A stretch of DNA of 64,000 bases from Nitrospirota bacterium (GCA_963818475.1 CAWFSF010000006.1:1888001-1952000), one strand, 5' to 3'; positions 1 through 64,000 are shown, counted from the first letter of the stretch. Notes: generated from the letters alone by a model not told the origin. Numbers and translations: made by a program.

Positions 1-374
1 TCTGGTACTCGTCAATGATGAAGTCCTTCCTGAGCAGCGGAAGGTCCACGCTGTTTCCTGATCCGGCCGAGGTAAGCCAGGTCTCCCTGGAAGAACTGTT
101 TCTCCGTGAGGACCGAAAGGCAGGCAGCGCCGGACTCCTGATACACGTCTGCGATCTTCACCGGGTCGAAATCCTCGCGGATCACACCCTTGGACGGCGA
201 GGCCTTTTTCACCTCGGCAATGAGCCGGATCTCCGTCCCCTGTGCAAGCGCCTTGCCGAATCCCCGCGTGGGAGCGGAATCGGCTATCCGTTGTTTTATC
301 TCGCTGAGCGGCGTTTTGCGCTTCGTCTCTGCAAGCTCTTCTTTTTTATACGCGATGATATCGTCCAGGATCAT
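1..374 (-). CDS. trpC: Indole-3-glycerol phosphate synthase, N-terminal part; frameshift near 55; runs off the window
   Basis: Motifs IAEVKKASPSKGVIREDF and AACLSVLTE; directly downstream of trpD. Confidence 0.93.
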
Positions 375-441
375 ATTGCCCCGCTGTCCCCTGGATGTTC
401 AATCCGCATTCCGCAATCCGCATTCCGCAATCAACAATCCC

Positions 442-1457
442 CTATGGCTTATTCGTGAACGACTTGAGCTGCTCCAGCTTGTTCATGGCAGCGCCGGAAT
501 CGATGGAGGCTGACGGCAAGGGTGATGCCTTCTTTGAGGTCCGTCGCCCGTCCGGCTGCGGCGAGCGCTGCAGCCGCGTTCAGCAGAACAATATCGCGGC
601 GCGGACCTTTTTGTCCTTTCAGCACATCCATGGTGATGGCTGCATTCTCTTTTGCATCGCCGCCCTTCAGGTCTTCCGCCTTACCGGTCGCAAGACCGAA
701 GTCGGAGGGATGGATGAAATAGTCCTCGACCTTTCCGTCTCTGAACTCCGACACTTTGGTGCGGTCGGTGATCGTGATCTCATCAAGACCGTCCATGCCG
801 TGCACCACGAAGGCATGGGTCGTGCCGAGATTGCCGAGGGCGCGGGCCAGCAGCGTCGTCAGGTCAGCAGCATAAACGCCCATGACCTGCGCGGTCACTT
901 TGGCGGGATTGGTGAGCGGGCCCAGCACGTTAAAGATGGTGCGGATGCCGATCTCGCGCCGCGGCCCGATGGCGTACTTCATGGCCAGGTGCATCATGGG
1001 CGCAAAGAGAAAGCCGATGCCGATGTCCTTAATGCATTCCTCGGCACGATGCGAGGGTATTTCGATGTTCACGCCCAGCGCCTGCAGCACGTCGGCGCTG
1101 CCGCTCTTGCTCGAGACCGACCGGTTGCCGTGCTTCGCCACGGTCACGCCCGCGGCGGCGACCACAAAGGCCGCTGTCGTGGAGATATTGAACGTATGCG
1201 CCATGTCGCCGCCGGTGCCGCAGGTGTCGACCTGATAGCGGGCGTCCAGTTTGATCGGGACCGCCTTCTCGCGCATGACCCGGGCGGAACCCGTGATCTC
1301 CTCAACGGTCTCGCCCTTCATCCGCAGCGCGGTGATATACGCGGCGATCTGGGCGTCCGTTGCCTCGCCCTGCATGATCTCGCGCATCACCGTCTCGGCC
1401 TCGGCCTCGGTCAGATTGGTTCTTGCTAATTACTTTTGCGATGGCTTCTTTTATCAT
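442..1457 (-). CDS. trpD: Anthranilate phosphoribosyltransferase (frameshifts near both ends)
   Basis: Motifs [13 protein letters not shown] and [15 protein letters not shown]. The N-terminus MIKEAIAKV and the C-terminus [17 protein letters not shown] lie in other frames. Confidence 0.93.
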
Positions 1458-1580
1458 AGACCTCTTCGACCGCAGATTTTCGCCACGAAGCGCACTAAGA
1501 CACGAAATTGATCTTAAGCCGGTTCTCTTCGTGATCTGCGTGTGTGGCATAGCCGTCACCGGTTCATCTGCGGTCTACGA

Positions 1581-2144
1581 TCACAGCTTTAAAAAATTCC
1601 TGAGCAGGTCCTTGCCCGCGTTGGTCAGGATCGACTCGGGATGGAACTGCACGCCTTCCACCTTGAACTGCTTGTGCCGCACGCCCATGATGATGCCGTC
1701 GTCGGTCCAGGCCGTCACTTCGAGCACGGACGGCAGGGTCTCGCGCTTGATGATAAGCGAATGATAGCGCGTTGCCTCAAAAGGGTTCGGCAACCCGGCA
1801 AAAAGGGTCTTGTTGTCGTGGTGGATCATGGAGGTCTTGCCGTGCATCAGGTAGGGCGCGCGGATCACGTCGCCGCCGAAGGCCTCTCCGATGGACTGGT
1901 GCCCCAGGCAGACGCCGAGCACCGGCACCTTGCCCGCGAAATGTTTGATCACGTCGATGGAGATCCCCGCCTCCTTGGGCGTACAGGGGCCGGGCGAGAT
2001 CACGATGCGCTCGGGCTTCATCTTCTCGATCTCCGCGATCGAGATCTTGTTGTTCCGGTAGACCTGCAGGCTCTGCCCCAGTTCGCCGAAGTACTGGACC
2101 AGGTTGTAGGTGAAGGAATCGTAATTGTCGATCATTAATAACAT
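1581..2144 (-). CDS. trpG: Anthranilate synthase component II (glutamine amidotransferase)
   Basis: Motifs [23 protein letters not shown] and QFHPES. Confidence 0.92.
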
Positions 2145-2164
2145 AAGAACCTCTGAAAATCGTC

Positions 2165-2312
2165 TCTCGCAAAGGCGCAAAGGGCGCAAAGGAAATCTTT
2201 TGACTTCTAGAATCTAGACCAGAGCCTTATTTTAAGTTTCTGTCATTAAATCGTTATACGTCTCGTTCGATTTTGACCTGTTTTTCTTTGCGAGCTTTGC
2301 GCCTTTGCGAGA
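2165..2312. repeat. 9-bp-periodic inverted repeat element
   Basis: Arms CGCAAAGGCGCAAAGGGCGCAAAG and CTTTGCGAGCTTTGCGCCTTTGCG around an AT-rich spacer. Confidence 0.75.
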
Positions 2313-2333
2313 AAACCGTTTTGGCTTTTGTAT

Positions 2334-3822
2334 TTAGTCCAAACCCTTTTCCGCCATTTCCACGGCGCGCATCATGGCCTGGGCCTTGTTCACGGTCTCC
2401 TGGTACTCGGCAGCAGGGTCGCTGTCCGCCACCACGCCGCCGCCGGCCTGGATGTAGGCCGTATCGTCCTTGATCACGAGCGTCCGGATGGTGATGCAGG
2501 TGTCCATGTTGCCCGAGAAACCGAAGTAGCCGACCGCGCCTGCATAGGGGCCGCGTTTCGTGGGCTCCAGCTCGTCGATGATCTGCATGGCCCTGATCTT
2601 GGGCGCCCCCGAAACGGTGCCTGCAGGAAAACAGGCGCGGATCACGTCATAGGAGTCCTTGCCCGGCGACAGCCTGCCGCGCACGTTCGACACGATGTGC
2701 ATCACGTGGGAATAGCGTTCGATCACCATCAGCTCGGAAACGGAAACGCTGCCCGGTTCGCTCACGCGGCCCACGTCGTTCCTGCCGAGGTCCACCAGCA
2801 TGATATGCTCGGCCCGCTCCTTGGGATCGGCAAGCAGTTCATCGGCCAGCGCCTGGTCCTCTTCCTCGGTCGTGCCGCGTTTGCGCGTACCGGCGATGGG
2901 CCTGAGGTCTATCCGTTCCCCTTCGAGCCTGACCATCACCTCCGGCGATGCGCCCACAACGGTCGCCGTGCCGCAGCGCAGAAAATACATGTAGGGCGAG
3001 GGATTGATGAGCCGCAATGCGCGGTAGATCTCATAGGGCTCGACGGAAATTTTGGTTTGGAACCGCTGGGACGGCACGACCTGAAAGATGTCGCCGGCCT
3101 TGATATATTCCTTTGCCTTCAGCACGGCCTGCTCGTACTGCGGCTGCGTGAAATTGGAGGTGAGCGTATGTGGCTTTGTTTTGGCTTTCCCCTTGCCCCT
3201 TGACCCCTGACCCTGTGACCCCGGTCTTGATTTTTTTTACCAGCCGGTTGATCTTCGCAACGGCCTCTTTGTAGGCAGCCTCGGCCGAACGGCCCTTCAC
3301 GTGCGCGTTCGACACGACCTTCAGCTTGTGCGTGACATTGTCGAAGATCACGAGGGTATCCGTGATCATGAAGAAGACATCGGGAATGTCCAGCCCTTCT
3401 TTCGGCCTGGCAGGCAGTTCCTCGAAATAATTGACCACATCGTATCCCATGAACCCTACGGCGCCGCCGAAAAAACGCGGCAGTGAAGGGTCCGGCACGG
3501 GCTGGTATTCGGCGAGGAGGGCCTTGACCGCTTCAAGCGGGTCGCGGTCGAACTGCGTTTTCTGCTTTTTGCCGGCCCGGGTGATCTCCACGATGCGGCC
3601 GGAGCTCTTGACGATGACCGACGGCCGACTGCCGAGAAAGGAGTAGCGGGCCCACTTCTCCCCTCCTTCCATGCTTTCGAGAAGAAAGGAATGACGCCCG
3701 TCGTCGATCTTCAGGAAGGCCGACACCGGCGTTTCCATATCTGCAAGGATCTCGCGATAGACCGGTATCAGGTTGCCTTTTTTCGCCCGCAGCTTAAACT
3801 GTTCGAAAGATGGCTGTATCAT
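2334..3822 (-). CDS. trpE: Anthranilate synthase component I (frameshift near 3170)
   Basis: Motifs [33 protein letters not shown] and GTVSGAPK, spread over two ORFs. Confidence 0.93.
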
Positions 3823-3924
3823 AAAATGCCGCAAAACTCCTTGCAAAATGAAAGGTTTAAGTACTATACCAGATAATGAAAAGAGGTGTCAATCAGAAAG
3901 ACTGCACAGGAAGCTGACAGGAGC

Positions 3925-4075
3925 GGCAAAGAGGCCGGGCGCTGCGGGTTCGACCATCTGGTTCTTAAGACCCTCATATGAACACAACGCTGTTCAGGCA
4001 CAGGCTGTTATTCAGTGCAAGGAATCACAAGAATAGCTCTTCCCGCGAAAGCGATGCCGGCCGGCAGAACAGGGT
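3925..4075 (-). ncRNA. ssrS: Probable 6S RNA
   Basis: Hand-folded on the minus strand into a rod: closing stems GGCCGG/CCGGCC, CGCU/AGCG and GCGGG/CCCGC; a central bubble of about 15+20 nt; inner stems UGAAU/GUUCA, ACAGC/GUUGU and CUGU/ACAG. Confidence 0.6.
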
Positions 4076-4092
4076 TGGCAGATTATCGTTGG

Positions 4093-5989
4093 CTATATAT
4101 CCAGATCTGCATAGGACGCCCGTTCCTGAATGAACGTGAACCGTGCCTTCGGGTCCTTGCCCATCAGCCGTTCGAACACGTCGCCGGTCGCCTTATGGTC
4201 CAGCACCTGCACGCGCATGAGGGTCCGCGTCTTGGGATTCATGGTCGTCGACTTTCAAGGTCTCCGGGTTCATTTCGCCCAGACCTTTAAAGCGGCCCAC
4301 TTCATACTTTCTGTTGTTCAGTTTCGCAACGATCTTTTCTTTTTCCATTTCGTCCATGGCGTAGAAAACGTCCTTGCCGGCCTCGATCTTGAAGAGCGGC
4401 GGCATGGCAAGATAGACATGTCCGTGGGCGATCAGCTCCGGCATGTACCGGTAGATGAAGGTCAGCAGCAGCACGCTGATGTGCGCGCCGTCAACGTCGG
4501 CGTCGGTCATGAGGATCACCCGATTGTACCGGAGCTTATTGAGGTCGAAATGCGCTCCCACGCCGCAGCCGAGCGTTGCAAGCAGGTTCTTGATCTCGTT
4601 GTTCTGCTGGATCCGTTCGAGCGATGCCACCTGCTCCACGTTCAGGATCTTGCCGCGAAGCGACAGTATGGCCTGGGTCTTCCGGTCACGGGCCATTTTT
4701 GCGGAGCCGCCTGCCGACTCCCCTTCCACGATGAAGACCTCGGTCTCCTCCACTTTATTGGAGGAGCAATCGGCGAGCTTGCCCGGCAGGTTCAGCTTGA
4801 GCGAAGACAGTTTCCGGGTGACATTGTCCTTGGCAGCGCGCGACGCCATACGGGCCTCGGCGGCCAGCAGAACGCGCTTTACCACAGCGTCCGCCATGGT
4901 GGGGTTCCCCAGCAGATAGGCCTCGCAGGCGTTCTTGACCGAGGCCTCGATGGGCGACAGGATCTCGGGGTTGTTCAGCTTCTCCTTGGTCTGGCCCTGG
5001 AACTGCGGGTTCATCACGAGCACGCTCACGATGCCGTACAGCCCCTCGTACACGTCCTCCGATGCGATGGTCTTGATGTTCTTGGGGATAAGGTTCTTCC
5101 GCTCGGCATAGGCGCGCACGGCCTTGGTGAGCCCGGCCCTGACCCCCATTTCGTGCGTCCCGCCGTCGGACGTGTTGATCGAGTTCGCGTAGGAATGGAT
5201 CTCGGTGTCCGTGGCAGTGGTCCAGTGCACGGCGCACTCGATCTTGAAGTCATCCTCTTTCTCGAAGTAGAACGGCTCCGGGTTCACCAAAAGCGTCCCC
5301 GAAACGATCCGCTTGATATAGTCCTGGATGCCGTTGTCGTATTTAAAGGTGACCGGCTTTTCCCCGTCCCGCGCGTTCTCGATGGTGATCTTGAGGCCCT
5401 TGTTCAAAAAGGCCTTGCTCTCGGAGACATCGAGGATGTTCTTATAGTTGAAGATCGTTTTGGAAAAGATCTCCGGGTCGGGCCGGAAATAGATGGACGT
5501 GCCGTGCGCCTTGGTCGGCGTGCCCTTCTTGAGGTTCCCCTTGGGCTTCCCGCGCGAGAACTCCTGGGTCCACTCGTAGCCGTCTCGCTCTACCGTGGCG
5601 ATAAACACCTCGGAAAGCGCGTTCACCACCGAAGCACCCACGCCGTGGAGCCCGCCCGAGGATTTGTAGGCCGTGTGGTCGAACTTGCCGCCTGCATGGA
5701 GCGTGCAGAGGATCGTCTCGATGGCCGGCCGTTTGGTCTTGGGATGGATATCGACGGGCATGCCCCGGCCGTTGTCCGTCACGGTCACGCCGCCGTCCTT
5801 CTCGATCCGGAGCGTGATCGCCGTGCAGTAGCCGTTCAGCGCTTCGTCCACGGAGTTGTCGAGCATTTCCCAGACGAGATGGTGCAGTCCGCGCACATCC
5901 GTCGAACCGATATACATGGCCGGCCGCTTGCGGACCGGTTCAAGGCCTTCCAGGACCGTGATGTCCTTTGCCGTATACGTTGTCGCCAA
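4093..5989 (-). CDS. parE: Type IIA DNA topoisomerase subunit B (ParE/GyrB family; frameshift near 4250)
   Basis: Motifs LEGLEPVRKRPAMYIG, GGLHGVGASVVNALS, VEGESAGGSAK, LRGKILNV and MTDADVDG. ParE versus GyrB is not certain. Confidence 0.75.
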
Positions 5990-6190
5990 AATAGATCCTC
6001 CTGCTGCCTGCACCTGCAGCCATTCCTGCACATCGATGAGAGGCAGCTCACTTCGTTAAAAAACCATTTCTTTTCCCGTATCGGCTGCAGATTATAAATC
6101 ATGAGGGAGGATAAAGCAATATGAAGTTTTCAGTGATAATTTCTAGGCTCAGTTTTCACGCCGGACAAGCCTTCGCCTGCTGCACGCTCA

Positions 6191-6224
6191 AGAAAAAAGG
6201 CCCTCCGAATGATCGAAGGGCCCT
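6191..6224 (-). terminator. Rho-independent terminator
   Basis: GGCCCT..AGGGCC stem followed by a T-run on the minus strand. Confidence 0.6.
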
Positions 6225-6245
6225 ATCCTTTGTTTCGGCTGCAGC

Positions 6246-6405
6246 CTAGTGCGCTGCCGGTGCTGCCGGTGCCGCTGTCGTGGTCGCCGTGGAAGTGACT
6301 GTCGATTCCACTGCAGGCGCCGGAGCCTCCTGCTTTCTTGCATCCCGTAAAAGCAACAGCAAGTACGAGAACAGCTATGATTGCCGAGATCTTTTTCATA
6401 TTCAT
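6246..6405 (-). CDS. Small Ala/Thr-rich lipoprotein (frameshifted)
   Basis: Lipobox AFTGC; the alternative frame gives an APAPAVESTVTSTATTTAAP tail; preceded by a strong RBS. Confidence 0.6.
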
Positions 6406-6833
6406 TCACCCCCTTTCCTTCCCTGGATATATCTGCAGCACGTTTACCGCAATAGAATAAATCGGATAAAGAACGCGCTGCAGGCATGAGACAATACTTA
6501 TAGTTCGTCCTGCGACGGCACCTCACCGTTTTTTTCTGCCACCGATTCAGTTCCTGTCGCTCGGATAACTGAGCGGAGCGATTATAATACTTTCCCGGTG
6601 AAAATCAAGAGGATTTATGAGGATACCCACTTTTTCTGCCCCACCGCGATTCCGTACCGTGGAGCAGGGAATGAACCTGGACATGACTGACAGGCAGGCC
6701 ACGCGTTCTTTATCATCCCGACGGCAGTTGTACAGACCGGTCTTAACCTAAATCATATATTGACTTATCTTCAATCATGGTTAACGATGGGTATTATAAT
6801 GAGTATGGTTTCAGATGACCAGAGAAAGGCGCC

Positions 6834-7241
6834 ATGAACAGCAGACAAAACCACCTGGAAAAGCAGGAACAGCTTAAGAAGAACAAGCTTGCCGCCGGCC
6901 TGGTGTCTGAACGTTTTCCCGGAGTTTCCGAGATCGTCTTTCGCATGACCTACTACCAAAAGATCTCCCAGCCGGTCCTGATGGTGCGTACGTTGAATTT
7001 TATTTCCACTGATTATGCTTATTTTCGCATGGAATGCATGCGGGATGAATGCACTAATGGGGGCTTTGACCTGACAGCGGCTGTTGCCGCCCTGGTCAAA
7101 AGCCGGAAGAAAACGTCAAAAGGGAAAATATCCTGCTGCGGCAAGAACGAGACCCTTGCCCCCGGGCATGCAAGCATTGTTTATGAAATAACCATCCAGA
7201 GCGACAACGCAAAGAAGGTAAAGACCCGCGCTGCAAGATGA
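6834..7241 (+). CDS. Hypothetical protein (Cys-containing, basic)
   Basis: 135-aa ORF with RBS and a CxxxxCxxGGFD motif; ends at a bidirectional terminator. Confidence 0.7.
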   Translation: MNSRQNHLEKQEQLKKNKLAAGLVSERFPGVSEIVFRMTYYQKISQPVLMVRTLNFISTDYAYFRMECMRDECTNGGFDLTAAVAALVKSRKKTSKGKISCCGKNETLAPGHASIVYEITIQSDNAKKVKTRAAR

Positions 7242-7261
7242 TAAGTGCTGCCCACAAATAC

Positions 7262-7299
7262 AAAAAAGGCTGCCAGAAACTGATACTGACAGCCTTTTT
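7262..7299. terminator. Bidirectional terminator
   Basis: AAAAAAGGCTG...CAGCCTTTTT between convergent genes. Confidence 0.75.
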
Positions 7300-7319
7300 C
7301 ATTCCTGATAGTAAAAATT

Positions 7320-7868
7320 CTACAATTCGCTCACTTTTTTTGCGACCGCTTTGGTCGTCAACTCATTGACCTTCCTGACCACATTTTTCCAGTCCCGAGC
7401 CGAGCCCACACTCTGATCATCTGAAAGCAGCGGCTTCGAGTCACTGCCGAACAGCTCAAAGTGCGTGTCCATCGAGGTCGCGCCGGCACCGAATCCCACG
7501 AACCTCCGGGCGACCTTGCTGCCGGCATTATAATTCGTGATCTTGACCGTCAACAGGTACAAGCCGGCCGCCGGCTTATATTCCGACCGCTTATCGATAA
7601 GACGCGCATTGAAACCGGACTTTTTAAGCACCGCTGGAAGGTCTCGCTCCATGAATTCGCCTACCTGGTCGCGATTATTCGCTTGATAATTGGTGAATGA
7701 TGGTTCGATGCCCCGATCTATCAACACAAGCAGGTTTGTTCCCTTGACGGACGACGTTTTCCCCGATTCAGCTTTACCGGATGCTTCTCTTGGCGCCTTC
7801 GCACAGGCAGACAGTCCAACCATCATCACAACTGCTATCAGCACTACCACTCTGATTCTGTTCTTCAT
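7320..7868 (-). CDS. Lipoprotein (DUF4410-like)
   Basis: Lipobox LSAC; motif GSKVARRFVGFGAG. Confidence 0.7.
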   Translation of the reverse strand: MKNRIRVVVLIAVVMMVGLSACAKAPREASGKAESGKTSSVKGTNLLVLIDRGIEPSFTNYQANNRDQVGEFMERDLPAVLKKSGFNARLIDKRSEYKPAAGLYLLTVKITNYNAGSKVARRFVGFGAGATSMDTHFELFGSDSKPLLSDDQSVGSARDWKNVVRKVNELTTKAVAKKVSEL

Positions 7869-7922
7869 CAGCGGTCCTCCTTGACCATGCGTAAATATGT
7901 CTGTGAGCTCTACCCGCGGGAC

Positions 7923-9451
7923 CTAAAAACGGTCGTACCCGCTTTCGCCCCGATCAGCCCGGCCGGGTTTCAGCGCAAGAATCTCCGGCCGTCCAGACTT
8001 GCCTGCTCCGCAGCGGTCCCCTTACCGGTAAGTTGAGCCGCTCTCGCCGCTGCCCCGCTGCTGCCGGTTCCCGCAGCCGGCTCCTGCTCAACCTTGAAGA
8101 AAGCTATGCTGTCATTAAGCTGCTCCGCCTGGGAAGCCAGTTCTTCCGCTGTGGATGACATTTCTTCGGCGCTTGCGGTGTTCTGCTGGATCACTTCGTT
8201 GAGCTGCTGAATAGCATTGTTGATCTGGTTTGCCCCCGAGGCCTGCTCTTTCGATGACGCACTGATCTCCTGCACAAGCTCGGCAGTTTTCTGGATGTCC
8301 GGCACGAGCCTGGTCAGCATGACCCCCGCCATTTCCGCAACTTCAACGCTCGACGCGGAAAGCAGGCTGATCTCGCCCGCGGCGGCCTGGCTTCGCTCGG
8401 CGAGTTTTCGCACTTCTGCCGCGACAACGGCGAAACCCTTCCCGTGTTCGCCCGCCCGGGCGGCTTCGATCGCCGCGTTCAGCGCCAGCAGATTCGTCTG
8501 GCGCGCGATCTCCTCGATGATCGAGATCTTGCCGGCGATCTCCTTCATGGCGGACACGGCCTGATTCACCGCCTTGCCGCTTTCGAGCGCGTCGCCTGAG
8601 CTCTTGAGCGCGATCTTTTCGGTCTGTTGCGCGTTGTCCGCATTCTGCCTGATCGTGGCGTTCATTTCCTCAATGGAGGATGAAACTTCTTCCGCCGATG
8701 CAGCCTGCTCCGTTGATCCCTGCGACATCCGGGAGGAGCTGTCGTTGATATCGGCACTCATGGTCGAAACGCTCGCGGCCGCGGCTTTGACATTCACCAC
8801 GACCCGGCTCAGGGTGGCGACCATGCTTTTCATACTCTCCAGGAGCTGGCCCAATTCGTCTGTTCGGTCGTTGGCAATGGCGATATTCAATTCTCCCCGG
8901 GCCAAACGTGCCGTGACAGCGACGCACTCCTTGAGCGGCCGGGTGACGCTGCGGACCAGCAGAACAATGCCGAATGCAAAACAGATGACAGCCGTCAGCG
9001 TGCTGGCTGCTATGATGATGATGCTGCTCGTTATCGATTTTTTGATCGACGCGGTGGAGTAGGCGATCGTAAAAGACCCGAGCTTGCGGTTATCGGCGTC
9101 ATGCAATTCCCGCTTGAACAGGAGCAGATCCTGGACCCGCTCCGGTTCTTCCTGCTTCGTCAGCTTTTTTTGCTCTTCGTTGTAAAATCCCACAAACGAC
9201 ACATCCGGGTCCTTCCGGACATCTTCTACGAAATTATCGAGTGCGAGATAATTGAAATTGGCGAGATAGTCGCTGCCTACATGCCCGGCAAGATCGGCCA
9301 CTGAATTGCCCTTCGAATCAAGCGAAGCGCGTATGGAGCGTACATTCTGTACTGCGAGAAACGCGCCGAGCCCGCCGAAGAGCACGATTACCAGACCGAG
9401 CGTGGTCACGAGAAATTTTGCACCCAGTGATGTTTTTACCGTACTCTTCAT
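7923..9451 (-). CDS. Methyl-accepting chemotaxis protein (TM-sensor-TM-HAMP-MA)
   Basis: Motif [30 protein letters not shown]; two TM helices; a C-terminal GYDRF tail in a shifted frame. Confidence 0.88.
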
Positions 9452-9468
9452 ACTATTCCCCTGCGCTT

Positions 9469-10317
9469 CTAGAACTTGAACGTGAACGCCTTCGTTACGC
9501 CCGCCTTCTTGAGTAGAGCCGAGCGTGTGCTTGAAATCATTTACCGTGGTCTGGATGAACCCCCGGATCTTGAGCGACTCCTTCACCGCCTTTGCTTCAG
9601 CCGACGTATCGTTTTGCACACCCAGAAGAACAGCTGCGATCTTCTGCACCGTCTGCCGGTCCATTTTGCGCGACACGATCAGGGTTCCGTCGGGATTCTC
9701 GCCCTTGTCCCCCCCAACCATCTCGTACATGGGGTACTTGTCCTTTTCCTTTGCCCAGACATGGTTCTTGATGATCGCCACATCTGCCTGTCCCCGGCTC
9801 AAGGCGTCGACTGCGGCGCCATGAGAAGCAGCCTTCAGGATTTCTTTCGGCCGCGAGGTGCCGAGGGAATAAAAATAGAACTCTCCGGCAGATGCGAGGG
9901 GAGTGAAGATCACCCGCTTGCCGTTAAAGTAGTCGGGGGACCCGGCAAAACGCGGCGATCCCTTCGGAGCGATCACGACAGCAACATAGGTGCTGACACC
10001 GTCGATCGAAACGGGGCGCGCCACCGGATCAGCCAATTCCTTGATGATCATGGTGCCGGCGATCCCCGAACCGCTGAACATGGCATTGACCCCTCCGCTG
10101 GCGAATAGATCGGCTGCGGACTGGTAGTTCTGGGTCGTCGTGAATGAAGCGGTGATGCCGTTCTTCCCGAAATAATCGAGGAGCGGCTGGAATTTTCTGG
10201 CATCGCCCGCCTGGGCCTGTGTGATCGCTATTTTGATCTCCGCAGCCTGTCCGGTTCGCCGGCAATAACAAACAGCAGCATGATCGACAGCACAAGACGA
10301 ATATATACGGTACGCAT
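9469..10317 (-). CDS. Periplasmic substrate-binding protein, PhnD/phosphate-phosphonate family (frameshifted)
   Basis: Signal peptide; motifs [11 protein letters not shown] and [17 protein letters not shown]; own stop codon (KAFTFKF*) at 9469. Confidence 0.7.
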
Positions 10318-10517
10318 ATTAACATCCTCCTGATCTGAATTTTAAGAACCAATAAAACGGAGTGGCATGTTAAAGGAAGACATTCCCGCTGTCAATATTT
10401 TATTTGTTGGTTTATAAACAGGTTGTTTTTAAGTGGATTCAGGCAGAATTTAACGCGCTATGGGGGAAAAATAGAACAGTGTAATTTCCTTCCGGATGAG
10501 AAGGCGTATCGACTTTC

Positions 10518-10874
10518 TTACCGCACCACCCTGGTCCGTTCCCGGTCCAGGTCATTCCTGAGCTCTTTGACCCGGCCTTCGAGATCGTTGATGCGTTCGA
10601 AAAGCAGCAGAGCTGAGATCGTGTCCGGATCGTTAGCTGGCGCTTCTCGCCAGGCAACAATAAGTTCCGCGAGCAGACCGCGTATCTGGGACAGACACTC
10701 GGCCATGGCCTGCGTCTCCCCGGCAGTTACCGGATTGTCGGTAATGATCCGTTCGGTCTCCTGTGCCAGGGACTGCAGGATCTCAAGACACTGAGCTGCA
10801 CTCACGGCTTTCCGTATCCGCTCGTCCAAATTGTCCATGCGATCCCCCGCGCCCTGCATCGATCGCTCACTCAA
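10518..10874 (-). CDS. Hypothetical helical protein
   Basis: 118-aa ORF whose start overlaps the stop of the upstream MCP. Confidence 0.6.
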
Positions 10875-12574
10875 AAACGCTCGAAATCCGAATCTCTCTG
10901 GTCTCCCTGTCCGTTCCCGGCCGCGAGGTCGGCGATCGCCTTGTGCGAGCCGGAAGAAGCGCCGGCGAACCGCAGTGTACGGGCGGGAACAAAGCGCCTC
11001 CCGGCAACCCGGTCCACAGGAACCGCGGCCGTTTTTCTGACCGGTTCGCGGTCGAACAGCTCATTCTCTCCCACCTTAAAGAAACCGACGACCTCCTGAA
11101 GCTGGTCCGCCTGGACCGAAAGCTCCTGGGCCGTGGAGGACATTTCCTCTGCCGCTCCGGCGTTCTGCTGGATCACCTGGTTCAATTCCTGGATCGATGT
11201 ATTAATCTGGTCCGATCCGCTCGATTGCTCCTTGCTGGATGCGCTTATTTCGCGGACCAGTTCCGACGTCTTCTGGATCTCGGGCAGCAGCCGTTCGAGC
11301 ATCACGCGGGCAAGTTCCGCGACCTCTACGGTTGATGACGAAAGCTGCCCGATCTCGCCCGCTGCGGCCTGGCTCCGCTCCGCCAGCTTGCGCACTTCGG
11401 CCGCCACCACGGCAAAACCTTTTCCGTGCTCCCCGGCCCGGGCTGCCTCGATCGCCGCGTTCAGGGCGAGCAGATTGGTCTGGCGGGCGATTTCATCGAT
11501 GATCCTGATCTTTTCGGCGATCATCTTCATCGCCGTGACAGCTTCCAGCACGGCCCTGCCGCTCTCCTGAGCATCGGTCTCGGCCTTGAGCGCGATCGCC
11601 TCGGTCTCGCGGGCATTGGCCGCGTTCTGGCCGGTGCTGGCGTTCATCTCTTCGATTGCGGAAGAAGCCTCCTCCGCGGTCGCAGCCTGGGTCGTGGCGC
11701 CGTGCGAGATCTGCTCCGAATCGGCTGAAAGGCGCCGGCTGACGGTGGCAACGTTGTGGGAGGCTGTCTTGACGCTGTGCGCCACCTCTTTAAGCCGGAC
11801 GACCATGGTATTCAACGCCTCGCCCAGTACGCCCACCTCGTCACGCCCGGCGACGGCGAGTGAACGGGTCAGGTCCCCTTGGGCAACGACCTGTGCGTAA
11901 TCCACGCTTCTCCGGAGCGGTTGGGTCACGGACCGGGTGATGAGCCCTCCCAGCACAGCGCCGATGAGCAGTGCCCCGATACCGAGCACCAATAGCGCAG
12001 TGCGAATGGCGATGGCTTCCTGGTTCATGGAGCTCTCCGCCCTGGCGATATTCTCTTTCGATTTTTCCACCATGGCTTTCAGCAGTCCCTGCACCTCGCC
12101 GAGATGTTTCAACGTGACCTCCGCGAAGATCTGCCGGCCTTCCGGGACATTGCCCTGACCGCGTACGTCCCGTATCCGGGCTGCGGAGGCGTGCAGCAGG
12201 CGATGGGGCTCTTCTATGGACTGGAGGGACTCGCTCAGTTCGGGGATGGTCTTCTCCGCATCTTTCCTTCCCGATCCGTAGAACCACTTGCCGAAACCGC
12301 ACTGCGTATGGTCGAGTTGAACTGACAAAACCCGTCCGTCGTCGTTTGTATTGGAATAACGCTCCACTTCCTGTGCCCATTTCAGATGATCGACCTCGCG
12401 CTGCAGCAGTTCCTCGCTGATCCTGCTGCTCTCCGTCACGGTCTTGCCTGCATCAAAGAGGGAGGACATGCCGCGCAAAGAAAAGAGGGAAATGACAAGC
12501 AAAAGGAACAGGATGCTGCCGAAGCCGATCATCATCTTCCTGCCCAGTTTGACATTATTCCAAGCCATGTACAT
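10871..12574 (-). CDS. Methyl-accepting chemotaxis protein with a CZB domain between TM1 and TM2
   Basis: CZB motif HLKW...HTQCGFGKW...HRLLH; HAMP and MA domains; C-terminal DFERF pentapeptide. Confidence 0.9.
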
Positions 12575-12609
12575 TCTCCCTGTATGAGAATCTATAGTTC
12601 ATAACGGGA

Positions 12610-12954
12610 TCAGTGCTGCGGTTCTTGAGGAGAGCGATCCCGTTTCTGGAGCGACCGCTCCATCCCGAGCCTGGTGACTGAAAAGCCGACAGGCCCTGCA
12701 TCCTCTTCCTTTTTTACGGAGTTCATGAAATCACACTTCCAGCAGTTATGCAGCTTCTGCGCGTATGCTCCCTGCACCTTGCCGCCGCAGAGCGAACCTG
12801 CCACGACCCAGCAGGCCCTGCCTGCGTTCTGCCCGTCATGCACGCCGGCAAGATCCTGATTGGTCGTTACGGGACAAATGCCCAGATCCTGGGCCCGGCG
12901 TCCTCCCGGCTGTCTTTCGCACTTGGTGTGTTCCCAGCAGTTCTTTTTCTTCAT
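12610..12954 (-). CDS. Two-CW domain Cys-rich protein
   Basis: Pattern NCWE..C...CPV...GRACWVVAGSLC...CWKCDF. Confidence 0.75.
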   Translation of the reverse strand: MKKKNCWEHTKCERQPGGRRAQDLGICPVTTNQDLAGVHDGQNAGRACWVVAGSLCGGKVQGAYAQKLHNCWKCDFMNSVKKEEDAGPVGFSVTRLGMERSLQKRDRSPQEPQH

Positions 12955-12995
12955 GATAACGTGACAATTCCTTTTATCAATGGGTGTTCTTTGGA

Positions 12996-13637
12996 TTAAC
13001 CCGGGTTTTCATTCACAACATCGGAGTAAAGTTTTTTGATACAGTGAGGACAAATTCCATGCGTGAATTCAGCCTCGGAATGCCGGCTGAGGTATGATTC
13101 AACCTGTTCCCAGTACCCGCCGGCGTTGCGTATATTTTTGCAGGAGCAGCAAATGGTGATTAAACCTTTTAATGTTTTTATCTCGGCAAGCGCTGTCTGA
13201 AGTTCACGGACAAGCTCTTCACGTCCTTTTTCAAGATTGACGCGCGCTGTTACGTCCTTCGAAATATGAACGAACCTGACTATAGTGCCGTCATTATTTT
13301 TTATGGGATATGCACTGACTTCTGCGTAAACCACGTTGTCATTTTTACCGTGATGCTGATGCACGGTGGTTGCCGGCTCCCCTGTTTTAACGAGTTCATG
13401 AACAGGACAGGGGCTGTTGGGAGATTCACAGTGCGTGTCACTGCCGTGCGCGGCCCTGTAACAATATGTGCCTATGAGTTCGCTCTCTTCCAGGCCGGTC
13501 TGCTGCATTGCTGCTTTGTTTGCCCATAATATTTTATAATCCGCGGAAAGGAGGAGAATGCTTTCCGTAATGCCTTGCGTTACATCCTCAAGCAGTTGTT
13601 TTGTCTCGCTTAAAGAATTTTCCGTATTCATTCGCAA
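12996..13637 (-). CDS. PAS domain protein with a C-terminal CxxC...HGICPxC domain
   Basis: Cys/His-bearing PAS domain, a coiled coil, then ICCSCKNIR...FTHGICPHC. Confidence 0.8.
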   Translation of the reverse strand: MRMNTENSLSETKQLLEDVTQGITESILLLSADYKILWANKAAMQQTGLEESELIGTYCYRAAHGSDTHCESPNSPCPVHELVKTGEPATTVHQHHGKNDNVVYAEVSAYPIKNNDGTIVRFVHISKDVTARVNLEKGREELVRELQTALAEIKTLKGLITICCSCKNIRNAGGYWEQVESYLSRHSEAEFTHGICPHCIKKLYSDVVNENPG

Positions 13638-13827
13638 GGCACCAGGCTTTCAGCATATTCATTTAAAATAAACCGTAGATATAAGGAGATGCCTAATTAT
13701 AATTTTACAAAAACCATCCTATTATGCATTTCCCAAAATAATTGTCAACAAAAAAATCACGTTATACCCTTTAAAATACACCGACAGGGTAATGTAGGGC
13801 AATCTGATTTCATGGCTGATCCCTATA

Positions 13828-13909
13828 ATGGCAGAAGGTTCTTTCCTTAAAATGCGATCCAATGCGATGCAGGGTCCTGCACCCCTGAATGTCACCGCAG
13901 CGGCCTATG
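13828..13909 (+). pseudogene. Degenerate relic of trxC
   Basis: Matches the trxC 5' end (15777 onward) and the internal segment 15902-15930. Confidence 0.6.
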
Positions 13910-13950
13910 TCGGTTGATCTTTAGATTACGCATTCAGCCGAAAAAAATTC

Positions 13951-14952
13951 TTAACGCAGGTCTTCCTTCACAAAATCGGGATAGTGTTTTTTGGCACAGT
14001 GAGGACAAATTCCATGAGTGAATTCAATCTCAGAATGCTTATGGATGTATAATTCGATCTGTTCCCAGTACCCGCTGTCGTTGCGTATGTTTTTGCACGA
14101 GCAGCAAATGGTGATTATGCCTTTTAAAGTCTTTATTTCGGCAAGCGCTTTCTGAAGTTCACGGATAAGTTCTTCACGTTCTTTTTCAAGATTGATGCGC
14201 GCTGTGATGTCCTTTGAAATATGAACGAACCTGACAATAGTGCCGTCATTATTTTTTATGGGATATGCGCTGACTTCAGCATAAACCGTCTTGCCATTTT
14301 CACCGTGATGCTGATGCACGGTGGTTGCCGGCTCCGCTGTTTTAATGAGTTCACGAACGGGACAGGGGTTGTCGGGAGATTCGCAGTGCGTGTCACTGCC
14401 GTGAGCAGCCTTGTAACAATACGTCACCTATGAGTGCTCTCTCTTCCAGGCCGGTCTGTTGCAATGTTGCTTTGTTCACCCATAATATTTTATAATCCGC
14501 GGAAAGGAGAAGAATGCTTTCCGTAATGCCTTGCGTTACATCCTCAAGCAGTTGTTTTGTCTCGCTTAAAGATTTCTCCGTCTTCATTCGATCGGTAATC
14601 TCCCTGGCAACCTTGATGCCGGCTACAATCCTGCCTTCTGAATTTTTTAGAGGGATGCGGTCGTCTCTGCGTAAATGACTCCCTGAGAGTAGTGCATGAT
14701 CTAACCGCGGAATGACCACTGCCGTCCTGAAAAGCCATGAGAACAGGACAGCCTTCGCATGCATTATTCCAGTGATGACAACACCTTATAGCAGTATTCA
14801 CCGACATGGTCTCCATGCAGATTTTCGTGAGCTTTATTTTGGAATAAAACCTTGAAGTCAACACCCTGGATACTGACGGCGCCGATGCCGTCAACAATCG
14901 CCTTTAAAACGGTGCTGTCGCGAAGCGGCTCTTTGATATGTTGACTGATCAT
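13951..14952 (-). CDS. Two-PAS domain paralogue of 12996..13637 (several frameshifts)
   Basis: The last ~630 nt are nearly identical to the neighbouring gene; there is an extra N-terminal PAS domain. Confidence 0.7.
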
Positions 14953-15066
14953 TCGCGGATGAATCTTTCAGTTTTGATTTACGTGAATAACCGGTGTTAT
15001 TATGCATGCACGAAAATACGTTGCAAGGGCACAAAAAAAAGGCTACAATTTGACATACATTGCGGC

Positions 15067-15270
15067 TTATGCAGCTGGCTTGGTGCCGTTATCCCAAAGA
15101 TCCGCAACGCTGGCACCCAGCGTATTGGCGATGGCTTTACGAACCGCCGGGCTATCAATGTGCCCATTAACGACGTAACTGGTCCACACTCGAGACTTAC
15201 CTATACAGCGCGCCAGGTCGGCGACAGTCATGTCTTTATCGATCAGGAGCTTTTTTACGGTCTTGGTCAT
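15067..15270 (-). CDS. Small Cro/Ner-like HTH protein
   Basis: HTH sequence MTVADLARCIGKSRVWTSYVVNG; divergent from the repressor. Confidence 0.75.
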   Translation of the reverse strand: MTKTVKKLLIDKDMTVADLARCIGKSRVWTSYVVNGHIDSPAVRKAIANTLGASVADLWDNGTKPAA

Positions 15271-15318
15271 TTTTTTGTACCTCAAACTTGACGTGTGTAA
15301 TCGCTAGGTGCAAGTATA

Positions 15319-15370
15319 CGCCAAAATATGGCATATCGTCAAGAGGAAAATGCGCCAGAATTTGACATAT
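15319..15370. promoter_or_regulatory. Putative operator repeats of the divergent HTH pair
   Basis: CGCCAAAATATGGCATAT (15319) and CGCCAGAATTTGACATAT (15353) match at 15/18 positions; a third copy lies at 15041. Confidence 0.45.
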
Positions 15371-15757
15371 GAAAAACGCTTTTCATTTATTGGGTTTCGG
15401 CTTAAACAGTTGCGAGGAGAGCAATCACAGTCTGATTTTGCTCAACTGATCGGTGTGCCTTTTAGAACGTATCAACGCTATGAAGCCGGTGAGACGGCTC
15501 CAAAGCGTGATGTTATTGAAAAGATATCCAAGCTTACCGGAAAATCTGTTGACTGGATTATGACTGGAGAAAGTGGACTGCCGGCGGATCATGCAACAGA
15601 GCAGACGGCTGCGAATGGCCATGATGATATAACACGGAAACTCGTGGATATACTCAAGGATATGGACAGGGACTGCCGGCGTGATGTGCTGAAATACGCT
15701 CAAGAGAAAAAACAGGCTGCGGCCTGGCGTCGTGAGAAAAAACTGAAGGAGGGGTGA
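15350..15757 (+). CDS. XRE-family (cI-like) transcriptional regulator
   Basis: Sequence RLKQLRGEQSQSDFAQLIGVPFRTYQRYEAGE...SVDWIMTG. Confidence 0.85.
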   Translation: MRQNLTYEKRFSFIGFRLKQLRGEQSQSDFAQLIGVPFRTYQRYEAGETAPKRDVIEKISKLTGKSVDWIMTGESGLPADHATEQTAANGHDDITRKLVDILKDMDRDCRRDVLKYAQEKKQAAAWRREKKLKEG

Positions 15758-15776
15758 GATATCACCAGGTTCGCCT

Positions 15777-16226
15777 ATGTCCGAAGGCTCTTTTCTTATA
15801 CGATGCAGGTCCTGCAGAACGATCAATCGCGTCCCAGCCGACAAGCTCGGCAGCCGTCCCGTCTGCGGACAGTGCAAAACGCCGCTCGAAGTTCCGCACA
15901 GCCCCTTGAACGTCACCGCAGCAGCTTATGACCGCGAAGTGAACGATTGGCCGGAATTCGTCCTCGTGGAATTCTGGGCTAAATGGTGCGGGTACTGCCG
16001 CATGGTTGAGGTGGTGGTGAACGATCTGGCTGCAGGGCGGGCAGGACAACTGAAGGTGTTGAAAGCAGATGTGGATGCCGAACCAAACCTGGCACGGCGT
16101 TTTATGGTCAAAGCAACGCCGACGTTCATGCTCTATCGGAATGGAAGGCTGCTGGGACGGTTGGATGGCGCGCCAAAGGAAAAGATCGAGCTGGTGCAGT
16201 GGCTCGACCGCACCATGAAGTCCTGA
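15777..16226 (+). CDS. trxC: Thioredoxin 2 with an N-terminal zinc finger
   Basis: Zinc site CRSC...CGQC and active site WCGYC. Confidence 0.85.
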   Translation: MSEGSFLIRCRSCRTINRVPADKLGSRPVCGQCKTPLEVPHSPLNVTAAAYDREVNDWPEFVLVEFWAKWCGYCRMVEVVVNDLAAGRAGQLKVLKADVDAEPNLARRFMVKATPTFMLYRNGRLLGRLDGAPKEKIELVQWLDRTMKS

Positions 16227-16276
16227 CCACCGTCCGCCACAACCTCCCAGGGAAGCTATTCCTTCGGGTCAAGGTA

Positions 16277-16362
16277 TTATCCGCAGATTCCGCAGATTAC
16301 ACAGATTAAAACAACCTGAATGATTTTTCTAAAATCTGCGCCATCTGCGTAATCTGCGGCCA
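16277..16362. repeat. 9-bp-periodic inverted repeat element (copy 1 flanking fdhE)
   Basis: Arms CGCAGATTC-CGCAGATTA-CACAGATTA and ATCTGCG repeats. Confidence 0.75.
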
Positions 16363-16379
16363 AAGGTTTTTGCGCATGT

Positions 16380-17154
16380 TCACCCTGCCGTGGACATCCT
16401 GAGCATTCCCAGCGGATTCGGAGCACGCCGCACATATCCCTTTTCCTGCACCACCAGATCGAGTGGCAGGCTCATGAGGTCGGCAGCGTCCGGGGTCGCG
16501 TGCCGAAGCACTGCCGCATCAACGGTCTTGACGTAGGAACGGCAATGGTCGCAGGTCGTTATGGCAAATCCTTCTTCACCGTCGAAGGTGAGACGGCTGC
16601 GCTGACCATCTTCGTCATTGAGGCAGACGGGGCATCCGGTCGATGCAATCGGCCCTGTCGTCTCGCAGTAGGAGCAATGAAGCCGCTTCGGACCGTCAGG
16701 CCCGTTGGACAGAAGCGCCGGCTGGCCGCTGCAGACAGGGCATTTGCCCTGTTCCCATGCCTGCCCGTCCATGGGGCGTGCATCACGGAGCAGCGAGAAA
16801 TAGGGCCTGCTCAGCAGGAACAGAAGCATGGACAGATCGTCCTCGGGATAGGGCAGCGAAAAAGCGGGCACTTCGCGGAACGGGAGACGGGTGAGGTCGA
16901 TATCGCCCACCTCCATGGCCCGCTTCAAGCGGGTCCAGCATGTCCTGCGGCACTTCCGTGAGGACCGCAAAATGCCGGAACACCGGCTCGATGACCGAAG
17001 GGGGGTACGATCTCATGGTGCTATCCGGAAAAGCCTGTTCCGTTGCGAGCAGTTCCCGCACCACCCTGTTGAACGTCGTCGTTCGTGCATAGAACCGGAA
17101 AAGGTCCGTAAGATGGGGTTTCTGTGCGATGAGTTCATCGATAGTCATGTGCAT
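16380..17154 (-). CDS. fdhE: Formate dehydrogenase accessory protein FdhE-like (frameshift near 16920)
   Basis: Four CxxC pairs (CPVC, CSYC, CPVC, CDHC) and the motif YVKTVD...DLMSLPLD. Confidence 0.75.
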
Positions 17155-17173
17155 GGCGCAGTATTGTCCTTTC

Positions 17174-17265
17174 ATTATCCGCAGATTGCGCAGATTTCAC
17201 AGATTAAAAGCAAACCGGAATTATGTTTTTTAAAATCCGCGTACATCGGCGTAATCTGCGGATAA
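17174..17265. repeat. 9-bp-periodic inverted repeat element (copy 2 flanking fdhE)
   Basis: Direct homologue of 16277-16362. Confidence 0.75.
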
Positions 17266-17291
17266 AAGGGTTTTGTCTTTCAGCACTCCTG

Positions 17292-18347
17292 CTACGGCAC
17301 TTTCGGATACTGCAGGACGATATCCTCGCCTGACAGCGCTTCGACCATGAACGTCTTGAGAAAAGCTTTTTCCGCCGCGCTCAGGCCGAGCGGTTTGAGC
17401 GCTTCGTTTCCCTTGCCGCCGCCTTTATCGAAAAAGTCGATCACTTCTTCGAGCGTCGCAAAGATGCCGTTGTGCATATAGGGGCCGGTCTTCGCTATCT
17501 CCCGGAGCGTCGGCGTCTTAAAGGCCTTCCAGTCCTTTTTGTCCTTGGTGATGAGGTATCTGCCCAGGTCCTCGTTCAGCGTGCGATAGTCATCGAAGTG
17601 GTTCAGCTTTGCCACGAACCGCCGGGTAGCCGTGATGCGGGCATCGGTCAGGTGTTCGGGATTTTCCGGGACGTTCAAGGCGTGAAACCGGTCGTCGGAA
17701 AGGCTGACCCCGCCGTGGCATTCGCCGCACTTTCCCTTGTACCATGAAGACCACGAGCCCCTTCTTTGCATCATCGGACAGTGCCGCCGTATTCCCCTGC
17801 AGATGCCGGTCGAGCGGGGCGTTCTTCGATACCAGCGTCCGCTCGAACGCCGCGATCGCCATCGCGATCCGCTCCCGGGTGACCTCGCCGCCGAAGACCT
17901 TCTGGAAGGACGCGTTATATTCGGGGACCGCCCTGATCACCTCTTCAAGGTAATCGAGATTCCGGTTCATCTCAAAGGCCGACATCATGGGGAACAGCGC
18001 CTGGTCCTCCAGCGTCAGGGAGCGGCCGTCATGGAACAGGAATTTCTGGAACCCGACGTTGATGAGCGTCGGTGAATTGCGCCAGTTCCTCGTCGTGGGA
18101 TAGTTCAGCGATATTTCGAGACCGTCGGAGAACCCTTTTTCCGGGTCATGGCAGGTGGCGCAGTTCATAGTGCCGTCGCCCGAAAGCCGCCGGTCGAAGA
18201 ACAGCTTCTTGCCGAGCTCGATCTTTTCCGCTGTCTGGGGGTTCTGCTCCGGTACGGGAACAGCGGTGAGGGGAAGAAGGTTGCCGGCAAGGGCAATGCT
18301 CGACACAAGAAGCATACCCCTATCGCCATGATCATGCCATTCCACAT
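17292..18347 (-). CDS. Diheme cytochrome c peroxidase / MauG family (frameshifts)
   Basis: Motifs LGKKLFFDRRLS, CATCH, CGECH and FKTPTLREIAKTGPYMHNG; signal peptide. Confidence 0.85.
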
Positions 18348-18605
18348 TATTGCCTCCTTTACAAACGATGCATTCTCAAAAAAGTCAGAATTTAACGCAG
18401 AGACGCGGAGACACGGAGAAAAGCATCTCGCTGCTTTCGTCCCTCTCCGCTATCCTCTCCCCAACGAGGGAGAGGGCTGGGTGAGGGGGAGGTTCCGGGA
18501 TGTAAGAATACTTTGCATTATAAGGATTTCCTCTGCGCCTCTGCATCTGGTTAAATCCGATATATTGAGAGTCCCCTAAAGATACTCCGCATTCCGCAAT
18601 CCGCC

Positions 18606-19184
18606 TTAGCGCAGCTCCTCGTCGATGATCTTCTTGAAATAGGCAAAGGGCCGTTCGCCCACGACCTTGCGGCCGTTGATGAAAAACGTGGGGGTATTAT
18701 AGAGGTCCATGTCCACGGCGAGTTTCTTGTCCCGCTCGATCTCCCGGGCATGTTTCTTTACGTCAAGAGACGCTGTGAATTTCTTCAGGTCAAGCCCCAG
18801 TTCCTGCGCATACTTGATGAGGCTTTCCCGGTCGAGCACGGGGGAGCGCTTGAGCAGCAGGTCGTGCATTTCCCAGTACTTCCCCTGGTCCTTCGCGGCA
18901 AGCGAGGCCTCTGCCGCGATGTGGGAATAATCGCGGTAGATATAGGGATAGTTCTTGATCACCAGCCTGATCTTGCCCGGGTAGGCCTCCATGATCTGTT
19001 TGACGGTCGGACCGGCCGCCATGCAGTGAGGTCATTGAAAATCGAGGAACTCGATGATCGTCACCGGCGCGTTCAGCGGACCGGTTGAAGGAGAATCGCC
19101 GATGGGCACGGAAAAGCGCTTCTCGTCGGCAAAGGCAGACACTGAAATGAGCGCAACTATCATTATGAAGATGAGCTTTTTCAT
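18606..19184 (-). CDS. Exported DsbA-like thioredoxin-fold selenoprotein (UxxC)
   Basis: Signal peptide, then in frame APVTIIEFLDFQ-TGA-PHC; TPTFFINGR motif; SECIS-like hairpin just 3' of the TGA. Confidence 0.8.
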
Positions 19185-19232
19185 GTACTGTTCTCCTCTC
19201 CTGTGGCTGCTTCGGGCTTCATTTACGCTATA

Positions 19233-19895
19233 TCAGAAAGCGATCACACCGCTCATCATAAAGATCTGAAAATTGCCAAAACCCGCGCCGGTTTTATCGA
19301 TAGTATTTATCGAATATTCGGCACGTACGCCAAACTGGCTGTTGAAGTCATACTGAGCTCCGGCGCCAAGGACAAAATCAGCGCCCGAAGCGCTTTTCGA
19401 TCCGCTGCCCGATCCTGATCCGACAAGACGGAAATTCACGTCAGAACGCCAGAAGATAAGCCCCCCTCTTGCGAAAACCGTGAAATACTTTCCAATCGGA
19501 AGGGAAACAACGGGAGTGAGCTCAAATCCGGTCACCTTGCTTTGATAGTAATCGCCAGAGGCTTGGTCGTTCACACGAACTTTTTCAAGGTAAAGGAATG
19601 AACCCTCTATACTGAGATGGTCATTGAGCTGATACCCGCCGAACAACCGGAGGACCTGGTCCGATTGAACATCAGGTGTGTCAAAATATACTTTTCCTTT
19701 ATCGGGGCTTGCATCCAGCACTGAACCGATACCGAGGCCCATATAGCCTTTGGCGGTCCCGGCAGTGGCTGCCGGTGTCCAAATAAGTAATCCGGCGCTG
19801 AAAACAAAAAGCGCGGACAGGAGGCATGTGCTCCATATTGTTTTTTTTCGCGCTTCAGCTTCACGTCTTTTGTCCTTGCCCGGGTTCAGAACCAT
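19233..19895 (-). CDS. Outer-membrane beta-barrel protein (OmpA-TM-like)
   Basis: Motifs FGGYQLN and GAGAQYDF..FGVRAEY; terminal Phe. Confidence 0.8.
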   Translation of the reverse strand: MVLNPGKDKRREAEARKKTIWSTCLLSALFVFSAGLLIWTPAATAGTAKGYMGLGIGSVLDASPDKGKVYFDTPDVQSDQVLRLFGGYQLNDHLSIEGSFLYLEKVRVNDQASGDYYQSKVTGFELTPVVSLPIGKYFTVFARGGLIFWRSDVNFRLVGSGSGSGSKSASGADFVLGAGAQYDFNSQFGVRAEYSINTIDKTGAGFGNFQIFMMSGVIAF

Positions 19896-19958
19896 TATTC
19901 AATCCCCCTCGATCTCTCCCGCTGAAAGGAGTGTGCCAGTAACCATAAACGTATTATA

Positions 19959-20402
19959 TCAGGGATAACACACTGTTTGTCCATCGTTGAGCAAAACATA
20001 ATTCGTCCAAATACTCCCTTTATCAATCTCCCGTACGAATATATTTCCGAACCCGGTATCCGAAGTGCAGATTTTCAAGGGTATTTTTTCTCCGCGACTG
20101 CTCCTGTTCTCATATATGAGCCCCTCAATGCAAAAGGATGTATCCAGGAGGGCTTTCGCTTCCTCGCATTCGGCCGGCAGGGGATTTTGCCTGCAGGTTT
20201 CGCCGTTCACCTTGATGCTGGCCTTGGCGCACTCGATGCTTCTCGACCCTTTGCATACCCCGTCAAGCACTTGCACTTTGCCTGAGAATAGGGGTTTATA
20301 TTCCAACGTGATTTGAATGTAACCGCTCAAGGTTTCCTCTGCAGCGCTCGCGAAGGGGGACATTAGGATGAACAGGATGGCAAGTATAGGGATCAGTTTC
20401 AT
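19959..20402 (-). CDS. Secreted Cys-rich hypothetical protein (probable cassette gene)
   Basis: Signal peptide; lies just downstream of an attC-like site. Confidence 0.65.
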   Translation of the reverse strand: MKLIPILAILFILMSPFASAAEETLSGYIQITLEYKPLFSGKVQVLDGVCKGSRSIECAKASIKVNGETCRQNPLPAECEEAKALLDTSFCIEGLIYENRSSRGEKIPLKICTSDTGFGNIFVREIDKGSIWTNYVLLNDGQTVCYP

Positions 20403-20445
20403 TAATCCTCACGAAAATTGATACCCGGCAATTGCGTAGCACCGG

Positions 20446-20503
20446 GAGCAACGCGCCTGATGCGCCGCCTTCTGGCGCGTCGCTGTCGAGGCGCAAGTTG
20501 GAA
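20446..20503 (-). repeat. attC-like integron recombination site
   Basis: TTCCAAC...GTTGCTC imperfect palindrome, very similar to the attC at 61828. Confidence 0.7.
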
Positions 20504-20553
20504 ATATCGGAACGGGGAACGTGCGGCGGAAGGCAAGTAATAGGAGCGTGGTG

Positions 20554-21073
<520 letters not shown>

Positions 21074-21342
21074 TCATTCAGTCCTCTGCTAGGGCATTAT
21101 ACACAAAAATTCTATCCAGTGCAGTCATTGCCTGCAAAAAAATGCCAGCCTTCTTTCCATTGGTCCTTTGCCGAAGTATAAAGCCAATGAACAAATATAG
21201 CAGTGATATTCCCCAAGAACCCGAAAAGCGCCCATGCCCTTTTGTTCTCGGAGGCTTTCTTGTAAAGATACCTTGCACTCCATGCATTTAAAATTGAGAT
21301 GAAGAACATCAGCCTTTTTGTGGCTAGCTGTCGTTAATCGGG

Positions 21343-22555
21343 TTACGGCTGATTGTCCCGATCCACTGCATTTTTTACCATATCGAGAATGCCCGGGATG
21401 GCCGAAGTAACCCGGTTCCAGTTCGGGATAAGCGGCGTGCCCAGCGGATTCTCCATAAAAACCTGCGCTGCCTGAGCGATGGCGCGCGTGAAGGCTTCCA
21501 CAGCCTTTGCCTCCTCGTGCCGGTCGAACTCAAGTCCGTTGATCGCTGCATCGGCTTCGTATTTCATGATGGCATCCTCCGCGCTGTCTCAGGTATACCA
21601 CGGACAGAGACTTGAAAAATCCGTCTGAAAACACGACACCCTCCGAGGCCAGGGTCCTGAAGATGGACTTGCAGATGTCAACGGTCATCTTCATCAATCC
21701 CTGATTTGCGTCATCGGGGGAAAGCGCCTGATGCTTATGCTCGTACGTCTCGGCGATGTCCACCTGGCACACCCGCCGCGGCGAGTAGTTGCGGTATACT
21801 TCGGCCAGCGAGCCGACCTCCAGTCCCCAGTCCCAGGGTATGCGGTTGACCCTCGCCATGTCAGTGCTCATCGCGAACTCGCCGGAGAGCGGGTAACGGA
21901 AGCTGTCGATGAACTTGAGAAACCCGTGTTCCCCTCCCAGACTCTGGAGAGACCGTACGAGCGGGGTCACGAGGAGGCGGGTAACGCGGCCGTGCATCTT
22001 GCTCGTGACCCTGCTGTAGTATCCCTTGCAAAAGGCGTAGTCCAGGTTGGGATTGGCCACGGGGTAGCACAACCGCGCGAGAAGCGCCCTGCTGTAGTTC
22101 ACGATGTCGCAATCGTGGAGCGCGATGACATCGCAGGTTCCGTTCGCGATCACATATCCATAGGCCAGCCAGGCGGACCGTCCCTTTCCCCGCTCGCCGA
22201 CATCAAGTCCATTCCGCTTGAAGGTATCATAAATTTCCATGATCCGTTTGCCGTCATTATGGATGATCCTGACCTTGCCCGGGATCGGGGCCATAAACTC
22301 CCTGACACGCTGGAACTCCTTGTCCGATGCCTTGTCCAGCACCAGCACGATCTCACACAGGTATTTCACCTTCGCAAGCTCCTGCACGATCCCCGGCATG
22401 GCAGGCCCCTCGAACTCGGAATAGAGCGCAGGGAGCACGAGCGCGACCGGTCGGGTCCGCGAGAACTGCAGCAGCTCGCCTTCGAGCCGTTCGAGCGAAG
22501 GTTTGCCGAGCTGGTGGAGCGTCGTAATGATCCCGGTCTGGTAAAAATCGGTCAT
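21343..22555 (-). CDS. gpgS: Glucosyl-3-phosphoglycerate synthase-like glycosyltransferase (frameshift near 21580)
   Basis: Motifs MTDFYQTGIITTLH, GKGRSAW, HDCD, GRVTRL, YPLSGEF and YEHKHQ. Confidence 0.75.
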
Positions 22556-22569
22556 GAACCTTCCTCCGG

Positions 22570-23274
22570 TCAGATGTGCTCGATATCGTCCTTCGCCTCG
22601 CTCGCGCTTTTTTCCACGGTCTCCCGTTCGATCATCCGCCTCGCCGCGTCAATGCCGCCCACGCCGAACGATATGGCGAGGGCTGCGACGATGCCGCCGA
22701 AGATGATCGAGAAGGCGGCAAGCACGATGCCGGGCGCGACCTGGAGCTGTTCCAGGACCATGGCCAGTATCAGGACCGTCAGGAGAAGGCGTATGGCCTC
22801 CGCAAGGAGCTTGGCAAAGTGAAATCCGCTGTTCACGGCGGCGATCAGCACGGCCCGGCTGAGAAACCCGGCAAAAACATAGCCGATGACCAGGATCAGG
22901 ACCGCGGAAAAAGCGCGGGGAAGATACATGAAGAACTGGGCAACAAGCTGATCGATGGCCGTGATCTTGAGTGCGTTCAGGCCGGTCATCAACACAACAA
23001 TGATCAGGAGCCAGAAAACGATGGCGCCGAGAGCAAGGGACGGTTTCGCCCACAGGTCTCCCTTGCGGAGGATCGATGTTACGCCCATTCTGTCCGACCA
23101 GCTGTCGAACTTGATCGCTGCCAGGAACCTCACAAACACGATCCTGACGACCCGGGCCAGCAGGATCCCGACCAGCAGAATGACGAGCATGGCCAGCAGG
23201 TTCGGCAGGAAAGTCTTTATCATGAGAAACACTTCCTGCAACGGTTCGAGTATCAGATTAAAGAAATCCGTCAT
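22570..23274 (-). CDS. Membrane protein with TM-helix repeats (MscS-associated/CmpX-like)
   Basis: Repeated LPNLLA/LPRAFSA TM units; motif AISFGVGG. Confidence 0.7.
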   Translation of the reverse strand: MTDFFNLILEPLQEVFLMIKTFLPNLLAMLVILLVGILLARVVRIVFVRFLAAIKFDSWSDRMGVTSILRKGDLWAKPSLALGAIVFWLLIIVVLMTGLNALKITAIDQLVAQFFMYLPRAFSAVLILVIGYVFAGFLSRAVLIAAVNSGFHFAKLLAEAIRLLLTVLILAMVLEQLQVAPGIVLAAFSIIFGGIVAALAISFGVGGIDAARRMIERETVEKSASEAKDDIEHI

Positions 23275-23292
23275 GGGTTCACCTCCCGAAGA

Positions 23293-24553
23293 TTATTTCC
23301 AGTTTGTTACCAGATATTCCTTGTTGCTCTCAAATTCCTGACAGAGCTTTTCGATCTCCGCCTCCGCCTCTTGCTGGCCCATCTGCTCCACCTCCAGGAT
23401 GAACGATGCGGTCTTCCCGAGATAGAGCGGCGTCAGGGACTTTATCAGATGTTCGACCGGCAGTTTCTTTTTGTGATAGGCCAGGGCGTAATCATAGATG
23501 ACCCGCGTCCAGAGCGTGAGCGGGAACCGAAACTCCCGGTCTCCCAGCGTGCCGAGCCTTTCCACTTCCCTGAAATCGCCGGTCCCGAGGATATCGTTCC
23601 AGAGTGCGCCGAGGTTCTTAAGACCTTCCCGGAACATATTCAGCATCCGCGGGGTATTCACGTTGACCGGCTCCAGGCCGACCGAGTACTCAAAGCCAAA
23701 GGCGCTCATCGGTTCAGATCCGCGGATCGGCTTCCAGACATCACCATAGGTCTCCATGAGCTCGAACGTGGCGCCGACCACCTGGTAGAGCATGGCGCTC
23801 AGGTCGGAACCGGGGTCCTTGGCATCGTGGATCTTGGCGCCGAGAAAAGACTGGGTCACCTTGAACTGGTTCGCCAGGGCCGTCGTGGTCATCCAGATGT
23901 CGATGCCGAACCGTGCGACGTCGGTCTCCCAGACGTCCTTGGTGAGGTAGAATTTTGCAAGCCTGCCCGAGAAGCCGAAATCGCCGCCAATGGGCTGGCG
24001 CACGCGTTTGCCGTAAAGCGCCCGGGTCAGCGGGTACACGATGCTGTTCGTGATGGTGCCGTCGTACTTATGCCGGTGGTACAGCGGCGCCACATAATCG
24101 AACCCGCCCTCAAGCACCGGCTTCACCAGCAGTTCCACCCATTCGGGCGTGATGCTCCTGAGGTCCGAATCGACGACAACGCAGGCCTTTGCGTCCAAGC
24201 GCCCCGGCCACTTCAAAGATCGTACGAAAGGCGCTTCCCTTGCCCGGGATCCCTGAATAGGGGGTCGCTATCTTGAACAGAGGCTCCACGCGATGGTGAA
24301 GCAGGATGGAAGCATAGTTTTCGATGGAGGTGTTCTGTACCACATCGAGGGTGTCGTCCGTTGAACCGCCGTCGGAATTGACCAGCACGCTCTTCTTGTC
24401 CGGGAAATATTTCGCCAGCCCGGCCTGGACCGCCCGGACCACATGGCCGATCGTCCGGGCGTTGTTGAAGCTCGGGATGCCCACAACGATATCGGCCGAC
24501 CCGACCCGATCGAGAAAATTCCGGACTTCCTGACGATGAATGATCTCAGCCAT
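23293..24553 (-). CDS. GT2 glycosyltransferase, glucosylglycerate synthase-like (frameshift near 24205)
   Basis: Motifs VGIPSFNN, DGGSTD, GKGSA, VDSDL, RQPIGGDF and FGIDIWMT. Confidence 0.75.
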
Positions 24554-24618
24554 AGGTTTATATCCCAATGTTGTTATTATAGCCCAAGGTCGCTGTTTTG
24601 GCGGACATCGCCGTTCAC

Positions 24619-25957
24619 TTATCGTTCGATCAGCAGGATCTGGATATCCATCACGTTCGTGCCCGTCGGGCCGGTCACCAGGAGGCGTTTTTCATGGTCC
24701 AGAGCATCCAGTTTGCTGAAAAACGTATACGAGTCGTTGTTCCCCAGATAGGACTCGGGATGGACGCCGAGTTCCCGGGCCCGTTGTGCTGTTAATCCGT
24801 CAACGACGGCGCCGGCCGCGTCTGTCGGGCCGTCGGTGCCGTCCGTGCCGGCCGAGAGCAGGGTGACGCCGGGCGTGCCCGCTATCTCGATCGCAAAGGC
24901 CAGGGCAAGCTCCTGGTTCCGTCCGCCCTTGCCGTTCCCGTGGACAATGACCGTCGTCTCCCCGCCCGAGAGGAGGCACCGCCGCTCGCCCGGCTTGAGC
25001 TCATCTTGCATCTGCAGCGCCTGCCGCGCCAGCAAACGGGCAACATCGCGCGCTTCACCCTGAAGCTCCGCAGTGACGACTTCAGCCCTCCATCCGAGGG
25101 CTGTTGCCTTCTCCCTGGCAGCGGCAAGGGCCTGAGCAAGGCTGCCGATGATCACGTTCCTGGTCTTCAGGAAGCAGGCATCTCCGCTCTTCACGGTTTC
25201 CGGTTCCTGTCCCGCCTTTCCCCGTTCAAGGAACGAGGCCACCTCCGCGGGGATCGCCGACGTTAATTTATACCGCTCGATCACCTGTACGGCATCGGCA
25301 AAGGTCGAGGTATCGGACGCCGTCGGTCCTGAAGCGATCACGTCGAGCCGGTCGCCGATGACGTCGGAGAGGATCAGCGTCACCACCGTAGCCGGGCGGG
25401 CCGCCTGAGCAAGCCTGCCGCCCTTGACAGCGGAAAGGTGCTTCCGGACCGTGTTCAGCTCATCGATGGTCGCGCCGGCCTTGAGGAGAAGATCCGTGGT
25501 CCGCTGCTTATGCTCCAGCGTGATGCCCGGGCAGCGGCGCGACCAGCAGAGATGATCCGCCGCCCGAAAGAAGACAGATCACGAGCGTCCGTTCATCAGC
25601 CTGGCGGACCGCATCAAGGATCCTCTGCGTGCCGAGCATTCCCGCATGATCAGGAATGGGATGGCCCGCCTCGATCTGTTCGATCGTCAAGAGTTTCTTC
25701 GCATGTCCGTATTTCACGACAAGGATGCCCTGATCGATCTTTTTACCCAGAACCTCTTCGACGGCGCTCGCCATGGATGCTGAGGCTTTTCCTGCGCCGA
25801 CAACCACGATCCGGTCAAATACGTCAAGGTTGTAAACGCCGCCCCCGACCATGAGCAGATTGTTCTCGACCCTGAAAGCCTTGATCACCGCACGAAAGGG
25901 GTCTACTGCCGAGAGGGCCGCATGGAACATGTCCAGCAAAGGTCCATTGTTCATCAT
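24619..25957 (-). CDS. Glycerate kinase type 2 (MOFRL family; frameshift near 25530)
   Basis: Motifs GAGKA, HPIPD, LSGGGSSL, SGGETTV, GGRNQE and GPTGTNVMD. Confidence 0.88.
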
Positions 25958-26782
25958 TTCACCAATTCCAGCACTGCTTCATTCCACCCGGCAGGGCCGA
26001 TGCCTTCCGTCCGGACCAGCCCCGGGATGTCGATCCGCTCATCGTATCTGCCGTTTTCTTTCTTTACCAGGACCGGCCGGTCCACGGCAAGGAGAAAGGG
26101 AAGATCATTCAAACTGTCGCCGATACCGATGGTCGTAACAGGTCCATCCTTTTGTTCATAGAGCCCTCTGAGGATATTCACCGCCCTGCCCTTATGGTGG
26201 TCACCCATGAAGTGAAAGAACCTTCCCTGCGTCCAGCGAAGCCCCTCGCTTTCAATCTCTCTGAGGAATCGTTCATCAGGCGGCTTATCCAGAAAAATAA
26301 AAGGCTCCTCAAAATCTCTTTGTTTGGCAAGACGTGCCTCCTCAAAAGTCAGTCCTGTCAGTGCGGCAACTTCGTCAATGCTCATATCGCCAAAACCGCG
26401 GACAGCGATCCCGAGCCGGTCACGCAAAGCGATGAACCGCTTTCGTATCTCCTCATAGGGCATGCCAAGAGATATCAGCTTCATACCCGTTCCGCCGGTC
26501 ACCGGATTTATGAAACGGGAAATATCCCACTGGAAGATATATCCCCCCGCCGTTCTCGGAAATGAAGGGATGTGCGTTGTCCAGGCGTTTCCGGTACACT
26601 TCGATCTCCGCCCGGGTCTTGCTGGAACAGAGGACCAGCGGGATTTCCCTCTGCCTTATCCGCTCGAGCGCGGGCCTCGCTTCTTCAAAGGAGTAGGTCC
26701 GCGGATGCAGCAAAGAACCGTCCAGATCGGTTACAATGATCAGGCGCGGGGAAGGCGCTGTTCGTTCAGTCATGATGGTCAT
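25954..26782 (-). CDS. Mannosyl/glucosyl-3-phosphoglycerate phosphatase (HAD-IIB; frameshift near 26500)
   Basis: Motifs TDLDGSLL, SSKTRAE, ENGG and GDSLND. Confidence 0.82.
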
Positions 26783-26998
26783 TCTTCTCTGTTTTTATCT
26801 TCTTGAACTCTTGTTTCCGGCCGGTGGGCGATCAGGCCGCCGGCGAGCATGCCGATCAGCATGGCTGCCACGATCACGATTGTGAGCGGCGTCTCAAAAT
26901 TCCAGAAAAGTACCGCCACCGATACAGGCGGTGCATTCTGTACGGAAAAGACGGCCACTGCCGCGATCAGCATGCATGATGAAACCGTATTTTTTCAT
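26779..26998 (-). CDS. LapA/DUF1049 family small membrane protein
   Basis: Motif FSVQN..V.V.F.....PL. Confidence 0.6.
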
Positions 26999-27534
26999 GG
27001 GTTCGGCGACCTCATCGGAAAGCACTGAGGAAGACAACATTCAGTGCGTAGACGTACAATACGTTCTCGCGAAATGAAAAAGGCCGGCAGAAGCATCGTC
27101 AATGCTCATCACCAGCCCTCTTTCCCGCAGAGCCATCGTAATTTCTTATGATGGTTCTGTGGGCGCGTCAGTCCGCTACTACACGTTAACACTTAATGCA
27201 TTTATTATATTCTATCTGATCCTCTGTGTCAAACATGCCTGATAAAGCTCAGCGCTTCTTCTCCGAGTCCGCCTGACACCGCAGCAAAAGAGACTGCATA
27301 TTGATGTGCGAGTAGAGGGCACTTTTGAAGTTCGTCTGGCAATTTAACCGCCTGGCGGCAGCCCTCTGCCTTTGCTAATCTTCCCCCTTAGCCCCTCCGA
27401 TAGTACGACAATATGAAAATCCTCCACGCGATTAATTCTCAGTACAATGATATCGTCTTGAACAAGGATAAGGAATACCGGATCGTCGGGGTGGTAATGG
27501 AGATGAAGATACGGTACAAGTAATCTACAGGTAA

Positions 27535-30500
27535 CTAATTTTTACTCCCTGATTTTGCTACACTCACAGCAGTTTCAGCAATAAATTCTATCTTTCGCAA
27601 TGATCGAACTGCTCGGTCGCGAACCTCTGGCGCGATATCATGAAGCATTTTCATTGCGATTGCTTTTGCTTCATCTTTCCCGATCCAAGGTTTATCAAGA
27701 GCAGATACAATAATTGAACGTAAATCAGCTCGTTTAGAATCGAGCAATTTTAAAATTCCCACCTTGGCACTTTGTAACACATCTGTTGACAGATCCATCA
27801 TTTTCTTGAGTAGTCCCGCCGATATTTCTCCGCTTTCGATACCGGGTAAAATCCGATGCACTTCGCTGCTGTCTTTATTCATCACTTCCATTATTGCATT
27901 GGCCGCCTCGTCTCGGACATCGCTTCTTACGTCAAGAATAATAAACCAATAAGTCATCAAGTTTATGATCATCCAACAAATTCAACATGGCTTTCAACAG
28001 ATTCTTTCTTGGGCTCGTAGGGATGAACCCACCCTTAACTGGATACGGCGCCTCATGAACTTTCCAGTGATTGTATGCATGTTGTAGTTCGGCAGAGAAT
28101 GAAGCTGGTAACTTCATTTTCGCACACGCTTCTGCGGCACCGTCAGCAACGTTCGCATCGGATGCCATTATCCCTTTAAGCAGTATCTTTGTAACAGCGT
28201 TAGTAACAGCTTGCCCATCACTTTCACATATCTTCGGCAAACATTGAAAAAGGTATTCACAGCCGCGTGTTAATTTTTCATCAAGTCGATTAAGCACCTT
28301 AGCGCACGCCATTTCATTCCAGATTTCAGAAGCTATATTGCTAATCAGCCAAAGTGCAGTTTTACCCCCTTTAGACATTACGGCTTCGACCGCAGCCTTT
28401 CCCTCTAATCCACCCGCACCAGCTACGAGTAATTGAGCTGCGGTGATCCCAACCACTTCAGAAGGATGAATCAGAGCCATTGCGAGCTTGGCGGGATCAT
28501 ACGTCATTTTACTTGCAATGCGCCAGTCAGCATCGACAGTCACATCATACAACAAGTCGAATAGACTTCTAATTTTATCATCATGTAATAGATTCAATGC
28601 TGAATTAGCCTCTGCGACAAGCTGACTCGGTGCTAACTTAGCAGCTGCTGCAGCTCCGCGGATAGCCATTTTTAGCATATCAACATGGAGCCTCTTACCA
28701 AGTATGAGATAATGACTCGCTTCAATTTCCGGAAATCGCATTACCTGATACAAGGCGCTAAGCGAAATATACTTATCACAATCGCCCGCTTCAACTCGAC
28801 CAGGGGTTGTTTCAGCAAATGCGGTTATGATAGCCTCCAAGACTGCTTTATCAGCCTCAACGTGTGATTTTCTCCAATCTTGTATGTTACCGATGTTATC
28901 AATAATTGGTCCCGCCCATCGCTTGTCGCCTTCCTGCACTAAATCACGACAGCCCTTCTCTATAAGGACTTCACGCAGATGCCCCATGATCTTAAGCGAA
29001 AAATGACCGCTCAGAAAAATGCGAGAAATCTTCCCAAGAATGTCCTCTGACTTTCGCTCAGCAAGAAGTAACTCAGTAGCATGGGAAAGATATATATCAA
29101 CGATCTCACTCACATCACTTCTTATCATTAGCCCCCCTCCCGGAGCACTTACAGCTGAGGGCTCAAGCATAGATTCAAAATCGCGCTCTAAAATATCTAA
29201 ATTTACATATTGCTTTCCCGCTAATAACGCTATAGTGGTAGCAATCAATTTTGTCCATCTCTGATCGTGATTCAATAACTTGCTTGCGAGTGGCCCTATG
29301 ACCGCTGGAGAAAGTCGAGCGAAACCCAAAGCGGCTCGACCTGATTCATAAGCTATCACTGGTATATTGGAGGATAGTCGCGCTGTTAAATGATCAGCAA
29401 CTATCGATGACAATTCAGAGGAGACATTATCTGTTTCAGATTGACAGGAGGCTGCCAGTAAAGCTTCCGTCGAGGTGGGGTCTTCTATGTCATCAAGTTC
29501 TACTAATTTTCGAATTATCCGATCTGCGCTCCCAGAACCTGCTGTTAGGAGGATCGTTTCTCTCCATCGCGGTAGCTTGCGGATATTGACGATCCACTGA
29601 AATAACTTTTCATCATTTAAGCTGGCGGCAAATCGCGCAGCGGCATACTCACCAAGAGCAAGATGTACGAAAGCAACAGCCTCTTGTCCGCCAGCTGCGA
29701 GACGCTCAAGAAGACGCCGTTCCTCCCAATATTTGAAAGCAATCTCGATTTGCCTCTCTGCTTCAAGAATTGGTGCTTTCAATTCTTCTGAGAGGATAGC
29801 GCCACTCCGCTTAAACAACGTATGTGTATCAATCGCAGGATTATTTTGTATAATCCATCCAATAATACTGAGCGCCCTCAAAGCTAATGATGACTCAATG
29901 GTAATTTGAGATGCTCGCTCATGAAGATGTGAGCGTCCCATAAGATCAATTACCTGTTCAAATAGCGAAGCTCTTTGTCGCCCAAGTTCAAGCTTGTTAA
30001 CAGACAACTGAATCAAGAAGCCTAATAGTAGAGGGTTTGGTGGCAGCCAAGGATGCCGCGCTGCTTTTCTGCAAATTATCTTCAAATATTTTCTTTTCGC
30101 ATTTAACTCGATCTGGACTGTCCTTATAATAACTTGATAGGATTTGCTCAGCGTAATCGAGTGTATCCTGCTTGCTTAACGGAAGTAGTTCGTAATGTTT
30201 CCATCCGGGGAGCATGCTTGGATCATGGCCAATAGCACGAGTCGTTACAACTATTGTAGTCTTTTCATGACCGATTGCCCATTTAGACAATAGATCGGCG
30301 ACTTCTAATCGCTGAGGGTCACATTCGTCTAGTCCGTCAGCGATAAAATAATCTGGAGCAGATAACATCGGCTTGATGCCGTGAAGTGATATTCCTGACC
30401 CGTCACATGCTGCGCTAATAATCGCATCTTCAAAGCGTTCGCCATTCAACTTCATTCGCTGCAAAACAACAGGCAGCCTGACTCTTACGATATTTTTATG

Positions 30501-31565
30501 CATTTCAGCATATCTATGAGCAAGCCTTTTTAGGAGGGTGCTTTTCCCCGCTCCGGGTCCGCCTATTATAACAACTTGTTTGGCAAAGTCTGCTATAAAC
30601 TCCGCATCCCTGATTGTTCTCCCCCGATGGCTTCTATCCGCAAGCCTCTCCCACTCATGATATTGAGCGATAAGCTTCTCGATGCTTTTTATCTCCTCAC
30701 TGGGAGTGGCACTCGTTTCATGCAATGCATTGAGCTTTACCCAGGCAGACGAAATGGGCAACGCTACATCAAAACCTGCTACTTGGAAAGTTTCGGTTGT
30801 GCGTATTACCCAATGGCTATAGATCTCAAGTAAAGCAGCCGCGTTTTCGCTCGTTTTCAACAATACAATCCCATTAGACTGAAGAAAACGCGCTATCGAT
30901 GACGCGTCACGCTGTCCTCTATGCGTGATAAGATCGAGGCCATCCTTAACTAATAGTGCCCAGGTGGACTGAGCTTGACGTGAATCAACAATAGTTTGCC
31001 CGATATATTGCCGTCCGACAGCCTCACCCATTGAGCCTGGATACAAATCAAGGACACTAATTCTCAGCCGTGAGAATATTTCGTCTACTGCTAATCCAGC
31101 AGATTTTAGTTTTGAAATAAACTCGGCTGTAATAGACTTAAGATCATCATGTCTTCCCTGGCTAACGCGGATCACATCTGATCGCAATTCATCGCGTATT
31201 GTCAGGCTCGCTGTTGAATCAACAAGAAGTACAGCGCGCAGATCGCGATCGGCACTAAGGCCACGAGCGAGAGTCATCATAGCCTGCCAAAAGTTTTCAC
31301 TCTTTTGCAGACCATGTTTAGCTTGTACTTCAATGTTAGCTGAACCATCCAGACGAACTTTTATATCATCACCAGGCCCCCCCGTTTCGGATGCTACGGC
31401 GATGGGAACATCCTTCAGATCACCGGAGAACCAGCCAAGCTCTCGCTTCGCCAATATATGGGCAGAAACAAACGCGGTCGCAGCTGCTTGGTAGTTAAAG
31501 CCGCCTCCACCAGCACTGCCACCGGTCTTGTTTCTCGCACGTTTACCTTTACGTTTTAGAGTCAT
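27535..31565 (-). CDS. Large NACHT/STAND NTPase with an N-terminal PD-(D/E)xK-like nuclease and a C-terminal helical repeat region (split into 3 ORFs)
   Basis: N-terminal GFNYQ...E..GDDI...EVQAKH; Walker A GGPGAGKST; Walker B IADGLDE; motif NPLLL; HEAT-like C-terminus. Confidence 0.75.
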
Positions 31566-31576
31566 TTCAAATATGA

Positions 31577-34500
31577 TTATCTGCATCCTTCTATGGCGTT
31601 TATTTCTTCTGAAGTCAGACCATAAAGCTCGAACACCACTTGATCAATCTGTTGGTCTATCGAATCGATTTGGCGCTGAAGAGACGTTTTTTCGTGATCT
31701 GTTTTCATATCCGGATATTTCCGAGTGAGTGTGAACATCTTATCTACGAAGCCGACGAGCTTATCATGTCGCGCCTTATCAGCTGGATCGTCAAAGTTTA
31801 TCGGGCGAAATGGTAGCCTCTCAATAGCCTGTTTATTTACTGCAAAATAGCCACCGCGAAAAGCATTTGTCATTTGACGAATAAAGTTATCCAACAACTT
31901 TGAATTCAGCAAGCCGAGAATATACTTTAGGTCGTGATCTGCTGCATTATCGAAGCGAAGACCATAGCCACCTGTCGTTATATTCACAAAAAATAGATCA
32001 TCATCCTCATCAAGGTCGGCCCGAAGACGTGTAGTCATGTACGGTAAAAGTATTTTTCTGCCAATAAACGTCGCTATGTTTTGACCGCGAGCATAAGCAT
32101 ACCAATCCGGTCGAGAGCTCCAAGTGCCGCGATCGCGATCACCGAGAATCTGTTTTTTCGATTTGAAATATGCCCATGTAAGAGGATAATCGTTCTGTAG
32201 TGCATCGGAAGCAATAAGCTTGGCGTGGCCGTTTGAATCAACAAAGTAAGGATAAATAATATACAGCTGTGCTGATCTATCTGTCACATAACGTTTAACA
32301 TGCTCACCCTTGACAACCGGTCGTAATATTGCCTGCTCAATTTCTATTATCTCATTAAGGCCATTAGTTACTCTGCAAATATTGCCTTTCTTTGACTGAC
32401 GCGTCACCATGTATAACTTATCAGCGCTCGTCTTAAGGCCCTGAAAACAGTGTGGAGCGATACTATTCAGCAAAGGTAACTCGGACTGTAATCTTGTGAG
32501 TAGGTTGCCGCCCGCACCCACGGCAATTGTCCATCGTTGCCCACCATGAGCAAGCTCTATTGAATTAAAATCAAAGTTACCCTCAGACAGCGCCTGCGAT
32601 AACCCACTGGTTCCTTCACTTTTGTATATCGCCCCTAAGTGCGCGTAACGACAAATTTGGCTATCTTTGTGTTTCTGCAGCAAAAGTAAGTTTGTATAAG
32701 TACCTGCACCCCTGAATATTTGAGCGTCTTCAAAATCTACGATATGATCAATGAGATTATTATCTGCAAGTAATCCGCGCAGACCTTCGCCATAATCTGT
32801 TGTAAAGAACTTATTGGGAAGAATAAATCCGAGTCTTCCCTTCTCTTTTAAAAGAGAAACACCTCTCTCAACAAATAAAACATAAATATCATAAGTGGCG
32901 GTCGCGGTGCGATAGTCCTGCGAATAATATTCTCGCATTTCTTCGCCTAGCGATTGACTGCGGATATACGGCGGATTCCCGATCACCGCATCGAAACCGC
33001 CAGCCTTCATGATCGCTGAAAACTCTTTATCCCAATCGAAAACATTGACGCGGTACCTGTCTTCATCGTCCAGCATGGTCTGCTGCTGATAGAAATCAGG
33101 TCCGATAAGCGAGTTGCCGCACTTGATGTTGTCGCCGAGATCGGGCAGCGCGCGTTCATGGAACATGCGAAGCTGGTTCGCGAGGGTCTGGTTGTTCTCG
33201 CCTTCGAGGACTTTGAGGAGCAGGGACAGCTTCGTCACTTCCACAGCCTGGGAGTCGATGTCCACGCCGTAGATGTTGTTCAGGAGGATGCGCTTTTTCT
33301 CCGATGTGGTGAGATTCCAATTCGGCGTGTTGGGATCGGGCGATGGGCCTTGATAAATTGAGGGCTGCTTTGTCTTTGCCCATTTTTCGGGTTCGTTTTC
33401 GATGTACCATTTCAAATGCCAGTCGAGAAGATATTGATATGCGCCGAGCAGGAACGAACCGGACCCGCAGGCCGGATCGAGGATCTTCAGTTTTTCGAAC
33501 TCTCCTTCGGCTTCTTGTCCTCGACCAGCTTCCCTCACCGTATTCTTGACGATGTAATCAACGATGTACTTCGGCGTGTAATAGACGCCGCCCGCTTTTC
33601 TGACCTCGGGCTTTTCCTCAACCTTCGCCTGATGTCCGGCGGTGAGGCGGATGACCTTGCCGAGGAACTGCTCGTACACCTGACCGAGGATGTCGGCGGA
33701 CAGCACGGAGAATTCGTACGGGCTTTCAGGATAGTAGAGCCGGTTGATGATGTCTTTAAGCGGCTTGTCGTCAATGGAGATGTTCGGGGTGAGTTTGTCC
33801 GGCTCCTCGTGCCGTTCCTTTTCCCGCTGAAAATGGAACAGGCCGGAATTATACCGGTCATCAGCCTGGCTGAAGAGCTGCACGAGCCGCTTGTAGACGT
33901 TCGTGCCGTTCAGCTGCATCTGGAGCCTGCCGTATTCCTCGATGCCCCGGTCTTCGCAGATTCGCAGGAACACGATGCGGTCGATGGTGCGCTGCACCGC
34001 AAAGTTCAGTTCCCGCGTGGTCAGGTCCGCATTCCGGAGCGCGATGTTCCTGGCGAGCATGTCGCGCCAGTCTTCGATCTCGGTCAGGAAGGCGTCATCA
34101 ACCGTTGCCGTCCCCTTCTTGAGCTTCGAGGACTCGGCATACTTGTCAAAGGAACCTTTAAGTACGGCTTCGCGGGAAAATATGTTGACGAGTTCATCCC
34201 ATTTAGCCGGATAGTCTTTATACGTGAAGTAGAGAACGCGGCCGGTTGAAGCCTTATCGGTCTGGACAGGTTTTATGCGGCAGTCGTAGACGGCGAATTC
34301 TTCGAAGTCGGTGAGGATGCTTAACGGCAGTTTTGCGGACCAGGCATAGCGCCTGAGTTGAAAGGCGGGACTGACATCGTCCTTGAGGTTGACCGAGGGC
34401 TTTTTCGCTTCAACAAAGAACTTCTTCACGCCGCCGATCCGGAAGCAGTAATCCGGGGCCTTGGTTGCGCCGCCGATCTTGATGGCGTCTTCGTGGATCA

Positions 34501-34680
34501 CATCCCTGTAGGCTTCGGCATAGCCCGCTTGTTGGTCATGTCCCAGCCGAGAGCGCCAAGGAACGGGTTGAGGAACTCCTGCCGGAGCTGCGTTTCGTTG
34601 TATTGCCCGCCTTTGTAGGTTTCAAGGTTCCGGTCAAAGCGTTCGATCAGTTCAGAGATTTCTTTCGGCAGCCCCATCAT
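31577..34680 (-). CDS. Type IIG restriction-modification enzyme (Eco57I-like; frameshift near 34520)
   Basis: REase motif PDY..FFVEAK; MTase motifs GVYYTP, LDPACGSGSFL and GNPPY; C-terminal target recognition domain (TRD). Confidence 0.9.
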
Positions 34681-34797
34681 CACCCCACGAGCATTGGACT
34701 GAATTTATTCTCGAAAACTCTACTACAAGTGGCTGCAATTGTCCAGAAAAGAGACGTTGGGTGAGAAGAAAGATGAAAGAGGAGAGCACGCTGAGAC

Positions 34798-34841
34798 TTT
34801 TCCAGAAGTGCGACGGGAAAGCTGTTGAAATTATTTGAGCA
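34798..34841. repeat. Direct copy of the treY 3' end
   Basis: 27 bp identical to 35363-35389, extending further with mismatches. Confidence 0.8.
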
Positions 34842-34964
34842 ATGTTCGCGTCGCCCGGCAGCCCGGTCGACGAAACACACTTGACACGAAACACACTTGC
34901 CACTTGTTTTTTTTATCCAGACCATATAATATAAATACATGCTACAGGAAGGGGGTGCGCTCAG

Positions 34965-35198
34965 GTGGGACATAAAGTGGCGGAAGCAATAATAGAAAAT
35001 GGGGAAATAACGTACGTGGATACCGAATTGCCCAAGGGCAAGATCACGGTCCGCATAATTTACGACACCGATGAGCAAAATGAGGAAACGGACGTGATGA
35101 CGCTCGTACGAGAAACAGCGGGGCTATACAAGAACATCGACGCGGACAGGGAAGCATCAAAGCTGAGAAATGATTGGGATCGTAATGACCGAAACTGA
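34965..35198 (+). CDS. Putative antitoxin (AF2212/DUF104-like)
   Basis: Starts with AEAIIENG; overlaps a PIN-like ORF. Confidence 0.55.
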   Translation: MGHKVAEAIIENGEITYVDTELPKGKITVRIIYDTDEQNEETDVMTLVRETAGLYKNIDADREASKLRNDWDRNDRN

Positions 35199-35313
35199 CT
35201 ATCTGCTTGACACAAATATCCTCATTTACCATACCCAGGGATCACCTCAGGCAACAGCCCTTATCACCGACCTTCTTTCCCGCCGCTCTCTCAATCTCTC
35301 CGGATCAAAATAA
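35185..35313 (+). pseudogene. Truncated PIN/VapC toxin
   Basis: MTETDYLLDTNILIY followed by a stop after about 42 codons. Confidence 0.6.
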
Positions 35314-35349
35314 TGCCAAGAAGTGCTTTTCCCAGGAGATATTATTACG

Positions 35350-38327
35350 TCATACAGGAGTTTTTTCCAGAAGTGCGACGGGAAAGCTGCTGAATATATT
35401 TGAGCACAGTATGCCCTTTTCATCGCCCTCCGCATTCGTTGCAACGATTTCTCCGGTAAACACGTTCCGGTAGGATTCTCCTTGAACAGCTTCGGGCAGC
35501 ATGAGCATCGTATCCTCCCAAACCCCTTTGCCGAAGTGCGCTGCTCCGGCCCCCGGAATAAGATGGGTCATGAACCTCGGCACAACGACGATCGTCGACC
35601 CGCCGTTCCTTCGCCGCATAAAAGCGCAGACACATTCGGATTTAGGCCCTTTGGCGGCCAGTGGTAGATACTCGCCCTGGTCGTACAGCCCCCGATTGAC
35701 CCGCCGATGCGTCAGCGCTTTTTGAATAACGTATAATTTTATGCGGCCATCAACGGCGTTTTGTGTCAGTTCCCACGCAAGGGCCGCGCCGGTCATCTCC
35801 CGTTCTTCCCGCTTCAGCTCCTCAAAGATGCTGATCCGTTGTTCAAAATCCACGGGTCTGCGGTTGTCGGGGTCCACGAGGCTGAAATCCCACAGCTCAG
35901 TCCCCTGGTAGAAATCAGGAACGCCGGGTGAGCATATCTTGAGCAGCGTCTGGGACAGGGAGTTGTATCTCCCATAGTGGGAGATCATCTGCTGAAACGG
36001 CAGAAAGTCGTTCTGAAATCGATTTCCTTCCACGGGTGCGAGCAAGGCATGGACAAAAGAGACAAGCGCTTCCTCGTATTTTTCATTCGGGCTGATCCAA
36101 CTGGTGTGCACCTTTGATTCGCGGGAAGCCTTGAGCATATAGTCAGTGATCCGTCCGGTGAAGGCAGCACGGCCATGCTCGTCCATCTGGTTTACCGGCC
36201 AGGCGCCGATGAGCGTCTGGTACAAGAGGTACTCCTCGTTCCGGTCCGGCGCTTCAACGCCGTCTATTACGGTCTTTTTCTTTTTGTTCATCCGCGCCCA
36301 AACCCGAATGCGTTCTCCCCATACGCGGGGGATCTCCGACAAGACGTTTATCCGGGCGCGAACATCCTCGCCCCGCTTCGTGTCGTGTGTAGCGGTCGTT
36401 ATGAGCGCATGCGGCCAGTTTTTTTCGCGCTCAATGTTTTGGCCATGAAAAGTTTCCAGTGGCGTGCCGAATCGCTCCGGCATACCGCCCACCTCGTTAA
36501 GAGAAACAAGCCGGTTATACACATAGAAGGCCGTGTCCTCGACGCCTTTTGCCATAACCGGCCCGGTGATCTGCTGGAACCGCATCACGAAGTCGAGCCA
36601 TGCGGCCTTATCTTCATTTTTCTGCTCGCCCGGAAACCGGAGCAGCAGTACATCCTTCAGAAAATCAAAGATCGATCCGCTAATGGCCGGATTCTTTTTT
36701 TTCGCCCGCGCGATTGAATGCTCGATCACCTGGCGGTCTCTATCCGAAACGGTCCAGGTATTCGTGTACGTTCGATAGACGGGAAAGCAGGCAATCACCT
36801 CGGTAATGGCGCTGCTCAGACTGTTCAGGGTGAAGTCCCTTGTGTGGCGGTTCCTCTCCGAAAGGTCGTTCAAATAATGTCCCAGGGTATTTACTTCGCT
36901 CGCCATGGCCACCTGCATGACGAGTTTCTTCTTCTCGTACATCACTTCGGGAACGTGCAATTTTCGCACGAATGAATTTTTCATAGATCCGGTCAAAGGC
37001 CTTTGTCCTTTCGCCATCAACGAAAATTCCGTTCAAGGAATTGAGGAACACATAGCCTGTGGTGCTGAAGATCGGCCAGTCCTCGGGCATGCGTTCGCTC
37101 TTCGTCAGGATCTTCTCACCAACGATGTAAAAGGGCCGGTAGGCAGGATCGGCAAGGACCACCTCATCGTACCGCTCACCGAGTTCGCGCTCTGTTTCAG
37201 GTGCTGCTTCGCCAGGTCCAACCATCTGCCTGATGAAGCAGCCGCGCTGGAGCCGGTGAAAATATTCCACGGGATTAAAGAGTCCGTCCGGGTGGTCCAC
37301 CCTCAGTCCCGTCACGCTGCTGTCGCCGATCAGCCGAAAAATAAGCTGGTGGGCAGCATGGAAGACGTCGTACTGCTCCATACGTATGGCGCCCAAGCCG
37401 TTGATGTCGAAGAACCTGCGATAGTTGATCTCCTCCGTGGCCACGCGCCAGTGGGAAAGGCGGAAAATCTGTTCGCCAAGCAAGCGGTCGAGAAGATCAA
37501 AGCTCCGGGGATCTCCCTTGTTCCCGTTCAGGAGCCGGACGTTCTCGGTGATGTGCTCCATGACCTTGCCGGACAGTTTCGCGAGAGCAGATAGCCGGCG
37601 TTTGATCACTTCTTTTTCCCGACGACGTTCCTCGGCCTTCGCGGGATCGGTTTCCGTATACGGACGGCAGGTTTTTGAGCGCGGTGACGATGCTTAGATA
37701 CTCTTCATAATTCTGACCTTCATCTGCCATACTTTGCATCAACTCCTCGATCCGATGTTCGAGGAGTATTGAATACGTCTGAGGACTCAGCGGGAACCGG
37801 TGATCAACATAAGAGATGTAAAATGCCCCTTCGGTGAACGAAAGCGTCAATTCCCCGTTTTCGAGGACATCGCCGTACTGATCCCCAAGCACTGGAAAGA
37901 GCACCTTCTGGTTAAGTTCTTTTTTTACCGGCGTCCAGTCGATATCGAAGTAAGAGGCATAGGGAGAGCTCGGACCATTCTCGAGCACGTCCATCCACCA
38001 GGCGTTGTCCGTACATTCGACGCACATATGATTCGGCACGATATCGAGTACCTGTCCCATGCCATGGCGTTTCAGCTCGGCGATCATTGCGTAATAATCT
38101 TCTTCGGTTCCAACCTCGGGATTGAACAAATTGTGGTCTGTTATATCATAGCCGTGCAGACTCCCCGGTTTTGCCGCAAAGTAAGGCGAGGCATAGATGT
38201 CCGTGATGCCGAGATCGTGAAGGTACGCAATGATCCTCGTTGCGTCGCGAAACGTGAACGACCGGTTGAACTGGAGCCGGTAGGTCGAGCCGGGAATTTT
38301 GGGATCAGGAAGATGGACGATATCCAT
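35350..38327 (-). CDS. treY: Malto-oligosyltrehalose synthase (2 frameshifts)
   Basis: Motifs STYRLQF, DIVPNHM, NYRRFFDI, GLRVDHPDGL, THDTKRGED and LVDPDNRRPVD. Confidence 0.92.
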
Positions 38328-38341
38328 TCCATTCCTTTCAT

Positions 38342-38505
38342 CCTTAAAAAAGCATTTGGACACGGATTAACACGGATAAGTGCCGGATAACGGCGGATTA
38401 TTTCTTTTATAAGAGGTTCACCCAATAGGTGAATGCTTTGCTTTAGAATTTATCCGCGTTAATCAGATGTTTCCGATTCTTCCGTGTCCAACTGCCGTTT
38501 TTAGG
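38342..38505. mobile_element. MITE-like element with terminal inverted repeats and 9-bp-periodic arms
   Basis: Ends CCTTAAAAAAGCATTTGGA and TCCAACTGCCGTTTTTAGG; related ends at 51790-51953. Confidence 0.55.
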
Positions 38506-38647
38506 TTCATGGTAAACGATCGTAACTGCCCAGGTTGGCCGCAAAAGAACGCAAAGAACTCAAAGGAAAACCCAAAATCGTGTATTTCAGTTTTAAATTC
38601 TGTGCGTTCCTTGCGTTCTTTCGCGGCTATTCGGTTTTGCCCTCGCG

Positions 38648-41156
38648 TTACGCATTTCCCGTTGTGGACTGAGCCGGCGGGTTCAAATGCGCCACGGAGG
38701 ACGGCGCTTCTCGCTTTTTCAGCACCTCGCCGACATTGAAGGAGAGCTGCTCACCCAGGTTGGTGAAGCTCTCAACCCATACGTGCGCAGCATCGTCGCC
38801 GGCGGACGCGCGGGTGGCGAATTCGGTATATGCCGTTTTCGTCATTCTGAAGTACGTATTCTGGACCTGCCAGTACACCACGTCGACAGGCACGGTTTGC
38901 AGAAGCACCATCGCTTCCGCAAGCTCGCGGAGAAGGCCTGCGTCCCCGGGATTTCCCTCGAGACGGTCCATCACTCCGCTCCATGTGGCGCCTGACGACA
39001 AATTCAGTGTTCACGGGGTCCGCGGCCACGTCCCAGCGTTTCATCTCGTCGGCGATCGTCTTGAGGCGCTCCAGGTTTACCGTCTCCTCCGCAAACGCCT
39101 TCTGCATGTCCGTGTTCAGAATGAATTCGGCGACAGCGAGGAAGGCCTTCGGCAGAGGCATACCCGTCTCCCGGAGGAATCCCATGAGCGCCCGGCTGTC
39201 GTCGTACATGCGGCGGTAGGACGTTTCGAAATCCTCCCGCGTGCTGTCGATAAGCAGGTTCAGCACCTTCCGCTGTTTATCCCGGAAGAGGTCGCGGATC
39301 GAGTAGTTGTTCACGCCGAAATGCTTGTCCATCAGCCTGACAACGTCCGCAAAGTCGCCGGATTCGAATGCTGCGCCGATCTCCTGTTTCATGGCCTGGT
39401 ACGACTCGTCTCCCTGAAACGCACCCACGCCGCAATTCAGCGAGTGATTGCCGAGATGGAGGACCGCAAAACTGACGCGCTCGGATTTTTTCGTGATGCC
39501 CGAAATGACGGAAGCACGACCGACAGCCAGCTTCGTCCTCCCTGCGTCCGTCCTCTGATAATCCTCCCGCAGGACATCGTAACAGTAAATGGCCGTGCGG
39601 TCGCCGTAGTCCTCGAACAGGGAGCTCACGGCATAGTGGACTGCCGTTTTCATGAGGTCTACCATCACGGGCCTGACGAACTTCTCGTATACCCTCGCAC
39701 CGTCCCCATGGTCAGTAACATTGCTCTTCGCTTCCTTGAGAACATCGAGAAAGCCCGGTTCCAGGTTCTCGCCCGAAAGGCCTTCCCAGAGCTGGATCGA
39801 CCGGGCCGCGTATTGCATGACCTGGACGGTCTCGATGCCCGAAAGCTCGTCGAAGAACCATCCGCAACTCGTGTACATGAGCAGGGCGTGGCGCTGGAGC
39901 TCGAGCAGCCTGAGCGCCTTCGACCGCTCTTCCTCGCCGAGCTCCCGCACGGCGTGACGCTTGAAGAACGCGTCCACGTTCCCCTCCGACCGGTCGAGGA
40001 CCACCTCGATGTATTCGTCCCGCGCGAGCCAGGGGTCCTTCAGGTACCGCCTCCCCTCTTCCTCGAACCGGATCGCGAGGTCGTCCCGGAGCCGGTCCAG
40101 CGCCAGGCGCAGCGGCGCCCGCCACTCCTGGTTCCAGCCGGGATGGCCGCCGGAGTTGCAGCCGCAGTTGCTTTTCCAGCGCTCGATGCCGTGGACGCAG
40201 CTCCATGACGTGTTCTCGATGATCTCCGCCTCGTGGTCGGGCGGGTGCTTGGCGAGATACTCGCCGTAATTCGTGAGCTTCGCGAGGCCGCCGGTTTCGA
40301 TGTGGTGAAGGGCGTAGGCGAGGGCCATGTCGCCGAACTTCTGGTGGTGCCCGTAGGTTTCTCCGTCGGTTGCGATGTGAAGGAGCTGGGGCCATTGTCT
40401 CTCGTCGGAAAATCCTCCCATGAGACGGCCCGCAAAGTCCTCTCCCTGGGTGAGCAGCCGTTCGAACGCCACGGCACGGGAGATCGGGCCGTCATAGAAG
40501 AACAGGACGATCTCCTTGCCGGACGCCAGCCTGCACAGATAGGGCCGTGTAGGGTCGACGGTCGCGCCGCTTACGTCCTCCCACTCTTCACTGCCAACCG
40601 CCCGTATGCGTGAAGCCTGATGGGGCGCGAGGATGGTGAATTTTATCCCGGCCTCGGCAAGAATATTCAGCGTCTCCAGGTCCACCGCAGTCTCGGGCAG
40701 CCACATACCTTCGGGAGCGCGCTGGAACCGTCGCTCGAAGTCCCTGATTCCCCAAAGGACCTGGGTCTTCTTGTCGCGGCCGTTCGCAAGCGGCATGATG
40801 ACGTGATTGTACGCCTGGGCGATGGCGCTGCCGTGGCCCGAAAACCGCTCCCTGCTCTGCCGGTCCGCTTCGAGTATTGCCTGGTACGCATCGGGCGCCG
40901 CGCTCTCCATCCACGACAGGAGCGTGGGGCCGTAGTTAAAGCTGATCTTCGCGTAATTGCTCGAAATGTCGATGATCCGCTGGTCCCCGTCCAGGAGCCG
41001 CGCAGCCGAGTTCGGGGCGTAACATTCCGCCGTGATGCGCTCGTTCCAGTTGTGGTACGGGTGGGCCGAGTCCTGGATCTCGATCGCCTCAAGCCAGGGG
41101 TTTTCACGCGGCGGCTGGTAGAAGTGGCCGTGGATGCAGATATATCGTTCCATCAT
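38648..41156 (-). CDS. GH57 glycoside hydrolase with DUF3536 (frameshift near 38980)
   Basis: Motifs HGHFYQPPRENPW, WLPETAV, ATDGETYGHH and WSCVHG. Confidence 0.9.
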
Positions 41157-41194
41157 TTTTCCTTCCCAGCGGAATAGACCGCAATGTCAAAAAC

Positions 41195-41625
41195 TTGTTT
41201 TCTCCCCCCATACCCACCTGTGCAGTTTGTCACCTTTCTTGCGTGCCCAAGAAAGGTGACCCAAAGAAGGGCACCCGGCGAAAATTCTTAACGCCATGCT
41301 CGGTCGTCCTCGGTACATTTCGGAAACTCGCCCTTCGGGCTCAGACAGTCCGAAATGCTTCACCCTCGGACTCGGTCGCCTGGCTAAATTTTCTTATGGG
41401 ACTGCTCTTAAGTCTTTACCCAAACCCCCGCACGTCCCCGGAGCGGACCTACGAAATTTTGGGGCACACGTCTTGGCCTAAGGAAGCGTCCCGCAGGGCG
41501 AACGCGCACTGTCTGAGGCCGCAGGCCGAGTTTGCGCGGTCGAGCGAACGTGGCCTTAGACGGGTCCAAAATTTCGCCTGCACTCTGCGAGTGTTAAGGC
41601 CGCGAAGGGGATGTGCAAACAACCC
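41195..41625. repeat. Highly structured non-coding intergenic element
   Basis: Hairpin GTCACCTTTCTTG..CAAGAAAGGTGAC; inverted motif pair AAACTCG-hairpin-CTCAGACAGT at 41324 and 41508. Confidence 0.6.
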
Positions 41626-41656
41626 CTTCATTCTTGAGACAGCACCGAATAGACCG

Positions 41657-43474
41657 CTATGCTGTGACCGCGCAGGTGGTGACCGCATCGCCATTCCCAA
41701 GCCTCCCGGGAAGTATTGCGCCGGGACCTTCCCACATGCCGTCGCCGGAGTCCAGGATCTTTTCCCACGGCCCTTCAGGGAGCGTTGCCTGGAACGAGAC
41801 GTCGCTGGCCATGAAGTTGAGCAGTACGCATACACGGCTTTTTCCGTCACCGCTCCTCCGCAGCATGGTCAGGACCTTCTCCGCCGCGCAGTCCCGGACC
41901 TCGGTCCGTTCCCGTTCGAGCTCGAAGAGCGCGGGCGTTCCCGTTCGCAGGGCTATAAGCTGCTTGTAGAATCGCAACAGCGTTCCATGGCTGCCTTTTG
42001 TCCGCTCTTCCCAATGAAGCTCCGATGCGAGGAAGGTCCCTTCGTCCTGGGGGTCAGGCGGCTCGCCCTCCCATCCGAAGGCCCTGAACTTCTCTTTTCT
42101 GCCCTTGCGCACCGCCTCGATCAAACCTGGATCTGCATGGCTGACGAAATAGAGAAACGGCGCCGTTTCCCCGTATTCCTCTCCCATGAACAGAAGCGGC
42201 AGATAAGGCGAGAGGATCACGCAGCCTGCCGCCAGTTTCAGCGCTTCGAAGGACACGAGGCTCGACAGCCGCTCTCCTTGCATACGGTTTCCCACCTGGT
42301 CGTGGTTCTGTGAAAATACGACGAACTGCCGGGCAGGCCGGTCTTTCGAGGAACTGCCGTGCCTCCGCTTCCGAAAGGGAGAATACTGGCCCGAGTAGAC
42401 AAATCCGTCGCGATAGGCCTTTTCCATCTGATCGATCGTGCCGAAATCCTCGTAATATCCGCTCTTCTCACCCGTGAGCAGCGTACGGAGGCAGTGATGA
42501 AAGTCATCGTTCCACTGGGCATCGAGTCCGTGGCCGCCGAGTTCAACAGGACTTATGACCCGTACGTCGTTCAGATCGCTCTCGGGGATCACGTAGATGT
42601 GCCTGCCGAGTTCTCCTGCCCGCGCATGCACCGCCTCTCCCAGTTCCCGGAGAACATGCTTTGCGCTGAAATCGAAGATGCCATGGATGGCGTCGATCCT
42701 GAGGGCGTCCAGGTGATAGTCCGTGACCCATGACAGGGCATTCTGAATGAAAAAGTTCCTCACCTCGTCGCTGTATGGCCCGTCGAAGTTGATCGCATCA
42801 CCCCAGGGCGTTTTATACCTGTCGGTAAAATAGGGACCATAGTCCCAGAGATAGTTCCCTTCCGGTCCCAGGTGGTTGTAGACCACATCGAGGATCACGG
42901 CCATGCCCCGCTTATGGCATGCGTCCACGAGACGTTTCAGGCCCTCCGGGCCGCCGTAGGAATTCTGCACTGCGAAGGGATAGACGCCGTCGTAACCCCA
43001 GTTCCGCACTCCGGGGAATTGGGCCACGGGCATGAGTTCCACTGCCGTGATCCCAAGCTCCCTGAGCGCGTCGAGACGCGGGATGATTGCTTCGAACGTT
43101 CCCTCGCGTGTGAACGTTCCCGTGTGAAGCTCGTACATGATCATCGACGAAAGCGCGAGGCCGTTCCACCCTTTATCCGTCCAGCTGAACGCGGTATGGT
43201 CCACCACTTCCGACGGCCCGTGCACCCCCGCGGGCTGGTATCGTGAGGCGGGGTCAGGCCGATCCCGGTCGTTTTCCAGACGAAAGACATACCGCGCACC
43301 AGGCCCGATTCCCTGCACCATCGCCTTCCAGTAGCCCTCTGCATCGCGGGCCATCGGGACGATCTGATCAGCAGGAGCAATGATCTTCACCTCCACACGC
43401 TCGCGCAACGGTGCCCAGACGCGGAAGATGCAGGCCCCGGTCCTGCGGTCATACATGGCGCCAATCCCCTTCAT
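41657..43474 (-). CDS. treZ: Malto-oligosyltrehalose trehalohydrolase
   Basis: Motifs FRVWAP, WGYDGV, DVVYNHLGPEGNY, QWNDDFHH and QNHDQVGNR. Confidence 0.93.
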   Translation of the reverse strand: MKGIGAMYDRRTGACIFRVWAPLRERVEVKIIAPADQIVPMARDAEGYWKAMVQGIGPGARYVFRLENDRDRPDPASRYQPAGVHGPSEVVDHTAFSWTDKGWNGLALSSMIMYELHTGTFTREGTFEAIIPRLDALRELGITAVELMPVAQFPGVRNWGYDGVYPFAVQNSYGGPEGLKRLVDACHKRGMAVILDVVYNHLGPEGNYLWDYGPYFTDRYKTPWGDAINFDGPYSDEVRNFFIQNALSWVTDYHLDALRIDAIHGIFDFSAKHVLRELGEAVHARAGELGRHIYVIPESDLNDVRVISPVELGGHGLDAQWNDDFHHCLRTLLTGEKSGYYEDFGTIDQMEKAYRDGFVYSGQYSPFRKRRHGSSSKDRPARQFVVFSQNHDQVGNRMQGERLSSLVSFEALKLAAGCVILSPYLPLLFMGEEYGETAPFLYFVSHADPGLIEAVRKGRKEKFRAFGWEGEPPDPQDEGTFLASELHWEERTKGSHGTLLRFYKQLIALRTGTPALFELERERTEVRDCAAEKVLTMLRRSGDGKSRVCVLLNFMASDVSFQATLPEGPWEKILDSGDGMWEGPGAILPGRLGNGDAVTTCAVTA

Positions 43475-43650
43475 ACTGAACAGGTCCTCTCAATCTTCCG
43501 CCCCGCCTTGGGAACGACCACGATGCCTCCCCGTCGACATGGTACTTACCCTCCCGGCGGTCGCGCTCATGGTCGAAACCGATCGACGAGCCCTCGAGAA
43601 TCACATTAAACTTGCCCACGATCACCCTCTTCAGGCGGCACCCTTTTTTG

Positions 43651-43740
43651 AACCGCGAATGAACGCGAATTCACGCGAACTAAATGAAAGTAATAAGTAC
43701 TGCTTTTTGATTAGCGTTTATTCGCGTACATTCGCGGCTA
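43651..43740. repeat. 9-bp-periodic inverted repeat element
   Basis: Arms CGCGAATGAACGCGAATTCACGCGAA and TTAGCGTTTATTCGCGTACATTCGCG. Confidence 0.7.
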
Positions 43741-43824
43741 AATAAATCCGTGGCTCCCGGCGTATCCGGAATCAGTCCTGCCGTGTCAAAGATATTGAAC
43801 CGGTCTTGTTTTACTGTTCGTAAT

Positions 43825-45808
43825 TTATCCCTGTCTCTTGAACACCACCATTCCGAGCGGCGGGAGGGTGAGCGACAGGGAGTGGTACTTCCCATGGGAC
43901 GGCACCGGCGTGGCCTCCAGACCGCCGAAGTTACCCTGCCCGCTGCCGCCGTACTCCGGCGCGTCGCTGTTCAGCAGTTCTTTCCAGAATCCTCCCGTGG
44001 GAACGCCGACGCGATAGTTGTGGCGCGGCACGGGTGTGAAGTTGCAGGCCACCAGGACCGTATCTTCCGCTCGTTTCCCCTTGCGCAGGAAGGTGATCAC
44101 GCTGTTATCCGCGTCGCTGAAATCCACCCATTCGAACCCTGCGGGATCGAAATCGAGCTCATAGAGCGCCCGCTCGCCGCGGTACAGGATGTTCAGGTGC
44201 TGGACCCACCGCCGGAGCCCCGCGTGCGGCGCATACTCGAGCAGGTTCCAGTCGAGGCTTGTGTCGTGGTTCCATTCACGCCATTGGCCGATCTCGGCGC
44301 CCATGAAGAAGAGCTTCTTGCCCGGGTGCGCGTACAGGTACCCGAAGAGCAGCCGCATGTTCGCGAACTTCTGCCAGTCGTCCCCGGGCATCTTGCCCAT
44401 GAGCGAGCCCTTGCCGTGCACCACTTCGTCGTGGGACAGGGCGAGCATGAAGTTCTCGGTGAACGCGTACCAGATACTGAAGGTGAGCTGACCCTGGTGA
44501 TACCTGCGGTACACCGGCTCGCGGGAGAAGTAGAAGAGCGTGTCGTGCATCCAGCCCATGTTCCACTTCATGCCGAACCCGAGGCCTCCCACAAAGACCG
44601 GCCGCGACACCATGGGCCAAGCCGTGGACTCTTCGGCAATGGTCTGCACGTCCGGGAAGACCCGGTAGACCTCCTCGTTCATTTTGCGCAGCAAGGTGAT
44701 GGCTTCGAGATTCTCCTTCCCGCCGTACTTGTTCGGGATCCACGCGCCCTGCTTTCTGGCGTAATCGAGGTAAAGCATCGAGGCCACGGCATCGATCCTG
44801 AGCCCGTCGGCATGGTAGAGGTCGAACCAGAAGAGCGCGCTGCTCAAGAGGAACGACCGCACCTCGTGCCGGTCATAGTTGAAGATGTAGCTGTTCCAGT
44901 CGGGATGAAAACCTTTGCGCGGGTCCTCATGCTCGTAGAGATGGGTTCCGTCGAAGAATGCCAGGCCGTGCTCGTCGCTCGGAAAGTGCGACGGCACCCA
45001 GTCGAGGATCACGCCGATGCCCTCCTGGTGGAGGCGGTCGATGAGATGCATGAAATCCTGCGGCGTGCCGTAGCGGCTCGTGGGCGCAAAATAGCCCGTC
45101 ACCTGGTATCCCCAGGACCCGAAGAAGGGGTGCTCCATCACGGGCATGAACTGCACATGCGTGAAACCCGTGTCCTTGAGATATCCCGGCAGTTGTTCCG
45201 CCATCTCGCGGTAGCTGAGCGACCGGTTGCCGTCCTCGGGCACCCTGCGCCAGGAGCCGATATGCATCTCGTACACCGACAGGGGCGCGTCCAGGGCGTT
45301 CGCCCGCTTTCGGTTCTTCATCCAGTCCTGGTCGTGCCACGGGTAGGCAAGGTCCCAGACCACCGATGCGCTTCCTGTCTTGTGCGACAGCTCCCACACA
45401 AAAGCGAAGGGATCGCCCTTGTCAACGCTGTATCCGCGTTGATTCGATACAACGTGGTACTTGTAGAGACTGCCGTTCCCGATGCCGGGAATGAAACCCT
45501 CCCAGATGCCTGATCCGTCCCACCGCGATGCAAGTTGATGGGAGGAATTGTTCCAGCCGTTGAAATCGCCCACCACCGAGACCTGTTCGGCATTCGGCGC
45601 CCATACCGCGAACAGCGACGCCCGCCACACCGTCCACGGTCATGAGGTGCGAACCAAGCTTCTCATACAGCCGGGAGTGGCTGCCTTCCTTGAACAAATA
45701 GATATCCTGCTCCGTCAGCAGACTTGCCCCGTGGATGACCGGGGCCTTTGGAGCAGCCTGCGTCGACGGCTTTTTCGGCGCGCTTACCTTCTTTTTCTTT
45801 TTAATCAT
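43825..45808 (-). CDS. glgB: 1,4-alpha-glucan branching enzyme (frameshift near 45620)
   Basis: Motifs SWGYQ, DWVPSHFP, GLRIDAVASM, AEEST and LSHDEVVHGK. Confidence 0.95.
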
Positions 45809-45847
45809 AAATAATCTCCGTTAAAGCAACAAAACAACTGCGGTCAT

Positions 45848-46180
45848 CTCTCGCAGAGGCGCGGAGGCCGCAGAGAAAGTCCAGACTATTAACGATCAAA
45901 ATCAACTTCGATCTCTCGCAAAGCTCGCAAAGGTCGCAAAGAGAATCTAAACGGTGAACATCAAGACAATAACAAAATCAACACCTATCGCTCGCAGAGC
46001 CGCAGAGACGCTGAGAAAAATAAGGCTTCTGTTCCGGTTTCAAAATAAAGCTTAGAATTTTTGCTCTCTCTGCGCCTCCGCGCCTCTGCGAGAGAACGCT
46101 TTGCTTAGCCTTTTTCTGCGTCCTCTGCGAGAAAATGCCCTAGCCGTATCCGCGTTCATCCGCCGTTATCCGCGTCCCCT
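45848..46180. repeat. Nested cluster of 9-bp-periodic inverted repeats
   Basis: Three left arms (about 45850, 45915, 45992) followed by three right arms (about 46066, 46100, 46148). Confidence 0.7.
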
Positions 46181-46202
46181 GCATTTTTCACATCTTTTCC
46201 CC

Positions 46203-49532
<3,330 letters not shown>

Positions 49533-49564
49533 GGTCTTTTATCAGGAACGCTCAAAGCAACGGC

Positions 49565-49762
49565 GTCTCTCGCAAAGCTCGCAAAGGACGCAAAGGAAAT
49601 CTTCACGTCCCGGTTTTTTAAACTATAAAAATAAAAATCAACTGCGAACGGCTGTCTCGCGCAGAGCCGCAGAGACGCTGAGAAAAACAAGGTTTTTGTT
49701 CCGGTTCAAAACAAAGATTAAAATTTTTGCTCTCTCTGCGCCTCCGCGTCTCCGCGGGAAAA
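49565..49762. repeat. Cluster of 9-bp-periodic repeats, a direct homologue of part of 45848-46180
   Basis: Shared sequence CGCAGAGCCGCAGAGACGCTGAGAAAAA...TTTTTGCTCTCTCTGCGCCTCCGCG. Confidence 0.75.
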
Positions 49763-49777
49763 AATCTTTTCGCTGTG

Positions 49778-51772
49778 TCACAGAAAATAATCAAAATCCG
49801 TCTCGCGCTTCAGCTTCTTCCGCACCCGGAAGATGTTCCCCGGCATGACCTGCGGGTTGATCTGCACGAAGTTCCGCTCCCCTTCCCAGATGTACTTGTC
49901 GTCGCCGATCAGGTCGTGCACCAGGTAGGGCTTGTGCTCGCCCAGCCCGAGTTCCTCCACCGGGACCTTTACCCAGCCGGACTGGGTGTGAAAGGGGTCG
50001 AGGTTCACCACGATGATGAGGCTGTTCTCGCCGTCCTCGGTCGACTTGCCGTAACACAGCAGGTTGTCGTTCTCGGTCTCGTAGAACTCCAGGTTCCAGG
50101 TGGTCTGGAGCGCCTTGTTCTCCCGCCGTATGCGGTTGATGCGCGCGATCACGTCACGCAGGCTTTTGGGATCATCGAGATTCCAGCTTTTGATCTCGTA
50201 CTTTTCGGAATTAAGATACTCTTCCTTCCCGGGGATCGCCTCGTTCACGCAGAGTTCGAAGGCCGGTCCGTAGATCCCGATGTTCGAGGAGAGCGTGGCT
50301 GCCAGCAGATAGCGCGTAATGAACGCCGGCCTGCCGCCGTACTGCAGGTGCTCCGGCAGGATGTCCGGCGTGTTCGGCCAGAAGTTCGGCCGAAAGAGGT
50401 CACGGAGGTCGCTCTGCGTCAGCTCGGTCAGGTACTCCATGAACTCCCGCTTGGTATACCGCCAGGTGAAGTAGGTATAGGACTGGGCGAACCCGACCTT
50501 GCCGAGCCGGTACATGGTCTTGGGCCGCGTGAAGGCTTCGGCAAGGAAGAACACCTCCGGATGCTCTTTCCGGATACCGCCAATGAGCCATTGCCAGAAA
50601 GCAAAGGGTTTGGTGTGCGGATTGTCCACGCGGAAGATGCGCACGCCCTTCTTGATCCAGAACCGCACCACCCGCCCGATCTCCTCCCAGAGCGCTTTCC
50701 AGTCTTCGGTCTCGAAATTGAGGGGATAAATATCCTCATATTTTTTGGGAGGGTTCTCCGCGTACTGCACCGTATTGTCGGGCCGCCAGCGGAACCATGT
50801 CGGGTGGTCCTTCACATAGGGATGGTCGGGAGAGCACTGGAGCGCGAGATCGATCGCCACATCGATGTCCTGCTCCTTCGCCTTCTGTACGAACCGCTCG
50901 AAGTCCGGGATCGTGCCGAGGTCCGGATGGATTGCGTCGTGGCCGCCTTCTTCGGACCCGATGGCCCAGGGGCTCCCCACGTCGCCCGGCCCAGCCTTTG
51001 GCGCATTGTTCTTCCCTTTCCGCTCCGTTTTGCCGATGGGATGGATGGGCGGGAGATAGATCACGTCGAACCCCATCTCCTTGATATAAGGAATGAGCTT
51101 TTCGCAGTCCCGGAAGGTCCCGTGGGTCCCCTGCTCCGGCGTACAGGAGCGCGGGAAGAACTCGTACCAGGTGCTGAAGAGCGCCTTGGGAACATCCACG
51201 ACAACGACAAGTTCCTTGTCGTAGGACACGGAAAAAGCGCGGTCCGGAAAGGCAGCCATGAGATCGGCGAGCTTTTCGCTCAAGGCGAGGGACCCGGCCT
51301 CTGGGTCGTCCTTTTTCACCGCATCCGCCAGCCGGTCGCGGAGCGCCCGGAGTTCCTGTCGCTCCTTGCTATCTTCTCCGCGGCCAAGCGCAGACTCGAT
51401 CAGGATCAGCCCGGTCAGAAACTCCATCTTCACGTCCTGTTGCGCGTCCACCCTTTTTTTGAGGTCCCGCTGCCAGGTCTTGAAGTGGTCAACCCAGCCT
51501 TCCAGAGCATAGACGTAGGCGCCCAGTTCCGTGACCGTAAACCGCGCCTCCCACCTGTCGTTCAGCCGGGGCTCGAAGGGGACCTCTTTCCATGCCCCGC
51601 CCTTCTCATGTTTATACAGGAGCCGGGCAGAGAGCGAGTCATGGCCGTCCGAGAAAATGTCCGCGGACACGACCACGCTTTCACCTATCACGCGCTTGGC
51701 CGGGAACCTGCCGCAGTTGATCTCGGGTTTCACATTCTCGATAACGACCCGTTTTCTGCCGTCTTCTGCCAA
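49778..51772 (-). CDS. glgE: Alpha-1,4-glucan:maltose-1-phosphate maltosyltransferase
   Basis: Motifs WYEFFPRS, ENPPKKYEDIYP, FRVDNPHTKP, AEAFTRP and NTPDIL. Confidence 0.95.
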   Translation of the reverse strand: MAEDGRKRVVIENVKPEINCGRFPAKRVIGESVVVSADIFSDGHDSLSARLLYKHEKGGAWKEVPFEPRLNDRWEARFTVTELGAYVYALEGWVDHFKTWQRDLKKRVDAQQDVKMEFLTGLILIESALGRGEDSKERQELRALRDRLADAVKKDDPEAGSLALSEKLADLMAAFPDRAFSVSYDKELVVVVDVPKALFSTWYEFFPRSCTPEQGTHGTFRDCEKLIPYIKEMGFDVIYLPPIHPIGKTERKGKNNAPKAGPGDVGSPWAIGSEEGGHDAIHPDLGTIPDFERFVQKAKEQDIDVAIDLALQCSPDHPYVKDHPTWFRWRPDNTVQYAENPPKKYEDIYPLNFETEDWKALWEEIGRVVRFWIKKGVRIFRVDNPHTKPFAFWQWLIGGIRKEHPEVFFLAEAFTRPKTMYRLGKVGFAQSYTYFTWRYTKREFMEYLTELTQSDLRDLFRPNFWPNTPDILPEHLQYGGRPAFITRYLLAATLSSNIGIYGPAFELCVNEAIPGKEEYLNSEKYEIKSWNLDDPKSLRDVIARINRIRRENKALQTTWNLEFYETENDNLLCYGKSTEDGENSLIIVVNLDPFHTQSGWVKVPVEELGLGEHKPYLVHDLIGDDKYIWEGERNFVQINPQVMPGNIFRVRKKLKRETDFDYFL

Positions 51773-51789
51773 GGGATATTTCCTTTCAA

Positions 51790-51953
51790 CTTAAAAAGAG
51801 CAGTTCAGCCACAAAAGGCACATAAAGCACATAAAAAGCAAGCAATAATTTGATAAAGCGCTTCACCAAGAAGGTGACTATGCTTTTTGCGTTAAGAGAC
51901 TGATGTTACTATGTGAATTTTGTGACTTATGTGGCCAACTGCCGTATCCTAGG
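51790..51953. mobile_element. MITE-like element with terminal inverted repeats and 9-bp-periodic arms
   Basis: CTTAAAAAGAGCAGTT...AACTGCCGTATCCTAGG, with CACAAAAGG/CACATAAAG arms. Confidence 0.55.
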
Positions 51954-51993
51954 TTCAAAACTGATTTTTCAGCATCCATCGCAGTAGCGAAAA

Positions 51994-52077
51994 TCCCCCT
52001 CACCCCAGCCCTCTCCCACGAAGGGGAGAGGAAGTAAGAGGTAGCCCCTCCCTTGATGGGAGGGGTTGGGGAGGGTG
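51994..52077. repeat. REP-like palindrome (CCCTCTCCC/GGGAGAGG type)
   Basis: CCCTCACCCCAGCCCTCTCCC..GGGAGAGG; an inverted relative lies at about 18453-18490. Confidence 0.6.
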
Positions 52078-52752
52078 CTCATTTAGTATCCGAAAAAATA
52101 ATGGAAATGGTGATCTCCGTGGTTATTTTTCTATATCGCCCGGAACTTATTGATTTAATTATAACAGATGCATCCCAGGGCTGCGGCGGGCTCGAACCCT
52201 CTTTTTCCAAGAGATCCGGTACGGCCATTCGGCGCTTTGTGCATGACTGAAGAAGACGTGGCTGGCAAACGGACTATAAACCATCCGTCATTCGCGGAAC
52301 ATTTCAGAGCGGCAAGTTTTTCGATAATAAAATCGGCTCATCGAGAGCGCCTCTTACACCTGCCCGGGATTCCGCCGGAAGTGATCCAATACATTGGCAA
52401 ATATACCTTGACATGCCTGAATGAATAAAATATAGTTTTTTTGTCGCTGATCCCATTTACTACTTTCCAAAGAGTGCGCTTTTCCCTGCTCTCCGTTTAC
52501 ATCCGTCTCCTGAGCACTTGTTTCTTCCTGTCAGGGAATTTATTTTGTTCATTTGTCCCTGGGCTGAGGTCGGAAAAAACCCTGGACGCCACCCTCGCAC
52601 CGATTCAAAGATGACACTCATGTGCCTGTGCGTATTTGGTATGGCGAAAAAGCTTTGCGGGAAAAGGCCAAGGCAGCGGAGGGGAAATAGGGGCCGAAGA
52701 CACGAGCATGGCATGTCCAGTTCGGGAAAATCAAGGGCACCGAATTGGAAAA

Positions 52753-52861
52753 GTTTATCATAAACCGTAAAAGTTTATGATAGCAATAACCGGTTTACGT
52801 TATCATAAACTTGCTTATGTTATCATAAACCGACTTGCTTATAGTCAACAACATGTTAGTT
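52753..52861 (+). other. attI-like site heading the cassette array
   Basis: TTATCATAAAC three times (52755, 52800, 52820), one inverted copy (52773), and a GTTAGTT core at 52855 just before the first cassette RBS. Confidence 0.5.
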
Positions 52862-52888
52862 TTAAAATAAATTAAACGAGGTGCCTTT

Positions 52889-53179
52889 ATGACGAAAAAA
52901 AGCTGGACCTATCTATTGGGTTACACTGTATTATGCATGCTTGATATTCCGATATCAATTCGTTGGGGTGGCAGCGGAATTCATAGTGGGACGATTATCT
53001 TCATTCTAATAATGATGTTCACACCAATTATTAGCTCGCTATTAATCGCTCTTATTGCTGGTTTTCGTACTAAAAGTTATATTGATAAATTCAATTCAGT
53101 ATTTCCAAAAGCGATAGTTATTTGCGGCCTCTTTGTGGCTTTCTATCTTTTGACTGGCCTAATCATGCCTGGGGGTTGA
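52889..53179 (+). CDS. Cassette: small membrane protein
   Basis: 96 aa with three hydrophobic segments; RBS GAGGTG. Confidence 0.65.
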   Translation: MTKKSWTYLLGYTVLCMLDIPISIRWGGSGIHSGTIIFILIMMFTPIISSLLIALIAGFRTKSYIDKFNSVFPKAIVICGLFVAFYLLTGLIMPGG

Positions 53180-53291
53180 TTCTGGGGAAATAAGGGGACG
53201 TTGTTTCCATCCATGCTTTCCTTGCATGGGTTGGGGCAAGGCCGTAAGGCAAGCATAGAAACAACGTCCCCTGTGATCTCCTTTTGAAAAA

Positions 53292-53801
53292 TTGCCTCTG
53301 ACACCTGACGGTTATCCCGCCATTAGCTCAGTCGAAATCAAAGGAGTAAACCGTCCTTTTGACGTGACTGATTGGCAAAAATATCGTGCTGCAAGCAAGA
53401 ATGATCATGACCGTTTCTTTATTAGATCGATCGAAACGGAAGCTAAGCGCATCGCGACCCATCTTATGAAAAAACGTTGGTCTATTGTTTTCAGCGAAAG
53501 GGAAATGTTCATAACATCTGACAAGCCTGTTCTGCTGCAGCATCAATCAAAAAAGACATTTGGCTTTGGTACAGAGGGGACGATAGTGATGTTTCCTCTG
53601 TCACCTCGCAGACTCTTGGTAATGGATGATATGCATAAGGAGCCATCCAATCAATACTACCCTCTTATGCAGGAAAACGAAGGTGCATTCAATTATGGTA
53701 TTTGGCATAATGGCAGCCGATTTATGATAACAGGCCGTCCTGTTCCTGAGGTTCTACGCGAAATATTAGCATGGACCGATGGGCCGGCAAAACTTATCTA
53801 G
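53292..53801 (+). pseudogene. Cassette: 5'-truncated DUF4238-like protein
   Basis: Motif FITSDKPV...FPLSPRRLL typical of the C-terminal half; no good start codon or RBS. Confidence 0.55.
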
Positions 53802-53803
53802 GA

Positions 53804-53863
53804 TGCTAACCATTCGGCTCGAGAGGGTCGCGAAAACCGCGCCCCTCAGCCGAGCCGTTAGTA
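53804..53863 (+). repeat. attC site
   Basis: TGCTAAC CATTCGGCTCGAG...CTCAGCCGAGCC GTTAGTA. Confidence 0.85.
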
Positions 53864-53880
53864 TCTGAGGTGTTGATAGA

Positions 53881-54186
53881 ATGGACAAACAGATAAAATG
53901 CAAGAACTGTAACAACTCATTTGACCCACGGAATAATCGTTTATTCGTGTTTGACTCACTTCCAAAAGAAGAGAAAATGTGGCCATCACCAGCTCTTGAA
54001 AATATGCATAAGGAATGGTGGAATTTTAATATCGTGAAGTGTCCGCAATGCGGAAATCAATTCCGGACAAAAGAGCTAAAGCTGCTCGGTGTGTTTTCTC
54101 CGATGGGGCTTCTTGTATTCGTAATATCTTTTGATATTTCATTGGTTTTATATTTTATTTTTGTTGTTTTGAAAGTGCGATTCTAA
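53881..54186 (+). CDS. Cassette: zinc-ribbon membrane protein
   Basis: CKNC...CPQC and a C-terminal TM helix. Confidence 0.65.
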   Translation: MDKQIKCKNCNNSFDPRNNRLFVFDSLPKEEKMWPSPALENMHKEWWNFNIVKCPQCGNQFRTKELKLLGVFSPMGLLVFVISFDISLVLYFIFVVLKVRF

Positions 54187-54222
54187 CTTGCGGGCACGAC
54201 GCGCAAAAGCTGCGTGTTAGGA
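54181..54222 (+). repeat. Short or internally deleted attC site
   Basis: TTCTAAC...GTTAGGA, only 42 bp. Confidence 0.55.
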
Positions 54223-54229
54223 GGACGTT

Positions 54230-54721
54230 GTGAACAATACACATACTCTAAAATACTCAAGAGACCTGGTTACGAGGGCGGTACGGTCATTCTTTCTTCG
54301 GAAACTGGGTGCTAGCTACTTCATTGCACTTCTCCTGCTTGTCGGCTACCTCATGTATGACTTGAATGGGGGAGACCGCTCATGGTTTGTCGGCATAATG
54401 GGAGCAATCTTAGGTTTTGGTATTCTCGTTCCATTGGCAGCAATGTTTGGGCACATACGTCTCGGTCTCCGAAAGCTCGCTGAAATGCCAGACGCTACCG
54501 CAACCATGACCATCACTGATAACGGACTCGTAGTGCGATCTGCAATTGGGTCGTATGAGATTACTTGGCGGACCATCACCGAGGTATGGCAATATCCTGA
54601 TTACTGGCTGCTGCTATCAGGCCGTCACTTCCTCATGACGCTACCAATAATTGAATTGCGTGATGACGAAAGAAAGTCTATTCAGGCTGCCCTTCAGAAG
54701 GCGAATATCAAATTCGCCTAG
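54230..54721 (+). CDS. Cassette: YcxB-like membrane protein
   Basis: Two TM helices, then TITDNGLVV...EITWRTITEV. Confidence 0.65.
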   Translation: MNNTHTLKYSRDLVTRAVRSFFLRKLGASYFIALLLLVGYLMYDLNGGDRSWFVGIMGAILGFGILVPLAAMFGHIRLGLRKLAEMPDATATMTITDNGLVVRSAIGSYEITWRTITEVWQYPDYWLLLSGRHFLMTLPIIELRDDERKSIQAALQKANIKFA

Positions 54722-54744
54722 CGGGGCTATCACTCCGACGATGA

Positions 54745-54803
54745 TTCTAACCATTCGGCTTGAGCGGGTCGCGAAAACCGCGCCCTCAGCCGAGCCGTTA
54801 TAT
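54745..54803 (+). repeat. attC site
   Basis: Nearly identical to 53804-53863. Confidence 0.85.
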
Positions 54804-54831
54804 TGACTGTCGAGCACTAGGAACGTGTGAC

Positions 54832-55551
54832 ATGACGAAATGTTCTCGATATCTTTTACATGCCCTCCTTTCAGTCGTTGCGTTCTTTGTGGTGTGTACA
54901 CTACAAAGCCAAGCAGCTGCGGTGTCGGACGTAATGCATTTTACAGATGACTACCCAACGTGCTCTTTCTCGGCGATTGACGCGAAAACCGGTAATCCAG
55001 TCAAGAATGTATTCGCTATTGCGGAATGGTACAAGGATGTCAGTGTGATGGAGTATGCTACAACGCTATGCCGGAATGCCTACAGAGTACGGTCCGATGG
55101 ATCGGTGTTCTCCATACCTGCTGCTCGTTGCTCGGGATTCCGTCATAACACAACCTTGGAGGTTCGTGTTAAAGCATTAGGATATCGAGTAAAGAAAATT
55201 CGGATATTGAGGCGCCCAAAGACTTCTCACCTTATTCCTCATATCACTTATCTGCCCATCAAAGACTGCGGTAAGGTTCCCCAACTATTGCCACTTGAAA
55301 AAATCCAATCGATCGATAAGGCGCTCGAACAGTATCAAGACAAATATAATCGAGATCAAATTGCAACAGTGTATGGTAATACCGAGACCTATCATGACCA
55401 AATGGTGTCGGAGCTCAAGAACTTTGACCCTCGTCTTGATGTCTCCGAAGCGAGAAAGTCCTATTGCGGAGTCGTACTCAAAGACATTCCTCAGACTGAG
55501 AATAGAGCCAAACTGATCGAATGGACAGAGCCGTACTGCACGGACCGTTGA
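54832..55551 (+). CDS. Cassette: secreted hypothetical protein
   Basis: Signal-peptide-like N-terminus; lies between attC sites. Confidence 0.6.
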   Translation: MTKCSRYLLHALLSVVAFFVVCTLQSQAAAVSDVMHFTDDYPTCSFSAIDAKTGNPVKNVFAIAEWYKDVSVMEYATTLCRNAYRVRSDGSVFSIPAARCSGFRHNTTLEVRVKALGYRVKKIRILRRPKTSHLIPHITYLPIKDCGKVPQLLPLEKIQSIDKALEQYQDKYNRDQIATVYGNTETYHDQMVSELKNFDPRLDVSEARKSYCGVVLKDIPQTENRAKLIEWTEPYCTDR

Positions 55552-55576
55552 CCGAACGGAGACATCGGTAAGAACG

Positions 55577-55632
55577 TCATAACGAGTCGTTCCACGCCGA
55601 CCGCTGCGCGGCGTGTGAACTCGTCGTTCTCT
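55577..55632 (+). repeat. attC site
   Basis: TCATAAC GAGTCGTTCCACGCCG...CGGCGTGTGAACTCGTC GTTCTCT. Confidence 0.8.
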
Positions 55633-55781
55633 CCGGCGCTGCGCGCCGGAGAGAACCCCCGGGGCTGAGCCATGAGCTCCTTCCCGGCGCGAGCGCGCCG
55701 GGAGAACCAGGAGCTGGAGACCAATGGACCTGCGGTCCATGGCTCAGCCCCGGGGGTTATACCTGAGAGAAGGTAGGGAAG

Positions 55782-56358
55782 ATGAAAAATAAGAAATACA
55801 AATTTTGGAGCGATATATTTCCTATCATAATCTCGGTTATCGCTCTATTTTTTTCAGGTATAAGCCTTTGGCACTCGGATGCTTCATTAACCCTTAGTGA
55901 AAAAACTGCAAAACCATATTTAGATATAAAATTTAAAAAATATTCAGGCAATGATGAATATTACACATTAAAAAGAACTGCTGCCGGTGTCCAAGTAAGC
56001 TTTCAATTTGAACTTGAGAATACAGGCGCTGTGCCTATTACTGATGTATCAATATCAAAATTTGTATTTTATAACCGCAATAAAAATACAAAACAGACTA
56101 TAGAAAACAGCATCGAAAAAATGGTGATCTACCCAGGGAAAAGCAAACTTCTTATTGAAAGCATTCTCTTGGATCGATTCGATATTTCGTAAGGAAGCTG
56201 CCTGGAAGTTAGCACAAAAAGAAGGTTTTATTTTTGATATCGAATTTACTGTAGAGTATTCCAATATTATTGACAGAACAATAAAAACTAAAAGTGAAAT
56301 GGGATACAAATTCAGTAAGGCATTTGCCGAGATTACAAAAAATATATTAGTTGAATGA
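55782..56358 (+). CDS. Cassette: AT-rich hypothetical protein with an N-terminal TM helix (frameshift near 56170)
   Basis: Two overlapping ORFs between attC sites. Confidence 0.55.
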
Positions 56359-56370
56359 CAATTAGAAAGG

Positions 56371-56426
56371 TAATAACAAATCGTTCCACGCCGACCGCTT
56401 CGCGGCGTGTGAACTCATCGTTAGAG
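56371..56426 (+). repeat. attC site
   Basis: Nearly identical to 55577-55632. Confidence 0.85.
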
Positions 56427-56438
56427 GTCAGATCTATT

Positions 56439-57449
56439 ATGAAAATTTCAATTATACTAGGAATCATTGGGGCGTGGCTTGCCACCAATATGCTATTGCC
56501 AATCTTCCTTAGATCTTTAGAGCGCGTTTATCAAACGCAGATTGACAGTGTGATAAAAAGTGGATGTCGTTTAACCAAAGTCGTTATGCTTAGCTTGCTT
56601 CAAGGAATTCTTATCATATATTTTGCGCCCAGCATATTGATTATTGGTGTTGTCGAGCGTGTTTATCCACGTTTCTTTGAGCTGCCAGTAATCAAGCGAT
56701 CATCCGTGTACTCGTCACTACATTTGCTGTTCACTAGACGTTTCTGGATGGTGCTGGCTGAAGATTTTAGAAACACTGTAAAAATAAGAAAATTGAATAC
56801 GGCTCAAGCATCATCATTAAATGATACTCAAGAAGCATTTGTAGCTGACGTTGCTAAACAATCCAAGAGCAAGATGAATGTTAGATTAAAGAATGCCTTG
56901 AAGTATTTTTCTGTATTTTTCGCCGGTCTTATTATCGGCGCCTTTCTTATTGAGACCATTGAAATGCATTTACGCCCATCTTACCGCGATTTAATCATCA
57001 GAACGCATTTGAAAACGGAGCAAGAATTCCTAGCCTCCCGTGCTGCCCGAGAGAATAAGCATCTTGAGGCAGCATTTCATCGATGGGCTGTAGTCAATGC
57101 TGAATCGGATGAGGGGTTTCGCGTCTTTCAAGAACATGGTGTTGAACTTGATGATCAACCATATACATACCCCTTTGACATGTATATGCTGAAGTGGATG
57201 TCCTCAGGCGCAAATATTAAGAAAGGCCGTAAGATTGTTGAAGGGTTTGACAGGGGAAAACTGGCCGTTGCGTTGGAAGCACTGGGGCAAAAGAAAGAAG
57301 CCGAAAATCAATGGCAGAGCGCACAAATTCTAATTCATCGAAAAACAATCAAAGAAACAAAGGAAGCAGTTTACGTCATGCTTGAACAAGAAAAATCCGA
57401 TATTCATCTGAAGGCCGAAGACAAGATTCTTGGAAAAAAGAAAGAATGA
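56439..57449 (+). CDS. Cassette: membrane protein (possibly two fused cassette genes)
   Basis: ATG after the attC; a second signal/TM-like segment starts at MNVRLKNALK. Confidence 0.6.
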   Translation: MKISIILGIIGAWLATNMLLPIFLRSLERVYQTQIDSVIKSGCRLTKVVMLSLLQGILIIYFAPSILIIGVVERVYPRFFELPVIKRSSVYSSLHLLFTRRFWMVLAEDFRNTVKIRKLNTAQASSLNDTQEAFVADVAKQSKSKMNVRLKNALKYFSVFFAGLIIGAFLIETIEMHLRPSYRDLIIRTHLKTEQEFLASRAARENKHLEAAFHRWAVVNAESDEGFRVFQEHGVELDDQPYTYPFDMYMLKWMSSGANIKKGRKIVEGFDRGKLAVALEALGQKKEAENQWQSAQILIHRKTIKETKEAVYVMLEQEKSDIHLKAEDKILGKKKE

Positions 57450-57450
57450 G

Positions 57451-57507
57451 TACCAACATGCCGGTCCACATCGACTCGCCTTGCGGCGAGTGACCGGCGT
57501 GTTGGGC
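57451..57507 (+). repeat. attC site
   Basis: TACCAAC ATGCCGGTCCAC...GTGACCGGCGT GTTGGGC. Confidence 0.8.
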
Positions 57508-57551
57508 AGCATGAAAGCCGATCATTGTCACACAGTTTCTCGGGAGTCGAA

Positions 57552-58619
57552 ATGACAGTGAAGATCTGCAGCCTGTTGCTGACAATCTCCGTGTGCTGCG
57601 CAGCGCTTCAGGCTTGCGCGGAAGATTCACGTGTGGCGGAACCCTCCACCAAAGAGTGTCCGGATCTGACCGGTACCTATGAGGTGCGCATTCCCGCGTG
57701 GGCCGATAGGGTCCACCCCTTGGGGCAGCGCCCGAGGATGGGGACCCGGCAGTTCGCCATGTTCCAGCGCCACGGCGGTGGCTTCACGCTGATCTGGCAC
57801 GCGCCCCGGGAGGAGTTCCTGGCGGCGGCCCGATCGCTGGCCCAGCGCGATCCCTACAGGTACGACGTATGGCTGGACAGGATGTTGCGCGATCCCAAGC
57901 TGCCATTGCCGCTCGGCATAGCCAGCGAGCATGACTGGCTCGGGCGACTCGGGAGCGTTGGTCCGGTTTTCCGGGGGGTCGACGAGGTCCTGCAGCTCAA
58001 GCAGTGCAAGCGCGGCTGGTTTCTTGTTTCAGGCCCCGGGCATCGCGATGGCCCGCCCGATTTCGAAGGTGGCATGGAAGGCACGCGCGAACTGGAACTC
58101 TGGCTGGGGCGCGACAAGGACGGCTCGGTCAGCCTGAAGGCGGAGGAGCACCGGACCCTGGTGCTCCTGAGGGAGAGTCTATATACCCCATATCTCGCCA
58201 TACGCCTGGGGTCGTCAGCACGCTCGAGCAAATGGCCGGTTGCGCCCGCGCAGGACCTTACCCCCATCCGCGCGGAGGAGCTGCCTGAGCGCAATCGTCC
58301 TGCCAGGCCCGTTCCGAAGTGCCAGATCACCGGCGACCATGAGGCGGTGTTCTTCCAGCGCCTGAAGGCAAATCTGCCGCCAAAGGTGGAGATTGAAAAT
58401 TACTCATCCAGCATTATCCATGGCCTCATGCGCCCGGACGGGGTTTGCGATCCGACACCCTACACGGTGACCGTCTCGGCGCCAGATGCCGCTGGCATCG
58501 CGAAGGTGGCGGACTACCTGCGTACCGACCCCTTTATCCGGCAGATCGATTCGCAGGAGTCACAAGTTCTGTGGGATGGAAGGCTGATGGTGAAGTTCCG
58601 CATGATGGCCGCGCCGTGA
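57552..58619 (+). CDS. Cassette: GC-rich exported protein or lipoprotein
   Basis: LQAC lipobox-like sequence and a CPDLTGTY motif; much more GC-rich than its neighbours. Confidence 0.65.
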   Translation: MTVKICSLLLTISVCCAALQACAEDSRVAEPSTKECPDLTGTYEVRIPAWADRVHPLGQRPRMGTRQFAMFQRHGGGFTLIWHAPREEFLAAARSLAQRDPYRYDVWLDRMLRDPKLPLPLGIASEHDWLGRLGSVGPVFRGVDEVLQLKQCKRGWFLVSGPGHRDGPPDFEGGMEGTRELELWLGRDKDGSVSLKAEEHRTLVLLRESLYTPYLAIRLGSSARSSKWPVAPAQDLTPIRAEELPERNRPARPVPKCQITGDHEAVFFQRLKANLPPKVEIENYSSSIIHGLMRPDGVCDPTPYTVTVSAPDAAGIAKVADYLRTDPFIRQIDSQESQVLWDGRLMVKFRMMAAP

Positions 58620-58645
58620 GGAAGGGGCGAACGCCATAACATGCC

Positions 58646-58723
58646 GCCCAACCTTCAGTTGCACCGGAGCGTCAACAGTCGCCTTCGGCGCCTATCGCCG
58701 CCCGGTGAACTGAGTCGATAGTT
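58646..58723 (+). repeat. attC site with a mutated R' core (GAT instead of GTT)
   Basis: GCCCAAC CTTCAGTTGCACCGG...CCGGTGAACTGAGTC GATAGTT; the left flank complements the cassette start at 57501 at 12/13 positions. Confidence 0.75.
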
Positions 58724-58727
58724 TTGA

Positions 58728-60011
58728 GTGGAGATTAACTTGAACGAGTCAAGTAAAGCAGATTCTGAGAAAAGCGTATTAAGCAGACTGATCGAAATTG
58801 CAGACCATTTCGCGTTGCGCGATAATCTTTGCAGCGAATTGCCATCATATAAGAAAGCCGATACAGAACCTCAAGCTGCCAAAAGACGTGACTTTGCTAA
58901 TTTGCTCGCAAGTATTCAGGCAGAAGAAATTGCTATTTTCCAGAAGTTAGTCGCATTGAAAGACGATGTGGAACGATATTTTACCGCTCACGGATTAAAC
59001 AAAAAAGAAATTGAAATGGTTGCCGCTTTTAAACCGTTTCAGCTTGCTTTGCATTTTATAAAGAAGAACAAAAAAGAACAAAACGGTACCCCACCTAAAG
59101 GAAACTATTACTCGCTTATCTTCAATAACAAACCATCGTTGTCAGCAGACATGACACCTGTGCTGGCCTATGTATCCTTTGCTGGCGATGATGGCGATTT
59201 GTTCCCGGTAGTTGAACTAATTCTAGATTTGATAAAAATATGGGATATGTTCTTGCTAAATCACACGGAAATTGATATCAAAGAGTTTGAAAAAGGAATC
59301 CTGAACGTTAAAAATAAGAATACAGTTCACAGTGCACCACTTCCGAGAGGATTAATGTCAACTGCAGCAAAAGCAGTCAAACGACAACATACAACAACGC
59401 CTGTGAGCGATAAGAGGAAAATCGCACTAGAAAAAGATATTACTGATAGATTAAATACAATTGCTTTCCATTTTGAAGAAAGGGATGCACTTAGCAAAGA
59501 GCTCACTCAATATACTGGCGCTGATTTGAAATCCTCATCGGCGCGCTACGCAAACCTAAAGAGATTACTCACTCGGATAGAGCAACAGGAAGTCGATGCA
59601 TTATATGAGCTTGTTCACTTGCAGGACAATGTTAAAAAGTATCTCGCTGCTATCGGATCAATCTCGGCAGAGATTAAAGCCATTGATGAATTTAGATCGT
59701 TTCGCGTGGCCGCCAATTATGTAAATATACATAAACATGGAATACGAGGAAGAAATGCCAAGTCTGCCAAGCATGATTATACTTATATATTTTATGATCG
59801 AAAAGGCGACAAGAGTTTACCCGATGATCCGATTGACGAAGTGGCAAATGTCATAAACTATGATGGCAGCTTAATTCCTGCTACTGACATCATTTTGCAT
59901 TTAATAATAGCGTGGGAGATGTTCATTAAATATCATACGCAAATTGACTTCGTTACTTTTAATCGAAGAATTGATGCAGTCCGATCAAGACATCAAGGTG
60001 AAGTGATGTAG
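58728..60011 (+). CDS. Cassette: hypothetical protein with an internally duplicated helical domain
   Basis: Two homologous halves of about 200 aa each. Confidence 0.7.
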   Translation: MEINLNESSKADSEKSVLSRLIEIADHFALRDNLCSELPSYKKADTEPQAAKRRDFANLLASIQAEEIAIFQKLVALKDDVERYFTAHGLNKKEIEMVAAFKPFQLALHFIKKNKKEQNGTPPKGNYYSLIFNNKPSLSADMTPVLAYVSFAGDDGDLFPVVELILDLIKIWDMFLLNHTEIDIKEFEKGILNVKNKNTVHSAPLPRGLMSTAAKAVKRQHTTTPVSDKRKIALEKDITDRLNTIAFHFEERDALSKELTQYTGADLKSSSARYANLKRLLTRIEQQEVDALYELVHLQDNVKKYLAAIGSISAEIKAIDEFRSFRVAANYVNIHKHGIRGRNAKSAKHDYTYIFYDRKGDKSLPDDPIDEVANVINYDGSLIPATDIILHLIIAWEMFIKYHTQIDFVTFNRRIDAVRSRHQGEVM

Positions 60012-60099
60012 AGCGCGCCCATCCCGGATGGTTTGACAAGCCATGCCAGGCGGCTTTCCGACGAGAGAAAGAAGCTTGATATATTATAAGAAGTACACG

Positions 60100-60149
60100 T
60101 TATAACCTGTCGTTCGAGCCGCCTATGGCGGCTCAACTCGTCGTTAACC
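60100..60149 (+). repeat. Short attC site
   Basis: TTATAAC CTGTCGTTCGAGCCGCC TAT GGCGGCTCAACTCGTC GTTAACC. Confidence 0.7.
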
Positions 60150-60290
60150 ATTTCAGAGATTAGAGCAATTGAGTGTTCAGTCAACATTAATCCATAGCAA
60201 GGAGGTGATGTGCAATCAATATTGGCAACGTCATTATCTGCTAATCTAGTTCTTGGCGAAAGATAACTTTAACTACTTCAGGAGGAAAAT

Positions 60291-60773
60291 ATGAAGATTT
60301 TTCGGGTTATATTCACGGTGATTTGCTCCTTGTCATTAACGGTAATAGGAAATAATCTTTATGCTGAAGAACAGCAAGACATACCGGCAACAATCCGACA
60401 GCATCTAAGAATGTGCGTTACTAAATTTTACTCTTTACCAGTATCAAAAAGAAATAATTTAGATACTTGTCAAAAAGCACCATTAAACCTTCCAAAACCT
60501 GAAGGCGTAGCAGAAACAGTCATTGACACATGGGATGCCAAACCTATCTTTACAGTAATATTGTCGGACGGTAGATCCCTGACACAAATCGGAGAGAGGC
60601 TTATCGTTATGCCTACGCTACCCAAAGCAGATGAATCGACGAGCAAATCGACTCATGGCAGCGTCACATGTGGGGTAGGCAAGGGGGATATAAATTGGTG
60701 CAAGACTGCAACATACGCTTGCTACTGGCACGGCGATGTATTTGATCACTGCCAAAGAACCGGATATTGGTAA
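60291..60773 (+). CDS. Cassette: secreted hypothetical protein
   Basis: RBS AGGAGG, signal peptide, Cys-rich C-terminus. Confidence 0.7.
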   Translation: MKIFRVIFTVICSLSLTVIGNNLYAEEQQDIPATIRQHLRMCVTKFYSLPVSKRNNLDTCQKAPLNLPKPEGVAETVIDTWDAKPIFTVILSDGRSLTQIGERLIVMPTLPKADESTSKSTHGSVTCGVGKGDINWCKTATYACYWHGDVFDHCQRTGYW

Positions 60774-60888
60774 TACGACAAGAGCCCAACTTCAAATGCT
60801 TGGTCCGACTGGATAAGGCAATGTAGAGGAGTGAGTTTCCTATGTAGCTGCTCGATACCCTAAATAAAGAAAAGATATCTCGTAATTG

Positions 60889-60947
60889 ATTTAACCGGCG
60901 GGTCGAGAGGGGCGGCTGATAATGCGCCTCTCACCCGCGTGTTAATC
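60889..60947 (+). repeat. attC site
   Basis: ATTTAAC CGGCGGGTCGAGAGG...CCTCTCACCCGCGT GTTAATC. Confidence 0.8.
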
Positions 60948-60968
60948 AATTCTCAGACGAGGTGCGCT

Positions 60969-61223
60969 ATGAATCCCATCGAAAAAAAAGTTGTAAAAGT
61001 CATTGGCGTGGTTGGTTGGATTTTAGTAGGTCTCGGCGGTTTATTTACAACATGGCTTCTTATCAGAGGATTTTCCGAAGGTATGAAGGAACCAATGTTG
61101 ATGCTATTTCTCATTACCCTTATATTCTGCAGCGTTGCAGTCGGCATGTTCTTCGTCATTCTTAATATTGTTGTAAAACTGATGATAAGAATTGCCGGGA
61201 ATACTGAAAGAGCAATTTCGTGA
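60969..61223 (+). CDS. Cassette: small membrane protein with two TM helices
   Basis: RBS GAGGTG; two hydrophobic segments. Confidence 0.6.
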   Translation: MNPIEKKVVKVIGVVGWILVGLGGLFTTWLLIRGFSEGMKEPMLMLFLITLIFCSVAVGMFFVILNIVVKLMIRIAGNTERAIS

Positions 61224-61297
61224 GCGTTGAAATGATCGTTGTAAATATATCCGCAAAATGATAATATTTAGACAGGTCAAAGCGAAGGAGGTATTTT

Positions 61298-61519
61298 ATG
61301 CGCGTTAAAGACCTTCCTGAAATATCCAATTTAACCATCCCTGAGAAAATTTTGCTCGTTGAGGACCTATGGGACAGTATTTCCGCGGATGAAACATCCA
61401 TTCCAATACCAGAAAGCCACAAAACAGAACTCGATGCGAGACTCAAGCGATATGAATCTACTCCGGGCGCCCTCCTGTCTCTTGATGACCTTCGAACAAG
61501 AATCGAAAAGAGAAAATGA
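61298..61519 (+). CDS. Addiction-module antitoxin component
   Basis: Motif EKILLVEDLWDSI...ELDARL. Confidence 0.82.
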   Translation: MRVKDLPEISNLTIPEKILLVEDLWDSISADETSIPIPESHKTELDARLKRYESTPGALLSLDDLRTRIEKRK

Positions 61520-61821
61520 CATATCATCTTCGTTTTCTGCCCGAAGTCGAAGATGATGCCGTCAGTGGCCTTTCATGGTATGAAACGAAATCGCCGGGAT
61601 TAGGCGATGAATTTCTTCGAATGTTCTATGCCTGCGCCGGCGATATTCCTCGCAATCCTCTCCTTTATCGAAAAGTGTACGAAGAATTCAGGCGCTGTTT
61701 GATCAGAAGATTCCCCTACGCTATCTACTTCACTATAAAGAATGACCAGATCATCGTAACCGGTCTATTTCATTGTGCACGTGATCCACACCGCGTCGAG
61801 TCGCTGCTATCAGGCCGATAA
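61516..61821 (+). CDS. RelE/ParE family toxin
   Basis: Motif WYETKSPGLGDEF...RRFPYAIYF...FHCARDP; overlaps the antitoxin. Confidence 0.85.
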   Translation: MTYHLRFLPEVEDDAVSGLSWYETKSPGLGDEFLRMFYACAGDIPRNPLLYRKVYEEFRRCLIRRFPYAIYFTIKNDQIIVTGLFHCARDPHRVESLLSGR

Positions 61822-61827
61822 AACTGA

Positions 61828-61886
61828 TTTTAACCAGCGCCTCGACAGCAACGCGCCAAAGGCGGTGCGTCAGCCGCGTGTTATAC
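61828..61886 (+). repeat. attC site
   Basis: TTTTAAC CAGCGCCTCGAC...GTCAGCCGCGT GTTATAC. Confidence 0.75.
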
Positions 61887-62075
61887 AGTGAAAAAGACGT
61901 TCCGATTGCTTGATCTGCAAAATATGCAGATACGATTGGTAAAGAATGGTTCCGCTTCATGGCGTGGCTTTTGATTATCAGCGTACCTGAATGGAATTCT
62001 TCCCGCGTTGAAAGGAATTATCTAAAGGCAAGTAGAAGCTTGACGATAAACAGATCATAAAAAGGAGGTCAGGTT

Positions 62076-63791
62076 ATGCGAAAGTTAATTATCAGTATGG
62101 GAGTTGCAGTATTTTTTGTCATCGCATCGGTTGGTTCTCAGAATAAGGCCTTTGCCGGCAACAACGTATGGACCACGAACGGACCTAATGTTTCGGCAGT
62201 CAAAGCGATAGCTGTATCGCCGAACTATGCTACTGATCGCACGATCTATGCCGGTACATGGGGGGATGGCGTTTTCAGATCGGTCAACGGCGAAGAGACC
62301 TGGACGAACATCGGACTGCCGTTTGAAGGGAACCTTGTCGGCGGGCTTGCGATATCACCGAATTATGCAAGCGATCATACGCTGTATATCGGGACAGTCA
62401 CACATTTATACAAGTTCATCGACAATGGTTCTGGCGGCGGAACCACGACGGAGGTGAACGTGACATTGTGGCCGAGTATTCCCGACATCTATCCCGTTGC
62501 CGTGTCGCCAAATTACGAAAGCGACCGCACCGTATTTGCGGCCGTCATGAACCAGGGGATGTACAAGATAAGTGATCTGTTGAGCGGCCCGACGGCAACA
62601 CTGATCACATCGTTTCCCACCTATTTCACGTCGTTCGTCGTATCGCCGAATTACGCCGCTGACCATACGCTCTTCGCCGGGACCCCGGGCAACGGGCTCT
62701 ATAAAGTGGTTGAGAACCCCTCAGGCGCCGCGACCCGCACCCTGGCAAACGCCATCTTTACTGATCTCCAGGTAAGCGCCGTGGGCATATCTCCGAGTTA
62801 TGCTGCCGACCAGACCGTATTTGCCGGAACGATCTACGGCGTGATCGTAACAAACAATAATTTCGCGACCGTCTGGCCCACGAGCTGGGCATACGGTTCC
62901 ACGTATAACATTCTATCCATCGCCGTTTCTCCTAACTACGCTGCTGACCGCACAGTATTCGCAGGAACAGCCGGCAAGGGTGTGATCAAATCAACCGACG
63001 GCGGGGCGACTTGGACCCAGGTAAATGTCGGATTCTCGCCCGTGAGCGAGACTTACTTTGTCGATGCCGTTGCCGTGGTTCCAAATTACAGCACTGACCC
63101 CACTATTTTCTCCGAAAAGGATTATAACGTATGGAGCTATTCATTCGCTCCGCTGACGCTCAGTTCGACGATAACAGCACCCCGGAACGGCGCCACCCTC
63201 AGGGGCATCACTTCTGCGATCACGGGTACGGCATCGGGAGGCCCATCCGGCCTGAGCAAGGTCGAAGTATCGATCAATGCAGGAGCCTGGCAAACAACCA
63301 CCGGTACGACATCCTGGAGCTATCCCTGGACATTGCCGAGCGACGGGATTTATTCTCTGCAGTCACGTGCGACAAACACGCAAGGCAACCAAGAGGTGCC
63401 GGGAGTCGGGATCAGAGTGGTGGTAGACAACACGAGACCGGCATCGGCAATTGCAGGCGTTAAATGGAAAAAAATTGATAATAAATGGTTCATTACCGTA
63501 TACGGCACTGCTGCAGACGGTATCGGATCGGGCGTGTCGCGCGTGGAGGTCGGATTCTCCACTGCCCAAATCGGCGGGTTGACCCTGCCCGGCCGCTTAG
63601 TCATACCCCGTGGAACTATAGGTACAGTATGGAAGCCTGCCAACGGGACAAACAAGTGGAGCTATACGTTCAGCGTGCCGTCAACATGGACTAAGTATCA
63701 TGGAAAGAAATTCAAGATACAGAGTCGCGCAAAGGACAGGGCCGGAAATCTCGAAGTGCCAGGCCCAGGTATTAGCGCAACCATCCCTTGA
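62076..63791 (+). CDS. Secreted beta-propeller (BNR-like repeats) protein with Ig-like domains
   Basis: Signal peptide; about 7 xSPxYxxDxTxxxG repeats; STDGGATW Asp-box; two Ig-like modules. Confidence 0.8.
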   Translation: MRKLIISMGVAVFFVIASVGSQNKAFAGNNVWTTNGPNVSAVKAIAVSPNYATDRTIYAGTWGDGVFRSVNGEETWTNIGLPFEGNLVGGLAISPNYASDHTLYIGTVTHLYKFIDNGSGGGTTTEVNVTLWPSIPDIYPVAVSPNYESDRTVFAAVMNQGMYKISDLLSGPTATLITSFPTYFTSFVVSPNYAADHTLFAGTPGNGLYKVVENPSGAATRTLANAIFTDLQVSAVGISPSYAADQTVFAGTIYGVIVTNNNFATVWPTSWAYGSTYNILSIAVSPNYAADRTVFAGTAGKGVIKSTDGGATWTQVNVGFSPVSETYFVDAVAVVPNYSTDPTIFSEKDYNVWSYSFAPLTLSSTITAPRNGATLRGITSAITGTASGGPSGLSKVEVSINAGAWQTTTGTTSWSYPWTLPSDGIYSLQSRATNTQGNQEVPGVGIRVVVDNTRPASAIAGVKWKKIDNKWFITVYGTAADGIGSGVSRVEVGFSTAQIGGLTLPGRLVIPRGTIGTVWKPANGTNKWSYTFSVPSTWTKYHGKKFKIQSRAKDRAGNLEVPGPGISATIP

Positions 63792-63913
63792 TAGGGGGAA
63801 CACAGAATAGGCCCAAGCATTTCGAGGACAAGGACAATATATACAATACAAGAGGTGCGCTTCCTCATAACATAGATGCCCTCTTGGAATATACAAAGCC
63901 GAAACAAAAATGA

Positions 63914-63972
63914 TCCAAACCAGCCGGTCGAGTCCCGCGCTGATAGGCGCGGGGCCCACCGGCGCGTTCTTG
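63914..63972 (+). repeat. attC-like site
   Basis: TCCAAAC CAGCCGGTCGAGTCCCGCGC...GCGCGGGGCCCACCGGCGC GTTCTTG. Confidence 0.65.
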
Positions 63973-64000
63973 CGGCAGCCAAAGCCTTTCGCCTTTCTTT

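Follow-up and report, generated by a model that had tools for sequence, protein, structure and literature searches.

CALINs, as described by Cury et al. (2016, PMC4889954), are sets of two or more attC sites in one orientation, spaced by less than 4 kb; no intI is near them, and their cargo is mostly unknown. The array reported here resembles them in these respects. In that survey, half of the CALINs lie in genomes without intI, and integrase loss is proposed as one of their origins; recognisable intI pseudogenes were near only 15 of 279 CALINs, and the attI search it describes was by exact match to classes 1-3 only. In contrast to those CALINs, attI is still recognisable at the head of the present array, where a Pc-like promoter and a broken platform gene also persist, and for this reason the array's origin by platform decay is directly readable.

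Other systems offer partial likenesses. In the Xanthomonas integrons with an inactivated intI beside ilvD (Colombi et al. 2025, 10.1101/2025.06.18.660453), the platform is likewise fixed by a housekeeping gene, and arrays persist despite lineage-wide inactivation of intI. However, that study reports intI as usually left as a pseudogene, whereas here it is deleted entirely, and the present genome has many separate arrays rather than one. As for the Vibrio-type sedentary chromosomal integrons (Sci Adv 2024, PMC13108822), shared attC families, a toxin-antitoxin cassette, and mostly familyless cargo are common traits; unlike them, the present array has only 12 cassettes and no integrase, and arrays are dispersed over at least 13 places. 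Lastly, isolated cassettes at non-att sites, as in the SALIN/attG work (Loot et al., 10.1101/2022.09.11.507474), would explain 18 lone attC sites of the genome, including 20446-20504 (minus strand), but not the array itself, which is seated at a bona fide attI.

The array spans 52856-63972 of the window (the whole stretch of 64,000 nucleotides analysed) and consists of 12 cassettes, all in the same orientation. It is probably, at odds that we put near 0.72, a decayed chromosomal integron, i.e., a CALIN with its platform kept, of a type found in this bacterial family. The docking site, the putative promoter, and the 12 gene cassettes are kept, and the gene for the cassette-moving enzyme is lost. 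The earlier note had proposed either a CALIN with its attI or a decayed integron, and the evidence suits both descriptions; its suggestion of service in trans fared less well, there being no intact intI in a 91%-complete assembly. The spacing and surroundings are those of a CALIN: covariance models R1 and R2 find 10 of the 12 attC sites, neighbouring listed sites are at most about 2.1 kb apart (the limit is 4 kb), and the neighbourhood is without integron integrase, the nearest IntI-like fragment being about 168 kb from the array head. By contrast, a complete integron has an integron-integrase gene adjoining the array, coding for a tyrosine recombinase with the extra domain specific to IntI, and none was found there by TIGR02249, tblastn, or a survey of reading frames; a sedentary chromosomal integron has attC sites that resemble one another, and numbers more than 19 of them or occurs in all genomes of a species, and here there are 12 sites and the same-genus genome G003 is without the array at this place.

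The attC sites deserve a closer description. All 11 that the earlier note had listed are where it placed them, on the plus strand, as AAC...GTT imperfect palindromes, but the count was too low by one: a twelfth site, at 55648-55762 (plus strand), ends a 130-bp cassette without ORF. Model R1 was built from 10 window sites; its RNAalifold structure has 14 pairs, with compensatory changes in 8 of them, and AAC and GTT are invariant in all 10 aligned sites. Over the remaining 52 kb of the window, its sole comparable match is the lone site 20446-20504 mentioned above. The training set of model R2 comprises 22 sites, none of them in the window: 15 belong to other arrays of this genome and 7 to four further genomes. 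As R1 picked these sites, R2 is not fully independent. In the alignment of the 22 (A3), 86.9% of the cells are paired versus 73.5% in shuffles, and the observed covariation was reached by 0 of 500 shuffles.

On the window, R2 gives 27.5-63.6 bits to nine of the 12 sites (E 1.5e-5 to 1.2e-16) and 16.6 bits (E 0.034) to the one at about 54181-54222, which R1, trained on it, scores at 33.8 bits. All 10 sites that both models detect are on the plus strand, and their minus-strand echoes do not exceed 20 bits; failure of a covariance model to score any site, named beforehand as the outcome that would tell against attC, did not occur. The sites 58646-58727 and 55648-55762 are unscored by R1 and R2 because their central parts are long; the evidence for these two is folding, in which both surpass 200 of 200 shuffles (z -4.67 and -11.08). 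The sites have the R''(..AAC) and R'(GTT..) boxes, imperfect L''/L' stems, more conservation of structure than of sequence, and extra bases in the 5' arm, which is the longer arm, as in known attC sites; bulges are visible in the folds. Two sites fit this description only weakly: 54181-54222 and 55648-55762, the latter perfectly paired. Two pairs of sites are nearly identical, as had been claimed (53804/54745, 94.5% over 55 nt; 55577/56371, 95.2% over 42 nt), and the attC sequence families are common to the genome and the genus, with 90-100% identity.

The cassettes are a heterogeneous collection, and most of their cargo is without known family. As had been noticed, their base composition varies strongly (G+C 0.33 to 0.667 in 400-nt windows; contig average 0.54-0.56). 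Cassette 1 (52856-53857) holds a 96-aa membrane-like ORF (52889-53179), a hairpin at about 53193-53272 (fold z -5.2), a DUF4238 ORF (53292-53801) that is N-terminally truncated, with a Pfam match only to profile positions 169-247 of 281, and an attC at 53804-53863 (R2 41.6 bits). Cassette 2 (53858-54216) has a 101-aa ORF with weak zinc-ribbon matches under the Pfam cut-offs, and ends in the weak, short attC 54181-54222. In cassette 3 (54217-54797), a 163-aa YcxB-like ORF (PF14317, 27.3 bits) precedes the attC 54745-54803 (27.5 bits).

Cassette 4 (54798-55626) has an ORF ending at 55551, without family match, and an attC at 55576-55632 (58.2 bits) with an odd R' box, GTTCTCT. It is followed by cassette 5 (55627-55756), without ORF, whose 115-nt branched hairpin (55648-55762) shows near-perfect pairing, edges GAGAAC...GTTATAC, and a fold of -50.2 kcal/mol (z -11.1), and occurs once in the genome. 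Read from the sequence, removal of cassette 5 would give back a canonical GTTATAC after site 4. Cassette 6 (55757-56420; attC 56371-56426, 56.5 bits) is AT-rich, with a G+C of 0.33, and its ORF looks, by eye, split by a frameshift into 55782-56192 and 56155-56358.

Cassettes 7 to 9 hold ORFs without family match: one ending at 57449 in cassette 7 (56421-57501; attC 57450-57507, 50.8 bits), a GC-rich (up to 0.667) one of 364 aa at 57525-58619 in cassette 8 (57502-58721; long attC 58646-58727), and one of 427 aa with two repeated halves in cassette 9 (58722-60143; attC 60099-60149, 35.7 bits). Cassette 10 (60144-60941) encodes 160 aa with a signal-peptide-like start before the attC 60888-60947 (46.9 bits). 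Cassette 11 (60942-61880; attC 61827-61886, 63.6 bits) combines a 94-aa membrane ORF with an antitoxin (61298-61519) and a ParE/RelE toxin (61516-61821). The toxin-antitoxin pair, announced in the earlier note, is borne out by matches to PF09720 (56.4 bits) and PF05016 ParE_toxin (23.9 bits), the latter borderline because the cut-off is 23; the putative genes overlap by 4 nt (61516-61519), as in type II pairs. Cassette 12 (61881-63966) encodes a 571-aa secreted repeat protein (62076-63791), with weak family matches only, and ends in the last attC, 63914-63972 (36.9 bits). In five same-genus genomes none of the cargo was found; apart from one 238-nt stretch, only attC sites match.

The orientation of the attC sites puts the platform on the side of glgE, which forms the left host flank. 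This maltosyltransferase gene (49778-51772, minus strand; Pfam GlgE_dom_N_S 193.6 bits, GLGE_C 96.7 bits) is divergent from the array, with 93% DNA identity to G003. Own-genome BLAST places two dispersed repeat elements beside it: one at about 51785-51958, which matches C5:21496-21668 (94.8%) and C3:264447-264544 (98%), and one at about 51994-52078, of which 51994-52077 matches dozens of places. The 1 kb beside glgE is without recombinase, as had been reported, but it is not empty, for a conserved Pc-like promoter lies there, as does what is left of a small platform gene, now a pseudogene.

The attI-like leader that had been suggested proved real: 52400-52864 is homologous to a stretch adjoining intI in a same-family relative, with 83.9% identity between 52569-52864 and L029:4257-4561 and 77.5% between 52400-52507 and L029:4760-4870. 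It includes a Pc-like promoter at 52408-52436 (plus strand, into the array; TTGACA, 17 nt, TATAGT; 11 of 12 consensus matches), in a block conserved in genomes G027 and G003 (alignment A2). The small platform gene follows as a pseudogene (52574-52765, plus strand) that retains only residues 49-112, has lost about 165 nt at its 5' end, and has TAG in place of a conserved Trp codon; by tblastn it is 76.6% identical over 64 aa to the 112-aa protein of G027, with an in-frame stop. Then comes the putative attI (52753-52861, plus strand), recognisable by homology and anatomy: four copies of the 13-bp palindrome GTTTATCATAAAC, at 52753, 52773 (inverted), 52799, and 52819, and the core AACAAC-AT-GTTAGTT at 52847-52861. 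The crossover is presumed to be at G|TT (52855/52856), and between loci the homology of the leader ends at the core GTT, where the crossover point is expected. The core motif occurs once in the window; 29 of 64 loci have it directly behind the small gene, versus 2 matches in 559 kb of background. Leader homologues are also present at C1:270 kb and C2:51.8 kb of the same genome and in 11 of 60 other genomes. The small gene is detectable in four copies in the present genome, each either incomplete or interrupted by stops.

What, then, is left of intI? In 51773-52880, none of the 36 overlapping stop-to-stop frames of at least 25 aa is recombinase-like, and the longest, glgE and its antisense aside, has 112 aa. 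At the locus (C6:1939773-1940900) there was neither a TIGR02249 match nor a tblastn match of the G027 IntI at E up to 10. The genome search with an IntI profile that the earlier note had recommended gave no TIGR02249 match above the cut-off in the 4.66 Mb assembly (91% complete, 6% contamination), and IntI-like sequence amounts to four fragments, C6:1772159-1772389 (the nearest to the array head, C6:1940.7 kb), C6:86471-86683, C5:457310-457459, and C3:170987-171070.

Relatives, the named records among which are Nitrospirota, show the platform in better condition. Beside the leader-homologous stretch, G027 has a divergent recombinase with 337.9 bits for TIGR02249 (cut-off 265) and G016 a frameshifted one with 301.7 bits. 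More broadly, the small gene has about 835 homologues, all unnamed. In 38 of 72 public-genome loci that include this gene and 1.5 kb or more of upstream sequence, an IntI-like sequence runs divergently from it, mostly some 0.5 kb upstream (28 near full length, 10 fragments); the other 34 show no intI in the upstream flank examined (2.1-6 kb), and at least five of these have downstream attC matches. All 26 R2 matches, in 13 of 80 loci, are downstream of the small gene and on its strand. IntI above the cut-off was found in three genomes of other genera, and none in the same-genus G003 and G005; the latter two have one intact copy of the small gene each, which weakens the argument for a joint decay of both genes. 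The comparison of the glgE-upstream locus, also recommended, showed that G003, the closest relative, has the glgE-promoter junction with neither attI nor attC there; therefore, the array changed since the divergence from G003, which may be due to an integrase that was active recently, or to nothing more than a deletion in G003.

These data bear on whether the array is still in use. It might be a working part of a distributed integron, in which a single integrase, encoded elsewhere, acts in trans on several arrays with an attI, and the cassettes here still turn over; the integrase gene would be part of the unassembled 9%, plasmid-borne, or brought in by a mobile element. Array heads with a leader number at least four in this genome (C6:1940.7 kb, C1:270 kb, C2:51.8 kb, and C2:486-488 kb), and attC clusters at least 13, besides the scattered lone sites; G010 (100% complete) and G016 (98%) have intact IntI and intact small-gene/leader copies at different places (in G010, IntI at C1:554 kb and C2:448 kb, the small gene at C2:652 kb and C15:1717 kb); and the 34 loci without upstream intI, the structurally intact attI and attC, and a cargo unique among congeners agree with it. 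As the assembly is only 91% complete, an intact intI might lie in what is missing. Nevertheless, the sole public run found, which contains 5% of the sampled words as short contigs, offered no read-level sign of excision, and 4.66 Mb with four fragments and no intact intI, and a small gene broken at this head and at three others, make such a system possible but rather unlikely.

Two further readings have far less in their favour. It is very improbable that the palindromes are ordinary intergenic repeats (REP-like or terminators) in an ordinary variable island: the genome is indeed rich in other dispersed repeats, and 54181-54222 folds like shuffles (z -1.04; 35 of 200 equal), but the AAC/GTT ends are invariant, the stems covary, the strand is consistent, a stop codon precedes each site, the leader is homologous to an intI-linked platform, and the same site type lies downstream of IntI recognised by the curated model in the relatives' loci L029 and L032. 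Still closer to negligible is a complete integron with its integrase just outside the window, or on the 3' side in an inverted arrangement, for which there is only the end of the window 28 bases past the last site. The contig extends about 400 kb further, and the check past base 64000, where an intI would have made this an ordinary complete integron, found nothing integrase-like: a 285-aa lipoprotein-like ORF, a dispersed inverted-repeat element, HigB/HigA, a GDE_C glycoside hydrolase, MscS, and a Na/Ca exchanger. The distance to the nearest IntI-like fragment points the same way.

For the preferred reading, a decayed integron, three points are established at sequence level: how the locus is built, its homology to a platform linked to an integrase, and that the assembly contains no intact intI. 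The intact layout is a divergent intI, about 0.5 kb with promoters, the 112-aa gene, palindromic repeats, an attI core AAYAAC-NN-G|TT, and cassettes. At the present locus, intI is gone altogether and the small gene is broken; what remains is the putative promoter facing outward, attI with its repeats and core, and 12 cassettes whose attC sites are structurally sound. The promoter at 52408-52436 may still transcribe the first cassettes, and the ParE/RelE pair of cassette 11 probably contributes to the stable retention of the array. In the absence of IntI, the cassettes would be frozen, and movement would resume only with an integrase supplied in trans. On the other hand, attI shows no decay in its repeats or core, nor do most attC sites, which would fit continued use. 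Both intI loss and arrays without an integrase have ample precedent (PMC4889954, PMC2426708).

The array itself is one more integrase-less cassette cluster, in a class counted in hundreds since 2016, and such arrays being already well known, it is a clear but ordinary example. Its value is that of a clean, readable case of how a CALIN originates: since the platform is still present, the loss of intI is seen and not guessed, and comparison with relatives makes an attI recognisable outside classes 1-3. The small platform gene is a more novel by-product than the array, and this widespread unnamed protein, wired into the attI region of a whole environmental-integron clade, may matter more. Tentatively, and at somewhat less than even odds, the integrons of this Nitrospirota family, Geobacteraceae, and Desulfuromonadales may carry an undescribed platform module. 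It would comprise a basic, conserved protein of about 112 aa, with its gene between Pc and attI; the end of the coding sequence would form the first of 3-7 palindromic repeats of lineage-specific sequence. The repeats would be bound, and attI recombination assisted or controlled, either by this protein or by the N-terminal extension of the IntI in these lineages. Attachment heads (small gene, repeats, and core) are frequently without their integrase, and therefore one integrase may serve several arrays in trans; the array in the window would then represent a decayed part of a system distributed in this way. If functional, the module would add a component to the textbook integron platform.

The locus beside glgE (49778-51772, minus strand) is an array of 12 cassettes in which imperfect palindromes, starting ..AAC and ending GTT.., stand behind each gene or gene group. 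The earlier note had counted 11 such sites; all 11 could be bounded, and the addition of 55648-55762 brings the total to 12. The extra bases sit on the 5' arm in every one of the 12, a trait of known attC sites on their top strand (PMC4889954). Across an alignment of the ten sites of similar length AAC and GTT are invariant, and RNAalifold finds 14 pairs, with compensatory changes in 8.

A first covariance model (R1), built from ten sites of the window, matched there only its ten training sites (33.8-58.1 bits) and the stretch 20446-20504(-) at 25.2 bits, with reverse-strand echoes of at most 20 bits. The 22 training sites of a second model (R2) all come from outside the window: other arrays of the source genome supplied 15, and the relatives G010, G011, G016 and G027 supplied 7. 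R2 is only partly independent, because R1 picked these sites. In the R2 training alignment 86.9% of cells pair vs 73.5% in shuffles, and 9 pairs change on both sides. None of 500 shuffles reached the observed covariation, and sliding of the partners lowers pairing to 24-48%. In the window, R2 scored nine array sites at 27.5-63.6 bits and 54180-54222 at 16.6 bits (E 0.034); besides the array sites and 20446-20504(-), its maximum was 13.6 bits. The sites 58646-58727 (82 nt) and 55648-55762 (115 nt) are unscored by both models, and their fold z values against shuffles are -4.67 and -11.08, respectively. The short site 54181-54222 folds no better than chance (z -1.04). As for the lone site 20446-20504(-), it scores 42.8 bits with R2, is of the same sequence type as the array site 61827-61886 and sits between two small minus-strand ORFs, neither of which Pfam recognises; it may represent a solitary cassette in a non-att position.

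The earlier note had found no recombinase ORF in the 1 kb beside glgE, and this part stands; the stretch is not void, being occupied by a promoter block, the remnant of a small gene, repeats and a core. A four-way alignment of leaders places the promoter block at 52408-52436 (TTGACA-17-TATAGT, 11 of 12 positions matching) and the core, TATAGTCAAYAAC-NN-GTTR, after the repeats, which consist of the palindrome GTTTATCATAAAC occurring four times at 52753-52831. Sequence likeness between the loci ends at the core, and the lack of shared sequence beyond it is expected for a crossover point. Across the 64 kb of the window the pattern AAYAAC-NN-GTTR has a single match, at 52847; 29 of 64 public loci have it within 350 nt past their small gene, vs 2 matches in 559 kb elsewhere in the same loci. 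A 281-nt leader query was run against 60 other genomes, 36 of the same family and 24 of other families of the phylum: it matched 11, all of the same family (11/36), and none of the 24. The homologous stretch of the relative G027 (83.9% over 305 nt, with 77.5% over 111 nt further up) has as its neighbour a divergent recombinase of 370 aa, at 337.9 bits on TIGR02249, the curated IntI model, vs a cut-off of 265; in G016 the stretch adjoins a frameshifted IntI at 301.7 bits. Taken together, the parts are those of an integron platform that lacks the integrase.

In integrons of Geobacteraceae, Desulfuromonadales and the source genome's own family, the small gene lies between the Pc-like promoter and attI and codes for a conserved protein of about 112 aa. 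In the same four-way alignment it is a 112-aa ORF in G027 (L029:4361-4699, minus strand, intact), the end of which is overlapped by the first repeat. In the window it is a pseudogene (52574-52765) with the first 48 codons gone and a TAG at a conserved Trp, and all four copies detectable in the source genome are partial or carry stops. At E <= 1e-5 the databases contain 835 relatives of the protein, with no informative name among them, and the family is basic (median pI 9.9). Its DUF5710 match is sub-threshold (24.9 bits vs a cut-off of 26.5). An AlphaFold2 model (mean pLDDT 78) gave nothing against the PDB with Foldseek at E <= 0.001 and no recognisable fold with VIA-align, the best Z being only 4.0 among 48,161 chains, and the ESM Atlas returned "hypothetical protein" clusters only. 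The best 80 of 330 genome loci with the gene come from Nitrospirota, Geobacteraceae and Desulfuromonadales, including the cultured Geomonas silvestris and Geobacter argillaceus. Sufficient flanking sequence was present in 72 of these best 80; an IntI-like sequence lies divergently upstream in 38 of them, as a rule some 0.5 kb from the gene, and is not seen in the other 34. Comparison of the 190 nt past the gene in L036-L109 and of 52753-52831 in the window shows that the repeats vary by lineage (GTTTATCATAAAC, GTTTGTAATATTACAAAC, GCATCTAATATTAGATGC, CATCTACCGGTAGATG), that the core AAYAAC-NN-GTTR is constant and that in L036-L109 the last codons of the gene always overlap the first repeat. This combination of varying repeats, constant core and gene overlap suggests a lineage-specific DNA-binding partner; that the small protein itself binds the repeats is our guess. 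The literature covered yielded no account of a gene between intI and attI, nor of DUF5710 in integrons.

The locus is not alone in its genome. Outside the window R1 finds 78 matches at E <= 1, and further ones in relatives' loci. At E <= 0.01 its 63 genome-wide matches form at least 13 co-oriented clusters (two or more co-oriented sites within 4 kb) and at least 18 singles, on five contigs; these counts are lower bounds, since 150 of 2478 first-look candidates were scored. Separate arrays have attC sequence types in common at 90-100% identity, also with same-genus genomes. The same leader is found at no fewer than four array heads: two further arrays, at C1:270 kb and C2:51.8 kb, are headed by the same repeat cluster with equal spacing, and the head at C2:486-488 kb has a diverged copy of the cluster, split by an insertion carrying a DDE transposase.

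Where, then, is the integrase? The 1.1 kb from glgE to the first cassette holds no recombinase-like frame and no TIGR02249 match, and tblastn with a relative's IntI found nothing there at E up to 10. The right flank, for which the earlier note had considered an integrase just past 64000, has none; beyond the last attC follow, in order, a 285-aa ORF, an inverted-repeat element, HigB/HigA, a GDE_C hydrolase, MscS and a Na/Ca exchanger. The window is C6:1888001-1952000 of the assembly, which has 4.66 Mb in seven contigs and is 91% complete and 6% contaminated. In the whole of it IntI is present as four fragments only, at C6:1772159-1772389, C6:86471-86683, C5:457310-457459 and C3:170987-171070. 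The first of them, also bounded as C6:1772162-1772398, is placed divergently ahead of another array. By eye, it is an N-terminal extension fused to an IntI C-terminus; such an extension (..YRKWLLYFLDF..) is seen, again by eye, as a second frame upstream of the intI core in G027 (L029:4900-5760), preceded by a LexA-box-like palindrome, GAAC-N4-GTTC. A 346-aa tyrosine recombinase at C3:51408-52214(-) was considered as the lost IntI and rejected: it scores 105 + 101 bits on TIGR02249 vs the cut-off of 265, with the IntI-specific stretch (model positions 179-234) unmatched. G016 has seven ORFs of equal length that score almost identically, vs a single copy in the source genome, so that the gene probably belongs to a multicopy mobile element. 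Among five relatives, IntI rises above the cut-off in G010, G016 and G027; in the same-genus G003 (71% complete) and G005 (92% complete) none was found, and both still have the small gene in an intact copy.

As for the cassettes, all sizeable ORFs fitting between the sites in 52889-63791 are on the plus strand, and G+C ranges over 0.33-0.667 in 400-nt windows vs 0.54-0.56 for the contigs. Pfam recognises a truncated DUF4238, a YcxB-like protein and an Unstab_antitox/ParE_toxin pair, with weak zinc-ribbon and DUF matches besides; five of the larger proteins have no Pfam match. PADLOC and NCBIfam scans of the cargo added only a weak DUF4238-Pers match (19 bits) and sub-threshold matches of a 571-aa protein, and in tblastn against the own genome the cassette proteins had no paralogues, setting aside ParE-like genes of distant similarity and a single weak hit for the 571-aa protein. 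The 130 bp of 55627-55756 span exactly from the GTT of the site closing cassette 4 (55576-55632) to their own GTT, comprising the site 55648-55762 and the preceding 19 nt, and are read as a cassette without an ORF. The 115-nt hairpin 55648-55762, which occurs once in the genome, is almost perfect and branched (three-way), at -50 kcal/mol, without spacer or bulge; the cargo of the unit may be a structured element, of RNA or DNA, instead of a gene. In cassette 1, a 96-aa ORF and the N-terminally truncated DUF4238 gene are parted by a hairpin within 53180-53290 (~53193-53272; 15-bp stem, z -5.2), parts of which are found again at C5:529.8-530.9 kb, adjoining another attC cluster. As a hidden attC it was ruled out, because it reads GTT...AAC, the wrong order. 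The AT-rich ORF of cassette 6 (55782-56358) shows, by eye, an apparent frameshift into 136-aa and 67-aa pieces.

The relatives with named records are Nitrospirota MAGs. In G003, the closest relative, glgE and the hydrolase have 94% and 95% protein identity to those of the source genome, and 5.4 kb separate them vs 14 kb. Common sequence reaches 52471, promoter block included, and the rest of the interval (within L035, G003:C1:220000-233000) has no small-gene remnant, attI or R1 match; it has instead a second HigB/HigA pair flanked by a ~75-bp duplicated stretch, with an IS (DDE transposase) inserted in the first HigB, and two unrelated ORFs; the interval includes a DUF4124-glutaredoxin ORF. 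The cassette cargo was not found in five same-genus genomes (65-92% complete), in which the 13 matches to the array are 12 attC-sized ones and one 238-nt stretch. The array has thus changed since the source genome and G003 parted, either by cassette gain in the source genome or by deletion in G003. Two short dispersed elements lie in the flanks, 51785-51958 beside glgE (95-98% copies on C5, C3 and C2) and the inverted-repeat element behind the 285-aa ORF (L009:12942-13100, 96% copies on C2 and C3); both look like MITEs.

Is the array dead, or is it served from a distance? We favour, at a probability of about 0.72, a decayed chromosomal integron that is now inert: the platform lacks its integrase, and the assembly holds IntI in fragments. 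That an integrase encoded elsewhere still serves the array is rather unlikely, with several points in its favour: the attC and attI sites are intact, the cargo is unique, 9% of the genome is missing from the assembly, and in complete relatives IntI genes and leader-bearing heads are far apart. A single public run, a soil metagenome in contig form, contains 5% of the sampled words; over 51700-64000 its short matching segments fall in the promoter, the leader, attC sites, cassette 8 and cassette 11. It also gives one joint, 61839>63965, at a depth of 3.4 and with 12 foreign letters between the sides. This material derives from related organisms or repeats and is uninformative on excision in the array.

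Integrase-less arrays and the decay of intI are already established, so that the array belongs to a known type. PMC4889954 counts 279 CALINs (attC clusters lacking an integrase): half belong to genomes that lack intI, and 15 have a pseudo-intI nearby. According to PMC2426708, about one-third of intI genes are pseudogenes. In such a decayed integron, the conserved candidate promoter would probably still transcribe the first cassettes, and the ParE/RelE cassette would probably aid retention of the array.
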